Of a stretch of 64,000 nucleotides of DNA, positions 1-64,000 are shown in pieces. Every line of letters starts with the position of its first letter. The first letter of the stretch is position 1. The DNA is from Prochlorococcus sp. AG-409-G20. Lineage in GTDB: Bacteria; Cyanobacteriota; Cyanobacteriia; PCC-6307; Cyanobiaceae. The DNA is taken from assembly GCA_003215775.1 (NCBI GenBank), contig QCJW01000008.1, forward strand, positions 2,833 through 66,832, in the 5' to 3' direction. A program made the translations under genes and the position numbers. The notes under the pieces are model-generated. The model did not search any database. It had not been told where the DNA came from and saw nothing but the letters and a program-made list of their open reading frames with translations.

Positions 1-624
1 CAAAGACTGCATTACGCAGCATCTCTAGCTATTGGTCAGAGACAATCAATCAAAGTCATTGACCTTGGGGGGGGAATCGGCAACTACTACACATTACTCA
101 GAAGATTATTTCCAGAATGCAAACTCGATTACACATGTATCGACTTTGAAGTAGATCGACCTGCCAACTACAAAGAGATCTCTCCAGGCTTTCAACATAT
201 TAGTAATCTTGCACTTATCCAAGAACAATATTCATGCGACCTCTTTATTGCGAGTGGAGTCCTTCAATATATAAAAAGCAAAGAAATAGAGCTAATTAAG
301 AGAGCTATCGATTCCAGTCGAATAACTCTTATAGATCGAACCCCCTTAACCGATGATAAAAGCTTTTGGACAATACATACCCGTGCAGACTGCAGGCATG
401 CGTTTAAAATTTTCAACAAACAAGAACTACTAGATCTAGCTACACTTAACGAGCAGAGATGCATTCTCGCCGAAGGTATTTGCCCAGAAGACTGGATTAA
501 AGTATTCAATATGGAAGAATTTTACCCCGAAGCAACGACACTATTTAAATGGTATATCACGACCAAAGAACTCTCCTCCGACCCTGACAAGGGAATTAAC
601 TTTAAAGATTATACTATTTATTAG
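1..624 (+). CDS. Class I SAM-dependent methyltransferase, 5'-truncated by the window edge
   Basis: Frame 1 is open from base 1 to TAG at 622-624. It is absent from the ORF track because there is no in-window start. The translation contains VIDLGGGIGNYY (GxGxG SAM-binding motif I) and DLFIASGVLQYI (downstream acidic/hydrophobic motif). Confidence 0.6.
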   Translation, partial: QRLHYAASLAIGQRQSIKVIDLGGGIGNYYTLLRRLFPECKLDYTCIDFEVDRPANYKEISPGFQHISNLALIQEQYSCDLFIASGVLQYIKSKEIELIKRAIDSSRITLIDRTPLTDDKSFWTIHTRADCRHAFKIFNKQELLDLATLNEQRCILAEGICPEDWIKVFNMEEFYPEATTLFKWYITTKELSSDPDKGINFKDYTIY

Positions 625-873
625 TTTATCAACTAAGTCTACAGCCTGTTTGAACAATAACTACGATCGGCATAGGAAAACGATTCTCTTGCTATGAATC
701 ATTTAACAGGACGACGAAAAGATCAATCAAATCAAGCAATCAGTTTATTCATGCCAATTAAATTGTTAATCCTCTTATAAACAAATCAAAGAAAGATCTT
801 TTCGAGCGCATGACATCTCAAAAAGTGTTTACCATCCAACCGCTTGCAAGCAAAGACAGTTATAATTGATTTT

Positions 874-1002
874 ATGAACTCCGACAAACAACACGCAAAG
901 CTTCTCAAGCTTCAAGCCAAGGCTCAAAGCTGTATTACTCGTGATGAAGCTCAAAAGCTCATACGCAAATCAGATAAAGCCCATAAAAAACTTTCCTCAT
1001 AA
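874..1002 (+). CDS. Small hypothetical protein (42 aa, Lys-rich helical)
   Basis: ATG at 874 to TAA at 1000-1002, translating as MNSDKQHAKLLKLQAKAQSCITRDEAQKLIRKSDKAHKKLSS. A short GC hairpin plus T-run follows at 1033-1054. No homology recognised. Confidence 0.3.
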   Translation: MNSDKQHAKLLKLQAKAQSCITRDEAQKLIRKSDKAHKKLSS

Positions 1003-1032
1003 AACCAAGGAAGAAACAAGCTGTGACTTAGC

Positions 1033-1054
1033 CTGGCAAGGCCAGAATATTTTT
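1033..1054 (+). terminator. Weak intrinsic-terminator-like hairpin
   Basis: CTGGC-AAG-GCCAG stem-loop (1033-1045) followed by AATATTTTT. The stem is only 5 bp. Confidence 0.25.
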
Positions 1055-1197
1055 AATATGTATTCAAATAGCAAATAAATCAACAAACGTATTAATTGAT
1101 ATTCAATAAAAAAACTATGATTCCTTGAGCTCATTAGGCAGAGAAGGCATAATTCAAATACTTTGAAAGGGAATTAAATTAAAGTTTGTACAATATA

Positions 1198-1239
1198 GAC
1201 GCTAGAGTAGGCACTATATATAGCGCCTACTCTAGCGTC
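1198..1239. repeat. 42-bp near-perfect palindrome / long hairpin
   Basis: GACGCTAGAGTAGGC (1198-1212) is the exact reverse complement of GCCTACTCTAGCGTC (1225-1239). The centre, ACTATATATAGC, is self-complementary apart from one A/C mismatch. Confidence 0.85.
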
Positions 1240-1420
1240 ACGTACAAGATATTGTTTTAAAGGGCAGTCTGATCAGTTCAATTAACTAGTTAGAGTTGTA
1301 CGATCAAAAACATCCAACTTGCAGAGAAAAAACCATAGTGCGTTGCAGATATCATGAAAAATCAAACACGTTTTTTATATTTGAGTCAAAATAGACTCGT
1401 AGAGATTATTCAGTACTACC

Positions 1421-1732
1421 TTGACACTAAGCAAAAGCGTCGAAACTATTGATGGGCCTGATGCGCTCGATGTTGTCCCTGAATCTATAGAAAGCGCTAT
1501 CCAAGATGGGATAGACCTTAGTGGGACCCCTTTACCTAAAGACATGGTCACCTTCTATAAGGAGGTAATGCAAAAAGAAGCAGACAGGGTATGTCGAGTC
1601 AGAATCGCGATGAGAAAAAAAATCATTGCCATAGGGTCGAAACACTATGATCAGGAAACCCTCAACAAAAGACTTCTAGATGCTGGATGGGAAGGTTTAA
1701 AAGCTGCAGAAATTGCATATTTCTTTAGCTAA
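1421..1732 (+). CDS. Hypothetical protein (103 aa)
   Basis: ORF with a TTG start. No recognisable motif. Lies in the low-GC islet. Confidence 0.35.
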   Translation: MTLSKSVETIDGPDALDVVPESIESAIQDGIDLSGTPLPKDMVTFYKEVMQKEADRVCRVRIAMRKKIIAIGSKHYDQETLNKRLLDAGWEGLKAAEIAYFFS

Positions 1733-1832
1733 AAGCAATGACCAACTACTGCTTATAGAATAACTTGATTATTGTAGAATAATTTAAAACAAGTTTCTGT
1801 AACAGAAAAGTCAATCGTTCTGAAAGTAGATC

Positions 1833-2369
1833 ATGTACTCCAGCAATCGAAAAAAAGAAAAGAACAATGAAAGTATATTTTCTCATTTCATACTAATAGG
1901 AGTCTTACTTGTAGAAAGTTTCCTTAAGTTGATATATTTGCTCAATCCAACAACTAAAAGAAATAACTCAAAACAAAGCCATATAGATTATCAAAAACTT
2001 GAAATGGAAAGAAACGTATTAATAAATAAAAGTAATCAAGAACTGAAAGAACTTATTTCTGGTATTGACATAACATCTACGTTCTCTAAGGAGCAATTAG
2101 TTAATTTAATCCTTGGGAATCCAGATGCCATGCAACAATTCATCCTTATCGAGAGAAAATTAACGTTAGAAAAAATGACTAATCAAGAATTAAGATCTTT
2201 AATCATAGGTGGTGGCAATATCTCCAGACTGAAAAAGTCCGAATTGATAAATCTAATTCTAGATAATTATCAAAAGCGCACAGAGGATCATAAAGAAGAA
2301 CAGGCTGAAAGTGTTAATATTAATAAAATCAAAAATCTCGATCTATTAGAAAAAAGCCTGAATGAATAA
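1833..2369 (+). CDS. Hypothetical protein with an N-terminal hydrophobic segment and two HeH/Rho_N-like repeats
   Basis: 178-aa ORF. It has a hydrophobic stretch, IFSHFILIGVLLVESFLKLIYLL. The internal repeat NQELKELISGIDITSTFSKEQLVNLILGN / NQELRSLIIGGGNISRLKKSELINLILDN fits the helix-extended-helix pattern (L..L....gi.....+K.eLI.lIl). Confidence 0.5.
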   Translation: MYSSNRKKEKNNESIFSHFILIGVLLVESFLKLIYLLNPTTKRNNSKQSHIDYQKLEMERNVLINKSNQELKELISGIDITSTFSKEQLVNLILGNPDAMQQFILIERKLTLEKMTNQELRSLIIGGGNISRLKKSELINLILDNYQKRTEDHKEEQAESVNINKIKNLDLLEKSLNE

Positions 2370-2374
2370 ATTAA

Positions 2375-3346
2375 CTAATCTAAGCTATTTGAATTACTAG
2401 TTCTAGTTCTAGTCCATAGCTGACGTATATGCCTATCAAAATGTTCGGCCAAATCAGATGTTGACCAATATTTCCACCCGGCATGACTTCCTATGGATTT
2501 AGGATTATAAATGCTTTCACAAGCGAAAGTATCTGCAATACTTAAAGGAGCAGGCTCGATATACTTTTTTAGATGACGACTAAAAAATACATCTTCATGT
2601 TCTTCTTTTGGGCTTGAAGAAGAATTTTCTATGGAAATCCTTTCCATAAGTGATCTATGTCTAATACTTAATCCACCATTCCCATTCAAACAAGGATACA
2701 GATCTGGATGGGGATTCGCATGAATAGTAGTCTCAATTCCAAAAAAACCAGATAATTTCCCTTGCTTATCTACATCTTGAAAATATTCAACTCTTTTAGT
2801 AGGAAGAAAGGGAGCACCTAGATAGGCAAATTTAAAAAAATATTCTGATACTTTTTCAACTATTAAAGAATCAGTTTGAACTAAAAGAAGCTCTTCACAA
2901 GTTAGTTTTGACCAAAACAATGATGACTTCATCAATCGATTAAAACTTAATTGATCTCCCAATAAAGTATTGGGCCATAAATCATCGACTATCATCCAGC
3001 TTATATTCAGATCTAAATCCATACTTTTAATGAGGTCTTGACCCTTTTTCTTGTTTTCCTGATCGGTAATCAAAATTATTTGAGTATCATCAGGAGTCAT
3101 TAATATAGTATTTAATATTGTAAACAACCATTGATTAGATATTCTATTTTCAATTAGTAAGGCTTGGCGACAACAGATGGTATTAGTACTCTTCTGATTT
3201 TTCTGAAAATAAGGAATGAGAAAGGTTCTAAGGCAATATTCACAATGATTAGTCCAGAATTTCTCCCTATAGTCAAGAAGGGCAGGTAATGCTGACTGAT
3301 AGTGCTCATGACTTTTTATTTGACTATCTTTGGTACTACTGGACAT
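2375..3346 (-). CDS. DUF5672-like (glycosyltransferase-like) protein
   Basis: 323-aa ORF. The motif series LLLVQTDS ... YLGAPF ... NGNGGLSIRHRS ... EDVFFS ... FACES ... GSHAGWKY matches my recollection of the DUF5672 family signature. Confidence 0.5.
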   Translation of the reverse strand: MSSSTKDSQIKSHEHYQSALPALLDYREKFWTNHCEYCLRTFLIPYFQKNQKSTNTICCRQALLIENRISNQWLFTILNTILMTPDDTQIILITDQENKKKGQDLIKSMDLDLNISWMIVDDLWPNTLLGDQLSFNRLMKSSLFWSKLTCEELLLVQTDSLIVEKVSEYFFKFAYLGAPFLPTKRVEYFQDVDKQGKLSGFFGIETTIHANPHPDLYPCLNGNGGLSIRHRSLMERISIENSSSSPKEEHEDVFFSRHLKKYIEPAPLSIADTFACESIYNPKSIGSHAGWKYWSTSDLAEHFDRHIRQLWTRTRTSNSNSLD

Positions 3347-3563
3347 GAGCGCTAATCACAAAGACTTGGTTCATAAAGGAAGTAAACAATTCCAATAGAA
3401 TCATCAGGAATTATCATTATTAAACAATAAAGTCACTTACATCAAGGCTAAGTTAAATATCTTCAAATCATTAAAAGAAACAAAGCTCAAACACAATATG
3501 TTTATTATTTTATTTTAATTGTCGAAAATATCTATCTAATCATAATTTGAACTAAGAGCAATG

Positions 3564-4109
3564 CTAGTAGAAATTATGATTACTCCTGACTGAAAAATAA
3601 TAGAAGATTGTCACTAGAACTAAGAAAAGTAAAATAAACGGAAGTAATGACAATGTAAAGAAGATGGCAATAATAAAAAGTGATATAAAAAACCCAAACG
3701 ATACAAAAGCCAAGAGTACGAACAACCACCTTTTTAATCGATTAATCCAAAATGTTCCATTAAGTCTTTCTAGGCGAAATTGCAATGAGATCCGTTGTTT
3801 TTGCAATTCTATCAATTTAGTTTTATGCCAATTTGCTGAATCATTAGCCAATGAAAAATAAAATCTATTAGTCATACGTGACAATAGATTTCTATCACCG
3901 AAAACTTTTGTTCGTATACCTACAGAAGCAGCTTGAATCAGTGCTTCCTGAGTCTGCAATATCTGCCTATCAAGTAATTCAATCTCATTAGAAATATGAT
4001 CAATTAAATTTTGACTACTATTATTTCTAATAACAAGAGACTGACTATTATTAGATAGTTTTCTGAATCTATTTATAAAACTCATAGGTAAATATTTAGA
4101 AAAATGCAC
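3564..4109 (-). CDS. Hypothetical membrane protein (coiled-coil N-terminus, very hydrophobic C-terminus)
   Basis: 181-aa ORF. The C-terminal roughly 55 residues (WLFVLLAFVSFGFFISLFIIAIFFTLSLLPFILLFLVLVTIFYYF) look like two transmembrane helices. Confidence 0.45.
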   Translation of the reverse strand: MHFSKYLPMSFINRFRKLSNNSQSLVIRNNSSQNLIDHISNEIELLDRQILQTQEALIQAASVGIRTKVFGDRNLLSRMTNRFYFSLANDSANWHKTKLIELQKQRISLQFRLERLNGTFWINRLKRWLFVLLAFVSFGFFISLFIIAIFFTLSLLPFILLFLVLVTIFYYFSVRSNHNFY

Positions 4110-4146
4110 AATCTAAACATATGAATAAGAAATTGATAAGAATCAT

Positions 4147-4332
4147 TCAATAATGATTAGATTGTCTCTCCTTAGTTCTCAAGTCATAAGTCGATTGATT
4201 ATCTGGAACCTTTCCTTCTATAAAGCGAGTAAATAGCATTAAAAGTCTCCCAAAAAAAGGCACCCAAACTAATTCATACGCGTTTCGTAAAAGTTTTTCC
4301 ATGTCATTAGGCACTCTAAACTGAAAACTCAA
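4147..4332 (-). CDS. Small hypothetical protein
   Basis: 61-aa ORF with a TTG start and an internal ATG at residue 11. No motif. Confidence 0.2.
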   Translation of the reverse strand: MSFQFRVPNDMEKLLRNAYELVWVPFFGRLLMLFTRFIEGKVPDNQSTYDLRTKERQSNHY

Positions 4333-4516
4333 TAGCTATGAACTAACATCATATTAGAAATCAAGCAAGGCTGCAGTGAATCGTAAGGGTTCTAAAAGAT
4401 CAGAAGTATATAAAATATTAGATTTGAATAGATTCCAAATTGACCTCATATTTCTCATCCATTGACATATGGGCTTAATCAAAATTCAAACAATAGCCAG
4501 GTTAGTGATAGTGGCG

Positions 4517-4720
4517 CTAATCATCGAATTCAGGTTTTTGCTTTTTCTTGACCTTACCTGCAAGCAATTGATAAAGAGCATCGAGTGATGCATGTACCTC
4601 CTTCAGCTCGGAAACCTCTGGAAGCAATCCATCTTCCTTGAGCATCTGATGCATATCTCTCAGTTCTTGTCGGATATAGCGAAGATGAGAAATCACCTCT
4701 TCTCTTTTACTAGTGGACAT
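4517..4720 (-). CDS. Small hypothetical helical protein
   Basis: 67-aa ATG ORF, charged and helical with a Lys-rich tail. No motif. Confidence 0.4.
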   Translation of the reverse strand: MSTSKREEVISHLRYIRQELRDMHQMLKEDGLLPEVSELKEVHASLDALYQLLAGKVKKKQKPEFDD

Positions 4721-5280
4721 TCGTGCTGAAGCGTTGAGAACAATTAACTAACCACATTATCTATATTTTAGGTGGTGACTATTAAATAAATCTAATTTAA
4801 TCAATGCTAACCTAAGATGGCACTGTGGCATCCCAATAGATACATTGATTTGCATTAAGCCTTAATGAAAAATTTTTTCCTTTAATGACAAAAGCTCTCA
4901 ATAAAGTCACTAAAGTCTAGATATAGAGTATTCGATTTACTGATCGGCGAAAGATTGTGAAAAAGTTTAGGAAAAAGAAGTCTGACTGGAGGCAGCCAAG
5001 AGCCAATACTCACCGAAACATCGTCCAGTGACGCAAATGTGAATCAAGGCAAGAAAAATCTTAAAATCATTGAAGTAAGTTTCAACCAAAAGAACGTCGA
5101 CTTTGTTGAATTTCAATATGGGAATGTGAATTTCTTCTTAATAGTAAATTACTTTCATTCTAAAAGGCATAATCTTGCATCATTCACGGACTCATCAAGA
5201 AAAGGAATATTTAGTTTAAAAACCTAATTAATCAATGATTCCTATCAGTAGGTCTCATATGTTATCTAAATAATCATAAT

Positions 5281-6522
5281 TTAAGTCGTATAGTCGGCAT
5301 TAATCCGTACATATTTTTCTGATAAGTCACATCCCCATGCTCTTGCCGAGCCTGATCCCTTGCCAATTGATAACCGTATCAAGACACAGTCACTTTCAAG
5401 ATAATCTCCCTTCATGCACAGTTTCATATATTCTTTAACCGTTTCACAATCATATTGAATCGGCTGTCCATTACTTAATAACTGATAAGGACCAAACCAA
5501 AGGCATACTTCTTCAGACCTAAATGAAACTCCGGCTCTCCCGGCAGCTGCAATTATTCTTCCCCAGTTCGGATCACAGCCATTCAAAGCCGCTTTCACTA
5601 ATGATGAACTTACTATTGTGCGAGCAATTAATAATGCATCGTGATCAGAATTTGTTCCAACAACATTTACCTCGAGCAAGATATTTGCACCTTCTCCATC
5701 TCTAGCTATTGCCTTAGCTAAATACTTAGTTAACTCCAAAAGACCATTTTCTAACGAATTCCAATATTTTTTATCTAAATCCTTACCTGCATTAAACGCC
5801 AGAAATGTATCATTTGTACTGGTATCACCATCAACACTAATTGAATTAAAAGATTTCTCAACAGCTCTTTTAACCATTGGTCTCCAAATATTTTCAGGTA
5901 TCGCAGCATCGCAGGTTAAATACGCCAACATAGTTGCCATGTTGGGATGAATCATTCCCGAACCTTTTGCCATTCCACCAATGCGAACAATCTGTCCACC
6001 CAAATCAGCCTTGAGAGCGCATTCCTTCTGAACAAGATCTGTGGTCAAAATTGCTTTAGCAGCATTGGAGCCTCCATTCTCATTCAGTGCTTCAATTAAT
6101 GGATCTATTGCTTTTAAAAGTTTGTGCATAGGTATAGGCACACCTATAACACCGGTTGAATTAATCAAAACTTCCTGAGGTTTTAATCCTAGCTTCTCTG
6201 CAACGACCTGCGTTGCCAGCAGATTAGCCTCAGAGCCAGCATCTCCTGTACATGCATTTGCTTGACCAGAGTTAATCATTACTGCTCTTACCCTTCCACC
6301 TGTTTCCCTTAAACGTTTTTGAGATAAGTCAATACAAGAAGCCCTAACGAAGGACTCAGTAAAAGTTCCACAACAAACGGCACCGTCAGGAGCAAGTAAT
6401 AGAGCAAGGTCTAAATCATTAGATTCTTTGAACCCAGCTCGTCTTGCAGATGCCTTAAATCCTTCTGGCGCAGTCACCCCGCCTGGGATTAGCGACCATA
6501 AAGCAGAACCAAGGAGGCTCAA
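5281..6522 (-). CDS. argJ: Bifunctional ornithine acetyltransferase / N-acetylglutamate synthase
   Basis: 413 aa. Contains GGMAKGSGMIHPNMATMLAYLTCDA, which includes the autoproteolytic ATML site typical of ArgJ. TTG start. Confidence 0.95.
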   Translation of the reverse strand: MSLLGSALWSLIPGGVTAPEGFKASARRAGFKESNDLDLALLLAPDGAVCCGTFTESFVRASCIDLSQKRLRETGGRVRAVMINSGQANACTGDAGSEANLLATQVVAEKLGLKPQEVLINSTGVIGVPIPMHKLLKAIDPLIEALNENGGSNAAKAILTTDLVQKECALKADLGGQIVRIGGMAKGSGMIHPNMATMLAYLTCDAAIPENIWRPMVKRAVEKSFNSISVDGDTSTNDTFLAFNAGKDLDKKYWNSLENGLLELTKYLAKAIARDGEGANILLEVNVVGTNSDHDALLIARTIVSSSLVKAALNGCDPNWGRIIAAAGRAGVSFRSEEVCLWFGPYQLLSNGQPIQYDCETVKEYMKLCMKGDYLESDCVLIRLSIGKGSGSARAWGCDLSEKYVRINADYTT

Positions 6523-6561
6523 AATATTAAAACAATTAATGAACTAATATCATCATGAAGC

Positions 6562-7215
6562 ATGACGTGCAATCTTGATTACCCCCAATCGTCACCTCGC
6601 TGGCAGGGTCCCCAAAGACGCATAGGTCTTACTGGGGGTATTGCAAGTGGAAAATCTAGTATTGGAAAATTTTTAAAAGACGTCAAAAAGTTACCTGTTC
6701 TTGATGCAGATATATACGCCCACGAAAGTCTTGCTCCTGGGAAAGAGTCAACAAGAAAAGTAATTAATCGATACGGAAACCAAATATTAATTACAGATAA
6801 ATCAGACAAGCCTAAAATTGATCGCAAAAAACTAGCTAACATTATATTTAATAATAAGGTTGAGAGAGAATGGCTGGAAGAAATTATTCACCCTGTTGTC
6901 ATTAATAGACTACATAAAGAGCTAAAAATAAACAAAGATAAGCAAGTAATTGTACTAATAATACCCCTCTTATTTGAGGCAAATCTTACAGGTCTATGTA
7001 GCGAGATATGGATTGCTAATTGCAAATTAGAACAGCAGATAGATAGATTAAGGATTCGTGATCATTTAACACATGAAGAAGCAGTCAAAAGAATCAATAG
7101 CCAATGGCCAATCAAGACTAAACTCAAAAGGGCCGACGCAGTAATAGATAACAGCGGAACAATTGACTGCTGGAAGAATGAAGTTGAGTATCAATTACAA
7201 GGACTATCCTTTTAA
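6562..7215 (+). CDS. coaE: Dephospho-CoA kinase
   Basis: 217 aa. P-loop IGLTGGIASGKSS and CoaE-like length and layout. Confidence 0.9.
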   Translation: MTCNLDYPQSSPRWQGPQRRIGLTGGIASGKSSIGKFLKDVKKLPVLDADIYAHESLAPGKESTRKVINRYGNQILITDKSDKPKIDRKKLANIIFNNKVEREWLEEIIHPVVINRLHKELKINKDKQVIVLIIPLLFEANLTGLCSEIWIANCKLEQQIDRLRIRDHLTHEEAVKRINSQWPIKTKLKRADAVIDNSGTIDCWKNEVEYQLQGLSF

Positions 7216-8682
7216 CTTCTCGGCTAGGATTTTATTAGCTAACTTCGGATCAGCTTTTCCACCTGTTTGTTTCATTAGTTGACCCACAAAAAAACCTTGT
7301 AATTTATATTTTCCAGACCGGAAAGATTCCACCTCTTTAGGGTAAGACTCTAATAGTTGAATAATGATTTTTGTTATTTCCTCAGGGTCACTAATCATCC
7401 CTAGGCCTTTTTCCTCAACAATCTTCTTAGGAGATGCACCACTAAGAAGTAGCTCAGGCAAAATATCTTTAGCAATCTTTCCACTAATCTTGCCTTTATT
7501 AATCAAGTTAATCATTTCTGCAAGCCCTGCAGGCTGGAAACATAAATCTGAAAAAGACAACCTTTTTGAATTCACATAAGCTGATAAATCACCTGTGATC
7601 CAATTTGATGCAGATTTTGCATCTGCTCCAGCTTCCACTGCAGCTTCAAAATATTCCGCCATATTTAATTCATCTGTCAAAACCCTTGCGTCATATGCAG
7701 ACAGACCTAGTTCTTTAGAGAATCGATGACGTTTTGCTGAAGGTAATTCTGGTAATTGATTTCTCCAATTCTCCTTAATCTTTTCAGTAATCTCTATAGG
7801 TCCTAAGTCTGGATCAGGGAAGTAACGATAATCGCTACTTCCTTCTTTAGAGCGCATACTCTTTGTTAATTGCTTACTTTCATCCCATAAACGCGTTTCC
7901 TGTATCACAGCTTCACCTGCTTCATAAGCCTTAATTTGCCGACCAATCTCGTATTCACAAGCTTTTTGAATAGCACTAAAAGAATTCATGTTCTTAATCT
8001 CAACCTTTGTCCCAAAAGGTGCTTCAGAGCTAGGTCGCACAGAAATATTGACATCACAACGTAATGAACCTTCTTGCATATTTCCGTCTGAAACTCCTAA
8101 ATAACGCATTATTCGGCGAATTTCTGAAGCATATTCAGCTGCCTCTCTACCAGTTCGCAAATCAGGCTTACTAACTATCTCTGCTAGAGCAACACCAGCT
8201 CTGTTGTAATCAACAAGAGAATATTTTGAACCTGCAAGTCGATCACTCCCGGCATGAACCAACTTTCCTGCATCTTCTTCCATATGAAGCCGCTCTATAC
8301 CAATTTTCTTTAAATAAGTTTCCTGACCTTTCTCAACAACCTCAATCTCAATCCAACCTTCCTCTGCAATAGGTTCATCAAATTGAGAAATTTGATAATT
8401 TTTAGGCAAATCAGGATAGAAATACTGTTTACGATCAAACTTACTATGTTGGGCAATAGTCAAATTCAAAGCCATCGCAGCCTTCACGGCATACTCAAGA
8501 ACTTTCTGATTAAGCACTGGGAGTGTTCCAGGTAATCCACAAACTATTGGATCAATATGTGTATTGGGTTCATCTCCAAAGGCGGTAGAAGCATTAGTAA
8601 AAATTTTGCTATTGGTACCCAACTGAACATGGGTCTCCAAACCAATTACAGCCTCCCAAGCAGTATCAGTAGTTGATGACAT
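7204..8682 (-). CDS. gatB: Asp/Glu-tRNA(Asn/Gln) amidotransferase subunit B
   Basis: 492 aa. N-terminal WEAVIGLETHVQL and a GatB/YqeY-type C-terminus. Confidence 0.95.
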   Translation of the reverse strand: MSSTTDTAWEAVIGLETHVQLGTNSKIFTNASTAFGDEPNTHIDPIVCGLPGTLPVLNQKVLEYAVKAAMALNLTIAQHSKFDRKQYFYPDLPKNYQISQFDEPIAEEGWIEIEVVEKGQETYLKKIGIERLHMEEDAGKLVHAGSDRLAGSKYSLVDYNRAGVALAEIVSKPDLRTGREAAEYASEIRRIMRYLGVSDGNMQEGSLRCDVNISVRPSSEAPFGTKVEIKNMNSFSAIQKACEYEIGRQIKAYEAGEAVIQETRLWDESKQLTKSMRSKEGSSDYRYFPDPDLGPIEITEKIKENWRNQLPELPSAKRHRFSKELGLSAYDARVLTDELNMAEYFEAAVEAGADAKSASNWITGDLSAYVNSKRLSFSDLCFQPAGLAEMINLINKGKISGKIAKDILPELLLSGASPKKIVEEKGLGMISDPEEITKIIIQLLESYPKEVESFRSGKYKLQGFFVGQLMKQTGGKADPKLANKILAEKLKG

Positions 8683-8715
8683 AGGAATCTAAATACACAC
8701 ACAAATACTATGGAA

Positions 8716-8729
8716 TAGTCTGCAGACTA
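8716..8729. promoter_or_regulatory. Perfect 14-bp palindrome in the gatB/thiO divergent intergenic region (candidate operator)
   Basis: TAGTCTGCAGACTA equals its own reverse complement. It lies 34 nt from the gatB start and 62 nt from the thiO start. Confidence 0.3.
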
Positions 8730-8790
8730 GCTCGACCAATGAATTGCTCTACAGACAATTCTAAACAAGCAAGCCAAGAGAGCTAAGAAG

Positions 8791-9921
8791 ATGGCTGACG
8801 CGGCCAGAGAACGACTATTAATCCTTGGAGGAGGCCTGATAGGCCTAACAATGGCTCATGAGTTAGCCCGCAAAGGATTTACAATAGAAGTCATTAGTCG
8901 TCAAAAAACTGAGGCTGCAGGTTTTGGGGCAGCTGGAATGTTAGCCCCACATGCAGAAGGATTAACAGGTAATCATTTAGAACTAGGCCTATTAAGTTTA
9001 CAATTAATACCTGAATGGGTGAAGAAGATAGAAAAAGATAGTGGCTTGTCGTGTGGGTACAGAAATTGTGGCATTATAGTTCCATTTTTAAATATTAAAG
9101 AAGCAGAGATATACCCAACTTCCTATCTAGGACTCATACTAAATAGAAAAGAACTTGAAGCTGAAATCCCTGGAATATCCCAGCAATGGAAAAGTGGATT
9201 GTTATTTAATAAAGATGGTCAAATTGACAACCGTCGCAAATTAATGCTCGCATTAGAAAAAGCATGTGTTGCATTAGGAGTAAAGTTTAGGGAAGGAGTC
9301 GAAGTCATTAAGCTCATTGAACAAAAGCAAGAGATTCAAGGAGTAGAAGTTAAAAATACTAAAGGCTTACAAGAGACTATATGGGGACAAAGAGCAATAC
9401 TATGCAGTGGCGCATGGAGTCAAAAAATATTAACGGATCTACCCCTATTTCCGGTTAAAGGAGAAATGCTATCTATACAAGGTCCTAAAAATTCTCTCAA
9501 AAGAATAATTTATGGTCCAGGAACCTACCTTGTACCAAGGGAAGATGACCTGATTATTGTAGGTGCAACAAGCAATAAAGAAGCTAGATTTAACAAAGGA
9601 ATAACACAATCAGGCCAACTTCAATTAAAGAACGGAATTAACTCTCTATTGCCCATAGCAAATCAATGGCCACCTATAGATAGTTGGTGGGGATTTAGAC
9701 CAGGAACTCCAGACGAAATGCCTATTCTTGGCAAATCACGTCTCAAAGGTCTTTGGCTGGCAACAGGACATTACCGAAACGGAGTACTTTTAGCAGCAAT
9801 AACTGCCAAGCTAATCAGTAAATGTATTCTAAAAGATCCTTTAACTCAGAAAGAATCTGAGTTATTAATGTCATTCAACTGGAATCGTTTTAACAAATAT
9901 CATGCTTCAACACGCCAATGA
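8791..9921 (+). CDS. thiO: FAD-dependent glycine oxidase (thiamine biosynthesis)
   Basis: 376 aa. N-terminal dinucleotide fold [17 protein letters not shown] and a DAO-family layout ending in [12 protein letters not shown]. Confidence 0.7.
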
Positions 9922-10358
9922 TGGTCGGACTCAGTCCATATATTTAATTCATCAACCTCAAACCAAAGATTTATCTCAAACTGAGCAGTCTCAAGACCAT
10001 CGGAGCCATGTATCACATTGCGACCAATATTTATTGCCAAATCTCCACGAATAGTTCCTGGCTCAGCATCCAAAGGCTTTGTACCACCAATTAATTTACG
10101 AGCACTTGCAATAACCCCCTCACCCTCCCAAACCATTGCCACAACAGGGCCACTCGTAATGAAATCCACTAAGCCAGCAAAGAAAGGACGCTCTCTATGA
10201 ACACCATAATGTTCTTCGGCCAATGCCCGACTAGGAGTTAGTTGCTTTAAAGCAACTAACTTAAAACCTTTACGCTCAAACCGACCAAGAATCTCACCAA
10301 CCAAACCCCTTTGTACCCCATCAGGCTTAATCGCCACAAAAGTTCTTTCAGTAACCAT
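9900..10358 (-). CDS. ndk: Nucleoside diphosphate kinase
   Basis: [20 protein letters not shown] and NVIHGSD motifs. I prefer the ATG at 10358 (MVTERTF...) to the GTG at 10379 used by the ORF track. Confidence 0.95.
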
Positions 10359-10498
10359 GACAATAAAAAGATCTAACACCAGACATGGTCGTAGTTAAAC
10401 TACCTTCTTGGCAAGCAAATCAAATTTTTTCTTAGATTTAACTCAACCAGAGCCTTTAAAAATACCAAGAAGCTCATTTGTACTATGCCCCGTAGGTT

Positions 10499-12445
10499 TT
10501 GACATTCGCCGATCACCCTCAAAACCAAAAAAAATGGTCTGCCATAGACAGCTCAACTCTCTATGGACTCGATCGCTGGGGAACACGTTATTTCTCAATT
10601 AATAGCTACGGAAACATTAGTGTTAGCCCCAAAGGCCCCACAGAGCATGGACTTGACTTAATGGATCTTGTCAAAGAATTAGAAGGGAGAAATCTAATGC
10701 TTCCACTACTAATTCGCTTTGATGACATTCTTGAAGATAGATTAATCAGTCTACATATGGCTTTCAAGAATTCTATAGATGAATACAATTACAAAGGAGA
10801 GTATCAAGGTGTTTTTCCGATCAAATGCAATCAGAAACGGCATGTTGTTGAAGAGTTAATCAGTTGTGGTAGGCATTGGAACTTAGGTCTAGAAGCGGGT
10901 AGCAAGGCAGAATTATTAATAGCTTTATCCCTTATTGACAATGACAAAGCCCTTTTAGTTTGCAATGGATACAAAGACGAGCGTTATATTGAAACAGCTA
11001 TTTTAGCTAGACAACTTGGTAGACAACCAATAGTAGTTATCGAACAAACTGATGAAGTAGATCGAATAATTAAAGCCAGCCAAGAACTTGGTTCTGCTCC
11101 AATCATTGGTATCAGGGCTAAATTGTCTAGCAAAGGTAGTGGACGCTGGAAAAGTACAATAGGTGAAAAATCAAAATTCGGTCTAACTATTCCAGAGATC
11201 ATACAAACAATTGAGAAATTAAAGAAGCACCAACTATTAAATGAGTTGAAACTACTCCATTTTCATATTGGCAGCCAAGTCAGTGATATAGCCATCCTAA
11301 AAGATGCCTTACAAGAGGCAGGTCAAATATATGTTGCATTAAATAAACTTGGTGCACCAATGGGCTACCTAGATGTAGGTGGTGGCCTAGGAGTTGACTA
11401 CGATGGTAGTTCTACAAATAATGAAGCATCTACAAACTATTCACTTCAAAACTATGCCAATGACGTAGTTGCAACTATTGGTGAATGTTGTGAATCTAAT
11501 AACATTAAAGTTCCAACCCTTGTGAGCGAAAGTGGAAGAGCTATTGCTTCCCACTTTTCAATACTACTTTTTAATATATTGGGTACTAGTGAAAATAAGA
11601 ACGAAATTCCAAAAGCCACGAAAGACGAATGCTTGCCTGTGCGCAATCTTAGAGAAACTCTTAAAAACATTCAAAAATTAAAAGTATTATCTAAGATCGA
11701 TTACTCAAAGATTCAAGAAGCATGGAATGACGCCATCAAGTTTAAAGAAGATGCACTCAATGCTTTCCGTCTAGGTTATCTTACTTTACCTGAAAGAGCT
11801 TTAGCTGAGCAACTGACTTTGGCCTGCACAGAATCTCTATTCAATTTAATTCCCAATAATGAATTACTGCCGGAAGAATTCAAAAAGCTACAATCAGCTC
11901 TATCAATTACTTATTACGCAAATTTATCAGTCTTCCGTTCCGCACCAGATACATGGGCTATTAATCAATTATTTCCCATAATGCCAATTCATAGACTCAA
12001 CGAAAAGCCTACTAAGTTTGGTCATTTTGCTGATTTAACTTGTGATTCAGATGGTAAGCTTTCTCAATTTATTAACCATGGAGGTACTAAATCACTACTT
12101 GAATTGCATGAATTTAAAGCAAATGAAAATTATGTAATAGGCATGTTTCTAATAGGCGCTTATCAAGAAGTTATGGGCAATCTCCATAACCTATTTGGCA
12201 GTACTAATGCAGTTCATATTCGTCTAACTGAAAACGGTAATTACAAAATAGATCATGTAGTTAGAGGAAATAGCAAATCAGATGTACTTATGGCAATGGA
12301 GCATGACCCAAAATTACTTCTTGAGAGACTGCGTATAGCAAGTGAAGTAGCAATTCAAAAAGGATCTCTCAAAATCAGTGATGCACAACGACTAATGGAT
12401 CATCTTGAAAATAGTCTTCGTCAAAGTACATACTTACATCAATAA
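10499..12445 (+). CDS. speA: Biosynthetic arginine decarboxylase
   Basis: 648 aa. SpeA-like N-terminus (W..S..LYGLDRWG..YF.IN..GN..V) and a PLP-decarboxylase fold. The TTG start is forced, because an in-frame TAG sits two codons upstream and there is no early in-frame ATG. Confidence 0.9.
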   Translation: MTFADHPQNQKKWSAIDSSTLYGLDRWGTRYFSINSYGNISVSPKGPTEHGLDLMDLVKELEGRNLMLPLLIRFDDILEDRLISLHMAFKNSIDEYNYKGEYQGVFPIKCNQKRHVVEELISCGRHWNLGLEAGSKAELLIALSLIDNDKALLVCNGYKDERYIETAILARQLGRQPIVVIEQTDEVDRIIKASQELGSAPIIGIRAKLSSKGSGRWKSTIGEKSKFGLTIPEIIQTIEKLKKHQLLNELKLLHFHIGSQVSDIAILKDALQEAGQIYVALNKLGAPMGYLDVGGGLGVDYDGSSTNNEASTNYSLQNYANDVVATIGECCESNNIKVPTLVSESGRAIASHFSILLFNILGTSENKNEIPKATKDECLPVRNLRETLKNIQKLKVLSKIDYSKIQEAWNDAIKFKEDALNAFRLGYLTLPERALAEQLTLACTESLFNLIPNNELLPEEFKKLQSALSITYYANLSVFRSAPDTWAINQLFPIMPIHRLNEKPTKFGHFADLTCDSDGKLSQFINHGGTKSLLELHEFKANENYVIGMFLIGAYQEVMGNLHNLFGSTNAVHIRLTENGNYKIDHVVRGNSKSDVLMAMEHDPKLLLERLRIASEVAIQKGSLKISDAQRLMDHLENSLRQSTYLHQ

Positions 12446-12452
12446 CTTATAA

Positions 12453-15122
12453 TTATGTTGACAATTGCTCAAATGCAGAGAGCAAAGCATTGTCGAGTTC
12501 TTTCGCATCACGTGCACCAGCTTGAGCCAAATTAGGTCTACCACCGCCACCGCCTCCACATAACTTTGCTATCTCGCCAATAAATTTACCCGCTTGAAAA
12601 CCACCTGAAATAATCTCTGTGCCAAATGCCGCTACAAAAACGACTTTATTCTCCTGAGAAAGGTCCGGAAGCCCACCCAGAACAATAGCTGCATCAACTC
12701 CTATTGAGTCCATAAGAGCTTTTGCACCACTTTGCATGGAACCACCATCAATACCATCTAATCGCTTAACAAGAATTTGACGTTTACCAACAGATTTAAC
12801 TTCACTTATAAGAGCCATAATTTTTAAACTAGCAAGTTCCTCTCTTGTACCTAAAAGAGACTTTGAAACAGATTTCACTTCATCTTGAAGTGCAATTACA
12901 CGATCTACTATTTCATTAGGCTGAACTTTAAATCGATCACTTAATTGCTTAACAACTGAATCACGATTTTTTAAATACTCCAAAACACAAGGTCCCGAGA
13001 TAGCCTCAATGCGTCGGATACCTGCTGCAATTCCACTCTCAGAAATAATCTTAAAAAGTCCTATTTCAGAAGTATTTGCAACATGGGTTCCTCCACACAA
13101 TTCCTTAGAGATTCCAGGAACATCTACTACACGTACAATATCTTCATACTTCTCTCCAAACATTGCAATTGCCCCTTCAGCTTTTGCATCCTTAATTGAC
13201 ATTGTCTTTATAGATAATTGATGACACTCAGCAATCCATAGATTAATCAAGCTTTCAACTTCATCTAACTCTGAGGTCTTAATTGGTCTGGAAAAGTGAA
13301 AATCAAAACGTAACCGCTCAAAATCTACTAATGATCCAGCCTGGGCAATATCTATATTTACGACTTTTTTCAATGCTGCTTGCAAAAGATGAGTAGCAGT
13401 ATGATTCGATTGAGTTCTGCGTCGAGAAGCAAAATCTACTTGTGAAGAAACAACGTCTCCTACTGCCAAACTGCCTTCTTTTATTATTCCAGTATGTACA
13501 AAAACTTTTTGATTACGAATAACATTTTCAATCTCTATTAAACAATTACTAGATGTATTTTTGTTGAGAACAATGGCGCCAATATCCCCAACTTGTCCTC
13601 CACCTTCACCATAAAAAGGTGTACTATCTAAAATTATTTGTACATTATCCCCTTGATTTGCTCGTTTAGCGAGCTTTCCATTTACCAACAATGCCTTAAC
13701 CAGAGACTGCAGATCTAAAGCCACATAGCCTTGAAAATCTGTTTCTTCTAGTGTTTGGCTAATTTGCTCCAATTCGCCTTGCAAAGTCAAATCAATGCTG
13801 ACACTGGCGGCTTTGGCACGCTGACGCTGAGCCTGCATTGCTAACTCAAAACCTTCAAGGTCAACTGATAAATCATGTTCTTGAGCGATTTCAATAGTCA
13901 ATTCAATTGGGAATCCATATGTGTCATATAGCTCAAAGGCATCATCCCCACTAATCTTCTGAGGATTAGTAGCCAAAAGATCCGATAACAACTTTTCTCC
14001 ACGCTCTAAAGTTTCTAAAAAACGATTTTCCTCACGTTCTAATTCCTGAAGAATCAGATCCCTTCGTTCTAATAAATCTGGATAGGCTACCTGCATTAAT
14101 TCAATCCCAGCACAACCCATTTCTCTCAAGAAAGGTTGTTTAATTCCCACTAAGCGACCATGTCGAATTACTCTTCTAAGTAGTCTACGTAATACATATC
14201 CCCTACCTAAATTACTAGCCGTTACACCATCACTAATCAAATGTATAACAGCACGAGTATGATCTCCAATGATTTTAAGTGATGTTTGATGTGTATTATG
14301 CAATTTGGAATAATCAACCAAAGCTAATGAAGCAGCCTTTTGAAGAAGAGGGAAAATCAAATCTGTTTCATAATTATTAGGCACACCTTGCAATATTTGA
14401 GCCATTCTTTCTAAGCCCATACCTGTATCAATATTGCACGTCTCTAAAGGTTTTAATTGACCCTGAGAATCTCGGTTGTATTGCATGAAAACTAAATTAT
14501 AAAATTCAATAAAACGATTCTCATCATTCAAATCAATCCCATCAACCTCTAAATCAGGTTTAAAATCATAATAAATCTCAGAACAAGGTCCACAGGGACC
14601 AGTAGGACCTGCAGCCCAAAAATTATCTTCTTCATCCATTCTGATGATCTTCTGAGGATCAACACCTACTACCTCTCGCCATATTTCTTCGGCTTCATCA
14701 TCTTCACGAAAGATACTAACTACTAAGTTTCTTGGATTTAATCCATAAATATTAGTACTTAATTCCCAGGCCCATTGAATTGCCTCGCGCTTAAAATAAT
14801 CCCCAAAAGAAAAATTACCAAGCATCTCAAAAAATGTTTGATGCCTGGCAGTTCTGCCTACGTTTTCAATATCATTAGTTCTTATACACTTTTGACTACT
14901 CGTCGCCCTAGCTGCTGGACGATCCTTCTGTCCAAGGAAAACAGGTTTAAATTGCAGCATTCCTGCAATAGTTAATAAAACTGTTGGATCCTCTGGAATC
15001 AAAGAAGAGCTAGGAACAACTAAATGACCTCGTTCAGCAAAAAAGGCCAGAAACGCATTGCGAATTTCTTGACCAGTACGTGGTCGCGACTTGTGAAAGC
15101 TAGAAAGTTGTTTATCAGCCAT
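12453..15122 (-). CDS. alaS: Alanine--tRNA ligase
   Basis: 889 aa. Class II core, an editing domain with the HTATHLL motif, and a C-terminal GGGGGRPNLAQAG (DHHA1). Confidence 0.97.
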   Translation of the reverse strand: MADKQLSSFHKSRPRTGQEIRNAFLAFFAERGHLVVPSSSLIPEDPTVLLTIAGMLQFKPVFLGQKDRPAARATSSQKCIRTNDIENVGRTARHQTFFEMLGNFSFGDYFKREAIQWAWELSTNIYGLNPRNLVVSIFREDDEAEEIWREVVGVDPQKIIRMDEEDNFWAAGPTGPCGPCSEIYYDFKPDLEVDGIDLNDENRFIEFYNLVFMQYNRDSQGQLKPLETCNIDTGMGLERMAQILQGVPNNYETDLIFPLLQKAASLALVDYSKLHNTHQTSLKIIGDHTRAVIHLISDGVTASNLGRGYVLRRLLRRVIRHGRLVGIKQPFLREMGCAGIELMQVAYPDLLERRDLILQELEREENRFLETLERGEKLLSDLLATNPQKISGDDAFELYDTYGFPIELTIEIAQEHDLSVDLEGFELAMQAQRQRAKAASVSIDLTLQGELEQISQTLEETDFQGYVALDLQSLVKALLVNGKLAKRANQGDNVQIILDSTPFYGEGGGQVGDIGAIVLNKNTSSNCLIEIENVIRNQKVFVHTGIIKEGSLAVGDVVSSQVDFASRRRTQSNHTATHLLQAALKKVVNIDIAQAGSLVDFERLRFDFHFSRPIKTSELDEVESLINLWIAECHQLSIKTMSIKDAKAEGAIAMFGEKYEDIVRVVDVPGISKELCGGTHVANTSEIGLFKIISESGIAAGIRRIEAISGPCVLEYLKNRDSVVKQLSDRFKVQPNEIVDRVIALQDEVKSVSKSLLGTREELASLKIMALISEVKSVGKRQILVKRLDGIDGGSMQSGAKALMDSIGVDAAIVLGGLPDLSQENKVVFVAAFGTEIISGGFQAGKFIGEIAKLCGGGGGGRPNLAQAGARDAKELDNALLSAFEQLST

Positions 15123-15495
15123 AGCCCAAAGAAGCCTAAAGAACTTTCAACATCCATAATCACCTTATAAGAAAGAGCTCCAATATCAGAGATCTACCAA
15201 GAACGATAAATCACCCTATTGACTCATTCTATTCAGTTAAAAGGCCAAAGATAGTCATTAAGCTGACCTTACCGAAAGTTGAATTAAGACTAAATTTATA
15301 TTATTCAAACCATATCAGTAACTACTTGCCTTCATGAAAAGCATTGTCAATGCTTAAAGGATAAGAAACAAACCAAATTGATGTCTTGCAGCTCTCTAAA
15401 CTACAATTGTCCATAATTGAACTCCTCAAGGAGTTGTTGTTGCAGAAAAGCAACACACTTCAAGAGACCGAAGCAATGTTTTCAGTGTCGCAGCT

Positions 15496-18400
15496 ATGAG
15501 CCTGCTGCACGCCACTTGGCTTCCAGCCATTCGCACCCCTACCTCTTCTGGTCGCCCTGCTTTATTGCTATGGGCAGATACATGGCGAGTCGCAACCCCA
15601 ACAGGTCCAAAAGATACACCAGCAAGCCATCCATTTACACTCAACCAAGAAGATCTAAGAAAATGGCTCATTGCAAAAGATCTTTTACCTCAAGAAACTG
15701 TCACTGCGACAGCTTGCTTAACTTTACCTAGCAAAGAGATAAGACTAGACAGCAGATCTGCTCAAACAGTAAAAGATAACAACAATTCAACTGAATATGC
15801 TTGGACAGGCTTGCCTTTACAAGCAGGAGAACCAACACCAAAACACTGTGAATGGTGGCCTTGGCAAGTCGAAGGATTAGCAATAGAACCTGGTGAAGCA
15901 ACAAATTGGTTATCTAAACTTCCGTTATCTGAGCAAAATCAAGACCTTGGCAATGAACTTCTATGGTGGAGTCATCTTCAACGTTGGGCATTAAGCCTCA
16001 TTGCACGTGGACGATGGCTACCACAAGTTGAACTAAGCAAAGGAGAAGGCTACCCACACCGAGCCAGATGGCTTCCTCTACTCAATCGTGAAGATGATCG
16101 ACGCAGGTTAGAAGAATTCGCAAGCAAACTTCCACTAATCGCAACCTGTGCTTTGCCTTGGAGAGAGCCAATAGGAAGCAAAGCAAATCGTTCGCTCCGC
16201 ATGAGACCAGAAGCAATGAGAGCTGCTAATCCTGTGGCATCATGCAGACCTAGGAGTGGGCTACTTCGAGTCGCAACACTACTTGCAGATCTCGTAGATG
16301 CACAGCTAAGAAAAAACTTCAATCCAACTACTCAAAAGCTGGATCCATTGTTGACTGCTTGGCAGGAAGGACTCAGTTCACAAACTGGACTCATTACTCT
16401 TCCTAATAACGACGTTGAACGCCTTGCAAAAGCAAGTAATCACTGGAGAGAAGGAGTTGCAGGGAATGTTGCAGCAGCAAAAGCTTGCCTTGAATTATTT
16501 ATACCTGAAAAAGATGAAGAGCACTGGAATCTAGGTTTTAAATTACAGGCAGAAGCAGATCCAACACTCCAAATACCTGCTTCATCTGTGTGGGCAGCCG
16601 GGACAAAGACTCTTCAACTTGGCGAAATCCGAGTAGACAAGCCTGCCGAAATTCTATTAGAAGGAATGGGTCGAGCACTTGCAATATTTCAACCACTTGA
16701 AAGAGGACTGGAAGGTGCAACTCCAGAATTGATGCAACTAACACCTAACGAGGCATTTGTTTTAATCCGTACTGCTGCAGCTCAGCTCCGTAATATTGGC
16801 ATTGGTGTGATATTGCCACCAAGTCTTTCAGGAGGATTAGCTAGTCGTCTAGGCCTCTCAATAAAAGCAGAGTTATCAGACACATCTATAGGATTTGCAC
16901 TTGGTGAAAGTCTTACTTGGTCTTGGGAACTCATGATTGGAGGCATAACATTATCTCTGAAAGAACTAAAGCTTCTAACAGGCAAACAAAGCCCTTTAGT
17001 CCAATACAACGGTGAATGGCTTGAATTAAGACCTAACGATCTAAAGAATGCAGAGCGTTTCTGCAGTTCCAATTCAACGATCAGCTTAGATGATGCTCTG
17101 AGACTTACTGCAACAGAAGGCAATACATTCATGAAGCTTCCTGTTCATAACTTTGAAGCAGGCCCAAGACTTCAAAATGTTTTACAGCAATATCACAAAC
17201 TCAAAGTCCCAGATCCTTTACCTGCCCCACCAGGATTTATTGGACAATTAAGACCATATCAAGAAAAAGGCTTAGGATGGCTCGCCTTCTTGCATCGGTT
17301 TGATCAAGGTGCATGCTTAGCTGATGACATGGGATTAGGCAAAACAATCCAACTCCTTGCATTCCTTCAATACCTCAAAGCAGAACAAGAACTCAAAAGA
17401 CCAGTATTACTAATTGCGCCAACATCGGTATTAACTAATTGGAAGAGAGAAGCACTAACATTCACACCTGAATTAAATGTCTACGAGCACTATGGTCCTA
17501 AACGATCTTCCACCATATCTGATCTCAAGAAAAACATTAAAGAAGCCAATCTAGTTTTAACTAGTTATGGACTAATACAGCGAGATCTTGAAATCCTAAA
17601 CAATATTGACTGGCAAGGAATAGTGATTGATGAAGCACAAGCAATTAAAAACTCATATGCAAAGCAAAGCCAGGCAACTCGTCAACTAGCGAAATCATGG
17701 AAACATAAACGATTCAAAATAGCCCTCACTGGAACACCAATAGAAAATCGAGTAAGTGAGATCTGGGCACTTATGAACTTTCTGAATCCTAATGTTCTTG
17801 GAGAAGAAGACTTCTTTCGTCAAAGATATCGATTACCAATAGAACAATATGGAGATAATGCTTCCTTTAAAGATCTTAAGTCAAGAGTCAATCCATTCAT
17901 ATTAAGAAGATTAAAAACTGATAAGACAATAATCTCTGACCTGCCAGAAAAGATTGAACTAAGTGAATGGGTAGGTCTGAGTAAAGAACAACAATCACTT
18001 TATAAAAAAACTGTAGAAGAAAGCTTAGATGCAATAGCAACTAAATCATCTAGTCAACAACAAGGACAAGTTCTTGCTCTTTTAACCAGATTAAAACAAA
18101 TCTGTAATCATCCAGCCCTAGCACTCAAAGAAAAAACCTTAACCAATGAATTTATAAAGCGTTCGGCCAAACTAGAGCGACTCAATGAAATTCTCGAAGA
18201 AATTATAGAAAGTGGGGATAGAGCATTACTTTTCACACAATTTACAGAATGGGGTCATCTACTAAAAAGTTATTTGCAAAATAAATGGAAAACGGAAGTG
18301 CCTTTTTTACATGGAAGCACTAAAAAACAAGAGCGCCAGGCAATGATTGATCGATTTCAAGAAGACCCTCGCGGGCCTCATTTGTTCTTACTATCACTCA

Positions 18401-18693
18401 AAGCTGGCGGCGTAGGACTCAACCTCACTCGTGCTAGTCACGTATTTCATATAGATCGATGGTGGAATCCCGCAGTAGAAAATCAGGCGACAGATCGTGC
18501 CTACAGAATTGGACAAACAAAAAGAGTGATGGTTCACAAATTTATTACTAGCGGATCTGTTGAAGAAAAAATCGACAAAATGATTAGAGACAAGGCGCGA
18601 CTAGCAGAAGACATAATTGGTTCAGGAGAAAATTGGTTGACAAGCCTAGGGGTAGATCAGCTGCGTGAACTTGTGACCTTAGAAGAAAATTAA
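15496..18693 (+). CDS. SNF2-family ATPase/helicase with a long (about 570 aa) N-terminal accessory region
   Basis: 1065 aa. Motifs seen: LADDMGLGKT (motif I), VIDEAQAIKN (DEAQ box), LTGTPIENR, and LSLKAGGVGLNLT...DRWWNPAVENQATDRAYRIGQ (motifs V-VI). Confidence 0.9.
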   Translation: MSLLHATWLPAIRTPTSSGRPALLLWADTWRVATPTGPKDTPASHPFTLNQEDLRKWLIAKDLLPQETVTATACLTLPSKEIRLDSRSAQTVKDNNNSTEYAWTGLPLQAGEPTPKHCEWWPWQVEGLAIEPGEATNWLSKLPLSEQNQDLGNELLWWSHLQRWALSLIARGRWLPQVELSKGEGYPHRARWLPLLNREDDRRRLEEFASKLPLIATCALPWREPIGSKANRSLRMRPEAMRAANPVASCRPRSGLLRVATLLADLVDAQLRKNFNPTTQKLDPLLTAWQEGLSSQTGLITLPNNDVERLAKASNHWREGVAGNVAAAKACLELFIPEKDEEHWNLGFKLQAEADPTLQIPASSVWAAGTKTLQLGEIRVDKPAEILLEGMGRALAIFQPLERGLEGATPELMQLTPNEAFVLIRTAAAQLRNIGIGVILPPSLSGGLASRLGLSIKAELSDTSIGFALGESLTWSWELMIGGITLSLKELKLLTGKQSPLVQYNGEWLELRPNDLKNAERFCSSNSTISLDDALRLTATEGNTFMKLPVHNFEAGPRLQNVLQQYHKLKVPDPLPAPPGFIGQLRPYQEKGLGWLAFLHRFDQGACLADDMGLGKTIQLLAFLQYLKAEQELKRPVLLIAPTSVLTNWKREALTFTPELNVYEHYGPKRSSTISDLKKNIKEANLVLTSYGLIQRDLEILNNIDWQGIVIDEAQAIKNSYAKQSQATRQLAKSWKHKRFKIALTGTPIENRVSEIWALMNFLNPNVLGEEDFFRQRYRLPIEQYGDNASFKDLKSRVNPFILRRLKTDKTIISDLPEKIELSEWVGLSKEQQSLYKKTVEESLDAIATKSSSQQQGQVLALLTRLKQICNHPALALKEKTLTNEFIKRSAKLERLNEILEEIIESGDRALLFTQFTEWGHLLKSYLQNKWKTEVPFLHGSTKKQERQAMIDRFQEDPRGPHLFLLSLKAGGVGLNLTRASHVFHIDRWWNPAVENQATDRAYRIGQTKRVMVHKFITSGSVEEKIDKMIRDKARLAEDIIGSGENWLTSLGVDQLRELVTLEEN

Positions 18694-18706
18694 TTAGAAT
18701 TTAGTT

Positions 18707-19606
18707 GTGAGAAATACTCCTCTAACCAATTCCAGCATTACCACTGCTCTGAGTGAGCAAGGGCTAAACGCACAACCATGGTGGGTTGAGCAATGGATGG
18801 AATTAATTAATTCCTATCGATTTAAAAAACGTTTAGAAAGGGCTTGGAGTTATGCAAAAGAAGGAAATGTTATATCGATTACTTTTGAAGGGCGTCGAGT
18901 TCATGCGCGTGTTCAAGGCACTGAAGAAGAGCCTTACAAAGTGAAGATTTGGCTAGATGTACTTAACGATGAAGACTGGGGATATGTGTTTGAAGCTCTT
19001 ACACAAAAAGCAAAATGGTCAGCTCAATTACTAGCTGGAATTATGCCAGCAGATATCGAAAGAGCATTTGCGGCGAGTGGAAAAAGATTATTCCCATTCA
19101 CATTACAAGAAGTACGTAGTGAATGCAGTTGCCCAGATAAGGCCAATCCATGCAAACATATAAGTGCAATTTATTACCTTTTTGGAGATCGGTTTAGTGA
19201 AGATCCTTTTGTACTTTTTCAACTGAGAGGTAGAAATAGAACTCAATTACTATCCGACTTAGCAGATCAACGGCAAAAATTAATCGTCAGTCTTACGAAA
19301 GAACAAATGAAAAATAAAGCAATGATACAAAAATCGAGTATGCCAGACGAGACCCCTATCCCTATTCATCCTGCATTTACCAAGCCAAGCTTATGGTGGA
19401 GTTATGACTCTGTTCTTAGCTCTGATTTAGTAGTCATTACGCCTTCGTTAGAAGAAGATACAGGATTAAATACAGCAGGTGAACTACCTTTAGCAGAAGA
19501 CCCTAGATTTTCAAAGGCCCGCCAAAACTTTATGAATCACTTACATGAGCAAGGACAAAAATTTTCCCAACAAGCAATGCTCCAAGCCATGGCAACAGAT
19601 GAATGA
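18707..19606 (+). CDS. SWIM zinc-finger protein
   Basis: 299 aa. CSCPDKANPCKH matches the CxCxnCxH SWIM signature. GTG start 14 nt after the SNF2 stop. Confidence 0.8.
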   Translation: MRNTPLTNSSITTALSEQGLNAQPWWVEQWMELINSYRFKKRLERAWSYAKEGNVISITFEGRRVHARVQGTEEEPYKVKIWLDVLNDEDWGYVFEALTQKAKWSAQLLAGIMPADIERAFAASGKRLFPFTLQEVRSECSCPDKANPCKHISAIYYLFGDRFSEDPFVLFQLRGRNRTQLLSDLADQRQKLIVSLTKEQMKNKAMIQKSSMPDETPIPIHPAFTKPSLWWSYDSVLSSDLVVITPSLEEDTGLNTAGELPLAEDPRFSKARQNFMNHLHEQGQKFSQQAMLQAMATDE

Positions 19607-20075
19607 CCCTCCATGGTTGCATCAAGATAAGCGGGAGTTAGTCAAATTAATTTTCTTATCGCATCAAAAAGCATTCAAATATGAATTAATGAAATGTCAA
19701 AATATCAGCGACTCATATAGACATAAAAGCCAAGAATTATTTTTTTTAGATTCACCAGTTCTTGCTCATAGCAATACAAAAGATCCTCTCATAACCTATG
19801 CAAATGCAAAGGCACTGCAACTCTGGGGTCGGCAATGGAAGATCATGGTAGGAATGCCATCAAGATTGACAGCACCAAAAGATCAACAAGATAAACGCCA
19901 AGCTACTCTCCATCTAGCAAACCAAAAAAATGGAATTAATGGTTTGCAAGGTATCAGAGTAAATCAAAATGGACGCAAATTTAAAATCTCGAATATAAGA
20001 CTATGGACATTATGGGACGAAGATGAACATCCAATTGGACAAGCCGCAACCTTCTCTGACTGGTGGTTTCTCTAA
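19599..20075 (+). CDS. MEKHLA (PAS-like) domain protein
   Basis: DPLITYANAKALQLWGRQW...MPSRLTAP...GIRVNQNGRKFKISNIRLWTLWDE...GQAATFSDWW fits my recollection of cyanobacterial MEKHLA proteins. The ATG at 19599 overlaps the SWIM stop by 8 nt. An alternative ATG lies at 19545. Confidence 0.6.
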   Translation: MNDPPWLHQDKRELVKLIFLSHQKAFKYELMKCQNISDSYRHKSQELFFLDSPVLAHSNTKDPLITYANAKALQLWGRQWKIMVGMPSRLTAPKDQQDKRQATLHLANQKNGINGLQGIRVNQNGRKFKISNIRLWTLWDEDEHPIGQAATFSDWWFL

Positions 20076-20201
20076 AGATGACTCCATTTACTATCTGCTA
20101 TGACTTACCAAACACCTAATAAGGTTTGTCCAAATTTTGAATTCCAACCAAAAGACAATTTATAGTTGATGTTTCAACCATAATTTTTACCACGAAGCGA
20201 A

Positions 20202-21311
20202 ATGCAACGTCGCAAGTTACTCAAAACAAGCGCAACAACACTTTCGGGAGTAATTGGTGCAAGCATGCTTAATGCCTGCACCATTCGGAAAGAAGAGAAT
20301 GTGCGTATGAATAATTTGCCAAAAATACGATGGCGTATGGCAACCAGCTGGCCTATATCACTAGATACAATCTATGGAGGAGCAGAAACCATAAGTCAAA
20401 GAGTTAATACTCTTAGTGGTGGGAACTTCCAAATCAAACCATATGCTGCTGGCGAATTAGTACCTGGATTGGAAGTGCTCGATTCAGTGCAATCAGGATC
20501 AATAGAATGTGGTCATACAGCAAGCTACTACTACATAGGCAAAAATCCTGCATTTGCTTTTGGAACTTCAGTTCCTTTTGGCTTAACGGCACAACAGCAA
20601 AATGCTTGGCTATACGAAGACAACGGATTAAGAGCTCTAAACAAACTTTATGCAGACTTTGGAGTTATTAGTTTTCCTGCAGGTAATACAGGAGCCCAAA
20701 TGGGAGGTTGGTTCAAACAAAAGCTTGACGGCTTGAAATCTCTACAAGGTCTAAAAATGCGAATTCCAGGGCTTGGAGGAAAAGTAATGGCCCAACTTGG
20801 AGTAAATGTTCAAGTATTACCTGGTGGAGAAATTTATCTTGCTCTAGATCGTGGTGCAATTGATGCAGCTGAGTGGACAGGCCCTTATGACGATGAAAAA
20901 CTCGGTTTATTTAGAGCAGCAAAATATTATTACTATCCAGGCTGGTGGGAGCCAGGTCCAACTCTTACTGCTCTAGTCAATAAAAAAGCATGGCAAAAAT
21001 TACCAACTGAATATCAAGCTATTTTTAAAACAGCCTGCTATGAAGCAAACCTGTCAATGCTGAGTCGTTATGACAATCTGAATGGTGCTGCACTTCAACG
21101 ACTCATTCAAAAAGGAACTCAACTAATCCAATACGAAGACACAATCCTCAAGGCGGCTGAAGAGGCTTCTTTTGAACTGTTGGAAGAAATAGGAGAAAAA
21201 GACATCGGTTTCAACGAAATCTTTACTCAATGGAAAAAATTCCGTCAAAACGTCTCATCTTGGAACAAAATCAATGAATTCTCCTTCTCACGCTTTAGAT
21301 ATCAGGCATGA
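20202..21311 (+). CDS. dctP: TRAP transporter substrate-binding protein (DctP family) with a Tat-like signal and lipobox
   Basis: 369 aa. N-terminus MQRRKLLKTSATTLSGVIGASMLNAC. The mature part (WRMATSWPISLDTIYGG...GELVPGLEVLDSVQSGSIECGHT) is typical of family-7 solute-binding proteins. Confidence 0.85.
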   Translation: MQRRKLLKTSATTLSGVIGASMLNACTIRKEENVRMNNLPKIRWRMATSWPISLDTIYGGAETISQRVNTLSGGNFQIKPYAAGELVPGLEVLDSVQSGSIECGHTASYYYIGKNPAFAFGTSVPFGLTAQQQNAWLYEDNGLRALNKLYADFGVISFPAGNTGAQMGGWFKQKLDGLKSLQGLKMRIPGLGGKVMAQLGVNVQVLPGGEIYLALDRGAIDAAEWTGPYDDEKLGLFRAAKYYYYPGWWEPGPTLTALVNKKAWQKLPTEYQAIFKTACYEANLSMLSRYDNLNGAALQRLIQKGTQLIQYEDTILKAAEEASFELLEEIGEKDIGFNEIFTQWKKFRQNVSSWNKINEFSFSRFRYQA

Positions 21312-21859
21312 AAAAATTTCTTGCAATTGCGAGCAAATTAGACAAGGTAAATAAAATTGCAGGCATTATTGGAAAGTGGTCAATATTACTAATGCTTGGC
21401 TTGGGACTATGGAATGTAATCGGCAGATATCTAGGTGTTGCATTGAAATATAACCTTAGTTCCAATGGACTCATTGAAAGTCAGTGGTATCTATTTGATT
21501 TAGCTTTCCTTCTCGGACTAGGGTGGACACTACAACGGCAAAATCATGTTCGAGTAGATGTACTACAAGGCAGATGGGGAGCTAAACGAAAAGCAAAAAT
21601 AGAACTATTGGGAACCTTGCTATTACTTTTACCATTTTCTTTGGGGGTAATGGCTATCTCAATCGAGCCAGCAATACATTCATGGAATATCCTAGAGGCA
21701 TCACCTGACCCTAATGGACTTCCTCGCTATTTAATCAAAAGCCTTATTCCATTGGGATTTTTTCTGCTGTCCTTACAAGGAATTGCCGAGGCAATTCGTA
21801 GCCTATCAATATTAAAAAAATCAAATACTAAACTTTTGGAGCAAGATTCAAGTGATTGA
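21308..21859 (+). CDS. dctQ: TRAP transporter small permease
   Basis: 183 aa with four hydrophobic segments. ATGA overlap with the binding-protein stop. Confidence 0.8.
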   Translation: MKKFLAIASKLDKVNKIAGIIGKWSILLMLGLGLWNVIGRYLGVALKYNLSSNGLIESQWYLFDLAFLLGLGWTLQRQNHVRVDVLQGRWGAKRKAKIELLGTLLLLLPFSLGVMAISIEPAIHSWNILEASPDPNGLPRYLIKSLIPLGFFLLSLQGIAEAIRSLSILKKSNTKLLEQDSSD

Positions 21860-23222
21860 AATACAACTACTTGGATACGTCATAACTATTGATCCAACAA
21901 ATTTTCTAGGACCAGGTATGTTCCTAGCTTTAATCACAGTGCTTCTAAGTGGCTATCCAGTAGCTTTTTGCTTAGGAGGAATTGCAGTGATCTTTTCATT
22001 GCTAGGCATGATATTTGGAGAAATCGATCCCATATTTGTTTCTGCTCTTCCTCAAAGAATTTTGGGGATCATGGGTAACTTCACATTATTAGCTATTCCA
22101 GCCTTTATTTTCATGGGGGCAATGTTGGAGGCCTCAGGTATTGCCGAGCGACTTCTTGAAAGCATGGGTCAACTTCTTGGGAAAATAAGAGGTGGACTTG
22201 CATTATCTGTAGTTATAGTCGGTTCTCTTCTTGCAGCAACAACTGGTGTAGTAGCAGCCACTGTGACCACCATGGGATTAATTTCACTGCCAGCAATGTT
22301 ACGTGCTGGATACAATCGATCCCTTGCCACAGGTGTAATTGCAGCCTCAGGCACACTGGGTCAAATCATCCCGCCAAGCATTGTCCTTGTCGTGCTTGGG
22401 GATCAACTTGGTATTTCTGTAGGAGATCTATTTCTTGGATCTCTAATTCCTGGAATCCTTATGGCAACTACTTTTGCGTTATATATACTTGTCATCACTA
22501 CTATTAAACCTGAATTAGCACCTAAACAAAATAATATTACTTTGGCTCCAATACAACTAATTCAATTAATAAGAATAATACTTCCGCCACTTGGTCTGAT
22601 TTTTCTAGTACTTGGGAGTATCTTTTTTGGTATTGCCACACCTACTGAAGCAGGAACACTCGGCGCTATTGGAGCTATATGCCTTGCTGCATTAAATCGT
22701 GAATTTAATCGAAAAACCCTTTCAAAAGTATGCGATGAGACATTACGAACAACATCTATGGTCATAGCAATCCTCCTAGGCTCTACTGCATTTAGCCTAG
22801 TTTTTAGAGGTATTGGTGGAGATGAATTAATTGGACAAATCTTACTCAATCTTCCTGGAGGAAAAATTGGATTCATGGCATTTAGTATGCTCACAATATT
22901 TATTTTAGGGTTTTTCATAGACTTCTTTGAAATTGCTTTCATTGCAGTTCCACTACTTCTTCCATCAGCCCGACAATTACTGGGACCCGATGCACTCCTA
23001 TGGCTTGGTGTTGTAATTGGAGCAAATCTGCAAACATCATTTTTAACTCCTCCTTTTGGCTTTGCTCTGTTTTATTTAAGAGGCGTAGCCCCAAAGTCAA
23101 TTAAAACAAAAGAAATTTATGCTGGTGCACTTCCTTTTGTAGGATTACAAATATGTGTTTTAGTATTAATTATCCTTATGCCAGGATTAGTAAATTGGCT
23201 TCCAAGAATGTCTTGGTCATGA
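21852..23222 (+). CDS. dctM: TRAP transporter large permease
   Basis: 456-aa polytopic membrane protein. GTG start overlaps the dctQ stop by 8 nt. Confidence 0.9.
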   Translation: MIEIQLLGYVITIDPTNFLGPGMFLALITVLLSGYPVAFCLGGIAVIFSLLGMIFGEIDPIFVSALPQRILGIMGNFTLLAIPAFIFMGAMLEASGIAERLLESMGQLLGKIRGGLALSVVIVGSLLAATTGVVAATVTTMGLISLPAMLRAGYNRSLATGVIAASGTLGQIIPPSIVLVVLGDQLGISVGDLFLGSLIPGILMATTFALYILVITTIKPELAPKQNNITLAPIQLIQLIRIILPPLGLIFLVLGSIFFGIATPTEAGTLGAIGAICLAALNREFNRKTLSKVCDETLRTTSMVIAILLGSTAFSLVFRGIGGDELIGQILLNLPGGKIGFMAFSMLTIFILGFFIDFFEIAFIAVPLLLPSARQLLGPDALLWLGVVIGANLQTSFLTPPFGFALFYLRGVAPKSIKTKEIYAGALPFVGLQICVLVLIILMPGLVNWLPRMSWS

Positions 23223-23280
23223 AATCGTAGACAGATTAAACACAAAGCCTACTCGCAAACCAACCTTGGTCGAAAAATCG

Positions 23281-25050
23281 ATGAAACCAGACAACTCAAA
23301 CACAAGTACTGAAAATGCTCAAGACAGGTTATCTCTTCAATACGAATTAATTGGAGCAGATAGTTCAACCATCAGATCTTTAGATTGGAATCGTAGCCGC
23401 TTTGATATTGAATTCGGACTCAGAAATGGAACAACATACAACAGTTACATCATCCAAGGAGAAAAAATAGCCCTGATAGACACAAGTCACGCAAAGTTTC
23501 ATGATCAATGGTTGGAGACGATTCAAACAACAATCCAGCCAAGCCAAATTGACTATCTTATAGTTAGTCATACTGAACCTGATCATTCAGGATTAATAGG
23601 TAATCTTCTAGAGCTCAATCCAGATATAGAAATCATTGCTTCCAAAATAGCCCTCCAATTCCTTGCAAATCAAATACATCGCTCTTTTAAATCAAGGGCA
23701 ATCAAAAGTGGAGATGAATTAACTCTAGGGACAAACAAATCAAGTGGCATTTGCCATCGATTGGAATTTATAAGTGCACCCAATCTCCACTGGCCTGACA
23801 CGATTTTTTCATATGATCATGGCACTGGCATAATATATACATGCGATGCTTTTGGATTGCATTACTGCTCCAATGAGCTATTTGATACGGATCCACATCA
23901 AATAGCTGCAGACTATCGTTTTTATTATGATTGTCTGATGGCTCCAAATGCTCGTAGTGTTTTACAAGCTATTAAAAGAATAGAAAAACTACCGCAAATC
24001 TCCACCATTGCAGTAGGTCATGGTCCATTATTGCGTAACAATTTGAACTTATGGATAAACAATTATCGAGAATGGAGTAATCAAAAAAACAAAGGGCAAA
24101 ATTATGCTGCTGTTTGTTACTTAAGTCAATATGGCTATTGTGATCAACTTAGTCAAGCTCTTGCTCATGGCATAGGAAAAGCTGAAGCTCAAGTGCAACT
24201 AGTTGATCTGAGAGCTACTGATGCTCAAGAACTGAGCTCTCTTATCAGTGGCGCTAAAGCAATTGTAGTTCCAACATGGCCAAATAAACCCGATATTGAA
24301 TTACAAAATACAATCAATACTCTTCTTGCTGCATTAGAACAAAAACAATATATAGCCGTTTATGATGCATTTAGCGGTAATGACGAGCCAATAGATTCAG
24401 TTACAAATCAACTACGTAATCTTGGTCAAAAAGATGCTTTTGCTCCTTTACGTGTCAAAGACATTCCTGATGGAAATACTTATCAACAATTTGAAGAAGC
24501 AGGGACTGATCTTGGACAATTACTTAATCGACAAAAAGCTATCGCCACAATGAAAAGTCTTGATGCAGATCTAGATAAAGCATTAGGAAGACTTAGTGGT
24601 GGATTATATGTAATAACAGCTAGTCAAGGTCATAGAGAAACTCTACGCAAAAGTGCCATGGTGGCTAGTTGGGTAAGTCAAGCAAGCTTCACACCCCCAG
24701 GATTGACAGTTGCAGTAGCCAAAGATCGAGCAATAGAAGCATTGATGCAAGTAGGAGATCATTTTGTAGTAAATGTCCTAAAAGAAGATAATTATCAACA
24801 TATCCTTCGACACTTTCTTAAGCGATTCCCACCAGGAGCCAATCGATTTGAAGGTATCAACATAATCGAAGATCTAGCGAAAGGTGGACCAGTGCTAGCT
24901 GACGCTCTTGCATTCCTTAGCTGTAGAGTTGATAAAAGACTTGAAGGTCCAGATCACTGGATCATCTATGGAATAGTAGAGCAAGGCAACATTGCAGACA
25001 CAGAAATCAATACTGCTGTTCATCACCGCAAAGTTGGAAATCACTACTAA
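23281..25050 (+). CDS. flv3: Flavodiiron protein with canonical diiron ligands (Flv3/FlvB-type)
   Basis: Metallo-beta-lactamase-like, flavodoxin-like and flavin-reductase-like domains. Canonical SHTEPDH, HWPD, CDAFG and GHGP motifs. I prefer the ATG at 23281 to the TTG at 23266. Confidence 0.85.
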   Translation: MKPDNSNTSTENAQDRLSLQYELIGADSSTIRSLDWNRSRFDIEFGLRNGTTYNSYIIQGEKIALIDTSHAKFHDQWLETIQTTIQPSQIDYLIVSHTEPDHSGLIGNLLELNPDIEIIASKIALQFLANQIHRSFKSRAIKSGDELTLGTNKSSGICHRLEFISAPNLHWPDTIFSYDHGTGIIYTCDAFGLHYCSNELFDTDPHQIAADYRFYYDCLMAPNARSVLQAIKRIEKLPQISTIAVGHGPLLRNNLNLWINNYREWSNQKNKGQNYAAVCYLSQYGYCDQLSQALAHGIGKAEAQVQLVDLRATDAQELSSLISGAKAIVVPTWPNKPDIELQNTINTLLAALEQKQYIAVYDAFSGNDEPIDSVTNQLRNLGQKDAFAPLRVKDIPDGNTYQQFEEAGTDLGQLLNRQKAIATMKSLDADLDKALGRLSGGLYVITASQGHRETLRKSAMVASWVSQASFTPPGLTVAVAKDRAIEALMQVGDHFVVNVLKEDNYQHILRHFLKRFPPGANRFEGINIIEDLAKGGPVLADALAFLSCRVDKRLEGPDHWIIYGIVEQGNIADTEINTAVHHRKVGNHY

Positions 25051-26894
25051 TGAAAACCTCATCTTTTTCAAAAAAAGATAATCTCAACGATGAGATTAAA
25101 GTAATTTCAATTCCAATAGAAGAAGGATTAATAAGCCTCCGAGGACTTAGCCCAAAACGTTTACGATTCGAACTCGAATATGCGCTCGAACGCGGCAGCA
25201 CAGACAATAGCTTTCTTTTTATATACCCAGATAGTGATTTTCCATCAGCAAAACAAGCCTTATTAATTCATCCGCCAGGCGCAACTTATTCAGAGGCCTT
25301 TATACCAGCGATCAAATCTTGTATCCCACAAGAGATTACAACCTTACAAGTTCTAGTTGGTCATGTAAATCCAAACCGAATCTCTCTTCTTAAAGATTTA
25401 GTTAAAATATATCCGAATCTTAAATTGATTAGTTCCAACCCTGGAGCCCAGCTATTAACTGAATTATGGAATCAAATCAAACCCAATGAAAAGTCTAAGA
25501 AAGGTACTGAAAATTTAACTAAAATACCACCTATAAAAATTGTCCGTCAAGAAGAAGAACTTCATGTTAGTTCAAACTATACATTAAGATTTATACCAGC
25601 AACATCACCTCGCTGGCCAGGCGGTTTACTTGTTTTCGAAGAGAACTTAGGGATATTAATGAGTGATAAATTCTTTGCTGCACACTTATGTACTGAAAAA
25701 TGGGCCGAAACCAATTCCTCTTCTATTGAAGAAGAGCGTAGACATTTCTACGATTGTTTGATGGCAACCATGTCAAGCCAAGTAGAGGCAATTGTTGACC
25801 GCCTAGAAGAACTGGATATTCGTATTATTGCCCCTGGACATGGACCAGCGATTGACACTAGTTGGCGTAGTCTATTAAACAACTACAAAAGATGGGGCGA
25901 AAGCCAACAAAAAGCATCACTAAAGGTTGTTTTGCTTTTTGCAAGTGCATATGGGAATACAGCAGCAATAGCTGATGCACTTGCGAATGGAATCAACCGA
26001 ACAGGTGTCAAAGTTGAAAGTTTAAACTGTGAATTCACTCCATCTGACAAATTAATTGAAGAAATCAAAAGTGCTGACGCTTATTTAATAGGTTCTCCAA
26101 CACTAGGTGGCCATGCCCCTACACCCATCGTCTCGGCTCTTGGTAGTCTTCTGGCCGAAGGAAATCGCAATAAACTTATTGGAATTTTTGGTAGTTATGG
26201 ATGGAGTGGTGAAGCGCTCGATCTTTTGGAGAACAAATTAAGAGATGGTGGATTCAAATTCGGATTCGATCCCATTAAGATAAAATTTAGTCCAGATGCG
26301 TTAATGATTAAAACATTAGAAGAAACAGGGATACTTTTTGGACGAAAACTGTTAAATAACCAGAAAAAACTTATACGTCGTCAACCTATAGGGATGGCAG
26401 AAAGTAAAAGCGATCCCACTGTCTTAGCACTTGGGCGAATAGTTGGGTCTTTATCTATTTTGACAGTCAATAAGCTGGCAGAATCTCATCAACTACGTGG
26501 TGCAATGGTTGCCAGCTGGATCAGTCAAGCAAGTTTCTCACCACCAGGATTAACCATCGCTGTGGCTAAAGATCGAGCTGTAGAAGCCTTATTGCACAAA
26601 GATGATTTCTTTATACTTAACATTCTCGCATCAGGCCGACACAACAAACTTATGAAGCAATTTTTACGGCCTTTCTCTCCCGGAGCCGATCGACTCGAAG
26701 GAATTACGTTTGATTTAAGTCCCAATGAGCAGCCAATCCTTCCAGAGGCACTTGCGTGGCTAGAAGCGTGTGTCAAACAACGAATGGAATGCGGAGATCA
26801 TTGGCTAATCTATGCAGAAGTGCTCAACGGAAAAGTATTAGATGATGAGAGTAATACTGCTGTGCATTACCGTCGCACAGGTGCAAATTATTAA
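25050..26894 (+). CDS. flv1: Flavodiiron protein with substituted diiron ligands (Flv1/FlvA-type)
   Basis: Same three-domain layout, but HxExDH is replaced by GHVNPNR and HWPD by RWPG. The start overlaps the upstream stop (TAATG). Confidence 0.85.
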   Translation: MKTSSFSKKDNLNDEIKVISIPIEEGLISLRGLSPKRLRFELEYALERGSTDNSFLFIYPDSDFPSAKQALLIHPPGATYSEAFIPAIKSCIPQEITTLQVLVGHVNPNRISLLKDLVKIYPNLKLISSNPGAQLLTELWNQIKPNEKSKKGTENLTKIPPIKIVRQEEELHVSSNYTLRFIPATSPRWPGGLLVFEENLGILMSDKFFAAHLCTEKWAETNSSSIEEERRHFYDCLMATMSSQVEAIVDRLEELDIRIIAPGHGPAIDTSWRSLLNNYKRWGESQQKASLKVVLLFASAYGNTAAIADALANGINRTGVKVESLNCEFTPSDKLIEEIKSADAYLIGSPTLGGHAPTPIVSALGSLLAEGNRNKLIGIFGSYGWSGEALDLLENKLRDGGFKFGFDPIKIKFSPDALMIKTLEETGILFGRKLLNNQKKLIRRQPIGMAESKSDPTVLALGRIVGSLSILTVNKLAESHQLRGAMVASWISQASFSPPGLTIAVAKDRAVEALLHKDDFFILNILASGRHNKLMKQFLRPFSPGADRLEGITFDLSPNEQPILPEALAWLEACVKQRMECGDHWLIYAEVLNGKVLDDESNTAVHYRRTGANY

Positions 26895-26934
26895 TCCATT
26901 CACTCCTTTCAAAAACCTTTAGCCAATCCTCCCC

Positions 26935-27459
26935 ATGAAAACTAATAGCAACATACTTGTAATTACAGCAAGCAATGGTGAAAACCTTAAGCTTGCAAAC
27001 CGGTTTATTCATTTAGCAACTGAATTAGGTGCTAACACTGAGTTACTAGATCTAACAACCCTAGATCTACCTTTATATAACCCAAGAATTCATGAGCAAG
27101 AAGGCATTCCCCCATCAATTAAAAGTCTGAATGATCAAATGAATGCCATCTCTCATTGGATTATCTGTGCTCCTGAATACAACGGTTCTATACCTCCAGT
27201 TTTTACAAGTGCTCTTGCTTGGTTGTCTGTGCAAGGAGATGATTTCAGATCATTATTTAATGGAAGACCAATTGCCATGGCCTCGTTCTCAGGAGGTGGT
27301 GGAATGGAATTACTTCTATCTCTTCGCATACAACTCACACACCTTGGTGCTCAAGTAGTTGGTCGTCAACTTATGAGTAATTACAGCAAGCCAATAAAAG
27401 ATGAATCAATTAATGATCTTTTAAAACGATTACTTCAAATGCAGCCACTTGATCTTTAA
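26935..27459 (+). CDS. NAD(P)H-dependent FMN reductase-family flavoprotein
   Basis: 174 aa. ILVITASNGENL...WIICAPEYNGSIPPVFTSALAW has the layout of the NADPH-dependent FMN reductase family. Confidence 0.7.
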   Translation: MKTNSNILVITASNGENLKLANRFIHLATELGANTELLDLTTLDLPLYNPRIHEQEGIPPSIKSLNDQMNAISHWIICAPEYNGSIPPVFTSALAWLSVQGDDFRSLFNGRPIAMASFSGGGGMELLLSLRIQLTHLGAQVVGRQLMSNYSKPIKDESINDLLKRLLQMQPLDL

Positions 27460-27748
27460 AAAGCTCTGAGAATAATATATTGCAAATTCTTGGCTGCTAA
27501 AAACAAGAGCTAAAGGATAATTTTCAATAAGCCACCATATATGGATCATGAAGAAACAGCAAACCAACACAATTAACCATTAAGCTTGCAAAAGATAATT
27601 CACTGGGAAATAAGTCTTTGCAAGGAATTAGCGCCTATTCTGTAACGGTTAATACAACTATAATAAATAGAGAAATAACACAAACCCAAAGTTTGCTAGC
27701 ACACCATATATTGTGGTATCAAATTGGTGACAACTAGCTTCACGCTCC

Positions 27749-27979
27749 ATGTCCATCAAAGTTCTTCTAGGAAGATCTCAAGCAATTCGCTACAGAGGTT
27801 TTCTCTTCTTACAACAACCCAATGAGACTTGGTTAGTACGTCCGGAAAGAAGTCCTTTAATAATATTGCCATTTAGAACGTCTACTTGCTCAATCACAGA
27901 AGCTAAGAAAATTTTAGACCTTAAGCTCTCTGCTCTAAATCATCTAGATGAAAAGAGCTCCGAGAACATACAAAAGTAA
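27749..27979 (+). CDS. Small hypothetical protein
   Basis: 76-aa ATG ORF filling the gap before the convergent PBP gene. No motif. Confidence 0.35.
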   Translation: MSIKVLLGRSQAIRYRGFLFLQQPNETWLVRPERSPLIILPFRTSTCSITEAKKILDLKLSALNHLDEKSSENIQK

Positions 27980-27981
27980 AA

Positions 27982-29781
27982 TTATTTACCTCGCTGCTTA
28001 TTCCATACCTCAAGTACTTTACGAGCCATCGGCAACGCATGAACAGATCCTCCTCCAGGAGTATTTTGTGCAAATGCAACTATTACTATCTCTGGAGAGT
28101 CATAGGGAGCAAAGCACACAAACCAAGCATGATCTGAACCACCTGTACTGTCTTCAGCAGTTCCTGTCTTTCCCGCTACCAGAGGAAAATCAGAAAGATT
28201 CAGACTTGCACCAGTCCCTGACTCAACGACCTTAAGAAGACCACGTCTTAATACATCTAGTGTCGAAGTTTCAATGTCTACCTTCTTACGATATTTTGAA
28301 GAAGTCCAATTCAAACCTCCATCAGACAAATGAGGAGTAATCAAATATCCTCCATTAGCAAATACAGCATAGGCGCGAGCAAGTTGTAGAGGCGTGATTT
28401 GTATAACAGCTTGTCCTATTGCTGCACTAGCCATATCCTCAGGAAGCCAGGGAGTTTGTCCAGGTTTTCCCCATCCTCTACCCTTCTTTGCCCAGTCTTC
28501 GTTGCCAATAACTCCCTTATTCTCCTCATAACTAATTTCAATTCCAGTTAAGGAATCAAAGCCCAATTTAGTAGCAGCATCATATAAAGCTTTTGAACCC
28601 ACACCGATTCCAATCTGATAAAAGAATGTATTGCTAGAAAAGCTAAGAGCATCTTCATAGCCAATCTTGCCAAAACCTCGACCATTATGTTCACGAAAAC
28701 AATGACTTCCATATTTAAGACAAGGAGCTGTGTCTAAAAGAACATCGCTAGGGAACTTCCCTGTCTCCATACCAGCTATTGCAGTTATAGGCTTCCATGT
28801 ACTGCCTGGGTCATAAGCATTCACAGCTCTACTAAAAAGAGGCATGCGAGACGACAGAAACAAGTCGTCATATTCCTTTTGAGAAGTAAACGACTTAGAA
28901 AAGAAATTTGGATTAAAATTAGGACGACTAGACATAGCTCTAATAGCTCCTGTTCTTGGATCTAAAACAACCATTGCACCTGCGCGTTTATCTTCTAAAG
29001 CATTTTCTGCCGCTTTCTGTAATTCCAAATCAATAGTGAGAAGCAAATCGTTGCCTGCCATTGCAGGCCGAATTCCAAGACTTCTTTGAACAATCCCTGA
29101 CGCATCTACCTCTAACATCTCCCCACCCCATTTACCACGAAGATGGGATTCATATGCTGCCTCAACACCTGTTCTTCCTATACGATCCCTAAATTCATAT
29201 CCCTTATTTGAAAGCAATGTAAATTCATTTTGTGTAATTGGTTGTGTATAACCTAAAACATGTGAGGCAAGTCTTCCATTTGGATAATAACGAAGTAGCT
29301 CTTCATCCAATTGTGCACCATTTAAAAATTGTTGACTTTCTATAAAACGTAAGACCTTAGTTTTTGCAAGATTCCTGACAAGGATAATACGAAATGGATC
29401 TTCAGTTAAGCCTCTCCGATAACGTTCATCAAGTTCAAGTTTTGGAAGGTTAAGAAGGCTGGAAAGTCGATCTCTCAAAGATGGCCAGTTCTCTTTCTTT
29501 AACAAGCGAGGTTGAACTGATAATGTATAAGAAAGGCTATTGTCTGCTAATATTTTTCCTTTTCTATCCAAAATACGACCACGGATTGGAGCTCTAGAAA
29601 CCAAACGAATCCTATTCTCATCTGAGAGTCTTTTATAAAAAGAACCTTGAACAATTTGCAACCAAAACAGTCGAGCTGTCATGGCGCCAAATAATATAAT
29701 CATCAGAGAATAAAATACTACTGATTGATTAGAGCTAGCCACTTTTTCATATCTATTACTTTCTGCAAGACCGAATTTCAT
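27982..29781 (-). CDS. Class B penicillin-binding protein (PBP2/FtsI-type transpeptidase)
   Basis: 599 aa. N-terminal transmembrane helix, then STWK (SxxK), SSN and KTGTA motifs. Confidence 0.9.
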   Translation of the reverse strand: MKFGLAESNRYEKVASSNQSVVFYSLMIILFGAMTARLFWLQIVQGSFYKRLSDENRIRLVSRAPIRGRILDRKGKILADNSLSYTLSVQPRLLKKENWPSLRDRLSSLLNLPKLELDERYRRGLTEDPFRIILVRNLAKTKVLRFIESQQFLNGAQLDEELLRYYPNGRLASHVLGYTQPITQNEFTLLSNKGYEFRDRIGRTGVEAAYESHLRGKWGGEMLEVDASGIVQRSLGIRPAMAGNDLLLTIDLELQKAAENALEDKRAGAMVVLDPRTGAIRAMSSRPNFNPNFFSKSFTSQKEYDDLFLSSRMPLFSRAVNAYDPGSTWKPITAIAGMETGKFPSDVLLDTAPCLKYGSHCFREHNGRGFGKIGYEDALSFSSNTFFYQIGIGVGSKALYDAATKLGFDSLTGIEISYEENKGVIGNEDWAKKGRGWGKPGQTPWLPEDMASAAIGQAVIQITPLQLARAYAVFANGGYLITPHLSDGGLNWTSSKYRKKVDIETSTLDVLRRGLLKVVESGTGASLNLSDFPLVAGKTGTAEDSTGGSDHAWFVCFAPYDSPEIVIVAFAQNTPGGGSVHALPMARKVLEVWNKQRGK

Positions 29782-30185
29782 AGACTTTGTCTTGAATCTC
29801 TTTGTGACTCTTCCTTGTCTTCAGAACCTATTTGTAATTGTTTCTCCAAAATATCCAAACGCTTTTCAAGCCTATGTAAAAATTGCTTTAGAGAATCTTC
29901 TTCGTCTAAATCACTCAATTCAGAAACAGGTTGATCAACAGTGACATTTACTTCCATGACTGGATTACCCAAACCAGGACTAACTTGATCCAAACGATCA
30001 CGAATTATCTTTGCATCTCGTTCACCTTCTACGCGCAGCTCCTCGAATGGATTAGTTGATTGATTAAAAAATTCAACTACTTTGCCAGGGCCATCATTTC
30101 TAAATCTTGCCATCATCGCCAGTCCAACTGGCAAAAGATCTTGCATCAAGACAAACCGGAAGCTGTCGATAGGCTCTTCAGCCAT
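29778..30185 (-). CDS. Conserved-looking hypothetical protein, translationally coupled to the PBP gene
   Basis: 135-aa ORF. Its TGA overlaps the PBP ATG (ATGA). Confidence 0.55.
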   Translation of the reverse strand: MAEEPIDSFRFVLMQDLLPVGLAMMARFRNDGPGKVVEFFNQSTNPFEELRVEGERDAKIIRDRLDQVSPGLGNPVMEVNVTVDQPVSELSDLDEEDSLKQFLHRLEKRLDILEKQLQIGSEDKEESQRDSRQSL

Positions 30186-30195
30186 ATTAAAAAAA

Positions 30196-30810
30196 CTATC
30201 TAACTACATTAGTTTGTTCAGAGGGCATCAAAAAAGGAGGGCAACTAACACTGGCCACACCAAAAGACCAGCCTCCTACACCTGCCAAGAAAATGCAAGC
30301 AAAAAATGGTGCAACGGCTTTATGAGTTGTCTCAAGACTAAGCCATTCTCTCCAACCTCTTAAAAAACGCTCTCTGGCGAATCGCTTACGTTCTCTCAAT
30401 TCTTCTTGAGAACGTCTTCGAAATGATTTTTCAACCCAACGCTCAAAGGCACGCTTTTTTGTAACAGCCATTTTTCTTTCAACTTCTAGAAGTTGAGCTG
30501 CATTGAGTTCTGGATGAAAAGTGCCAATCAACTCCAGACTCTTCAAAAACATCTCAACAGCTGCATCCTTCAGCAATCTTTCGTCATCATCTAAAAAAGT
30601 CCAATCAATCTCTGGATAGAACCGACTTCTATTCAAAGTGATTTGATCTTCACCTAATTGCCCTGGTTCACGAAGCCACCTATCTGTATTTGTATCAAAA
30701 CGACGCCAATAGAGAAAAGGGTTGATATATACAGTTTTCCCAGCAAGTTGGATGCTGTCTTGTTGTAGACGGCGTTGAAGCTGTAAGGTCTGTTCTTGGG
30801 TTGCCGTCAA
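30196..30810 (-). CDS. Hypothetical protein with a C-terminal membrane anchor
   Basis: 204-aa ORF with a TTG start. Arg/Glu-rich helical region, then AVAPFFACIFLAGVGGWSFGVASV. Lies 10 nt upstream of the next gene. Confidence 0.55.
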   Translation of the reverse strand: MTATQEQTLQLQRRLQQDSIQLAGKTVYINPFLYWRRFDTNTDRWLREPGQLGEDQITLNRSRFYPEIDWTFLDDDERLLKDAAVEMFLKSLELIGTFHPELNAAQLLEVERKMAVTKKRAFERWVEKSFRRRSQEELRERKRFARERFLRGWREWLSLETTHKAVAPFFACIFLAGVGGWSFGVASVSCPPFLMPSEQTNVVR

Positions 30811-31115
30811 TTAACTACAAGCCATTGAGCCAGACTAACTAGAACAAAACACTTACACCAGTCCTGTGACCTCATCTGTGGTGAGAACCATAAGATTGAA
30901 TGAATTCAACCTCTGGAGCTGGTCTCAAAAATAGTGAAAAATATTGCTAATATAATTGTGAATAGAAAATTCAAAGAGCTTCTTATAAGTCAAGCTTAAA
31001 GATAAAATAAATTTATATTTAGGGATACAAGCAGCAATTCATAATTAAACTAATTTAATCCACAAATCAAAAAGAGAGTTTATTTAAATAAAAATAAAGA
31101 TAGCAGTATCTTCAT

Positions 31116-32702
31116 CTACTCCCACTCTATTGTTCCAGGAGGTTTACTAGTTATATCAAAGACAACTCTATTAACGTCGCTAACTTCGTTGACAATTCGA
31201 TTAGAAATACACTCTAATATCTCATATGGTAGATGAGACCAATCAGCAGTCATTCCATCTTCACTAGAGACACAACGCAGTACAACTGGCCAAGCATATG
31301 TTCGTTTGTCTCCCATCACACCTACCGAACACACTGGAAGTAAAACGGCAAAAGCTTGCCAAATATCATTATAAAGACCTGATTTCTTAATTTCCTCCCT
31401 TACGATTAAATCAGCATCTCTAAGACAATTTAATTTTTGATCTGTAACTTCACCTAAAATTCTAATTGCCAAGCCTGGACCTGGAAATGGATGACGACGA
31501 ACTATCTCCTCAGGAAGGCCTAATGATCTTCCTACCTTGCGAACTTCGTCTTTAAACAATTTCCTTAATGGCTCAACAAGTTTAAATTGGAGATCCTTTG
31601 GTAGGCCTCCAACATTATGATGACTTTTTATTTTCACAGCCATACGCTCTCCTGTTTTTGGATCTACATTTGTTCCTGAACTCTCGATAACATCTGGATA
31701 CAATGTACCTTGAGCAAGATAATCGAATGGTCCCAACCTCAAACTCTCTTCTTCAAAAACTCGTATAAATTCAGCACCAATAACTTTTCGCTTCTCCTCA
31801 GGATCACAAACACCCTCTAATTTAGAAATAAATCTTTTACGAGCATTTATATATTCAACATTAATATGAAATTTTTTATCAAAAAAATCCATCAAAAATT
31901 CCGGTTCTCCTTTGCGCATAAACCCTTGGTCGATAAACATACAAGTAAGTTGTTTGCCTATTGCCTTATGAAGTAAAAATGCCAATGTTGAGGAATCAAC
32001 TCCCCCAGATAATGCAAGTAACACTCTTTTCTCACCAACCTGATCTCGTACTTGAGTTATAGCTTCATCTATAAATGTATTAGTTGTCCAGTTAGGATCG
32101 CAGCCACAAATATTATAAACAAAATTACGAATCATCTCCATGCCCTTTGTCGAATGAACCACTTCGGGATGAAATTGAACGCCATATAACTTGCGAACAT
32201 GATCAGCAATTGCAGCTTCTGAAGTATTAGCTGTATGTGCTAATCGCAAGAATCCATCTGGTAGCTTCTTTACAGAATCTCCGTGGCTCATCCACATAAT
32301 CGAACCATCTAAAACATTAGTTAAAAGTGCAGTGGGATCATCAATTGACAGTGGGGCCTTGCCATATTCCGCTCTCCCATGAGCTGCCTGAACACTTCCT
32401 CCTAACTGATGAACCATCAACTGCATGCCATAACAAACACCCAAGACTGGTATTCCCAAATTCCAGATTCCTGGATCACAGACTGGAGCATCTTCTGAAT
32501 AAACAGAATTTGGACCACCGCTCAAAATTATTCCTTTAGGAGAGAGACGGCACAACTCTTCTAAAGATGTGCGATAACCAAGCACAAGTGAATACACCTC
32601 TGTCTCTCGTACTCTTCGAGCAATTAATTCGGAATACTGAGAACCAAAGTCAAGAATGACAATTGAGGGCTTACGTTCTGAGTTTGGCTGTAGAGAACAC
32701 AT
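31116..32702 (-). CDS. guaA: GMP synthase (glutamine-hydrolysing)
   Basis: 528 aa. GATase domain ([10 protein letters not shown]), ATP-PPase SGGVDSS, and C-terminal GTIEWE. Confidence 0.97.
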
Positions 32703-32767
32703 ATCAACAATGGAATAGAAACAATCTTCTAATCGTTAGCGTAGAAAAAATTTCTTTTTTTTATAAC

Positions 32768-33919
32768 TCAAAAGCTTATGCCAAAGGAAGCTAGTTGTTC
32801 GGATCCACAAGAACCTGCCCAACGCAAGCATCTGGTTCGATCAAACATAGCAGCTCCTATTTCCATCGACCAATCTCCATATCGCCTAAGATAAGCAGCA
32901 CTACGAACCTCCACAAGTCCAGCAATTGTTAACCATAACTTGTGAGCCAAGACTGAATCCTTTGCTTCTAGAGCTAAAAACGCTTTCTCAACAGAATTAA
33001 CATGCGTTAAAACTTCAATCAGAGCAATAGGCAAACCCTCCTTGACTGCGATTGCAATCAATACTTCTAAACGAGCATCAGCCAAATGATGGTGAGTATG
33101 AAATATTCCACCGGCAAGCTTAACTAATTTCCCGTGATAACCAATCAGTAAGAGTTTCTGCACACCTGATTCGGCAGCTGCAACAAGCAAAGGACCAATC
33201 CAATTGCCTGACTTGATAATCAAATCAGATGAGAATCCTAATCCCGTAGCCAAATTCAAACCATTTTCTCCAATAACTAAAACCAATTCTCCACCAAAAT
33301 TCGAGATAGAACATTTACTTTTCAACTCCTGAATACTACTTGTAAGTTGATTTGGTGAAGCGCTGTCTTGTGCATAAGCCTGTGTTCCAATCAAGGCAAG
33401 ACCATCAACCACCCCAAAAGATGCATTACTTGTTCTCTCGCTTAACTCCACACCTTTAGGAATAATAATCTCTACTTGTAGAAATTTATTATTAGGGATT
33501 AATTCTCCTAAATTCAGTCTCAATAACTCTTTTGCAAAATTAGAAATACACAACTGCCCTGAAGATGAAAAGGTTCCAACTCCATAACCAGGGACTAATT
33601 GAATTTTAGAATCTGATAAAATAAGATTTCGCGCGGAGACTTTTGAAGAAGGACACTTCCATTGAACTAAGACCCATAACTCAAGACCATTTGTAAGATC
33701 TAAGCCCAAGCCAGAACTTACATGACTAATTGCAAGAGCTTGTTGACCATCACCTAGTAACGAACCTGAAATGACATTGATAGATAAAGGTTCTTTTAGA
33801 TTTGCAACTTGTATCAACTGACATGGTGAAAATGATTTGCCTACCAAAACCTGAGTAGCAGCCTTAGCAGTAGCAACCATCCAAACCGGAAGAGTATAGG
33901 TTTGACTTCGGGGTGACAA
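32768..33919 (-). CDS. cbiD: Cobalt-precorrin-5B (C1)-methyltransferase
   Basis: 383 aa. N-terminal YTLPVWMVATAKAATQ and overall CbiD-like layout. TTG start. Confidence 0.75.
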   Translation of the reverse strand: MSPRSQTYTLPVWMVATAKAATQVLVGKSFSPCQLIQVANLKEPLSINVISGSLLGDGQQALAISHVSSGLGLDLTNGLELWVLVQWKCPSSKVSARNLILSDSKIQLVPGYGVGTFSSSGQLCISNFAKELLRLNLGELIPNNKFLQVEIIIPKGVELSERTSNASFGVVDGLALIGTQAYAQDSASPNQLTSSIQELKSKCSISNFGGELVLVIGENGLNLATGLGFSSDLIIKSGNWIGPLLVAAAESGVQKLLLIGYHGKLVKLAGGIFHTHHHLADARLEVLIAIAVKEGLPIALIEVLTHVNSVEKAFLALEAKDSVLAHKLWLTIAGLVEVRSAAYLRRYGDWSMEIGAAMFDRTRCLRWAGSCGSEQLASFGISF

Positions 33920-33981
33920 AGAACTAATAGAGAAACCTTCTAGTTGATTTTTTAGAATAGATACTTGCAGATTCCTAGAAC

Positions 33982-35130
33982 ATGCAGGAAAAACTTACCC
34001 TAATGATCCCAGGGCCAACACCAGTACCTCAAACAGTACTGAAAGCCCTTAGTCAACACCCTATTGGACATCGCAGTACAGAATTCCAAGAATTAGTTAA
34101 AAACACAACCAATCAACTTAAATGGTTACATCAAACCAAAAACGATGTTTTAACAATTACCGGAAGCGGAACCGCTGCCATGGAGGCAGGAATTGTCAAT
34201 ACTCTCAGTCATGGTGAGAAGGTCATTTGTGGTGTTAATGGAAAGTTTGGCGAGAGATGGGCAAAAGTATCAAAGGCCTACGGTCTTAATGTTGAATTAG
34301 TTCAAGCTGAATGGGGACAACCATTAAATCCAAATGACTTTCAAGAAATACTTGAAGCAGACCATTCAAAAGAAATAAAAGCCGTAATAATCACTCATTC
34401 AGAAACATCAACAGGAGTTCTCAATGACCTCCAAACAATTAGTCAATATGTTGGCCAACATAACAAAGCGATAATGATTGCTGATTGTGTAACCAGTATT
34501 GGTGCATGCAACGTTCCCATGGATGAATGGGGAATAGATGTAATCGCTTCTGGTTCACAAAAAGGCTATATGATGCCTCCTGGCTTATCATTTGTAGCAA
34601 TGAGTTCGCGCGCCTGGGAAGCACAAAAAAATTCAGACTTACCAAAATTTTACTTAGATTTAAATTCTTATAGGAAAACAGCAGCAAAAAATAGCAATCC
34701 ATTTACGCCTGCAGTAAATCTTTATTTTGCCCTGGAAGCATCTCTGAAAATGATGCAAGAAGAAGGGTTAAAATCTATTTTTGCTCGTCATGAAAAACAT
34801 AGGGAAGCTGCACAAGCAGGAATGAAAGCTATTGGATTAGGCATATTCTCTGCTGAAGGGTGCGGTAGTCCAGCAATTACAGCTATAACCTCTGAAAATA
34901 TAGATGCCGAGCTTATTAGAACAAATGTAAGAAAAAATTTCGATATACTCTTAGCAGGTGGCCAAGATCATTTAAAAGGAAAGATTTTTCGAATAGGACA
35001 CTTAGGATTCGTCAATGATAGAGATATATTAACTGCTGTTGCTGCTATAGAATCAACTCTTGGGTCTATGGGATTACATAAAGCTGAAATAGGAGCTGGA
35101 ATTGCTGCTGCTACAAAAATACTAGGATAA
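33982..35130 (+). CDS. Class V aminotransferase (serine-pyruvate / alanine-glyoxylate type)
   Basis: 382 aa. LMIPGPTPVP N-terminus and a SGSQKGYMMPPGLSF PLP-lysine motif. Confidence 0.85.
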   Translation: MQEKLTLMIPGPTPVPQTVLKALSQHPIGHRSTEFQELVKNTTNQLKWLHQTKNDVLTITGSGTAAMEAGIVNTLSHGEKVICGVNGKFGERWAKVSKAYGLNVELVQAEWGQPLNPNDFQEILEADHSKEIKAVIITHSETSTGVLNDLQTISQYVGQHNKAIMIADCVTSIGACNVPMDEWGIDVIASGSQKGYMMPPGLSFVAMSSRAWEAQKNSDLPKFYLDLNSYRKTAAKNSNPFTPAVNLYFALEASLKMMQEEGLKSIFARHEKHREAAQAGMKAIGLGIFSAEGCGSPAITAITSENIDAELIRTNVRKNFDILLAGGQDHLKGKIFRIGHLGFVNDRDILTAVAAIESTLGSMGLHKAEIGAGIAAATKILG

Positions 35131-35177
35131 ATATTTTTATGAATGGTTAAAAATTCAAGCATTACAATCAAAGAATT

Positions 35178-35249
35178 GCGGGTGTAATTCAGAGGTAGAA
35201 TGTCAGCTTCCCAAGCTGAACGTCGCCGGTTCGAATCCGGTCACCCGCT
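35178..35249 (+). tRNA. tRNA-Gly (anticodon CCC)
   Basis: Folded by hand: acceptor GCGGGTG/CACCCGC, D-arm ATTC/GAAT, anticodon stem TCAGC/GCTGA with loop TTCCCAA, T-arm GCCGG/CCGGT with loop TTCGAAT. 72 nt. CCA is not encoded. Confidence 0.95.
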
Positions 35250-35331
35250 TATAAAAGTCTTTAATTGCTATTAATCTATAGATAATAAGATTTTCGTAAA
35301 AGTTACCTAAGTCAAAATCAATATTTCTTAG

Positions 35332-35556
35332 TTAACGAGGTTTGATTAATTGCAAAACTTGAGGTCCAACACCTCTAGCACGTCTCTCTTGATCTAAAGC
35401 CTTCAAAATCAATGCTGCTGAAGCCTGCAAGTCTCCTGCTTCTGCATGTTCAGAGGCTGAATTAAAAAAATCCACTGCGGCTTCTTTATAGGCTTCACTC
35501 TTGGTACGTGAAGCATCATTCATTATCGTCGGTGATTTAAAAAAGGTAGCTGTCAA
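35332..35556 (-). CDS. Small hypothetical helical protein
   Basis: 74-aa ORF with a TTG start. The more likely ATG at 35523 gives MNDASRTKSEAYKE.... No motif. Confidence 0.4.
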   Translation of the reverse strand: MTATFFKSPTIMNDASRTKSEAYKEAAVDFFNSASEHAEAGDLQASAALILKALDQERRARGVGPQVLQLIKPR

Positions 35557-35686
35557 AACTTAATGATTAATCCTTTGATTGAATTGTAACTTAGATACCT
35601 CAATCAGGTCAAACCAATACCCTAAGTATTAAAAATGGTTCCTATAAAAATTTCTCATCTATAAGAAATTCAAATTAGTAAAACTT

Positions 35687-35911
35687 TCAGGTTCCTGGCT
35701 CCTCAATATTGCCACCTAAATCAGCTATCTTTGAACGCAATAGATCAGCTTTGATTTGATCACCTCGTGTTTCAGCAACAGCCAAAGCAAACTCGAGTTT
35801 CTCTAAATAGTGCCCACCTTCATAAAAAGCCTTGCGACTATACGAAGTAGAGCTTCTATTCCATAAGGAATTTTCTGAAGTAGAAATGGTAAAAGCCATA
35901 ATGACCTCCAT
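35687..35911 (-). CDS. Small hypothetical protein
   Basis: 74-aa ORF with an alternative ATG at 35899 (MAFTISTS...). No motif. Confidence 0.4.
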   Translation of the reverse strand: MEVIMAFTISTSENSLWNRSSTSYSRKAFYEGGHYLEKLEFALAVAETRGDQIKADLLRSKIADLGGNIEEPGT

Positions 35912-35939
35912 TTACTTTATTTTGACATCCCAAGGAGCT

Positions 35940-36269
35940 TTATGCAGCCATAATGTCTTGATCACCATCATGTTCCTCAGACCAACATTCATCTGACTGT
36001 TCAATGTTAGAAGAACTTTGCAAAAGCTCCTGACATTCCTTCATAAGAGTTTCAACTCCATCAAGCATTTTCTTTTCCTCTTCAGAAGGTTCCTTGCTTA
36101 GCTCTTTGAATACAAGTTCAAGCGCTTCCTGCCGTTGTTCCAACTTAACAAGCCTTTGAGAAAGAGCTGTAATTGTCTGAGCTAGGTCTTCTGCTGTCCT
36201 AGTGATTCGAAAAGAGCAAGAATTAGTCATTTCCAGATAGAACTTCAACTTAGACTGATGACAACACAT
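35940..36269 (-). CDS. Hypothetical acidic coiled-coil protein
   Basis: 109-aa ORF with a Glu/Leu-rich heptad-like region. No motif. Confidence 0.4.
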   Translation of the reverse strand: MCCHQSKLKFYLEMTNSCSFRITRTAEDLAQTITALSQRLVKLEQRQEALELVFKELSKEPSEEEKKMLDGVETLMKECQELLQSSSNIEQSDECWSEEHDGDQDIMAA

Positions 36270-36652
36270 AACAGAAGAAGACTCAAGTCTTATTCATCCG
36301 CAAGACAAAATATTGCAAGATAAACCACTTTCACATGAGATTTAAACTTTTAAGAACAAGGACTAACAACACTACCAAAGATCATTCTCTAATCATTTAG
36401 ACAAGTACTAGCGACAGATTATTTACTTGCAGATTAAAAATATAATTAGAATAATATAAGCAGACGCCTTATCAGCTCACTAATATAGTTAGAAATAAGT
36501 ACTTGAGATTGGCTAGTTGACAGCCTAACAAGACTGTTCGGTGTTTTCTTCCATAATAATTCAGTTGCAGATCTCTTAGTGCTTGCTAATTCCTACTCAA
36601 CCATAGACAGAAACAAGTAGATACGTTACGAGAGAGGTATTGCGACTCAACT

Positions 36653-37045
36653 ATGTTGATTAATCACCCCCGTACTACCTTTGGACTAGCCGTAATAAGC
36701 TTTCTCTTCCCTGCTCTTCTAGGCTTCCAAGCTAAAGCCAACACTAGTGAAACAGGTGCAAAAGGAGCTCAGATTTATTGCTTTATGAGAAAAACTGGCA
36801 ATGAACATGAAGTCAGCTGGAATGCCTCATATGAAGTGATTAAGCGTCAAGCAAATAGCCTATTTAAAACATCCCCTAAACATGCTGCTGTAATGATAAT
36901 TGAGACAGTTGTAGCAGATCCTAATAGCTATAAAGACTGTGGTCGCTATCTTGGTGATCTTTTTAAAACTACAAAAGGAAACTCTCTAGAGGAGAGCTCA
37001 GAAACAACCAAAGTTAAAGTCAAAGAAGACAGATACAGCTATTGA
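36653..37045 (+). CDS. Hypothetical secreted protein
   Basis: 130 aa. Signal-peptide-like N-terminus TTFGLAVISFLFPALLGFQAKA. Confidence 0.5.
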   Translation: MLINHPRTTFGLAVISFLFPALLGFQAKANTSETGAKGAQIYCFMRKTGNEHEVSWNASYEVIKRQANSLFKTSPKHAAVMIIETVVADPNSYKDCGRYLGDLFKTTKGNSLEESSETTKVKVKEDRYSY

Positions 37046-37071
37046 ATAATAATTCAATATATTTAAAATTA

Positions 37072-38688
37072 TTATAAGGATTTATACAACTTACTTTCAA
37101 CAATAAACTTAAAAAAGACCGACAATGAAGTTTCATAATCGAAAATATTTGCTCTGTCAAGTAATTGGGTGATATTTTTGGCTTTTTTAAAAACCAAAGA
37201 ATCTACAAGTTGATCGGCTAATCCCAATTGAAACCAATGACTAGTCAATTTTCCTTTCATACCTATTCGATGACAACGATCTTCAGCCTGTAGAACCTCA
37301 CCAGGAGTCCAAGGTCTTTCTAGCAAGATTACGTCTTTAGCTTTATGCAAAGTTAAACCCAATGAACCAACTCCAAAGGTTGTTAAAATTAATAAATTAT
37401 TACCATTCTGAAAATTTTGAATAGCATTTTCTCTCTCCTGAATAGTTTGCTTACCTGTAAGCATTAGTCCGCCCAAGTATTGTTGAAGAAGCTCTAAAGG
37501 GCGAATAAAGCTACTAAACAAAACAATAGAGTTACCTTTTTGCAATAAATTCGAAATAAATTTGCTGACATGAGGTAATTTAAATTCTGCTGAAATTTGG
37601 CGGAGTGCAGTTAATGTAATCAATGATTCTGCTTGTGAATCAACTATACCTTGTTTTACCCTTAATCGATAATGATCTAAAACCAATTCAAGACGATGAT
37701 TAAAACCTATCGATTCTTCTTGAGTTAACGAGATTGGATAAACCTTTCTTGTTTTAGGGGGAAGATTTAGAATTGTTTTCTTAGATCTTTGCAACATGTC
37801 AGCCTTAATCAAAGGTGCAAGTTTTTTGATCCCAGTGGATACATTGTTAATACCATTATTCTTACTGAACTTATAATCAGAAAATTCCTTATCAAATTGT
37901 CCCTTATTAGAGGTCACCGGATGATTAATCGCAAGCAAAAGAGGATAAAGCTGCTCTGGGCGGCCGTTTTTAACTGGAGTCCCTGTAATCAACCAAATTG
38001 CATGCAATCGTGGATGTCTTGACAGGCGCAGTAAGGATTTAGTTCTTATAGAATTAATTGACTGAGCAAAATGTGCCTCATCTACAAGTAAAAGAGTTCC
38101 AGCAGAAGATAGTTCCTTAGGTAATTTGGCCCAACTTCGCAAGTCAATTTCTAATCCAACAGCGTTTGCTTCATTACGCCAATGTGAATGCAAGCTGACT
38201 GGGGCAATCACCATTACTTGAATATTAATTGTTTTCACGATTGCCCTTGCTGCTAAAAGTACCGTTAGAGTTTTTCCCAATCCCATTTCATCTGCTAATA
38301 CAGCTCCTTTCTTAGTCAAAAGCCATTTTGCCCCTTCTTGCTGATGTGGAAAAGGTCTTCGTCCATCTAGCAAGACTCTCTCCAAATCAGCATTCCGAAG
38401 CAAAAGCTTCCTCTTAGGAGACTTTGGTAAAGGATTGTCTAATAAACGAATCCACCTAGATAAATCATCCTGAACTAAAAAACGTCCTCGAAACTCATGA
38501 AGAAGTTGCTTAGATGAAGAAAGAGGAAATTTCCAACCATTGTCTTTCCCATACCATTGACCTTTAGGAGAAATCTTACTCAGCTTCGAATGAGTAACTG
38601 CATCAAATGGAAAGACTGCTTTTATCAAGCCATCGGATGTAAGACCGAAATAACAGGTTTCTGAAAACTCTGAGGAAGAACAACTCAT
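37072..38688 (-). CDS. SNF2-family ATPase with a HARP-like N-terminal domain (SMARCAL1-like architecture)
   Basis: 538 aa. Motifs seen: LADEMGLGKT (motif I), LLVDEAHFAQS (DEAH), ITGTPVKNG, and a C-terminal LGLTLHKAKDVILLERPWTPGEVLQAEDRCHRIGM. The N-terminal roughly 90 aa (IKAVFPFDAVTHSKLSKISPKGQWYGKDNGWKFPLSSSKQLLHEF) resemble the HARP pattern. Confidence 0.85.
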   Translation of the reverse strand: MSCSSSEFSETCYFGLTSDGLIKAVFPFDAVTHSKLSKISPKGQWYGKDNGWKFPLSSSKQLLHEFRGRFLVQDDLSRWIRLLDNPLPKSPKRKLLLRNADLERVLLDGRRPFPHQQEGAKWLLTKKGAVLADEMGLGKTLTVLLAARAIVKTINIQVMVIAPVSLHSHWRNEANAVGLEIDLRSWAKLPKELSSAGTLLLVDEAHFAQSINSIRTKSLLRLSRHPRLHAIWLITGTPVKNGRPEQLYPLLLAINHPVTSNKGQFDKEFSDYKFSKNNGINNVSTGIKKLAPLIKADMLQRSKKTILNLPPKTRKVYPISLTQEESIGFNHRLELVLDHYRLRVKQGIVDSQAESLITLTALRQISAEFKLPHVSKFISNLLQKGNSIVLFSSFIRPLELLQQYLGGLMLTGKQTIQERENAIQNFQNGNNLLILTTFGVGSLGLTLHKAKDVILLERPWTPGEVLQAEDRCHRIGMKGKLTSHWFQLGLADQLVDSLVFKKAKNITQLLDRANIFDYETSLSVFFKFIVESKLYKSL

Positions 38689-38829
38689 AGCTAAATTCTA
38701 AAGTCGTTAAAGAGCACCTAATGAGAAAGTCAAAAACCTATAAAACAATTACAAATATAAAAAGTGCATATCAGGGGACATTGACTAGCTAATAACTCAC
38801 GGCAAACTATCGATAACCGATGCACATGC

Positions 38830-39240
38830 ATGCTGGCAAGGGACGCGGTTTTCCTAGAAGATCTCTGCCCAAAATCACGCGTAAGGCGATGGAGACAATC
38901 ACTTCATACTTTTACTGGGCAAAGCTGTATCTATTGCGGGAAACCTTCGGAATCAATCGATCATGTCCTACCAAGAAGTAGAGGAGGTATGAGTATTACA
39001 GAAAACTGTGTTCCTGCTTGTCTTGCATGTAATGGACATAAGTCAAATACAGACGCTTTTGATTGGTATAGACGTCAAAAATTTTACGACCCAAGAAGAG
39101 CAATGGCTTTAAGAGCCTGGACAGAGGGAGATTTACGCCTAGCCTTAAAACTTTTGGAATGGGCCAAACCTAATCAAATTGAACATCAAAAAAATTCCAA
39201 AAGAAAGATTGAGCAAGACTGGTCATTACAAGCTGCATAA
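38830..39240 (+). CDS. HNH endonuclease
   Basis: 136 aa. CIYCGKPSESIDHVLPRSRGGMSITENCVPACLACNGHKSN is an HNH motif with flanking Cys pairs. Confidence 0.85.
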   Translation: MLARDAVFLEDLCPKSRVRRWRQSLHTFTGQSCIYCGKPSESIDHVLPRSRGGMSITENCVPACLACNGHKSNTDAFDWYRRQKFYDPRRAMALRAWTEGDLRLALKLLEWAKPNQIEHQKNSKRKIEQDWSLQAA

Positions 39241-39246
39241 GCTTTA

Positions 39247-39480
39247 TCAAAACACTTGGCAAGCAACTGCTGGATTATGTCTTTCACAAATTGAGGCGAG
39301 TTCATTTGGCCTCTCTGGAGCAATAAAGGCTATACAGCTGAGCCCTATAACTCCTATAAAAAAGAACAGACTTAAAGAATTTTGGTGCTGATCAATCTTT
39401 GAAGACCTTTCTTCTGGCAACATGACTAAGGACAAATGACTTGTCGAGCGCAGACAAGAACTAGACATAACAGAAAACAT
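39247..39480 (-). CDS. Possible small membrane protein
   Basis: 77-aa ORF with one hydrophobic helix (LSLFFFIGVIGLSCIAFIA). No other support. Confidence 0.2.
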   Translation of the reverse strand: MFSVMSSSCLRSTSHLSLVMLPEERSSKIDQHQNSLSLFFFIGVIGLSCIAFIAPERPNELASICERHNPAVACQVF

Positions 39481-39500
39481 TCAATAATACATTTGTACTC

Positions 39501-40400
39501 ATGCTGCGAGCTCTTGTCAACCAATCAACTCCCCTCCCGTCAAAATCGAAGCTCTTAATACTTGGTGCTGGCTTTAGTGGTCAATACGTAGCAAAACTTG
39601 CCAGAGCATTAGGGACAGAAGTGATTTGCAGTAGACGAACAACCGACAAACAAGGGGCACATTTTGCTTTTGATAGCTCCACAAACAACATTCCTTCCAC
39701 GAAAGTGCTTTCAGGAGTAACTCATCTACTCAGTTGCATCCCTCCAGATCTCAACGGAAAAGATCCTGTCTTAATTGCTCTTGAAGAGCAATTAAGACAA
39801 TTGCCACTTAAATGGGCTGGATACCTTTCTACTACAGGGGTTTACGGTGATTGCAAAGGTAAATGGGCTTACGAAACTGACAATCCAAAACCAATTCAAG
39901 AAAGAAGTAAAAGACGACTGGCCTGTGAAATGGCGTGGCTACAGTCCGGGTTACCTATTCAAATCCTTAGACTGCCAGGCATATATGGTCCAGGACGTTC
40001 TGCAATAGAAAGCTTAAGAAAAGGACAAGCAAAAATGGTTCACAAACCAGGTCAAATATTTTCAAGAGTTCATGTTAATGATATTGCTGGTGCAATTTTT
40101 CATCTAATTCATTTAGCATCGCAAGGTATTCAACCTAAAGTCATCAATGTGGCAGATAACATTCCTTCAACAAATATAGAAGTCTTAAATTATGCAAGTA
40201 AATTACTAAAATGTTCTCCACCACCAATAGAACCCTTCGAAACAGCTTGTGCAACCATGAGTCCCATGGCTGTTTCGTTTTGGCAAGAAAATAGAAGAGT
40301 CAGCAATAAAATGCTTTGCAAGGAACTTGGATATAAGCTAATTCATCCAGACTATAAATCTGGTCTAAAAAACTGCCTAATGAACAATATATTAGATTAA
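39501..40400 (+). CDS. NAD(P)-binding epimerase/dehydratase-family (SDR) protein
   Basis: 299 aa. N-terminal Rossmann motif LLILGAGFSGQYVA. Confidence 0.7.
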   Translation: MLRALVNQSTPLPSKSKLLILGAGFSGQYVAKLARALGTEVICSRRTTDKQGAHFAFDSSTNNIPSTKVLSGVTHLLSCIPPDLNGKDPVLIALEEQLRQLPLKWAGYLSTTGVYGDCKGKWAYETDNPKPIQERSKRRLACEMAWLQSGLPIQILRLPGIYGPGRSAIESLRKGQAKMVHKPGQIFSRVHVNDIAGAIFHLIHLASQGIQPKVINVADNIPSTNIEVLNYASKLLKCSPPPIEPFETACATMSPMAVSFWQENRRVSNKMLCKELGYKLIHPDYKSGLKNCLMNNILD

Positions 40401-40401
40401 A

Positions 40402-41430
40402 TTGTATACTAAAAATCTAAATTTGAATAATAAAGTTCTAATCACATTAGGAGACCCTGCAGGAATTGGCATAGAAGTTATTTTAAAAGCAATTAGCGAT
40501 AAAAATTTACCCAGAACATTAGAACCCATACTTATAGGATGCAGGAAGAGCATCGAAATAACCTATGCAAATCTTAAAGAAAAAGGTGTAAATGATTTAC
40601 TTAATCTCAACCAAGTGAAAATCAAAGATATTCCTTATAACTATCAATTAATCCCTGGAAAACCAAATTCAAAAACAGGGGAGGCAAGCTTTAAATGGTT
40701 AACAATAGCAGTTCAAGAGTTGCTAAAAGGTAATGGCAGTGCTTTGGTAACAGGACCAATTTCCAAAGCAACTTGGCATGATGCAGGCTATCAATATCCA
40801 GGCCAAACTGAACGACTCGCAGAGCTAGCCGGAGTCAAGCAAGCAGACATGTTATTTACAGCAAAATCTCCACACACTGGATGGTCATTTAATACATTGC
40901 TTGCAACTACACATATTCCTCTAAAAGAAATTCCAAAAATATTAACACCAAGCATTGTTAACGCAAAATTGAATGCCCTATTAAACTTTTGCACGAAATA
41001 TAAGTCAGACCCAAGACTTATTGTTCCAGGGCTCAATCCTCACGCTGGCGAAGAAGGAAAGATTGGCGATGAAGAAATTAACTGGTTAATTCCTATGATG
41101 AACGAATGGAAAAAACAACATCCAAATGTCACACTTGACGGGCCAATTTCACCTGATACTTGCTGGATTGAAGCTGCTAATGCTTGGAAAATTAGTAAAA
41201 CAAATGCGCCAGATGGATTTTTAGCTTTATATCACGATCAAGGACTTATTCCAGTAAAATTAATTGCATTTAATGAGGCAGTAAATACAACTTTAGGTCT
41301 TCCTTTTATAAGAACATCTCCAGATCATGGCACTGGCTTTGATATTGCAGGGAAAGGATTTGCAAATCCCCAAAGCATGATTGCGTCCATCAAAACTGCA
41401 TGGGAATTATCAAAGACTATGACGGTTTAA
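40402..41430 (+). CDS. pdxA: 4-hydroxythreonine-4-phosphate dehydrogenase
   Basis: 342 aa. ITLGDPAGIG, NPHAGEEG and RTSPDHGTGFDIAGKG motifs. Non-ATG (TTG) start. Confidence 0.9.
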   Translation: MYTKNLNLNNKVLITLGDPAGIGIEVILKAISDKNLPRTLEPILIGCRKSIEITYANLKEKGVNDLLNLNQVKIKDIPYNYQLIPGKPNSKTGEASFKWLTIAVQELLKGNGSALVTGPISKATWHDAGYQYPGQTERLAELAGVKQADMLFTAKSPHTGWSFNTLLATTHIPLKEIPKILTPSIVNAKLNALLNFCTKYKSDPRLIVPGLNPHAGEEGKIGDEEINWLIPMMNEWKKQHPNVTLDGPISPDTCWIEAANAWKISKTNAPDGFLALYHDQGLIPVKLIAFNEAVNTTLGLPFIRTSPDHGTGFDIAGKGFANPQSMIASIKTAWELSKTMTV

Positions 41431-41908
41431 CTCTCATCAAGACCTGACCAAATTCAACCGGAGTTCCATTTTCAACAATAATTTCAATTATTTCACCACT
41501 AACTTCAGACTCTAATTCATTCATTAGTTTCATAGCTTCAAGAATGCAAACTGTTTGGCCAACCCCTATTCGACTACCAACCTCAACAAATGATGGCTCT
41601 CCAGGCGCAGGAGCCCTATAGAAAGTTCCAACCATAGGAGCAGTTATGTCAACCAGATCAGCTCTAGCAGCAGGAACCGCAGGGGGTGGATTGCTTGGAG
41701 TTGGTGGCTCAACTTTTAATGCAGGAACTGCAAGAGAAGCCTCCTCTAGCTTTTCCTGAGACAAAACAGTAGAGCTGATTGAAGGCGGCATATTTCGCTT
41801 GACCTCAAGACGAAAGTCTTCGCCTTCTAGACGAAATTCCTGAATATCACTGTCAGCTAATACAGCCAACAATTTATGTAGCTCTTGGTGATCTAGCTGC
41901 ATTGACAT
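41417..41908 (-). CDS. accB: Biotin carboxyl carrier protein of acetyl-CoA carboxylase
   Basis: 163 aa. Pro/Ala linker and the biotinylation motif ILEAMKLMNE. The start overlaps the efp stop (TAATG). Confidence 0.92.
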   Translation of the reverse strand: MSMQLDHQELHKLLAVLADSDIQEFRLEGEDFRLEVKRNMPPSISSTVLSQEKLEEASLAVPALKVEPPTPSNPPPAVPAARADLVDITAPMVGTFYRAPAPGEPSFVEVGSRIGVGQTVCILEAMKLMNELESEVSGEIIEIIVENGTPVEFGQVLMRVKPS

Positions 41909-42468
41909 TAGTTCTCCCGTCCAAGGTAGCTGTCATTTCGTGTATCTACTTTGATCTTCTCACCTACAGAAATAAACAACGGAACCATCACTTGCGCTCC
42001 AGTTTCCAGAGTTGCCGGTTTTGTACCTCCAGTAGCAGTATCCCCCTTAACCCCTGGATCAGTTTCCTGAACTTCTAGCACAACAGAGTTAGGGAGTTCT
42101 ACTTCTAAAGGTTTACCATTCCAAGAGACTACATTGACTTCCATACCTTCCTTTAGATATTTCCTACTTAAACCTATCTGATCTGCTGTAAGCCTAGTCT
42201 CCTCATAACTGGACATATCCATAAATACATAATCGCTAGATTCCATGTATGTGTGCTGAAGTGTTGATTTTTCCAGGATTGCCTGAGGCAACATTTCACC
42301 AGCCCGAAAAGTTTTTTCAACTACATTGCCAGTTTGTACAGACTTCAATTTGGTCCTGACAAACGCAGAGCCCTTCCCAGGCTTAACATGCAAGAACTCA
42401 ACTACACGCCAAACAGCACCGTCAAGCTCAATTGTTGTACCTGTACGAAAATCGTTACTAGAGATCAT
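41908..42468 (-). CDS. efp: Elongation factor P
   Basis: [17 protein letters not shown]... and [16 protein letters not shown] prefer the ATG at 42468 to the TTG at 42486. Confidence 0.95.
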
Positions 42469-42531
42469 CCCAGCGACACGAATCAAGCGATCATAAGGCT
42501 GTGCGAAAGTTTATTCATCTTTAAATCTCTA

Positions 42532-43608
42532 ATGGTCAATCAAAGCCGGTTTTTAGCCCTTTTGTCCCTTGTCACCGCAATGGGTCTGATATGGACTAGC
42601 CCTACATTTGCTGCATTGCCTACAGGAAACGCAATAAAAGACCCCTATACAATTCTGAGGAATGCTTTACCCATTGAACAAAAAGATCTTCGTGACCTAC
42701 AACACAAGCTTGAAGACACAAGCGAACTAGTACGAGGAAGTAGATGGCAATCAATCACACAGGCAACCTCTTCAAGTCAATTTCTCCTTAATAGAAAAAA
42801 AAATCAAATATTAAATGAAATTCCAAAAGAACGAAAAGAAAAAGGAGAGCAAATTCTTACCTCATTGAAACAAAATCTTGAGAATCTGAACGAATTAGCT
42901 AATGACAAAAATAAATCAAGCTTCATTACTAAACGCAGAGAAATACTTGCCAGCATAGGCAACCTAGAAGCTCTTTTACTTAAAGAAGAATTCCCATACC
43001 ATATCCCAAAAGAATATGATCAACTGCCTAGATTACTTGGCAGAGCAGATGTATCAATAGAAACATCTAAAGGAGTTATGACTGCTGTAATTGATGGATA
43101 TAATGCTCCACTAACGGCAGGTGCATTTATTGACTTAGCATTAAAAGGGTTTTACGACGGACTTCCATTTGCAAGAGCGGAAGATTTTTATGTACTTCAA
43201 ACCGGAGATCCTGAAGGTCCAGAAATTGGATATATCGATCCAGAAACTAATCAAGAAAGAAATGTTCCCTTAGAAATTAGAGTACCTGGAAAAGAAGAAA
43301 CCCTGTACAATCAAACATTCGAAGAAGTTGGTTTATTTACTGAAACACCAGTACTTCCATTTGGAACTCTGGGAACTCTTGGCTGGGCTCATTCAAATGA
43401 TGCACTTAATGACGGCTCATCTCAATTTTTCTTCTTTTTATATGAAGCCGAACTAAATCCTGCAGGCAGAAACCTCATAGATGGACGAAATTCAGCATTT
43501 GGTTATGTAGTAGAAGGAACAGAGATTCTTAACAAGCTAGATATTAATGACAGGATTAAATCTATTAAAGTTTTAAATGGAAAGGAAAAGCTAATGCAAA
43601 AGGGATAA
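42532..43608 (+). CDS. Cyclophilin-type peptidyl-prolyl isomerase with an N-terminal helical domain and signal peptide (TLP40-like)
   Basis: Signal peptide MVNQSRFLALLSLVTAMGLIWTSPTFA and a C-terminal cyclophilin fold (GYNAPLTAGAFIDL..., SQFFFFL). The ORF-track start at 42334 would run antisense into efp. Confidence 0.85.
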   Translation: MVNQSRFLALLSLVTAMGLIWTSPTFAALPTGNAIKDPYTILRNALPIEQKDLRDLQHKLEDTSELVRGSRWQSITQATSSSQFLLNRKKNQILNEIPKERKEKGEQILTSLKQNLENLNELANDKNKSSFITKRREILASIGNLEALLLKEEFPYHIPKEYDQLPRLLGRADVSIETSKGVMTAVIDGYNAPLTAGAFIDLALKGFYDGLPFARAEDFYVLQTGDPEGPEIGYIDPETNQERNVPLEIRVPGKEETLYNQTFEEVGLFTETPVLPFGTLGTLGWAHSNDALNDGSSQFFFFLYEAELNPAGRNLIDGRNSAFGYVVEGTEILNKLDINDRIKSIKVLNGKEKLMQKG

Positions 43609-43617
43609 TGAATAAAT

Positions 43618-44604
43618 ATGCATGAAACATTAGATTCTATAGGAGAAAAGGAACTTCTCAATCGCCTTAAAATATTTATGCCAATTGGGCAAATAGATAA
43701 CGATACAGCCGAAATAGCTACTTGTGGAAGAAATATAGTTATCAATACTGACGTTTTAGTTGACGGTGTACATTTTAGTGAGATGACAACTTCAGCAGAG
43801 GATATAGGCTGGAAGGCAATATCAACAAATTACTCAGATCTAGCGTCTAGTGGTGTTAGTGAAATCATAGGAGTGACTGTGGGTTTAGTTGCACCACCCG
43901 AAACAACTTGGAATTGGGTCCAAGGAGTTTATATGGGAATGAAAGAAGCATTAAATACTTTTGGAGGTGAACTACTAGGTGGAGATTGTTCTAAAGGAAC
44001 TCAAAAACTATTATCAATCACAGCAATTGGTAGATCTGGAATATTGAAACTTCATAGGGCTAATGCAAATCCTGGTGATTATATTGTTGTCAGTGGAGCA
44101 CATGGGCTAAGTAAGTTAGGATTAGCATTATTACAAGCACAGCCTAAATTAAAGACTTGTGAGTTACCTGAAAGGCTTAAATTCAAAGCAATTCAAGCTC
44201 ATAAAAGACCCAATCCACCCCTTAATGCATTAAGAGAACTGGAAAGATCTAGACCAAATAATATCAAATATACTGCTGCTTGTACTGATAGCAGTGACGG
44301 ACTTTTAGAAGCAATATATTCGATATGCACAACCAGTCAATGCCAAGCAATTTTAAATAAGGAAAAACTGCCTAGATGTATAGACTGGCCATCAGGAAGA
44401 GATTGGGATGATTGGTGTCTAAATGGTGGAGAAGATTATGAATTGGTTTTAAGTCTTCCAAAACTGTGGGCATTATCATTCACTAAAAACTTCCAATCGA
44501 GTGCAATAATAGGGAAAATTAAATCTGGAAAACCAAAAATTATTTGGGATAACGGAGAAATAATTGACTATGAAACCTATAATTCAGATTTTAAACACTT
44601 CTAA
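43618..44604 (+). CDS. thiL: Thiamine-monophosphate kinase
   Basis: 328 aa. AIR-synthase-like fold (DVLVDGVHF, GGDCS, GEDYELV). Confidence 0.85.
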   Translation: MHETLDSIGEKELLNRLKIFMPIGQIDNDTAEIATCGRNIVINTDVLVDGVHFSEMTTSAEDIGWKAISTNYSDLASSGVSEIIGVTVGLVAPPETTWNWVQGVYMGMKEALNTFGGELLGGDCSKGTQKLLSITAIGRSGILKLHRANANPGDYIVVSGAHGLSKLGLALLQAQPKLKTCELPERLKFKAIQAHKRPNPPLNALRELERSRPNNIKYTAACTDSSDGLLEAIYSICTTSQCQAILNKEKLPRCIDWPSGRDWDDWCLNGGEDYELVLSLPKLWALSFTKNFQSSAIIGKIKSGKPKIIWDNGEIIDYETYNSDFKHF

Positions 44605-44614
44605 AATTAAAATA

Positions 44615-45637
44615 TTATTTCCATCTTTGAGAAACAATCTCTGCCAAATCAACTACTCTTTGACTATATCCCCATTCATTATCATACCAAGCTAAAACTT
44701 TAACCATATTATCTCCTATTGCCATTGTAAGTGCTTCATCAACTATCGTTGATTCATTGGTTCCTGCATAATCTGTAGAAACTAACGGTAAATCACCATA
44801 TTTAATAATACCTTTCATAGCTCCTGTTGATGCTGATTTCAAAGCTGCATTAACTTGCTCAGCAGTTACTGAACAATTTGCCTCAAAAACTAAATCAACA
44901 GCTGATACATTTGGAGTTGGAACGCGCATTGCAATTCCAGTTAACTTACCTTTCATTTGAGGATATACTAAAGCAACTGCCTTTGCTGCACCTGTCGAGG
45001 TGGGAACAATATTCATAGCGGCAGCGCGTGCTCTTCTAAGATCTCGGTGACTATTATCCAGTATCCTTTGATCCCCAGTATAACTATGAATTGTAGTCAT
45101 TAATCCTTTATTAATACCAAAAGTTTGATCCAAAACTTTAACAATTGGCGCAAGGCAATTAGTTGTGCAGCTTGCATTACTCAAAATCTGATAATCATCA
45201 TGTCTATATTGATCAGCATTTACACCTACAACATAAGTTCCAACACCATCACCCTTGCCAGGAGCAGTCAAAATAACTTTCTTAGCACCTGCTTCAATAT
45301 GCTTACTAGCACCTACATCAGTATTAAAAACACCAGTTGACTCAATCACTAAATCAATTCCCCATTCTTTCCAAGGAAGATTTAAAGGATTACGATCTGA
45401 AAAGCACTTTATAGCCTTACCATTGATAATAAAAGTATCATCGGTATGAGAAATTTCAGCATCTTTGATTTGACCCAAGATTGAATCATATTTCAATAAA
45501 TGAGCACAAGTCTTAGGGTCTGACGTGACGTTGATTCCAACGACTTCAATTCCTGTGTTTGCACCCCTGCTCAGCCAGCAGCGCATGAAATTCCTACCTA
45601 TCCTTCCAAAACCATTAATCGCAACACGCAAAGTCAT
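44615..45637 (-). CDS. gap2: Glyceraldehyde-3-phosphate dehydrogenase (Calvin-cycle Gap2 type)
   Basis: 340 aa. [17 protein letters not shown] and [12 protein letters not shown] motifs. Confidence 0.95.
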
Positions 45638-45777
45638 ATCAAAAGCGGCAAGGGCCGAAAGGTCATTGGCCGCTGATCATACAGTCATGCGTTGACATTC
45701 CCCCAGCGAAGCCTTTTGAAATCGAAAAAAAGTCAATTCTTCTCCAAGATCAAATAACGAAGAAAGAGCCCAAACCA

Positions 45778-47286
45778 TTGAAAAAATTAGCCTTTCGTAG
45801 CAGAAGGGCTTATCTTTCAATTCTCGAGCTCGATCATTTGAAGAGCCCAATCGAAAGTCATGGATCTATCCACTTCATTGGAGTTGGAGGGATTGGCATG
45901 TCAGCTTTAGCAATGATTCTGGCCAGTAAAGGTCTCAAAATCTCAGGTTCCGACAAAAAAAGAAATTCACCAATCGTTAAAAAATTAATTGAAAATGGTG
46001 TCAAAATTTTTAAAGAACAAAAGGCTACGAACATCTCCGAAATAACCCAGGAGAAAGAGTCAAAGCCTCTGATTGTTACAAGCAGTGCAATTCAGGACAG
46101 CAACCTAGAGCTAGCCGCCGCTCAGGCTGCTCAATTAGAAATCTGCCATAGATCAGACCTTTTAGCCGCTTTAGTCAATCAACAGCCTTCTATCGCCATT
46201 GCAGGAACCCACGGCAAAACCACCACAAGCACAATCTTGGCCACCCTAATGGCCATAGCTAATCAAGATCCAACAGCTGTAGTAGGAGGAATCATTCCTT
46301 ATTACAAAAGCAATTTCAATGTTGGCAAAGGAAAATTTCTTATTGCTGAAGCAGATGAATCAGATGGAACATTAGTAAAGCTCAATGCAAATATTGGTCT
46401 AATAACGAATTTAGAACTTGAGCATGTTGACCACTATTCTAACCTGCAAGAATTGATCAAAACAGTAAAATCTTTTCAAACAGGTTGTAAAAATTTTATT
46501 GCAAATTACGATTGCACAAATATTAGAGAAAATATAGAAGCTGATAGCTGGTTTTCAATTAACGAATATAAAGGAGTTGATTTTGCCGCTATACCAAATC
46601 ACATCGATGGAAATAAAACAATAGCAACCATATATGAAAATGAAAAAATAATCAAAAAAGTGACGATTCCATTATCAGGCTATCATAACCTAAGCAACAC
46701 AATTGCAGCAATTAGTATATGTCGATTAGCAAATATATCTTACAAAGATATATTCAAAGCCATTCCTTCTATAATGCCTCCAAGCAGAAGGTTTCAATAT
46801 CGTGGCAACTGGAACCAAAGACTGATTTTTGACGACTACGCCCATCATCCCAGTGAGATCAAGGCCTCTATTGAACTTGCACGTCTTATATTAAAAAGTG
46901 GTAACACAAAATTGCCTATCAAACCTGCACGTATTCTTGTTATATTCCAACCACATCGTTATAGTCGAACGAAAATTTTTCTTGAAGAATTTGCTTACAC
47001 ACTAAGCAAAGCTGATGAAATCATACTTGCTCCTATTTATAGTGCAGGTGAACAGAATATCTATAATATTAATAGCTACGAAATCTCTAAAAAGATATTA
47101 ACTATCCAACATAATAGCCTAGTCTCTGTCGCAGAAAATAAAATAGAGTTAATGAGTTTAATTAAAGAAAAAAGCAAGCCAAAAGATCTTCTAATAGCAA
47201 TGGGTGCAGGAGATATAAATGATATTTGGGAAAGCTTAAACAACCAATACAGTCAAGATTCATTGAAATCCAACGTTCCCGCCTAA
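45778..47286 (+). CDS. murC: UDP-N-acetylmuramate--L-alanine ligase
   Basis: 502 aa. HFIGVGGIGMSALA, GTHGKTTT and DDYAHHP motifs. TTG start. Confidence 0.92.
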   Translation: MKKLAFRSRRAYLSILELDHLKSPIESHGSIHFIGVGGIGMSALAMILASKGLKISGSDKKRNSPIVKKLIENGVKIFKEQKATNISEITQEKESKPLIVTSSAIQDSNLELAAAQAAQLEICHRSDLLAALVNQQPSIAIAGTHGKTTTSTILATLMAIANQDPTAVVGGIIPYYKSNFNVGKGKFLIAEADESDGTLVKLNANIGLITNLELEHVDHYSNLQELIKTVKSFQTGCKNFIANYDCTNIRENIEADSWFSINEYKGVDFAAIPNHIDGNKTIATIYENEKIIKKVTIPLSGYHNLSNTIAAISICRLANISYKDIFKAIPSIMPPSRRFQYRGNWNQRLIFDDYAHHPSEIKASIELARLILKSGNTKLPIKPARILVIFQPHRYSRTKIFLEEFAYTLSKADEIILAPIYSAGEQNIYNINSYEISKKILTIQHNSLVSVAENKIELMSLIKEKSKPKDLLIAMGAGDINDIWESLNNQYSQDSLKSNVPA

Positions 47287-47296
47287 ATCTAAGAAG

Positions 47297-48172
47297 GTGA
47301 TCACAATCAATCCCAACGTACCTCTTATAAATTTCAATACCTTGAGAGTAGGTGGTGTAGCTAGATGGTTAGCTGAACCAACAAATATAAATGATCTCAA
47401 AGAATTAATTAGTTGGGCAAACGCAAAGAATATTTCTTATCAAATAATAGGGGCTGGCTCAAATGTTCTAATTAATGATAATGGCCTATATGGCTTAACA
47501 ATTTGCATGAGAAAGTTTCATGGTACTGAAATAAATGTAAAAACGGGTTTAATTAAAGTTTCAGCAGGCGAAGCAATCCCAAATCTAGCCAAGCGTGTAG
47601 CAAAAGCAGGCATTCATGGACTTGAATGGGCGGTTGGAATCCCTGGAACAGTAGGTGGAGCTGTCGTAATGAATGCTGGTGCTCAAGGAGGTTGTATAGC
47701 AGATTGGCTAAACTCAGCAACCGTTATCAATAAAAAAGGAGAAATTTATGAAATAGATAATAAACAACTTAAATTTGACTACCGACATAGCAGCCTACAA
47801 AACACCGAATATATTGTTTTGTCTGCAAAATTCTTATTAAAGCCATCTCAAAACCCTATGATGATAAGCAAACAAACAAATCAAAACCTAAAAAGTAGAA
47901 TTACTACTCAACCATATACATTCCCAAGCTGTGGAAGTGTTTTTAGGAACCCTGAGCCCTTCAAAGCGGCCAAATTAATTGAAGAATTAGGCCTAAAAGG
48001 CAAACGCATCGGAGGGGCTGAAATCTCAAGACTTCATGCAAACTTCATTGTCAATAGAGGGAATGCAAAGGCGTCTGACGTTAAGCAACTAATTGAATTT
48101 ATTCAAAAGAAAGTTCTTGAAAAGCATAATTTATTACTCATTCCAGAGGTAAAGGAACTAGGTTTTCTCTAA
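47297..48172 (+). CDS. murB: UDP-N-acetylenolpyruvoylglucosamine reductase
   Basis: 291 aa. FAD-binding domain (GAGSNVLI, GIPGTVGGAVVMNAGA) and C-terminal SCGSVFRNP. GTG start. Confidence 0.9.
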   Translation: MITINPNVPLINFNTLRVGGVARWLAEPTNINDLKELISWANAKNISYQIIGAGSNVLINDNGLYGLTICMRKFHGTEINVKTGLIKVSAGEAIPNLAKRVAKAGIHGLEWAVGIPGTVGGAVVMNAGAQGGCIADWLNSATVINKKGEIYEIDNKQLKFDYRHSSLQNTEYIVLSAKFLLKPSQNPMMISKQTNQNLKSRITTQPYTFPSCGSVFRNPEPFKAAKLIEELGLKGKRIGGAEISRLHANFIVNRGNAKASDVKQLIEFIQKKVLEKHNLLLIPEVKELGFL

Positions 48173-48204
48173 AGGATTAACATTCAACCTTAATCAAAAG
48201 TCAA

Positions 48205-48552
48205 ATGGCTGCATTCGGACTTCCTAATTTCGGACAACTTACAGAGGCTTTTCGAAAAGCTCAACAAATCCAACAAGACGCTCAGAAGCTACAAGATGAA
48301 TTAAACAATATGGAAATCCAGGGGAATAGCGCTGATGGACGTGCAAGTGTATGGCTGTCAGGAAATCAAGAACCTCTTAAAGTGAGCCTTGATGAATCTC
48401 TTCTTCAGGAAAGCAAAGAAATAATTGAGCAAGCCACCCTTGATGCTCTTAGCAAGGCATATGAAATGTCCACACAAAATATGAAATCACGAATGGAAGA
48501 ATTAACTGGTGGACTTAACTTGAACTTACCTGGTAATGATTTCACCGATTAA
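48205..48552 (+). CDS. ybaB: YbaB/EbfC-family nucleoid-associated protein
   Basis: 115 aa. The pattern [14 protein letters not shown]...G.SADG...V..SGNQEP..V.L.. is typical of the family. Confidence 0.85.
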
Positions 48553-49438
48553 TCATAGTCTGAACATATTGACGATAATAAGAATATCTCTCCCAATCTT
48601 TGTCAACACAACAACCTGGCTCATCTAAGTGTAAACAATTTCGAAATTTACAGGGAAATGGATCTAATTGAAATTTAATCTCTGGGAAACAAAAAGCTAT
48701 TTGTTGGGGATTAATATCTAACTCAGGTCGATTAAAACCTGGAGTATCAGCGATTAATTTTCCATTACCTAATGAATATAGTTGAATATGTCTAGTCGTA
48801 TGCCTCCCTCTATTTAATTTTTTAGATAAAGAAGAGATTCGAATATTTTCTGAAGGCATCAAATACTTTAACAAACTACTCTTACCAACTCCAGAAGGTC
48901 CACAAAGTACTGACAAAGTAGATTTATTTAATCTAGACAAGAACATATCAATTCCTTGGCCATTCTCTATAGAAATTGAAATTGGGCTATATCCCCAATT
49001 AGCCAATCTTTTCTCCTGATTTCGAAGATCCTCATCGGATATTAAATCACTTTTAGTTAATACCAGTGAAACGTTAACACCTACATTTTCTGAAGCTAAT
49101 AAAAACCGGTTTACTTGATCAACATCAAAAGTTGGGCTATGTAGAGACACAAGAACGTATATATCAGTGACATTTGCAACTTCTGGTCTAATTAAATAGT
49201 TTTGCCGACTCTCTAAATCACTAATAGTAGCTTTAGCGTGATTCCAATCTATTTCTTCAACTAAAACTTTATCTCCAACGCAAACATTCAAACCTTGATG
49301 ATTTAGACGATTACGGCATTGACATAAAAAACGATTAATAGATTTTTCCTTAAACTGATTAATATCTAACTCTACTTCATAAAAATTTGCTTTAATTGCA
49401 ACAACAATACCTTTTAAAGCAAAAAATTTATTTGCCAA
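48542..49438 (-). CDS. rsgA: Ribosome small-subunit-dependent GTPase A
   Basis: 298 aa. Circularly permuted GTPase ([16 protein letters not shown]) and a C-terminal Cys cluster [14 protein letters not shown]. Confidence 0.88.
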
Positions 49439-49673
49439 TAGATTTCACCAAAAATACAATAGAATCTTCTTGGGACTCTATAGTCTTAATGGTATATCCA
49501 GCATTAGAGAGCCCTGAAAAAACTGTCTCTTCAGGTTCACCTTTATCAAGTTGAACCTTCAGATATTGATCTTTATTTAATTCTTCAAGAACAAGTCTAC
49601 AACGTACAAAATTTATTGGACAGGGAGTTCCTCTTAAATCTAAGTATTGTATTAACTGAGTTTTTTCAATCAT
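49428..49673 (-). CDS. TusA/SirA-like sulfur-carrier family protein
   Basis: 81 aa. LDLRGTPCPINFV contains the family CP motif. Overlaps the rsgA start by 11 nt and begins 2 nt after the dnaJ stop. Confidence 0.7.
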   Translation of the reverse strand: MIEKTQLIQYLDLRGTPCPINFVRCRLVLEELNKDQYLKVQLDKGEPEETVFSGLSNAGYTIKTIESQEDSIVFLVKSIGK

Positions 49674-49675
49674 TC

Positions 49676-50803
49676 TTATTTCCTAAACAAGCTAGAAAAT
49701 AATCCACTTTTATGATGATGATATTGTTTTCCTCTTGCCGAATAATGAGAAGCCAATCCTTGTAAAAGTTTCCTTTCTTCGTCAGAGATTCGTGTTGGTA
49801 AGTTTATATTTACCGATACACATTGATTACCTCTCGCGACTGGATTCCCTAATTTTGGGATACCTTTATTCTCTAAGATTAAGGTTGCATTAGGCTGAGT
49901 ACCAATGGGAATCTCAAGCTCTGCAGGACCATCAACTGTATCTACTTCAATAGTATCCCCTAAAATTGCCTGTAAGTAACTGATATTAACTTCTGAATAA
50001 ATAGTGAGGCCTTCTCTGCGTAATTTAGGGTGATTTTTTACTTTTAGAAAAACATATAAATCTCCAGAAGGGCCTCCTCTCAAACCAGCATTACCTTCTC
50101 CAGAAACTCTCAACCTAGTTCCAGTATCAACCCCAGGGGGAATATTAATGCGTAATTTCTTTCTAACCTGATTTACACCCTGTCCTCCACAAGATCCACA
50201 TGGGTCAGCAATCATCTGACCTGTTCCTCCACAATTTGGACATTCCGCTACCTGAGTAAAACTTCCAAAAGGTGTACGAGTTGCTCTTCGTACCTGACCA
50301 GCACCTCCACAAGTAGAACAATTAGTCGGCCCAGAACCTGATTTAGCTCCAGATCCACTACAGGTATTACAGGTTTCTAAATGAGGAATTCTAATTTCTC
50401 TTTCCTGACCAAAAACAGCCTGATCAAACTCAACAGTTAAGTCATAACGCAAATCATCACCTTGTTGAGGACCTCGTCTTTGCGGACGACCACCAACTCC
50501 TCCAGACCCACCAAATCCACTAAAGAAGGTCTCAAACAAATCAGCAAATCCACCCATATCTCCCATATCAGGCATGCCTGCGGCACCACCTAATCCAGCC
50601 TCTCCAAACTGATCATATCTAGCTCTTTTCTGTGGATCTCCTAAAACCTCATATGCACGACCTATCTCCTTAAAACGTTCTTCAGCTCCTTCTTCCTTAT
50701 TAATATCAGGATGATATTGACGTGCCATCCTCCTATAGGCTCGTTTGAGAGTATCAGCATCAGCATCTCTGCTGACTCCTAAAAGATCATAAAAATCTGC
50801 CAT
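49676..50803 (-). CDS. dnaJ: Molecular chaperone DnaJ
   Basis: 375 aa. J domain (DFYDLLGV...HPD), G/F region, and four CxxCxGxG repeats. Confidence 0.96.
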
Positions 50804-50848
50804 TAGTTTTTACATTCGATTTGAAATTTGAAACTCCATTTCACGAAG

Positions 50849-51625
50849 TCAGCCCTCCTCAACAGGAGAATTTATTGCTTCTTCAGATGAGGTCTCATTC
50901 GAAGATTCATCAATTTGCCCTTTATCCTCTGAACTTGGACCAGGCCCCATAGAAACCTTTACTAGTGCATGACGTAAAACACGGCCATTTAAGTGGTAAC
51001 CACGTTGCAGTTCTTCAGTAATAATATCTTCTAAATGATCATTACTTGGTTCTCTTAAAACAGCCTCATGCAAATTGGGATCGAATAATTGACCCACTAC
51101 CCTCATAGGTGCAACTCCTAATTGTTTAAGTACATCTACAAGTTGCTTATAAAGTCCTTGGTAACTTCTATGAAGTGCTTGCGCTTCCTCTCCTTGAGGA
51201 TCCAATTGCTGTCTAGCACGCTCAAAATTATCTACAATAGGAAGAATTTCACTTAGCGTTGTACAAGTTAATTGAATGCGAAGGTCATCTTGATCTCTAG
51301 TCTGACGCTTACGAAAATTATCAAAGTCAGCTGCAATTCTCATATACTGACTACGTAATGTCTCATGCTCTTTCTCTAATTGCTCTAATCGAGCCTCATT
51401 ATTTATCAAAGAAAGATCTGCTTCTGAAGATTTTTGCTCTTCAACTGCCTCATTCATAGCCTCAGAAGCGTTTGCTATGGGTTCCTGACTGTCAACCTGA
51501 CAAGCTAAATCTTCTTCAGAACTGCTTTCATCCTTAGCTTGTGACACAGACTCATGAGAAGTAGTCGTGTTCATTAAATCATCGCCTGAAGACTCTTGAG
51601 ATGCGTTTGAAACTTCACCACTCAT
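50849..51625 (-). CDS. grpE: Nucleotide exchange factor GrpE
   Basis: [12 protein letters not shown] and a GrpE C-terminal beta domain. I prefer the ATG at 51625 to the TTG at 51682. Confidence 0.92.
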
Positions 51626-51733
51626 GCTTCCATTGGAAAATCTTATATATGTATGTTGATAGACCAAGTGCAAATCGCACAAGCTGCGGAAGCCCGCACC
51701 TAAACTAAAAAATCAAAGTAAAATATAGATCAA

Positions 51734-52993
51734 TCATCTAATGCTTGAAGCAATTGCTCTTCCTGCAAGCCACGCACTAGTCCAACAATGCTGAAAATTA
51801 AAACCACCTGTTAAACCATCTACATCTAAAACCTCCCCTGCAAAATACAAACCCTTGCAAAGTCGGCTTTCCATATTCTTAAAATTAACCTCATTAAGAT
51901 CAACTCCACCTGCAGTAACAAATTCATCACCAAAAGGTCCTTTACCAATCAATAAATATTGATTACAAGTTAAGGTTTGAATAAGCTTAATTTCATCACG
52001 TAACGACAAATCAGACCATTTGATCGAAAAGTCTATAGATGCTTTCTGCAAAAGAGTCAGCCAAAAACGTTTTGACAAGTTTTCAAATGGTTTAAAATTG
52101 AACAATGTCTTATAACCTTTTTCCCTTCTTACCTTAGCAAAAATGTTTTTGATATCAAAAGATTCTTTTGCTATCCAATCAATGGTAATCTTGGCTTGAT
52201 AGTGACTTCTATACAGCCATCGAGCAGCAAAAGAAGATAATTTCAATACAATAGGTCCGCTGAAACCCCAATGCGTAAATAGCATTCGCCCATATTCTTG
52301 AAAAATTTTACCATCAATATTTAGCTGCATAGAAACATTATCTAATGCATACCCTGAACAAGTACGGATCAACTTATCATTTATTTTAAACGAAAAAAGT
52401 GATGGGATAGATGGAATAATATTATGACCCAAATTATTCGCTAGTCTTCTTCCACTAGGGTGACCACCTGTCGCAAGTAATACATTTTTTGAATAAAGAG
52501 TATACCCAGAATTACAAATAACTAAATATTCATTATTATCTAAAAATTGTAATTCTCTTACAAATTCTTCAGTACGCAAAGAGATACCAAGAGAATTTGC
52601 AGTGTCACGAAAACAATTCACAACCGAATCAGACTTATTAGTAATTGGAAACATTCGCCCATCCTTCTCTTCAACTAATTGCAAACCATGTTCTGAAAAC
52701 CATGCCACTGCATCTCCAGCAGCAAAGCGACTAAAAGCACTCCTTAAAGGCTTATTACCCCTTGGATAATTATCAACTAAATCTCTTGGGTCCCAAGCAG
52801 CATGTGTCACATTGCACCTCCCTCCTCCACTAATTCTCACCTTCTCGAGTGGTTTAGTAGTCGCTTCTAATAAATGAATAGACTCCAAACCTTCTTCTGC
52901 TGCTGTGATTGCAGCCATAAATCCAGCTGCTCCTGCACCAACAACAACTAAGTCAACTTTATGTTTTTGGTCTAAATACAAGTGCGAGTCCAT
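51734..52993 (-). CDS. HI0933/BaiN-family NAD(P)/FAD-dependent oxidoreductase
   Basis: DLVVVGAGAAGFMAA and ISGGGRCNVTH motifs. I prefer the ATG at 52993, which still overlaps the msrB 3' end by 35 nt. Confidence 0.85.
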   Translation of the reverse strand: MDSHLYLDQKHKVDLVVVGAGAAGFMAAITAAEEGLESIHLLEATTKPLEKVRISGGGRCNVTHAAWDPRDLVDNYPRGNKPLRSAFSRFAAGDAVAWFSEHGLQLVEEKDGRMFPITNKSDSVVNCFRDTANSLGISLRTEEFVRELQFLDNNEYLVICNSGYTLYSKNVLLATGGHPSGRRLANNLGHNIIPSIPSLFSFKINDKLIRTCSGYALDNVSMQLNIDGKIFQEYGRMLFTHWGFSGPIVLKLSSFAARWLYRSHYQAKITIDWIAKESFDIKNIFAKVRREKGYKTLFNFKPFENLSKRFWLTLLQKASIDFSIKWSDLSLRDEIKLIQTLTCNQYLLIGKGPFGDEFVTAGGVDLNEVNFKNMESRLCKGLYFAGEVLDVDGLTGGFNFQHCWTSAWLAGRAIASSIR

Positions 52994-53465
52994 TGTTGCA
53001 ATAACGTTTTCCAGTGGGCCTAGGTCCATCATTAAAAACATGGCCTTGATGGCCGCCACATCTGTGACAGTGGTACTCAGTACGAGGAATGATGAGTTTA
53101 AAATCTAGTTTGGTTGCAACTGAACCCGAAAGTGGTTCCGAAAAACTTGGCCATCCTGTTCCACTTTCAAACTTTGCAGAAGAAGAAAATAATGACAAGT
53201 CACATCCAGCACAATAATAAATGCCTTCTTGTTTTTGATTATTCAAAGGACTAGAAAAAGGCGCTTCAGTAGCCTCCTCTCTCAAAACCTTATAAACCTC
53301 AGAAGAAAGTCTTTGCTTCCATTCATCATTAGTTAATGCCCATGAAGAATTATCTGGATTTGAACGAGCCAATCCTGAAGAAGGACTAATAAAAAAACCT
53401 ACAAAGGCTGCAATACTCTTCATAATAAATGAACGCCTAGTCAAGAATAAGAAAAATTTTTGCAT
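52959..53465 (-). CDS. msrB: Peptide-methionine (R)-S-oxide reductase with a Tat-type signal peptide
   Basis: 168 aa. Two CxxC pairs (CAGC, CHRC), a catalytic RYCNNG, and an N-terminal TRRSFIMK followed by a hydrophobic h-region and GLA. Confidence 0.9.
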   Translation of the reverse strand: MQKFFLFLTRRSFIMKSIAAFVGFFISPSSGLARSNPDNSSWALTNDEWKQRLSSEVYKVLREEATEAPFSSPLNNQKQEGIYYCAGCDLSLFSSSAKFESGTGWPSFSEPLSGSVATKLDFKLIIPRTEYHCHRCGGHQGHVFNDGPRPTGKRYCNNGLALVFRPKT

Positions 53466-53520
53466 AATCCAAATGAAATGAACTAAAAAACGTCTCTACA
53501 AAAAAATCAAGAATAGGCAA

Positions 53521-54522
53521 ATGAAAACCAACCACAAAAATCTACATAAAGCATACCAATTCAGTATTGCTCCAATGATGGACTGCACTGATAGACACTT
53601 CAGGGTAATGATGAGACATATCAGTCATAGAGCACTTCTCTATACGGAAATGATTGTGGCAAAAGCCATACATCATAGTAACAACTTAAAAAAAATTTTA
53701 GATTTCAGTCCTATAGAACATCCAATTGCTCTGCAACTAGGGGGAGATGACCCATTACTTTTAGCTGAAGCTAGTCAAATCGCAGAAGAATGGGGCTACG
53801 ACGAAATTAATTTCAATGTTGGATGTCCAAGCCCAAAAGTAAAAGCAGGAAACTTTGGAGCGTGTCTAATGGCAGATCCAAATCTTGTTGCAAGATGCAT
53901 ACAAGCAATGAAAAAAGCGACTTCTCTAGAGGTAACAGTAAAACATCGCATAGGTATTGATGATCTTGATAGTGATGAACTTCTAAAAGCTTTCTGTCAA
54001 AGTGCATCCGAAGCAGGCGCCTCAAGATTTGCAATTCATGCAAGAAAAGCGTGGCTAGAAGGTCTAAATGCAAAAGAGAATAGAACCATACCCCCTCTCC
54101 AATACGAACGAGTTGCTCTTCTAAAAGAAAAATGTCCGGAATTAATTATTGAATTAAATGGAGGACTCAATACACCAAATGATTGCATAAAAGCACTAAA
54201 AACATTTGACGGTGCAATGGTAGGAAGGTCTGCTTATGAGCACCCACTTCGTTGGCAAACAATAGATGCTCTGATTTTTGGGGAAAAGCCAAAATGTATA
54301 AAAGCTTCAGAAGTAATTAGAGAACTACTTCCTTATTCTCAAATACATCTAGATAAGGACGGTCGATTATGGGATATTTGCAGACATGTTTTACATTTAG
54401 TAGAGGGTGTTCCAGGAGCAAAAAAATGGAGACACAACCTTCAGGTAAAAGCACAAAAAACTTCAGCTGAATCTAGCCTGCTAGAGGAAGCAGCTAAACA
54501 ACTTGAAGATGAGGGACTGTAG
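53521..54522 (+). CDS. dusA: tRNA-dihydrouridine synthase A
   Basis: 333 aa. FSIAPMMDCTDRHFR and INFNVGCPS motifs. Confidence 0.9.
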   Translation: MKTNHKNLHKAYQFSIAPMMDCTDRHFRVMMRHISHRALLYTEMIVAKAIHHSNNLKKILDFSPIEHPIALQLGGDDPLLLAEASQIAEEWGYDEINFNVGCPSPKVKAGNFGACLMADPNLVARCIQAMKKATSLEVTVKHRIGIDDLDSDELLKAFCQSASEAGASRFAIHARKAWLEGLNAKENRTIPPLQYERVALLKEKCPELIIELNGGLNTPNDCIKALKTFDGAMVGRSAYEHPLRWQTIDALIFGEKPKCIKASEVIRELLPYSQIHLDKDGRLWDICRHVLHLVEGVPGAKKWRHNLQVKAQKTSAESSLLEEAAKQLEDEGL

Positions 54523-54533
54523 TAAAACTACCT

Positions 54534-55079
54534 TTAACCTTCGGCTCCACCATAGTCATCAGATCCATGATCTTGATCCAATGAACCTTGACCTTCTGGA
54601 GCAGTACCTCTTCGACGCCTACTTCGTCCGTCATCATCATTACCCCCTGAATCTTGCGAAGCGCCTCCATAACTACGATCTTCCCAGCCTTTCGCGCCAG
54701 AGCTTCGCCCGGCATTAGCACTAGAATTACCGCCGCCGCCATAACCGCCGCCGCCATAGCCGCCACCGCCGCCATAGCCGCCGCCGCCGCCATAGCCGCC
54801 ACCGCCGCCGCCATAGCCACCTCTTCTAGGAGCACTACCTCTGGGCTCCGCTTTATTTATTCTTAATGGTCGCCCCATTAATTCGGCTCCTTGTAATGAC
54901 TCAATGGCAGCAGCCTCTGCTGCCTCATCAGCCATCTCAATAAAAGCAAAGCCCCTTTTACGTCCTGTATCACGTTCAAGGGGGAGAGAACAATTTGCAA
55001 CCTGTCCAAAGGCTGCAAACAGTTCCATGACATCTTCCTTCTCAGCACGGAAGGGCAAATTTCCAACAAAAATACTCAC
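54534..55079 (-). CDS. RRM-type RNA-binding protein with a Gly-rich repeat and a long charged tail
   Basis: 181 aa. RNP2 IFVGNL and RNP1 KRGFAFIEM, then (GGYGGGG)n and an Asp/Arg/Gly tail. Confidence 0.92.
   Translation of the reverse strand: MSIFVGNLPFRAEKEDVMELFAAFGQVANCSLPLERDTGRKRGFAFIEMADEAAEAAAIESLQGAELMGRPLRINKAEPRGSAPRRGGYGGGGGGYGGGGGYGGGGGYGGGGYGGGGNSSANAGRSSGAKGWEDRSYGGASQDSGGNDDDGRSRRRRGTAPEGQGSLDQDHGSDDYGGAEG
54729..54822. repeat. Tandem GC-rich codon repeat encoding (G)nY units
   Basis: Repeated ccgccgccgccatagcc / ccaccgccgccatagcc units, read directly from the sequence. It is a local GC spike and produces the shadow ORFs 54494..54835(-) and 54654..54866(+). Confidence 0.85.
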
Positions 55080-55118
55080 TTGACTAGTAAACCTAAATGG
55101 ACCAAAAGAACTTAAAAG

Positions 55119-55133
55119 TCAGCTGAAAGCTGA
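55119..55133 (-). terminator. Possible weak terminator after argH / structure in the rbp 5' region
   Basis: TCAGC-TGAAA-GCTGA hairpin, followed on the minus strand by CTTTTAAGTTCTTTT. The stem is only 5 bp. Confidence 0.2.
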
Positions 55134-55203
55134 TTCTGAATGAATCATCAACATCTGACAGTCATAGGTTAAACGTAAAAGCGCCAAAGCGTTAATTCAT
55201 CCT

Positions 55204-56583
55204 TTAAGAAGCGAGAGCTTCTCTCCAATAATTTAATTGCTCCTTAACCCTGCTAAAGCCAGTACCACCTTCACTAATTCGTGAGGCCACAACTTGTTTT
55301 GGGGATAATCTGTCAAAAAGATCTCTACCAATCAAAGGGTTTATCTCCTGCCATTCATGAATCTTGAGATCTCTCAATAAAATTCCGTCATCAAGACATC
55401 GCTTCACAACTCCTCCCACAATTTGATATGCCTCACGAAAGGCTATTCCTTTAGAAACCAAATAGTCAGCTACATCAGTTGCATTAGAAAAATCAGATTC
55501 AACTGCAGCAGAAAGTCTAGAAGTACGAAATTCTAATCCCTCTTCAAGCAAAATTGACATTGCTTCAAGAGAAATTCTTACAGTTCTAACAGTATCAAAT
55601 AGTGCTTCTTTATCTTCCTGAAAATCTTTATTATATGCAAGAGGTAATCCCTTAATCATTGTAAGCAAAGCCTGAAGATGACCAAACACACGACCACATT
55701 TACCCCTTACCAATTCAGGAACATCCGGATTCTTTTTTTGAGGCATAAGACTACTACCCGTAGCACATCTATCGGTTAATTGAACAAAAGAAAACTCTTC
55801 CGATGCCCACAAAATCACTTCCTCAGATAAACGACTTAAATGAGTCATGATCAGAGAAGAAGCACTAGCAAACTCGACAGCAAAATCTCGATCACTAACC
55901 GCATCTAGACTATTATTATATATATCAGAAAAACCAAGTTTTGAAGCAGTCTTGCGAGGATTAATAGGAACAGATGTACCGGCCAATGCAGCAGCTCCTA
56001 ATGGTGAAATATTGACACGTTTTCTAACATCTAACAAACGCTCTCTATCTCTTTGAATCATCTCTATATAAGCCAAAAGATGATGAGCTAAGGACACTGG
56101 TTGTGCCCTTTGTAAATGTGTGTAGCCAGGAATAAGTGTATACAAATGACTGTTAGATTGATCAAAAAGTGCCTTTTGAAAACGCTTAAGGTCAATATCA
56201 AGCAAATCAATTTGACGCCTCAACCATAATCTCAAATCAGTACCAACCTGATCATTTCGACTACGACCTGTATGTAATTTTTTTCCAACAGGTCCAATGA
56301 GTTCAATCAAACGTCTTTCAACTGCATAATGGACATCTTCATCTACAAGATTTTGTTGAAAAAATCCTTGATCTGCTTCTAAACGAATCTTTTCGAGAGC
56401 CTCGTCAATCTGAGCAGCTTCTTTAGTGGAAATAATGCCACAATCCGCAAGCATTGCCACATGAGCTTTAGATCCATCCAAATCTTCCTGGATCAAATTG
56501 ATATCGAAGGTAATAGAAGCATTAAAGCTTTCTATAACAGGATTCAGGCCCTGCTCAAACCTATTGCTCCAAGTCTTAGCCAA
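55204..56583 (-). CDS. argH: Argininosuccinate lyase
   Basis: 459 aa. TGRSRNDQV and [12 protein letters not shown] signature motifs. TTG start. Confidence 0.95.
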
Positions 56584-56640
56584 ATCTTTTAAAAACCTAG
56601 ATCTAATAAAGCAGTTTACAAAAAAAAATCAGATCGACTT

Positions 56641-58038
56641 TTACTTTAATGTAGGTAAAGCCAAAGATTCATTAACCTTTAATACAACCATTGATGCATC
56701 ATCTTCTAAATGATGGTCAAGTCCTACAAATCGATCTAATCGGAAAAACAACCGATCAAGAATCTTCTGAGCACTAAAGCCATTTCTACAACACTCTTCT
56801 AAAACACGACATAAACGCGACTCATCAAAACGATCACCTGCCAGTCCAGGCGCTTCAGTAACACCATCAGTGTAATAAAGCAAAACATCACCTGGATCTA
56901 AAAAGACCTCTGAGCCAACATATTCAGATTCAAATTGCAATCCAATTAAAAGACCTGGTGCATCTAATCTGGTAATAGTTTTTTGTTCTGCTTTCCAAAG
57001 AAGAGGAGGATTATGTGCTGCATTTGCATAACGTAACTTTCGTGTTCGCGGATCGTAATCTGAATAAAAAAGAGTTACAAATCTGTGAGAATGAGCCAAA
57101 TCCTCCTGTGCCAAATGATTTAAATCATGGAGAATCCGATCTGGAGATAAACCACTTAACACTTCTGCTCTAAGCATTCCTCTAAGCATTGTCATCAACA
57201 AACCAGCAGGAACACCTTTTCCCATTACATCACCTATAACCACAGCCCAACGCCCTTTCTCTCTACGTCGACCAATTAATTCAGGTCGAGTAGGCATAAA
57301 ATCATAATAATCTCCACCAACCTGAAAAGCCGGACAACATTTAGCAGCCAGTTGGACACCTTCAATTACTGGACAAGAGTTTGGTAATAACTGAGCCTGA
57401 ATCTCAGCACCAATACTTAATTGCCGGTCAACTCGTTCATGGAGTCGAGCCTCCTGAAGAATTAAATCATTTTCAAGTGCAACACCAGTCAAATCAGCAA
57501 CCAACTGAACATGTCTACGATGCACTTCAGTCCAAACCAAAGGTTTATGAAGATCAAAAACATATAAACGACCTCTATGAATCCCTCTAGAAACTATAGA
57601 AGTTGAAAAAATCCCTGCGCTAGAAAGATGACTCTGAACAAGTCTATCCATCTGCAATATCTGCGATTCATCAAACCCAAAACCTACGATCTTTGCTGGT
57701 TCAAAAGAAGCTAATTGCCTCAAAAGTTCTTGAGATTCTTGGAAAGGAATAGCTTGTAATTGTTCTCTCCAAAGACGACCATCTGCTTGAAAAGGAACTA
57801 ATAAAGCACCTTCAACCCCCACTAATCTAGAGACAACTACAGGAACTAACTCTAAAAAACGATTCAGATTACTAAAACTACGTAAAGCAAATCCCAAAGA
57901 AACCAGCAAATCCTGATTTCTTTTTTGTTCCAAGGATAAGCTCTCAAGGAGCTCCCTTAAAGAAACTAAAGCAGTTAAAGACTGAGGATTACTAGTAGAG
58001 GAGGAGCCAAGATGAGGCCTAGGAGGTTTGGTGGTCAA
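56641..58038 (-). CDS. PP2C/SpoIIE-family serine phosphatase with a GAF-like N-terminal domain (RsbU-like)
   Basis: 465 aa. The C-terminal half has GGDYYDF, VIGDVMGKGVPAGLLM, YTDGVTEA and DDASMVVLKV. Confidence 0.85.
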   Translation of the reverse strand: MTTKPPRPHLGSSSTSNPQSLTALVSLRELLESLSLEQKRNQDLLVSLGFALRSFSNLNRFLELVPVVVSRLVGVEGALLVPFQADGRLWREQLQAIPFQESQELLRQLASFEPAKIVGFGFDESQILQMDRLVQSHLSSAGIFSTSIVSRGIHRGRLYVFDLHKPLVWTEVHRRHVQLVADLTGVALENDLILQEARLHERVDRQLSIGAEIQAQLLPNSCPVIEGVQLAAKCCPAFQVGGDYYDFMPTRPELIGRRREKGRWAVVIGDVMGKGVPAGLLMTMLRGMLRAEVLSGLSPDRILHDLNHLAQEDLAHSHRFVTLFYSDYDPRTRKLRYANAAHNPPLLWKAEQKTITRLDAPGLLIGLQFESEYVGSEVFLDPGDVLLYYTDGVTEAPGLAGDRFDESRLCRVLEECCRNGFSAQKILDRLFFRLDRFVGLDHHLEDDASMVVLKVNESLALPTLK

Positions 58039-58096
58039 GGGATCACCAAGCTAAGAAAATAAAACGTAGCAAAATCTAAGAAAAGCAACAGAAGTC

Positions 58097-59422
58097 TCAA
58101 CGATTTGCCAACAATGCTTCAACAAACTCAAAACTATTAAATGGTCTCAAATCTTTAATTCCCTCTCCTGCCCCAATAAATCGAATAGGCAAGTTAGCCT
58201 CAGAAGCTACAGCCAATGCAACTCCTCCTCTGGACGAGCCATCCAATTTTGTAATCACTACTCCAGTCAAACCAGCCGACTTAGAAAAAGCTAGAGCCTG
58301 CCTTAAACCATTTTGCCCCTGAGATGCATCCAATACTAATAAAGATTCAACACATGAATTAACTGCTAATTTATCAACTATTCTTCTGATCTTTTCCAAT
58401 TCTTCCATTAAATTATGTTTAGTTTGCAAACGACCTGCCGTATCTACTAACAACAGATCAATATTTTTAGCTTTAGCAGCACCAATTGCATCATATACAA
58501 CAGCAGCTGGATCAGCATTTGCGGTCGTATTTGATATAACTTGAACTCCACTTCTCTTTCCCCAAACCTGTACTTGCTCAACTGCCGCAGCTCGAAAAGT
58601 ATCTGCTGCTGCTATTAGGGATGAATAACCACTTCTTATAGCAAGACTTGATATTTTGCCAAGAGTAGTTGTTTTACCAACTCCATTTACACCTACAAAA
58701 AGCCAAATATTTAACACTCCTCTTTTTGGAACTAATAAATCAATACCGCTTGCTTCAATTGGTGCATCAAGTATCTTACAAAGCTGATCTTTCATAAAAC
58801 GAAGTCCTTCACTTGCATCAAGAACTTCTTCATTAAGTCGACGTCTCAATGCTTCTAGAACTTGATCAGTAGCTAATACACCAGCATCTGCCCGCAACAA
58901 CAACATTTCAAGATCATCAACTACTTCAGGCGTGAGAGGATCATCTCCTAACTTATCTAAAAGTTCAGTAACAAATCCCTTACGAGTCTTTTCCAAGCCT
59001 CGTCTTAATCTAGTTAACCAGTCTATTTCTTCTACAGAAATATCATCTACTTTTTTCCCTTGAGCAGCTAAAATTTCAGCAGACCAAGTAAATGACTCAT
59101 CAAATTCACCCAAAGAAGAAGGCTTGATTATTTCCTTTTGATCTTCATTATTTGACAATGAAATAGTAAAATTTTCATCTTCTGCATCTTTTGACTTATC
59201 AATTAAATCATCTTTATCAATACCAGCTTTAACTATTTCTTCTTGATCACGATTTTTATTTTCAGAATTTTCTTTATCTTGCTTACTTTTAAGTCTGGCA
59301 TATGCCTCTTTCGCCCAGTCAAGGGATTCTTCCTTTGTTTTATCTAAAGAATTGTCATTATTATTCTGATTATTTTCATCAGATTGAGAAGAAGTTGTAC
59401 GTCTAAACTCGTCGTAAACCAT
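58097..59422 (-). CDS. ftsY: Signal recognition particle receptor FtsY
   Basis: 441 aa. Acidic N-terminal domain and an NG domain with GVNGVGKTTT, DTAGR and TKLD. Confidence 0.95.
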   Translation of the reverse strand: MVYDEFRRTTSSQSDENNQNNNDNSLDKTKEESLDWAKEAYARLKSKQDKENSENKNRDQEEIVKAGIDKDDLIDKSKDAEDENFTISLSNNEDQKEIIKPSSLGEFDESFTWSAEILAAQGKKVDDISVEEIDWLTRLRRGLEKTRKGFVTELLDKLGDDPLTPEVVDDLEMLLLRADAGVLATDQVLEALRRRLNEEVLDASEGLRFMKDQLCKILDAPIEASGIDLLVPKRGVLNIWLFVGVNGVGKTTTLGKISSLAIRSGYSSLIAAADTFRAAAVEQVQVWGKRSGVQVISNTTANADPAAVVYDAIGAAKAKNIDLLLVDTAGRLQTKHNLMEELEKIRRIVDKLAVNSCVESLLVLDASQGQNGLRQALAFSKSAGLTGVVITKLDGSSRGGVALAVASEANLPIRFIGAGEGIKDLRPFNSFEFVEALLANR

Positions 59423-59424
59423 TA

Positions 59425-60057
59425 CTAATTTATTATAGAAGAGTTTTGGAGTCTTCTTAAAACTCCATTAATCATTCTCTTACCCTGATCATCACTATAA
59501 CGATTAGCTAGCTCCACAGCCTCATTACACGCTACAGCAGACGGTGTATTTAAAGCATTCAAATCAATATAAGCTAATCTCAAGATATCTCTATCGATAC
59601 GGGGCAATCTTTTCAAACGCCATCCTTCCATAACATTATCCAAATGATCATCTATCAATGAACGCTGTTGAAGCACTAATTTTACTCGTTGTATTACTTG
59701 TAATCTTATTTCTTCTTGATCACTTAAAGCTACTAATCTTGGAAGTTCAAGACTAATTGAAAGAGTATTTAAGATAGTTTCGGCATTTCCAAGACAAGTC
59801 TCTAAATGATTTCTCACAAGTTCAAAAGAATTTTTCTGATGATCATCAAAATCACTATCAATTAAGTCTTGTTGGGCAATTTCTAATTGATTCGCGCAAG
59901 TATCTAATCCTTCTCTCCAATGCTGAATAAGACTATCCATAGCTCTTTGTAAATAATATAAAAGATCTTTTTGATTTAAAATCTCAATCTCAGAATCTGA
60001 AATTTGACCTAAAACCAAAAGAGCTAATTCTCGAGCAATTGATCTAGAATCCATCAA
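59425..60057 (-). CDS. nusB: Transcription antitermination factor NusB
   Basis: 210 aa. SRSIARELALLVLGQ at the N-terminus and NEAVELANRYSDDQGKRMINGVLR near the C-terminus. Confidence 0.9.
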   Translation of the reverse strand: MMDSRSIARELALLVLGQISDSEIEILNQKDLLYYLQRAMDSLIQHWREGLDTCANQLEIAQQDLIDSDFDDHQKNSFELVRNHLETCLGNAETILNTLSISLELPRLVALSDQEEIRLQVIQRVKLVLQQRSLIDDHLDNVMEGWRLKRLPRIDRDILRLAYIDLNALNTPSAVACNEAVELANRYSDDQGKRMINGVLRRLQNSSIIN

Positions 60058-60097
60058 AAAATAATTTTATAATCTAATTTTTCATATAAGAAGTATA

Positions 60098-60826
60098 TCA
60101 AGGTGAAGTTGTTGCTCTTAATTGACCAATCAAACTAGAAAAACTCCTATTAACTGGAGCCTCTCTCTCATCAGGGTTAACTATACCTGCTGAAATAATA
60201 GTCCTAAAAGCATCCTCTACAGAAATATTTAAATCTCTAACTGAAGACTCTGGAACCAATGTGTACCAACCTGTAGTTGGGTTAGGTGCAGTAGGAATAA
60301 ATACACTTAAAAGTGGTTCATCAAGTTCTGGTTGAAGAGATGGACCAACTAATCCAGTCACAAAGCCAACACTAAATAAGCCTTCACGAGGATATTCAAC
60401 TAAGACGACTCTTCTAAAACGTTTTGAATTATCCCGAAGAAATGTTTCAAGAAGCTGCTTTAAAGTTTTATAAACTGATCCAGCGAGAGGAATTCTAGAA
60501 AGTGTTCCTTCACCAAATTCCAACAACCATCTACCAAAAATATTCCTAGCCATTAAACCGATCAACAAAATTGCCAACAAGGGGACTGTGACGCCCAAAG
60601 CCAAATTAATTAAATCTTGCAATAAAGGATTAAGGGTTATAAAAGGATTTAATTGCTTAGGTATCGAAGTAAGAAAAGCCAACACAAACCGACTAACAAT
60701 CGTCGACAACCAAATTGTGGTAGCTAATGGAATAACCACCAAAAGACCTGCAATTAGGTCGTTTTTAAGATCTTGCTGAAGCCTGGAAGCTAAAGGGAGA
60801 TCTGCTTTGGGAGTGGATTGCACCAA
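60098..60826 (-). CDS. DUF502-family membrane protein
   Basis: 242 aa. Two N-terminal transmembrane helices, then the layout RIPLAGSVYKTLKQL...VVLVEYPREG...PTAPNPTTGW as I recall it for DUF502. Confidence 0.7.
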   Translation of the reverse strand: MVQSTPKADLPLASRLQQDLKNDLIAGLLVVIPLATTIWLSTIVSRFVLAFLTSIPKQLNPFITLNPLLQDLINLALGVTVPLLAILLIGLMARNIFGRWLLEFGEGTLSRIPLAGSVYKTLKQLLETFLRDNSKRFRRVVLVEYPREGLFSVGFVTGLVGPSLQPELDEPLLSVFIPTAPNPTTGWYTLVPESSVRDLNISVEDAFRTIISAGIVNPDEREAPVNRSFSSLIGQLRATTSP

Positions 60827-60959
60827 AAAGATCGAAAGCCTATAAACTATTTAATTTAACCAACTTAACAATATTAAATTAGATAGGGGCTTTTAGTGCA
60901 CACCTTCTAGATCGAACAACACAAAAAGACAATCTCCACACTTTTCTACAAATTGAATT

Positions 60960-61934
60960 GTGAAACCTAACCAAAACTCAGAGCTATCTCAACTGAGTGC
61001 AGATTTAAAAAAAGAAGCCGAAAAAGAAGGGTTTAACCCTATAGGAATAGCTCGAATACCAGGAAGTCCAAGACTTGAATTACGAACAGCAGCACTACAA
61101 AGATGGATAAATGCTGGATATCACGGAGAAATGCAATGGATGAATAGTGCTAAAAGAGAAAAAGTAGATCTTCTTCTTGAAGGAGCCCAAAGTCTCTTAG
61201 CTGTAGGCCTCAACTACTTTGTCAACCAACAAACTGAACCAGACAGCTTAAAAATTGCTAGATATGCCTGGGGCAAGGACTATCACAAAGTTATCGAAAA
61301 AAGACTTCGGCGATTAGGGCATTGGCTCACACAAAAAAAACCAAACTGTAAATGGCGAGTATGTGTAGACAGCACACCGCTTTTAGATAAAGCATGGGCA
61401 GAAGAGGCTGGGATTGGCTGGATTGGTAAAAATTCGAACCTTATCAACCCCAAAAGTGGATCTTGGATGGTTATAGGTCATCTTTTATGTACAGAACCAT
61501 TAGTTCCAGACAAACCTTCAAAATCATTATGCGGACAATGTAAAAAATGTATAGAAGCTTGCCCAACAAAAGCTATAACTGAGCCATTTGTAGTTGACTC
61601 TCGAAGCTGTTTGGCATATCACACTATTGAAAATCGGAATAAAAAATTACCGGCAAGAATTGAGGAATCAATTGGGTCTTGGATTGCTGGTTGTGATATA
61701 TGTCAAGAAGTCTGCCCTTGGAACACAAAATCTAAGATTTTTACAAATGATCCAGATATGATTCCTCAAAATTGGATTTTAAGATTAACAAAAGCAGAAG
61801 CGTTGAAATGGAACGATGAAACATGGAAAGAGAAGTTAAGGGGTTCAGCATTAAAAAGAATTAAACCCTGGATGTGGCGTCGCAATGCAAACGCAATCAA
61901 GGTAAATTCATTAAATACTGAAATAAAGCAATGA
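60960..61934 (+). CDS. queG: Epoxyqueuosine reductase
   Basis: 324 aa. Two ferredoxin-type clusters, CGQCKKCIEACP and CDICQEVCPWN. GTG start. Confidence 0.88.
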   Translation: MKPNQNSELSQLSADLKKEAEKEGFNPIGIARIPGSPRLELRTAALQRWINAGYHGEMQWMNSAKREKVDLLLEGAQSLLAVGLNYFVNQQTEPDSLKIARYAWGKDYHKVIEKRLRRLGHWLTQKKPNCKWRVCVDSTPLLDKAWAEEAGIGWIGKNSNLINPKSGSWMVIGHLLCTEPLVPDKPSKSLCGQCKKCIEACPTKAITEPFVVDSRSCLAYHTIENRNKKLPARIEESIGSWIAGCDICQEVCPWNTKSKIFTNDPDMIPQNWILRLTKAEALKWNDETWKEKLRGSALKRIKPWMWRRNANAIKVNSLNTEIKQ

Positions 61935-62809
61935 AAAAAATCAATTATCTAATACCTTTTTTAATAAGCATTGGAGCAATATTACTTCCATTGCCAAGCA
62001 AAGCATTTATTCCTTATATATATGAACCTGAAGCAAAAAATCTAGAAAAGACAGGATTAAGTATTGCTAAATCAGCAGCCAAGTTACTACAAATAGGACA
62101 ACCAAAAGAAGCTGCTAGAATTGGATCTCTCGCAGTACGACTGAACCCAAAAGACTTCCGAATCTGGTTAATCTTGGCTGAGGCTCAAATAAAAAGTGAG
62201 AATATTGAACAAGCTAATCAATCGCTTGCTAAAGCAAAAAAATTAAATCCTAAAAATGCAGGAATTTGGTTTACCGAAGCTTCATTAGCACTTCAAGAAA
62301 AGAAAACCAAAACAGCGATAAAGCTTTTAGAAAAAGGTTTGTCCTTACAACCAGATAATGCGGGTGGATATTTTCAACTAGGAAATGCAAAAATTATCGA
62401 GGGAAAATTATATTTAGCGCTAGAAGATTTTAAAAAGTCTGTATCTTTAAAACCAAATTTCTGGGAAGCCCTTAACAATCAGGGGTTAATACTATTTGAA
62501 ATCAACCAGATTAAAAAAGCTATAAAAACTTGGCGAAAAGTTTTAGAAATACAAGTAAATGCAGAACCAATGCTTGCATTAGCATCAGCCCTTTACATCT
62601 CAAGTCCTGACAAGAAAGAAGCTATTCAATTAGCTATAGAAGCTTTAGAAAAAGATCCTAATTATGTTTCTTCAATTTATCAAAAAGAACAACTATGGGG
62701 AGACAAACTCATAAAGGCTAATAAACAACTGTTCAAAGAGGCTTCTCTAAAGCCTGCAATCGAAAAGGCAAAGTCAAATGCAACAGTAAAGCTGGTATCA
62801 AATAAATAA
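61931..62809 (+). CDS. TPR-repeat protein with a signal/anchor sequence
   Basis: 292 aa. Hydrophobic N-terminus and multiple 34-residue TPR-like repeats (W..LA.A......A...L.KA..L.P.N). ATGA overlap with the queG stop. Confidence 0.8.
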   Translation: MKKINYLIPFLISIGAILLPLPSKAFIPYIYEPEAKNLEKTGLSIAKSAAKLLQIGQPKEAARIGSLAVRLNPKDFRIWLILAEAQIKSENIEQANQSLAKAKKLNPKNAGIWFTEASLALQEKKTKTAIKLLEKGLSLQPDNAGGYFQLGNAKIIEGKLYLALEDFKKSVSLKPNFWEALNNQGLILFEINQIKKAIKTWRKVLEIQVNAEPMLALASALYISSPDKKEAIQLAIEALEKDPNYVSSIYQKEQLWGDKLIKANKQLFKEASLKPAIEKAKSNATVKLVSNK

Positions 62810-62871
62810 ACCTTGTTGATTTCAAATAGCTAAGTAGGCTTAGCGCTTCCCGGTACCTTTTCAGTTATTTG

Positions 62872-64000
62872 ATGGCCGAGGAGCGATTAAAACCAATTGC
62901 ACTGCATCAAGAAATGCAGCGCTCCTATCTCGAATACGCCATGAGCGTAATCGTAGGTAGAGCTCTACCCGACGTTAGAGATGGCTTAAAGCCAGTACAA
63001 AGGCGAATTTTATTCGCTATGCATGAATTAGGTCTAACTCCTGAAAGACCATATAGAAAATGCGCAAGAGTTGTAGGTGATGTACTGGGTAAATATCATC
63101 CACATGGTGATCAAGCTGTATATGACGCATTAGTTCGCCTTGTACAAACTTTTTCAAGTAGATTTCCCGTTCTAGATGGGCATGGAAATTTTGGATCAGT
63201 TGATGATGATCCCCCAGCAGCCATGCGATATACAGAAGCACGATTAGCTCCTATAGCCAATGAAGCTTTATTAGAAGAAATTGGATCAGAAACAGTTGAT
63301 TTCTCTCCTAATTTTGATGGGTCACACCAAGAACCATCAGTACTACCAGCACAGTTACCCTTTCTTTTGCTAAACGGATGCTCAGGAATTGCTGTTGGAA
63401 TGGCAACTAGTATCCCACCACACAATCTAAATGAAATAGTTGATGGTCTTATAGCTCTCATTAAAAAACCTGATTTGAGTAATGAAAAACTTTTAAAATA
63501 TATTCCTGGCCCAGATTTTCCTACTGGAGGAGAAGTATTAATAGGTAGTGGTATTAAAGAAACTTATGAAAAAGGTAAAGGAAGTATACCTATGAGAGGT
63601 GTATCACATTACGAAGAAATTGTTCCTGGAAAAGGAAAACATAAAAGAAGTGCCATAGTTATAACAGAATTACCTTATCAATTAAGTAAATCAGGTTGGA
63701 TAGAAAAACTAGCTGACCAAGTAAACGAAAGTAAAATAAATGGTATAGCGGATATAAGGGATGAAAGTGATAGAGAAGGAATGAGAATAGTAGTTGAATT
63801 AAGAAGAGATGCAGATCAAGAACAAGTTAAAAGAGAATTAGAAAGAAAAACATCATTTCAAAATAATTTTGGAGCCATTCTACTTGCTATTGTCCATGGT
63901 CAACCGAAACAATTATCTCTCAAAGAATTACTAGTGTTATTTATTGAATACAGAGAACTAACACTATTAAAAAGGACAAAATTTGCACATAGAAAAATCA
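62872..64000 (+). CDS. Type IIA topoisomerase subunit A (GyrA/ParC family), 3'-truncated by the window edge
   Basis: ATG at 62872, open to the end of the window, so absent from the ORF track. Motifs seen: [50 protein letters not shown] (catalytic Tyr) and [14 protein letters not shown]. Confidence 0.92.

What the first reader, a model, noticed from the sequence alone, without database searches (positions are those of the whole stretch)
15496..20075. SNF2 ATPase, SWIM zinc finger and MEKHLA (PAS-like) protein packed as one translationally coupled module
Seen in sequence: a 1065-aa SNF2 ATPase with a roughly 570-aa non-ATPase N-terminus is followed 14 nt later by a protein carrying a clean CxCxnCxH SWIM finger. 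The stop of that SWIM gene overlaps by 8 nt the ATG (19599) of a roughly 158-aa protein that looks like a stand-alone MEKHLA domain. Established knowledge: the SWIM-SNF2 association was noted when SWIM was defined, and MEKHLA was defined as a PAS-like domain shared by plant HD-ZIP III proteins and cyanobacteria. To my knowledge neither bacterial protein has a demonstrated function. Inference: a sensor-type domain coupled to a DNA/RNA translocase and a zinc-finger adaptor suggests a signal-gated nucleic-acid remodelling or repair module. This is the best candidate in the window for an uncharacterised system.
Basis: partly seen in the sequence, partly recalled or inferred. Interest (0 to 1): 0.7.

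Follow-up and report, generated by a model that had tools for sequence, protein, structure and literature searches.

The report
SNF2–SWIM helicase pair with MEKHLA
A widespread but poorly understood bacterial DNA-motor protein and its zinc-finger partner are followed, in picocyanobacteria only, by a small PAS-like "sensor-type" gene whose start overlaps the partner's stop; the arrangement is real and conserved in that group, but the third gene is missing in some close relatives and unlinked everywhere else, so a signal-gated machine is plausible, not shown.

Summary
The three ORFs exist as described. They are a 1065-aa DUF3670 + SNF2 + Helicase_C ATPase (15496-18693), a 299-aa SWIM protein with CxCx6CxH (18707-19606), and a 158-aa stand-alone MEKHLA protein (19599-20075) whose ATG overlaps the SWIM stop by 8 nt.

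The helicase→SWIM pair is the old, widespread unit. The same order recurs on Pseudanabaena, Streptomyces and Halococcus plasmids, always without MEKHLA.

The MEKHLA link is confined to picocyanobacteria (Prochlorococcus, Synechococcus, Cyanobium, Vulcanococcus):
- SWIM lies directly upstream of MEKHLA in 78 of 78 MEKHLA-anchored loci.
- MEKHLA lies directly downstream of SWIM in 63 of 67 assessable SWIM-anchored metagenomic loci, with start and stop nearly always overlapping or a few nt apart.

Four facts weaken a functional reading:
- The whole block alaS | SNF2 | SWIM-MEKHLA | flavodiiron genes is syntenic in this clade.
- MEKHLA is cleanly absent in some low-GC Prochlorococcus.
- Full-length SWIM orthologs in six other cyanobacterial lineages sit next to neither SNF2 nor MEKHLA.
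- MEKHLA elsewhere is stand-alone or fused to unrelated enzymes.

Verdict: this is a housekeeping Snf2-SWIM translocase pair, closest to sll1366/SCO1167 and probably like the RNAP-associated YwqA, with a clade-specific, co-translated, dispensable PAS-like accessory. Interest is moderate.

The parts
15123..15495 (.). Divergent intergenic region between alaS (-) and the SNF2 gene (+). It holds a weak sigma-70-like site at 15378-15407 (+).
   Evidence: Promoter-like matches in the region are no more frequent than in shuffles, so this is only a candidate promoter.
15496..18693 (+). Swi2/Snf2-family ATPase, 1065 aa, of the sll1366 / SCO1167 type, with a long N-terminal non-motor region.
   Evidence: Pfam DUF3670, SNF2-rel_dom and Helicase_C. 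The best NCBIfam hits are helic_SCO1167 (625 bits) and helic_sll1366 (472 bits), both below their equivalog cutoffs. The best PDB hit is the SsoRad54 core 1z63, E 4e-130. Walker A DDMGLGKT, the DEAQ box and QATDRAYRIGQ are present in the translation.
16720..17109 (+). DUF3670 domain (aa 409-538) within the N-terminal region of the SNF2 protein.
   Evidence: 105.4 bits against a cutoff of 27.6.
17257..18513 (+). ATPase motor: SNF2-related domain (aa 588-874) plus Helicase_C (aa 893-1006).
18707..19606 (+). SWIM zinc-finger protein, 299 aa, GTG start. It has a very conserved N-terminal ~190 aa, a variable linker and a conserved C-terminal ~85 aa.
   Evidence: Pfam SWIM. It is 69-75% identical across Prochlorococcus and Synechococcus and 38-45% identical over its full length to orthologs in other cyanobacteria. 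It has no PDB relative.
19124..19159 (+). SWIM motif C140-x-C142-x6-C149-x-H151 (CSCPDKANPCKH).
   Evidence: All four ligands are invariant in alignments A4 and A5.
19599..19606 (+). 8-nt overlap ATGAATGA between the MEKHLA start codon and the SWIM stop codon.
   Evidence: Equivalent junctions (overlaps of 1-17 nt or gaps of about 2-14 nt) occur in most of the 78 related loci examined.
19599..20075 (+). Stand-alone MEKHLA (PAS-like) protein, 158 aa.
   Evidence: Pfam MEKHLA, 134.8 bits. The AF2 model has pLDDT 91.2 and a PAS fold. Twenty-three columns are invariant, including H57, D62, Y67, N69, S88, R89, R100, R120 and Q148.

Best explanation
The core is a housekeeping two-protein machine: a Swi2/Snf2 double-strand-DNA translocase with a DUF3670-containing N-terminal region, and a SWIM zinc-finger partner.

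I infer that the SWIM protein binds the helicase, and either the nucleic acid or the protein obstacle, and so directs the motor. The most likely job is to push or strip stalled protein-DNA complexes, above all RNA polymerase, off DNA during transcription stress, replication-transcription conflicts or repair.

In the ancestor of picocyanobacteria a stand-alone MEKHLA (PAS-fold) gene came to lie directly behind the SWIM gene. Since then it has been transcribed with SWIM and translated by coupling to it. I infer that it acts as an optional small-ligand-binding modulator of the SWIM subunit, not as an essential part.

Shown here: domain identities, gene order, junction conservation, clade restriction, and loss in some lineages.
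Inferred: complex formation, the RNAP or DNA target, and any sensing.
For: The motor is intact: Pfam SNF2-rel_dom and Helicase_C, and the ATPase motifs. Homology to the SsoRad54 core is E 4e-130.

The helicase→SWIM order, with 4-nt overlaps or about 115-nt spacing, recurs in distant lineages. These are the Pseudanabaena plasmid L085, the Streptomyces plasmid L086 and the archaeal Halococcus plasmid L087. In them the helicases are 37-39% identical to this one over 720-940 aa, and the SWIM N-terminal domains 31-38%.

The locus has a core-genome position next to alaS throughout picocyanobacteria. The SWIM protein is under very strong purifying selection: 69-75% identity, with most of aa 20-190 invariant.

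Literature: B. subtilis YwqA, a Swi2/Snf2 protein, co-purifies with RNAP and PcrA and is thought to backtrack RNAP (PMC7385302, PMC10804225, PMC3797733). Synechocystis sll1366 sediments with large complexes (PMC8136920).

MEKHLA coupling:
- SWIM is directly upstream in 78 of 78 MEKHLA-anchored picocyanobacterial loci.
- MEKHLA is directly downstream in 63 of 67 assessable SWIM-anchored metagenomic loci.
- Start and stop overlap or lie within a few nt in most loci, and none has a gene inserted there, although both flanking junctions accept inserts.

The MEKHLA model is a confident PAS fold with a set of invariant polar residues, as expected for a ligand pocket.
Against: No experiment or interaction prediction links the three proteins. 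The AF2 model of the SWIM protein failed (pLDDT 45), and no multimer tool was available.

That YwqA and YwqB belong to this same DUF3670/SWIM family is from memory and was not tested here.

NCBIfam equivalog cutoffs for sll1366 and SCO1167 are not reached, and RapA scores only 41 bits against a cutoff of 576.

Full-length SWIM orthologs in six other cyanobacterial lineages are not next to any SNF2 gene. The pair is therefore not obligately co-encoded.

The MEKHLA link can be explained by synteny alone. Unrelated alaS and flavodiiron genes are conserved neighbours too. Overlapping starts are common in this compact genome, about 6 of 28 same-strand pairs, and include an apparently unrelated QueG/TPR pair.

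MEKHLA is lost in some Prochlorococcus while SNF2-SWIM stays intact.
Confidence: 0.55

Rival explanations
1. MEKHLA is a passenger. It sits in an old, compact, syntenic block and is co-transcribed with SWIM, but it works on something unrelated, such as a metabolic or redox target. The overlap reflects genome streamlining, not partnership.
For: - The block alaS | SNF2 | SWIM-MEKHLA | flv is syntenic across the clade although alaS and flv are functionally unrelated.
- Overlaps of 1-8 nt are frequent in the window and include a QueG/TPR pair.
- MEKHLA is deleted without loss of SNF2-SWIM in L097, L100, L124, L143 and L149.
- The SWIM C-terminal domain stays conserved in lineages without an adjacent MEKHLA.
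- In other bacteria MEKHLA is stand-alone beside metH, enolase/cupin or a histidine kinase.
- Elsewhere it is fused to very different enzymes: an RlmL-like methyltransferase, PEP mutase, CHAD, a DCC1-like oxidoreductase, GNAT, GGACT and others.
Against: Inserts have repeatedly entered both neighbouring junctions (SNF2|SWIM and MEKHLA|flv) but never SWIM|MEKHLA in about 140 loci. The junction is kept tight in every sub-clade despite changes of frame and start codon. In the window, the overlapping pairs of known function are mostly true partners, dctPQM and the two flavodiiron proteins.
Confidence: 0.3
2. SWIM and MEKHLA form a two-protein unit that acts independently of the helicase. The SNF2 gene is merely an upstream neighbour in this clade.
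For: SWIM-MEKHLA is the only invariant junction. SNF2 is separated from SWIM by 0.1-8.7 kb of unrelated genes in many Cyanobium loci and is not within 9-10 kb in several, for example L014, L067 and L074. Full-length SWIM orthologs of other cyanobacteria stand without SNF2.
Against: Helicase→SWIM adjacency with 4-nt overlaps recurs independently in an actinobacterium and an archaeon, and with about 115-nt spacing on a cyanobacterial plasmid. In the SWIM-anchored sample SNF2 is directly upstream in 61 of 73 assessable loci. SWIM persists with SNF2 where MEKHLA is lost.
Confidence: 0.1
3. The locus is an anti-phage defence system built around an SNF2 helicase, of the Zorya ZorD, DISARM DrmD or Dpd DpdE kind.
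For: PADLOC and NCBIfam models for ZorD, DpdE and DrmD hit the helicase.
Against: The hits cover essentially the generic motor: most start at aa 563-607, and one ZorD model starts at aa 497. They lie far below the curated cutoffs, for example ZorD 291 against 1500 bits. SWIM and MEKHLA have no meaningful PADLOC hit. No ZorABC, Drm or Dpd partner genes flank it. The locus is in a fixed core-genome position beside alaS in the whole clade and is not in a variable island.
Confidence: 0.03

Closest known systems
sll1366-family and SCO1167/SCO6262-family helicases (NCBIfam NF058636, NF058637)
   Same: They are the best-scoring curated families. NF058636 aligns over the whole N-terminal region (aa 1-616), and NF058637 over aa 142-1062. 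They share the DUF3670 + SNF2 + Helicase_C architecture.
   Different: Scores of 472 and 625 bits fall below the equivalog cutoffs of 550 and 1200. No intein is present here. No function is known for either family. sll1366 is only known to sediment with large complexes (PMC8136920).
Bacillus subtilis YwqA (with neighbouring SWIM protein YwqB)
   Same: It is a Swi2/Snf2 ATPase that is poorly characterised. It co-purifies with RNA polymerase and PcrA and is proposed to backtrack RNAP. From memory, ywqB next to it encodes a SWIM protein, which would be the same two-gene unit.
   Different: Family identity with this protein was not tested here because no Bacillus sequence was available. There is no MEKHLA gene in that locus, to my knowledge.
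E. coli RapA/HepA
   Same: It is a bacterial Swi2/Snf2 ATPase that acts on RNA polymerase. It is the functional analogy behind the proposed mechanism.
   Different: The RapA model scores only 41 bits against a cutoff of 576, and only over the motor. The N-terminal region is unrelated, and RapA has no SWIM partner.
Sulfolobus solfataricus Rad54-like Snf2 core (PDB 1z63)
   Same: It is the closest solved structure, E 4e-130 over aa 578-1062. It is a dsDNA translocase, not a strand-separating helicase.
   Different: It covers only the motor. There is no equivalent of the 570-aa N-terminus or of the SWIM partner.
MEKHLA domain of plant HD-ZIP III transcription factors, and stand-alone bacterial MEKHLA proteins (Pfam PF08670)
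   Same: The match is clear, at 134.8 bits. The protein has a PAS-like fold and keeps the invariant residues shared with non-cyanobacterial members.
   Different: Here it is a separate 158-aa protein coupled to a SWIM gene. It is more divergent than other bacterial members, which score 157-194 bits. No ligand is known for any MEKHLA.
LOV and FAD-binding PAS domains
   Same: They are the best structural matches of the AF2 model: Brucella LOV-HK 6ph2, NifL 2gj3 and Aer 8dik, with TM 0.5-0.64 normalised to the query. A weak profile alignment puts S88-R89 on the LOV Cys-Arg.
   Different: Sequence identity is 11-21%, and the hhalign probability is only 4%. The photoactive Cys is Ser. Flavin binding is untested.

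Membership tests
Swi2/Snf2 ATPases (SF2) | SNF2-related N-lobe plus Helicase_C lobe, with intact Walker A, DExx and motif VI. | tested here: met
   231.9 and 78.5 bits. DDMGLGKT, DEAQ and QATDRAYRIGQ are present in the translation. PDB 1z63, E 4e-130.
DUF3670-type bacterial/archaeal Snf2 helicases (sll1366 / SCO1167 families) | A DUF3670 domain N-terminal to the motor. | tested here: met
   PF12419, 105.4 bits against a cutoff of 27.6, aa 409-538.
DUF3670-type bacterial/archaeal Snf2 helicases (sll1366 / SCO1167 families) | A score above the NCBIfam equivalog cutoff. | tested here: not met
   NF058637 scores 625 against 1200, and NF058636 scores 472 against 550. These are the best hits but are sub-threshold, so this is a close relative and not a certified equivalog.
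DUF3670-type bacterial/archaeal Snf2 helicases (sll1366 / SCO1167 families) | A SWIM-protein gene immediately downstream. | tested here: met
   Window, 13 nt downstream. The same order occurs in L085, L086 and L087 and in 61 of 73 assessable metagenomic loci.
SWIM zinc finger (PF04434) | A CxCxnCxH zinc-ligand signature that passes the Pfam cutoff. | tested here: met
   23.4 bits against 19.6. C140, C142, C149 and H151 are invariant.
MEKHLA (PF08670) | A full-length match to the Pfam model. | tested here: met
   134.8 bits against 23.7, covering model positions 2-143 of 143.
MEKHLA (PF08670) | A PAS-like alpha/beta fold. | tested here: met
   AF2 model with pLDDT 91.2 and pTM 0.86. 468 PDB matches at E<=1e-3, and the listed top matches are all PAS/LOV-type domains or chimeras that contain one.
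RapA/HepA | RapA-specific N-terminal RNAP-binding domains, with a score above the equivalog cutoff. | tested here: not met
   41 bits against 576, matching the motor only (aa 601-768).
RapA/HepA | Binding to RNA polymerase. | not testable with these tools
   This is only an analogy through YwqA.
Zorya / DISARM / Dpd defence helicases | Partner genes (ZorABC; DrmABC/E/MI/MII; DpdA-K) in the locus, and a score above the cutoff. | tested here: not met
   ZorD 291 against 1500, DrmD 110 against 950, DpdE 53 against 500. No partner genes are among the neighbours. There are no meaningful PADLOC hits for SWIM or MEKHLA.
LOV photosensors | A flavin-binding NCRFLQ motif with the photoactive Cys. | tested here: inconclusive
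   A weak hhalign alignment (probability 4%) puts MPSRLTA on RNCRFLQ, with Ser in place of Cys. The structural similarity is generic to PAS domains.

The most novel reading that the evidence does not exclude
In picocyanobacteria the MEKHLA protein is a true ligand, redox or flavin sensor. It docks on the SWIM subunit and switches a Snf2 motor that acts on RNA polymerase or DNA. That would make it a small-molecule-gated bacterial 'remodeller' and the first functional context for any MEKHLA domain, and so a lead for what the MEKHLA domain of plant HD-ZIP III factors senses.
Probability: 0.2. Interest if true: 0.65.

Novelty: new variant of a known kind. Interest (0 to 1): 0.4.

Why it matters
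The Snf2-SWIM pair has been recognised by comparative genomics for two decades and occurs in bacteria and archaea, yet it still has no established function. Picocyanobacteria keep it in a core-genome position with an extremely conserved SWIM subunit, so it probably matters for the most abundant phototrophs in the ocean.

MEKHLA has no known ligand or partner in any organism. A conserved, translationally coupled SWIM-MEKHLA junction is the first concrete, testable hint of a partner.

The limits found here keep expectations moderate: the link is restricted to one clade, MEKHLA is dispensable, and the whole block is syntenic. They also show which experiments would discriminate between the readings.

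Tried and rejected
1. An AF2 model of the SWIM protein from 35 close homologs failed (pLDDT 45), so no fold search was run on it.
2. Sequence and profile searches of the PDB found no relative of the SWIM protein or of MEKHLA.
3. A Rosetta-stone test found no support. Among the 150 best MEKHLA representatives, the 10 multidomain ones scanned are fused to unrelated enzymes, never to SWIM or SNF2.
4. Programmed frameshift or read-through fusion of SWIM and MEKHLA is rejected. The relative frame varies (0, +1, +2) among loci, and a stop always intervenes.
5. The 534-541-aa protein that follows SWIM in other cyanobacteria is not a detached helicase N-terminus. It shows no similarity to aa 1-570 and looks like a polytopic membrane protein.
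6. The defence-system reading is rejected.
7. Promoter and terminator scans gave nothing above shuffles. There is no + strand terminator inside the cluster.
8. There is no Rfam element in the locus.
9. Literature searches for MEKHLA in bacteria and for sll1366 gave almost nothing functional. The original MEKHLA paper is not held.
The scan that ran keeps only the 80 best of 366 relatives, so non-picocyanobacterial MEKHLA loci are under-sampled (5 examined).


Full report
**Observation**

- ORF1 (15496-18693, 1065 aa) has Pfam DUF3670 (aa 409-538), SNF2-rel_dom (588-874) and Helicase_C (893-1006). About 570-590 residues therefore precede the motor. Walker A (DDMGLGKT), DEAQ and motif VI are intact.
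- ORF2 (18707-19606, GTG, 299 aa) starts 13 nt after ORF1's stop. It passes the Pfam SWIM cutoff (23.4 against 19.6 bits) and carries CSCPDKANPCKH. The four ligands are invariant in every homolog aligned.
- ORF3 is open from 19545. The ATG at 19599 gives the 158-aa protein that matches the length and N-terminus of homologs and of the identical database entry.
- ATGAATGA makes an 8-nt overlap between ORF3's start and the SWIM stop.
- ORF3 hits MEKHLA at 134.8 bits. An AlphaFold2 model (pLDDT 91.2) has a PAS fold, and its best PDB matches are LOV and FAD-PAS domains.

**The helicase-SWIM pair**

The best curated families for ORF1 are the SCO1167/SCO6262 helicases and the 'sll1366 family intein-prone helicase'. 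The sll1366 N-terminal model aligns over aa 1-616. Both are sub-threshold, at 625 against 1200 and 472 against 550 bits. RapA, ZorD, DrmD and DpdE models match only the generic motor and fall far below their cutoffs. The closest solved structure is the Sulfolobus Rad54-like Snf2 core (1z63, E 4e-130).

A tblastn search of plasmid records with the SWIM protein found the same two-gene order, a helicase of about 980-1060 aa and then SWIM. It occurs in Pseudanabaena (116-nt spacer), Streptomyces (4-nt overlap) and the archaeon Halococcus (4-nt overlap). The helicases are 37-39% identical to ORF1 over 720-940 residues, and the SWIM N-terminal ~190 aa 31-38% identical. None has a MEKHLA gene. This repeated, independent adjacency is the main evidence that helicase and SWIM work together.

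**The MEKHLA link inside picocyanobacteria**

A scan of one genome per species with a MEKHLA alignment found 366 relatives, and the 80 best were kept. With the two picocyanobacterial loci fetched earlier, that gives 78 loci from Cyanobium, Synechococcus, Vulcanococcus and Prochlorococcus. SWIM is immediately upstream on the same strand in all 78. In most of them the MEKHLA start overlaps the SWIM stop by 1-17 nt or follows within about 2-14 nt. The relative reading frame and start codon vary among loci, which excludes a frameshift fusion.

A metagenome scan anchored on SWIM, and so unbiased for MEKHLA, gave MEKHLA directly downstream in 63 of 67 assessable loci. SNF2 was directly upstream in 61 of 73.

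**Limits of the link**

1. The SNF2|SWIM junction is an insertion hotspot in Cyanobium-type genomes. It holds a HEPN/MNT toxin-antitoxin pair in 11 loci, and elsewhere a CHASE4-EAL gene plus MarR, an epimerase, two CsgG genes, a ceramidase or a fatty-acid desaturase. Gaps reach 8.7 kb, and in several loci no SNF2 lies within 9-10 kb.
2. The whole block alaS(-) | SNF2 | SWIM-MEKHLA | (dctPQM, HSP20 or nothing) | flavodiiron genes is syntenic across the clade. Adjacency alone is therefore weak evidence.
3. MEKHLA is cleanly absent in some low-GC Prochlorococcus. In these, alaS-SNF2-SWIM is followed after about 160 nt by the flavodiiron gene, or by dctP. Examples are L097, L100, L124, L143 and L149. 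The SNF2 and SWIM proteins remain 68-73% identical to the window's.
4. Full-length SWIM orthologs, 41-45% identical over nearly all 299 aa, were examined in Acaryochloris, Egbenema, Thermosynechococcaceae and three further cyanobacterial contigs. None has SNF2 or MEKHLA within the sequence available, up to 7 kb each side. For the Thermosynechococcaceae contigs only about 360 nt of upstream sequence is available.
5. The five MEKHLA genes outside picocyanobacteria come from Planctomycetes, two Verrucomicrobia, Acaryochloris marina and a Rhodobacteraceae-labelled contig. They are stand-alone and lie beside unrelated genes.
6. An exhaustive profile search found 1726 MEKHLA representatives. The 10 multidomain ones scanned among the best 150 are fused to unrelated enzymes (an RlmL-like methyltransferase, PEP mutase, CHAD, PRA isomerase, a biotin/lipoate ligase, a PRK-like kinase, a DCC1-like oxidoreductase, GNAT and GGACT), never to SWIM or SNF2.
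7. Short overlaps are common in this compact genome, in about 6 of 28 same-strand neighbour pairs. Most join true partners (dctPQM and the two flavodiiron proteins), but one joins QueG to a TPR protein.

**Mechanism**

The most likely reading is a housekeeping Snf2 dsDNA translocase whose SWIM partner targets it.

By analogy it would act on stalled RNA polymerase or other protein-DNA obstacles. B. subtilis YwqA co-purifies with RNAP and PcrA and is thought to backtrack RNAP. Synechocystis sll1366 sediments in large complexes. That YwqA/YwqB is the same family is my recollection and was not tested here.

MEKHLA is best seen as a clade-specific accessory that is co-transcribed with SWIM, translated by coupling to it, and dispensable. 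Its PAS fold and its invariant polar residues (H57, D62, Y67, N69, S88, R89, R100, R120, Q148) suggest a ligand pocket. A weak alignment places S88-R89 on the LOV Cys-Arg, which is only a lead. Whether MEKHLA touches SWIM or SNF2 is open. I give the functional link roughly even-to-lower odds against the passenger model.

**Comparison and novelty**

The helicase-SWIM unit is a known, uncharacterised kind. A MEKHLA gene conserved at that junction across picocyanobacteria appears to be unreported in the literature I could search. That makes this a new variant of a known kind, of moderate interest.

The defence-system reading is rejected. No structured RNA, tRNA or terminator lies within the locus.

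Noticed in passing
L011 8267-9048; also L008, L023, L024, L030, L048, L055, L059, L061, L069, L076 (between SNF2 and SWIM): In 11 Cyanobium-type loci a HEPN (NTase_sub_bind) plus MNT (Polbeta) toxin-antitoxin pair is inserted exactly between the SNF2 and SWIM genes. Other loci carry CHASE4-EAL+MarR, CsgG x2, an epimerase, a ceramidase or a FA desaturase at the same junction, which makes it an insertion hotspot.
   Followed up: partly
L089 7928-9532; L091 1242-2867; L096 7825-9429: In Acaryochloris, Thermosynechococcaceae and another cyanobacterial contig, the SWIM ortholog is followed at 0-8 nt by a conserved 534-541-aa polytopic membrane protein. It is 72% identical between two of these lineages and has no Pfam or NCBIfam match. 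It may be an alternative coupled partner of SWIM.
   Followed up: partly
P0290, P0300, P0331, P0346, P0347, P0386, P0397, P0325, P0417 (MEKHLA representatives): MEKHLA occurs fused to a strikingly varied set of enzymes: THUMP-RlmL methyltransferase, PEP mutase/ICL, CHAD, a DCC1-like thiol oxidoreductase, PRA isomerase, a biotin/lipoate ligase, a PRK-like kinase, GNAT and GGACT. This suggests a generic regulatory or ligand-binding module. Some of these may be gene-calling artefacts.
   Followed up: partly
L007, L060, L077: MAG contigs labelled Asaia bogorensis, Mesorhizobium carmichaelinearum and Bradyrhizobium ivorense carry typical Cyanobium-type SNF2/SWIM-MEKHLA-flv loci (64-68% protein identity to the window). 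The taxonomic labels look wrong.
   Followed up: no
window 20202-23222: A TRAP transporter operon dctPQM, with 4- and 8-nt overlaps, lies between MEKHLA and the flavodiiron genes here and in a few Prochlorococcus loci (L003, L004, L018, L102). It is absent at that position in most other picocyanobacteria, so this is a second variable junction.
   Followed up: partly
window 19860-19880 (MEKHLA aa 86-92, MPSRLTA): The invariant S88-R89 aligns weakly (hhalign probability 4%) with the Cys-Arg of the LOV flavin-binding motif NCRFLQ. The best structural matches of the AF2 model are LOV and FAD-PAS domains. This hints at, but does not show, an anionic or flavin-like ligand.
   Followed up: partly
L005, L021, L031, L033, L036: In five loci SWIM and MEKHLA are in the same reading frame. 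In four of them a GTG codon opens the MEKHLA frame directly after the SWIM stop, and in L005 a GTG also follows the stop but lies about 60 nt upstream of the aligned MEKHLA start. These are one mutation away from a SWIM-MEKHLA fusion, yet no such fusion was seen among the multidomain MEKHLA representatives scanned.
   Followed up: partly
window 35178-35249: tRNA-Gly (CCC), the only Rfam/ARAGORN hit in the 64-kb window.
   Followed up: no
L122: A higher-GC (0.58) Synechococcus-like metagenomic contig has SNF2-SWIM but no detectable MEKHLA in the 901 nt downstream. It was the only non-Prochlorococcus-like loss seen and was not examined further.
   Followed up: no

Follow-up and report, generated by a model that had tools for sequence, protein, structure and literature searches.

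A probable minimal HARP-plus-SNF2 translocase gene and a divergent, separate HNH endonuclease gene in Prochlorococcus

The window analysed here is a 64,000-nucleotide stretch of contig QCJW01000008.1 of Prochlorococcus sp. AG-409-G20 (positions 2,833 to 66,832 of the forward strand). Its open reading frame (ORF) list contains two divergent ORFs around a 141-bp spacer, encoding proteins of 538 and 136 aa, exactly as the initial annotation had described an SNF2 protein and an HNH nuclease. The features of the locus, in window coordinates, are as follows.

37072..38688, minus strand: gene for a compact SNF2 ATPase with an N-terminal HARP-like module, 538 aa (ORF, Pfam, full-length model, Foldseek)
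38434..38652, minus strand: HARP-like module, residues ~13-85 (conservation, model, hhalign, Foldseek; Pfam HARP silent)
37159..38361, minus strand: SNF2 motor core, residues ~110-510 (sequence, invariant columns, Pfam, sequence and fold matches in the PDB)
38689..38829, no strand: divergent spacer of 141 bp between the SNF2 and HNH genes
38695..38700, minus strand: -10-like TAGAAT, 6 nt upstream of the SNF2 ATG (sequence and 12-spacer alignment; putative promoter role)
38781..38808, plus strand: HNH promoter-like element, TTGACT (38781-38786), 16 nt, CAAACT (38803-38808) (conservation; putative promoter function)
38830..39240, plus strand: gene for a zinc-finger HNH endonuclease of the 4h9d type, 136 aa (ORF, Pfam, PDB match, orthologue alignment)
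38926..39042, plus strand: HNH catalytic and zinc core, residues 33-71, with CxxC, DH, N, CxxCN, and K (orthologue alignment A5; alignment to 4h9d)

The flanking genes are housekeeping or small conserved genes (cbiD, an aminotransferase, small ORFs, an epimerase, pdxA, accB, and efp), and the efp...cbiD block of ~10 kb is syntenic as a whole. The GC content at the locus is unremarkable, and no island features were seen. No defence partner genes (ZorAB, a methylase, or others) were found in the neighbourhood of the pair, in agreement with the earlier observation that none lie adjacent.

The 538-aa protein was matched by the Pfam models SNF2-rel_dom (1.4e-26) and Helicase_C (1.1e-14), and its motor motifs are intact: ADEMGLGKT (131-140), DEAH (203-206), TGTP (235-238), and QAEDRCHRIG (467-476). 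The predicted full-length model has a pLDDT of 84.4 and a pTM of 0.80, with pLDDT >87 in the module and linker. The best PDB matches of the motor, by both sequence and fold, were SMARCAD1, INO80, ISWI, and Chd1. Foldseek of the full-length model returned generic SNF2 motors and did not tell subfamilies apart; no SMARCAL1 or ZRANB3 motor was among the PDB matches listed, the SMARCAL1 motor being absent from the comparison set. The motor is about as similar to generic remodellers, CSB/Rad26, and Mot1 as to any other group. Its nearest relatives outside picocyanobacteria in a GTDB scan (23-29% identity) belong to other phyla, and they are prokaryotic HARP-like SWI2/SNF2 ATPases of the Iyer/Aravind class (PMC3417536) from Solirubrobacterales, Anaerolineaceae, and other metagenome-assembled genomes (loci L027-L060, L037, and L110). 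Eukaryotic HARP-like SNF2 proteins are held to derive from such prokaryotic SWI2/SNF2 radiations (PMC3417536).

The peptide from which the initial annotation had likened the N-terminus to a HARP domain covers residues 22-66 of the SNF2 protein. Conservation is strong across residues ~13-95, both among 42 full-length relatives (alignment A1) and among 21 loci of the family (alignment A2), so the pattern is not a chance one. P27, D29, V31, T32, P41, G43, W45, W52, F54, and P55 are invariant. The module was predicted with pLDDT >90 across residues ~11-80, in the order beta-beta-alpha-beta-beta-alpha-beta-alpha with an invariant PFD, W45, and W52-x-F54-P55. It adjoins the N-terminal border of the motor, lying at residues ~13-85 with motif I at 131-140.

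Direct searches with HARP models did not detect this module. The Pfam HARP model (PF07443, gathering score 25 bits) was silent on the window protein (E<=1), in a six-frame scan of the genome (E<=10), and on 21 N-termini of the family (E<=10). HARP-only HMMs did not recover the SNF2 gene among the 11,735 ORFs of the genome, and the N-terminus, searched against PDB sequences by phmmer and as a profile, gave chance-level matches only (PH-domain DUF1696 and Mbp1). In phages, tblastn of the 4o66 HARP domain and of the window N-terminus against 50,697 records gave no match, and PHROGs matched the module set with unnamed families only.

Profile-profile comparison gave a different result. When alignment A2 was compared by hhalign with a HARP-only alignment (A4, Pfam-passing HARP proteins and the solved HARP 4o66), a probability of 62% over 52 columns was obtained (P 7.5e-5, score 27.9), while shuffles scored ~10 +/- 2.2 (maximum 19.3) and none of 600 reached 27.9. 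Against 40 HARP-like sequences, none of them picocyanobacterial, the probability rose to 93.8% (P 1.8e-7, score 41.0; shuffles 10.7 +/- 2.6, maximum 25.0, none reaching 41.0). The match spans the full module in the expected register, and the HMM of the 40 sequences matched nine of the 21 family members at E<0.01 in the correct register. The likeness to HARP was thus borne out for the family profile, beyond all shuffles, while the window's own sequence escapes every HARP HMM.

The architecture of the relatives points in the same direction. A search of 1.84 billion proteins with the A2 profile placed the picocyanobacterial module in its own tight sub-family (40 cluster representatives) and also reached other SNF2 proteins and tandem-module proteins. 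A HARP-like module lies upstream of the motor in the same ORF at 25 of 60 non-picocyanobacterial loci, mainly of Solirubrobacterales and also of Anaerolineaceae (L028, L037, and L110); some of these proteins are equally compact at ~540 aa, whereas in many, unlike in the window protein, 300-450 additional residues separate the module from the motor. Among ten SNF2-linked modules of other phyla, two were matched by Pfam HARP, at a sub-threshold 16-17 bits, whereas the tandem-module proteins of other Cyanobacteriota genomes pass the cut-off (26.4-32.5 bits). The link to canonical HARP is therefore indirect, by way of intermediates whose scores exceed the cut-off only when two modules stand in tandem.

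Structural comparison of the module gave mixed results. Against predicted viral structures, Foldseek returned matches with probabilities of 0.90-1.00. Among them were a 73-aa protein named 'SWI/SNF-related matrix-associated...' (67 aligned columns, TMt 0.61, rmsd 3.5 A) and a 'HepA-related protein' of Bacillus phage vB_BcoS-136; the phage matches named SMARCAL1-like or HepA-related had probabilities of 0.90-0.97. Against solved structures in the PDB, no match was significant (best E = 1.0), the weak ones including XPB/Ssl2, and 4o66 was not among the best 50 matches listed. A predicted beta-alpha-beta-beta-alpha order is in register with the 4o66 sequence. The HARP fold has been likened to XPB, MutS, and UvsW. 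Taken as a family, the N-terminal modules are supported as a divergent HARP-like domain by remote homology between profiles, by predicted folds, and by the architecture of the relatives.

SMARCAL1 is a human fork-repair enzyme that combines HARP with SNF2. The window protein resembles it, and especially the single-HARP invertebrate form (Drosophila Marcal1), in that a HARP-type module borders the SNF2 motor N-terminally, and the W-x-F signature of the module aligns with TWDF of 4o66; the likeness lies in the module and the layout, with no special likeness in the motor. Unlike in SMARCAL1, the module is too divergent for Pfam HARP, and a protein of 538 aa is too short to hold an RPA-binding N-terminus as well. 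The stretch ahead of the module is just ~12 residues long and poorly conserved, and no RPA-type motif for interaction with a single-strand-binding protein was found there; as the protein is bacterial, any such partner would be SSB. One HARP domain at the N-terminal border of SNF2 suffices for annealing-helicase activity, HARP domains confer this activity on other SNF2 motors, the RPA-interaction motif is dispensable in vitro, and the smallest catalytic layout consists of a single HARP domain and the ATPase (PMC4035279). On the basis of the profile match, the fold match, and the HARP-like modules in the nearest relatives of the motor, the window protein is read as a divergent and minimal member of the HARP-plus-SNF2 kind that probably acts as a structure-specific DNA translocase.

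The 136-aa protein was matched by Pfam HNH (1.3e-09) and HNH_5 (2.5e-09) and has the layout CxxC...DH...N...CxxCN (C33, C36, D44-H45, N59, C64, and C67-N68 in A5 numbering), in agreement with the paired cysteine zinc ligands noted earlier. Its best PDB match was 4h9d (E 7.8e-7; profile 9.5e-9), the HNH nicking endonuclease of Geobacter metallireducens, with which it shares a compact CxxC-DH-N-CxxCN core. Its orthologues (A5, n=23) have 58 invariant positions. Phage relatives, which are frequent, show 34-49% identity over residues ~5-110, and T4 endonuclease VII was not matched in the PDB searches. From its sequence, the protein would be a 4h9d-type zinc-finger nickase, and its closest relatives beyond the family are phage HNH endonucleases. 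Compared with 4H9D and the phage proteins, it carries conserved extensions of its own at both the N- and the C-terminus, and unlike free-standing phage HNH endonucleases, it is a vertically inherited core gene and not a sporadic mobile one.

The spacer had been proposed as a shared bidirectional promoter. An alignment of 12 spacers instead showed two separate conserved elements at opposite ends, with a middle that is not conserved and no shared central element. At the SNF2 end, the conserved element in the relatives is ATTTAC (plus strand), and the -10-like TAGAAT falls within it. At the HNH end, TTGAC at -49 from the ATG is invariant in all 31 genomes examined, 12 of which carry the HNH gene only. 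A simple sigma-70 scan of the spacer gave no site, but the alignment revealed the conserved TTGAC/CAAACT, the -10 being weak. A LexA operator in 38689-38829, suggested as something to look for, was absent both by the LexA consensus in the window and by genome-derived boxes from recA and lexA, and the spacer contains no inverted repeat with arms of at least 6.

Both genes are confined to one family of the phylum and have the same narrow phyletic range: the HNH gene occurs in 29/29 genomes of the family and in 0/371 elsewhere in the phylum, and the SNF2 module in 16/29 and essentially none elsewhere. The HNH gene is adjacent and divergent in 89/89 SNF2-bearing genomes. Eighteen genomes are HNH-only and none is SNF2-only. 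In complete HNH-only genomes, SNF2 is precisely absent between the HNH gene and o130. The 18 sampled genomes form one clade, the streamlined sister group of the genome of the window, and represent a single loss of SNF2. HNH conservation is undiminished where SNF2 was lost (66-78% identity, compared with 69-83%), and the HNH-only genomes keep the same HNH promoter-like element.

These distributions bear on the proposal of the initial annotation that the two genes form a split SMARCAL1/ZRANB3-like system, in which the motor would find a stalled fork, remodel it, and place or activate the HNH protein there for nicking, the two being co-regulated from the common spacer. ZRANB3 (AH2) combines SNF2, a HARP-like substrate-recognition domain, and a C-terminal HNH; the same three types of part are present at this one locus, and the window HNH belongs to the CxxC zinc-finger class related to 4H9D and T4 endonuclease VII, of which 4H9D is a top structural neighbour of the ZRANB3 HNH (PMC5481773). 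The adjacency, the absence of SNF2 without HNH, and the restriction of both genes to one family, which is compatible with joint acquisition, favour such a system. However, since the entire efp...cbiD block is syntenic, adjacency is expected anyway, and the co-occurrence seen in the 89 genomes does not discriminate. Linkage was not found elsewhere: in other lineages, 60 related SNF2 loci examined over +/-6 kb showed neither a free nor a fused HNH, so that the prokaryotic HARP-like SNF2 genes have no HNH neighbour, and 0/80 viral loci with HNH relatives carry an SNF2 or HARP ORF. The ZRANB3-specific helical insert (~40 residues), which is required for cleavage by the ZRANB3 HNH (PMC5481773), is missing from the window HNH, where CxxC to CxxCN spans just ~34 residues, and the ZRANB3 HNH did not match the window HNH at E<=10 by sequence or profile. 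Also unlike ZRANB3, the parts are split over two genes, the recognition module stands at the N-terminus, as in SMARCAL1, and the HNH gene is kept without SNF2, equally conserved and with the same promoter-like element, throughout the SNF2-less clade. With the two separate spacer ends, these findings leave the split system unlikely.

In a variant of this reading, picocyanobacteria would have acquired both genes as one cassette, encoding a SMARCAL1-type annealing helicase of minimal size and a domesticated HNH nickase of phage type. The two would cooperate in trans at stalled forks and so represent, in prokaryotes, a split precursor of the ZRANB3 design. Later, the nickase would have gained or kept a second, SNF2-independent role, which would account for its survival in streamlined Prochlorococcus. 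We regard this scenario as unlikely.

We consider it improbable that the N-terminal module is an unrelated or convergent small alpha/beta domain and that the SNF2 protein has, for example, a transcription-coupled or RNA-polymerase-associated role like that of RapA. The silence of every HARP HMM on the window sequence, the lack of a significant match among solved structures, a motor no further from generic remodellers, CSB/Rad26, and Mot1 than from other groups, and a weak match to the RapA model would fit this view, but the full-module, in-register profile-profile score lies far beyond every shuffle, HARP-named phage proteins match the fold, relatives of the motor carry HARP-like modules in the same position, and the RapA match amounts to 17 bits against a cut-off of 576 bits. 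An anti-phage pair acting on invading DNA, with a ZorD/DrmD/DpdE-like helicase and a ZorE/PtuB-like HNH effector, is very improbable and was rejected on context and scores: the PADLOC models ZorD, DpdE, and DrmD match the motor (best 7.9e-26) and PDC-M01B and PtuB match the HNH core, whose relatives are frequent in phages, but these matches cover only the generic motor and HNH core far under the curated cut-offs (ZorD 57.3 vs 1500 bits, DrmD 49.6 vs 950, DpdE 30.8 vs 500), and throughout the family the locus is a fixed part of a syntenic core block, with unremarkable GC content and neither island features nor partner genes nearby.

Our preferred reading, held as somewhat better than even, is that the 538-aa protein is a minimal counterpart of the SMARCAL1 core and that the HNH nuclease is a separate gene with an SNF2-independent function. 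The protein would be a minimal bacterial version of the SMARCAL1 catalytic core, in which a short conserved linker connects one divergent HARP-like module to an intact SNF2 motor that translocates on double-stranded DNA. By analogy with HARP and SMARCAL1, the module most likely recognises branched DNA or single-strand/double-strand junctions and would direct the motor to rewind or branch-migrate such structures, as an annealing helicase or in fork or bubble remodelling. The SNF2 gene would be an accessory genome-maintenance gene of picocyanobacteria, and the HNH gene would be of equal family-specific age and have its own promoter-like element. A two-part enzyme is unproven because the HNH gene survives, conserved, where the motor gene was lost; the two proteins may cooperate where both are present, and no finding here requires this. 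The shared phyletic range, the constant adjacency when both exist, and the fact that the SNF2 loss was a single event count against full independence of the HNH gene. Given the core-genome context and the sub-threshold defence-model matches, repair or replication looks more likely than phage defence as the role of the locus, as had been suggested.

Among bacterial SNF2-linked HARP-like modules, an entire layer escapes the Pfam HARP model. The HNH gene is of interest by itself, as a phage-type endonuclease gene that has become a fixed, highly conserved part of the core genome and whose promoter-like element is invariant. The single loss of SNF2 at the base of the streamlined clade adds another genome-maintenance gene to those shed in Prochlorococcus genome reduction. 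If its activity is confirmed, the 538-aa protein would rank with the smallest HARP-plus-SNF2 enzymes in nature, from phototrophs that count among Earth's most abundant. It would then offer a convenient minimal system for studying how a HARP module guides an SNF2 motor, as well as a view into fork maintenance in picocyanobacteria.

The compact SNF2 ATPase gene and its HNH neighbor were found exactly as described in the initial annotation with respect to both ORFs, their strands, their sizes, and the 141-bp divergent spacer.

Genes of the pair and the other SNF2 ORF (window coordinates)
37072-38688, minus strand: compact SNF2 ATPase gene, 538 aa; ORF with Pfam SNF2-rel_dom and Helicase_C
38830-39240, plus strand: HNH gene, 136 aa; ORF with Pfam HNH/HNH_5
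15496-18693: other ("first") SNF2 ORF of the window, 1065 aa

The SNF2 motor motifs (ADEMGLGKT, DEAH, TGTP, and QAEDRCHRIG) were intact, and the HNH protein showed the layout CxxC / DH / N / CxxCN. The GC content at the pair was unremarkable for the window, and the surrounding genes were cbiD, an aminotransferase gene, several small conserved ORFs, an epimerase gene, pdxA, accB, and efp. Between the HNH and epimerase genes is an ORF of 77 aa (39247-39480, minus strand) that includes a hydrophobic stretch; as six of eight related loci in the comparison have kept it (31-46% identity), it is probably a real gene for a small membrane protein.

The N-terminus of the SNF2 protein is a real domain. 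Residues ~13-95 were conserved as strongly as the motor in the alignments of 42 full-length relatives and 21 orthologous loci of the picocyanobacterial family, and the invariant positions included P27, D29, V31, T32, P41, G43, W45, W52, F54, and P55. AlphaFold2 on the 21-locus alignment gave pLDDT >90 across residues ~11-80, with the predicted order beta-beta-alpha-beta-beta-alpha-beta-alpha. When the whole protein was modeled (pLDDT 84.4, pTM 0.80), module and linker remained above 87, suggesting that the module holds a fixed position on the motor.

We consider it quite likely that this domain is a divergent HARP-like module, an assignment that applies at the family level only. Pfam PF07443 (HARP) matched neither the 538-aa protein nor a single one of the 21 N-termini of the family, had no match across the genome in six frames (E<=10), and was sub-threshold even on SNF2-linked modules from other phyla. 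Sequence and profile searches of the N-terminus against PDB chains returned chance-level matches only. Foldseek against solved structures gave a best E of 1.0 and a few low-probability XPB/Ssl2 chains, and the solved HARP structure 4o66 was not among the matches listed. This result, together with the failure of HARP-only HMMs to retrieve the gene among the 11,735 ORFs of the genome, is compatible with a RapA-like or other non-HARP role, a less likely reading that would require the HARP likeness of the module to be convergent.

The HARP-like assignment draws on indirect comparisons. In other Cyanobacteriota, two-module proteins of ~180-200 aa exceeded the Pfam HARP cut-off (26.4-32.5 bits) as tandem pairs, and their database relatives were pre-annotated as PF07443. 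A HARP-only alignment was built from these Pfam-passing proteins and the 4o66 sequence, which was obtained with a bait peptide. Using hhalign, the family-only 21-locus alignment matched it over 52 columns (P 7.5e-5, score 27.9) in the expected register (PFD with PYH/GYN, W45 with Y/W, and W52-x-F54 with W-x-F/L), while 600 column shuffles scored 9.8 +/- 2.1 and 10.1 +/- 2.3 (maximum 19.3). For 60 non-picocyanobacterial loci holding the nearest relatives of the motor outside the family, 25 had a module matching the HARP-only HMM ahead of the motor within one ORF, mainly from Solirubrobacterales, plus an Anaerolineaceae MAG and loci L037 and L110; the proteins of L037, L110, and L028 were as compact as that of the window. 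When these 25 modules were added, giving 40 sequences and none from picocyanobacteria, the hhalign match rose to 93.8% (P 1.8e-7, score 41.0; shuffles 10.7 +/- 2.6, maximum 25.0). The resulting HMM matched 9 of the 21 family members in register (E<0.01), and the window copy was among the most divergent in the family (E = 6). The HARP-like N-terminus of the initial annotation is supported as remote homology of the family, but not as a Pfam HARP match on the window protein. Foldseek, which gave nothing significant among solved structures, matched predicted viral structures at probability 0.90-1.00. One of these was a phage protein of 73 aa whose name refers to SMARCAL1 (TMt 0.61, rmsd 3.5 A, 67 columns), and another was the 'HepA-related protein' from Bacillus phage vB_BcoS-136.

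In a further indirect comparison, an exhaustive profile search retrieved only 40 proteins of the module family among 1.84 billion representatives; in the outliers, the module preceded a different SNF2 motor or an RNase H domain, or was repeated in tandem. The Pfam-passing two-module proteins of other Cyanobacteriota, which have no motor and whose modules are joined by a charged helix, came from family f35 and other families (loci L103-L108 and L111; proteins P0160-P0166). The same HARP/DUF5710-like module occurred as three repeats before RNase H (protein P0156), as tandem repeats (P0154 and P0152), and after DnaJ (locus L109); these gave weak Pfam matches to both DUF5710 and HARP, suggesting an overlap between those two families.

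The initial annotation also proposed that the pair may form a split SMARCAL1/ZRANB3-like two-component system, which is possible, but the tests able to discriminate do not support it. The HNH gene was divergently upstream of SNF2 in 20 of the 21 orthologous loci, the remaining locus being without upstream DNA. Among 121 family genomes, an HNH match was found in 110 (E<=1e-10), a high-scoring orthologue in 107, and the SNF2 module in 89; HNH was adjacent and divergent in all 89 SNF2-bearing genomes (median gap between matched segments, 174 bp), and none had SNF2 without HNH. Within the phylum, both genes were restricted to this one family. The adjacency is nevertheless not discriminating for partnership, because synteny across the family extends over the entire block efp-accB-pdxA-epimerase-HNH-SNF2-o130-...-aminotransferase-cbiD. 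The small SNF2 gene was missing from eighteen HNH-bearing genomes, many of which are complete; it was cleanly absent between HNH and o130, and the sole SNF2 match in these genomes was the ~1070-aa protein. In a tree built from six flanking proteins (1,799 columns), all 12 sampled HNH-only genomes fell into a single clade with support 98, whose sister is the genome of the window; SNF2 was thus lost once, with HNH long retained thereafter. HNH was equally conserved in this clade (66-78% identity to the window copy vs 69-83% elsewhere; 58 invariant positions), which argues against a two-component system. Around the 60 related SNF2 loci from other lineages, no HNH, free or fused, was found within +/-6 kb. 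A few nearly complete family genomes (G007, G067, and G096 of genus g8, G024, and G049) had neither the HNH orthologue nor the small SNF2, which suggests that joint loss of the pair may also occur.

A shared bidirectional promoter and a LexA/SOS operator in the spacer had also been considered, and neither was borne out.

Spacer elements and SOS boxes of the genome
38781-38808: HNH promoter-like element, TTGAC at -49 from the HNH ATG and a hexamer 16-17 nt later
38695-38700, minus strand: SNF2-end -10-like element TAGAAT (TAGAAT/TAAAT in the 12-spacer alignment), 6 nt before the SNF2 ATG, in the one conserved element of this spacer end
G000:C7 (genome:contig): recA box GGTACGCTTGTACT, ~190 nt into the 400 nt upstream of recA (62070)
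G000:C2: lexA box GGTACAAATGTATT, upstream of lexA (84160)

Within the spacer and 60 nt on each side, the best recA/lexA-type box had three mismatches, and no inverted repeat with arms >=6 was found. The cyanobacterial LexA consensus had a single match in the window, GGTACATCTGTTCC, far from the locus and inside an ORF (55967-55980, minus strand), which is compatible with chance. Because conservation among 12 aligned spacers was confined to the two ends, we infer separate promoter-like elements placed back to back without a common operator. TTGAC was invariant in all 31 picocyanobacterial genomes compared (the window and loci L081-L085, L118-L137, L001, L003, L012, L017, and L020), including 12 HNH-only ones, and the hexamer was of the CAAACT/CAAAAT/CAGAAT type (nAnAnT); for an HNH gene of 136 codons, conservation of a promoter-like element to this degree is unusual. 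With a -10-like element only 6 nt from its start codon, the SNF2 gene may give a leaderless or almost leaderless mRNA.

The best solved relative of the HNH protein was the Geobacter metallireducens nicking endonuclease 4h9d, a top structural neighbor of the ZRANB3 HNH (PMC5481773). The ZRANB3 HNH itself was not matched (E<=10), and the window protein has no counterpart of the insert of ~40 residues on which cleavage by ZRANB3 depends. On viral contigs (IMG/VR), 95 HNH relatives were found; those of the loci listed, except L138, were 34-49% identical across residues ~5-110 and shared the WYRxQxFYD motif. Their neighbors in the loci examined (among L139-L217) encoded dCTP deaminase, dNMP kinase, thymidylate synthase, and endolysin; an SNF2 or HARP ORF was near none of the 80 retained loci, and no viral relative of the HARP-like module was found. 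The core HNH of picocyanobacteria appears to be a phage endonuclease that has become domesticated. Genomes of the streamlined genus g18 encoded an additional HNH paralogue that is more divergent (55-60% identity; genome:contig:positions G017:C3:16154-16483, G072:C1:916364-916693, and G101:C1:194356-194685, and genomes G372, G437, G499, and others), several copies of which are probably decaying, as they contain in-frame TAA stops. Anti-phage defense by the pair is unlikely, as the initial annotation had held, since the PADLOC and NCBIfam matches covered generic cores only and were far below the cut-offs, partner genes were absent from the neighborhood, and this locus is fixed within the syntenic core block.

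One HARP domain at the N-terminal border of the ATPase is the minimal annealing-helicase layout (PMC4035279), and the SNF2 protein, with its HARP-like module, shows exactly this layout. The motor matched SNF2 remodelers generically, in a comparison set that contained no SMARCAL1 or ZRANB3 motor. Because the company kept by the module (RNase H, DnaJ, and stand-alone tandem pairs) fits a nucleic-acid-structure-binding role, the protein would act as a junction-directed dsDNA translocase in rewinding or branch migration. Eukaryotic HARP-like SWI2/SNF2 ATPases were placed as a late transfer from prokaryotic SWI2/SNF2 radiations (PMC3417536); thus, the HARP-like SNF2 class is already known, and the picocyanobacterial family adds to it a new member that is unusually compact.
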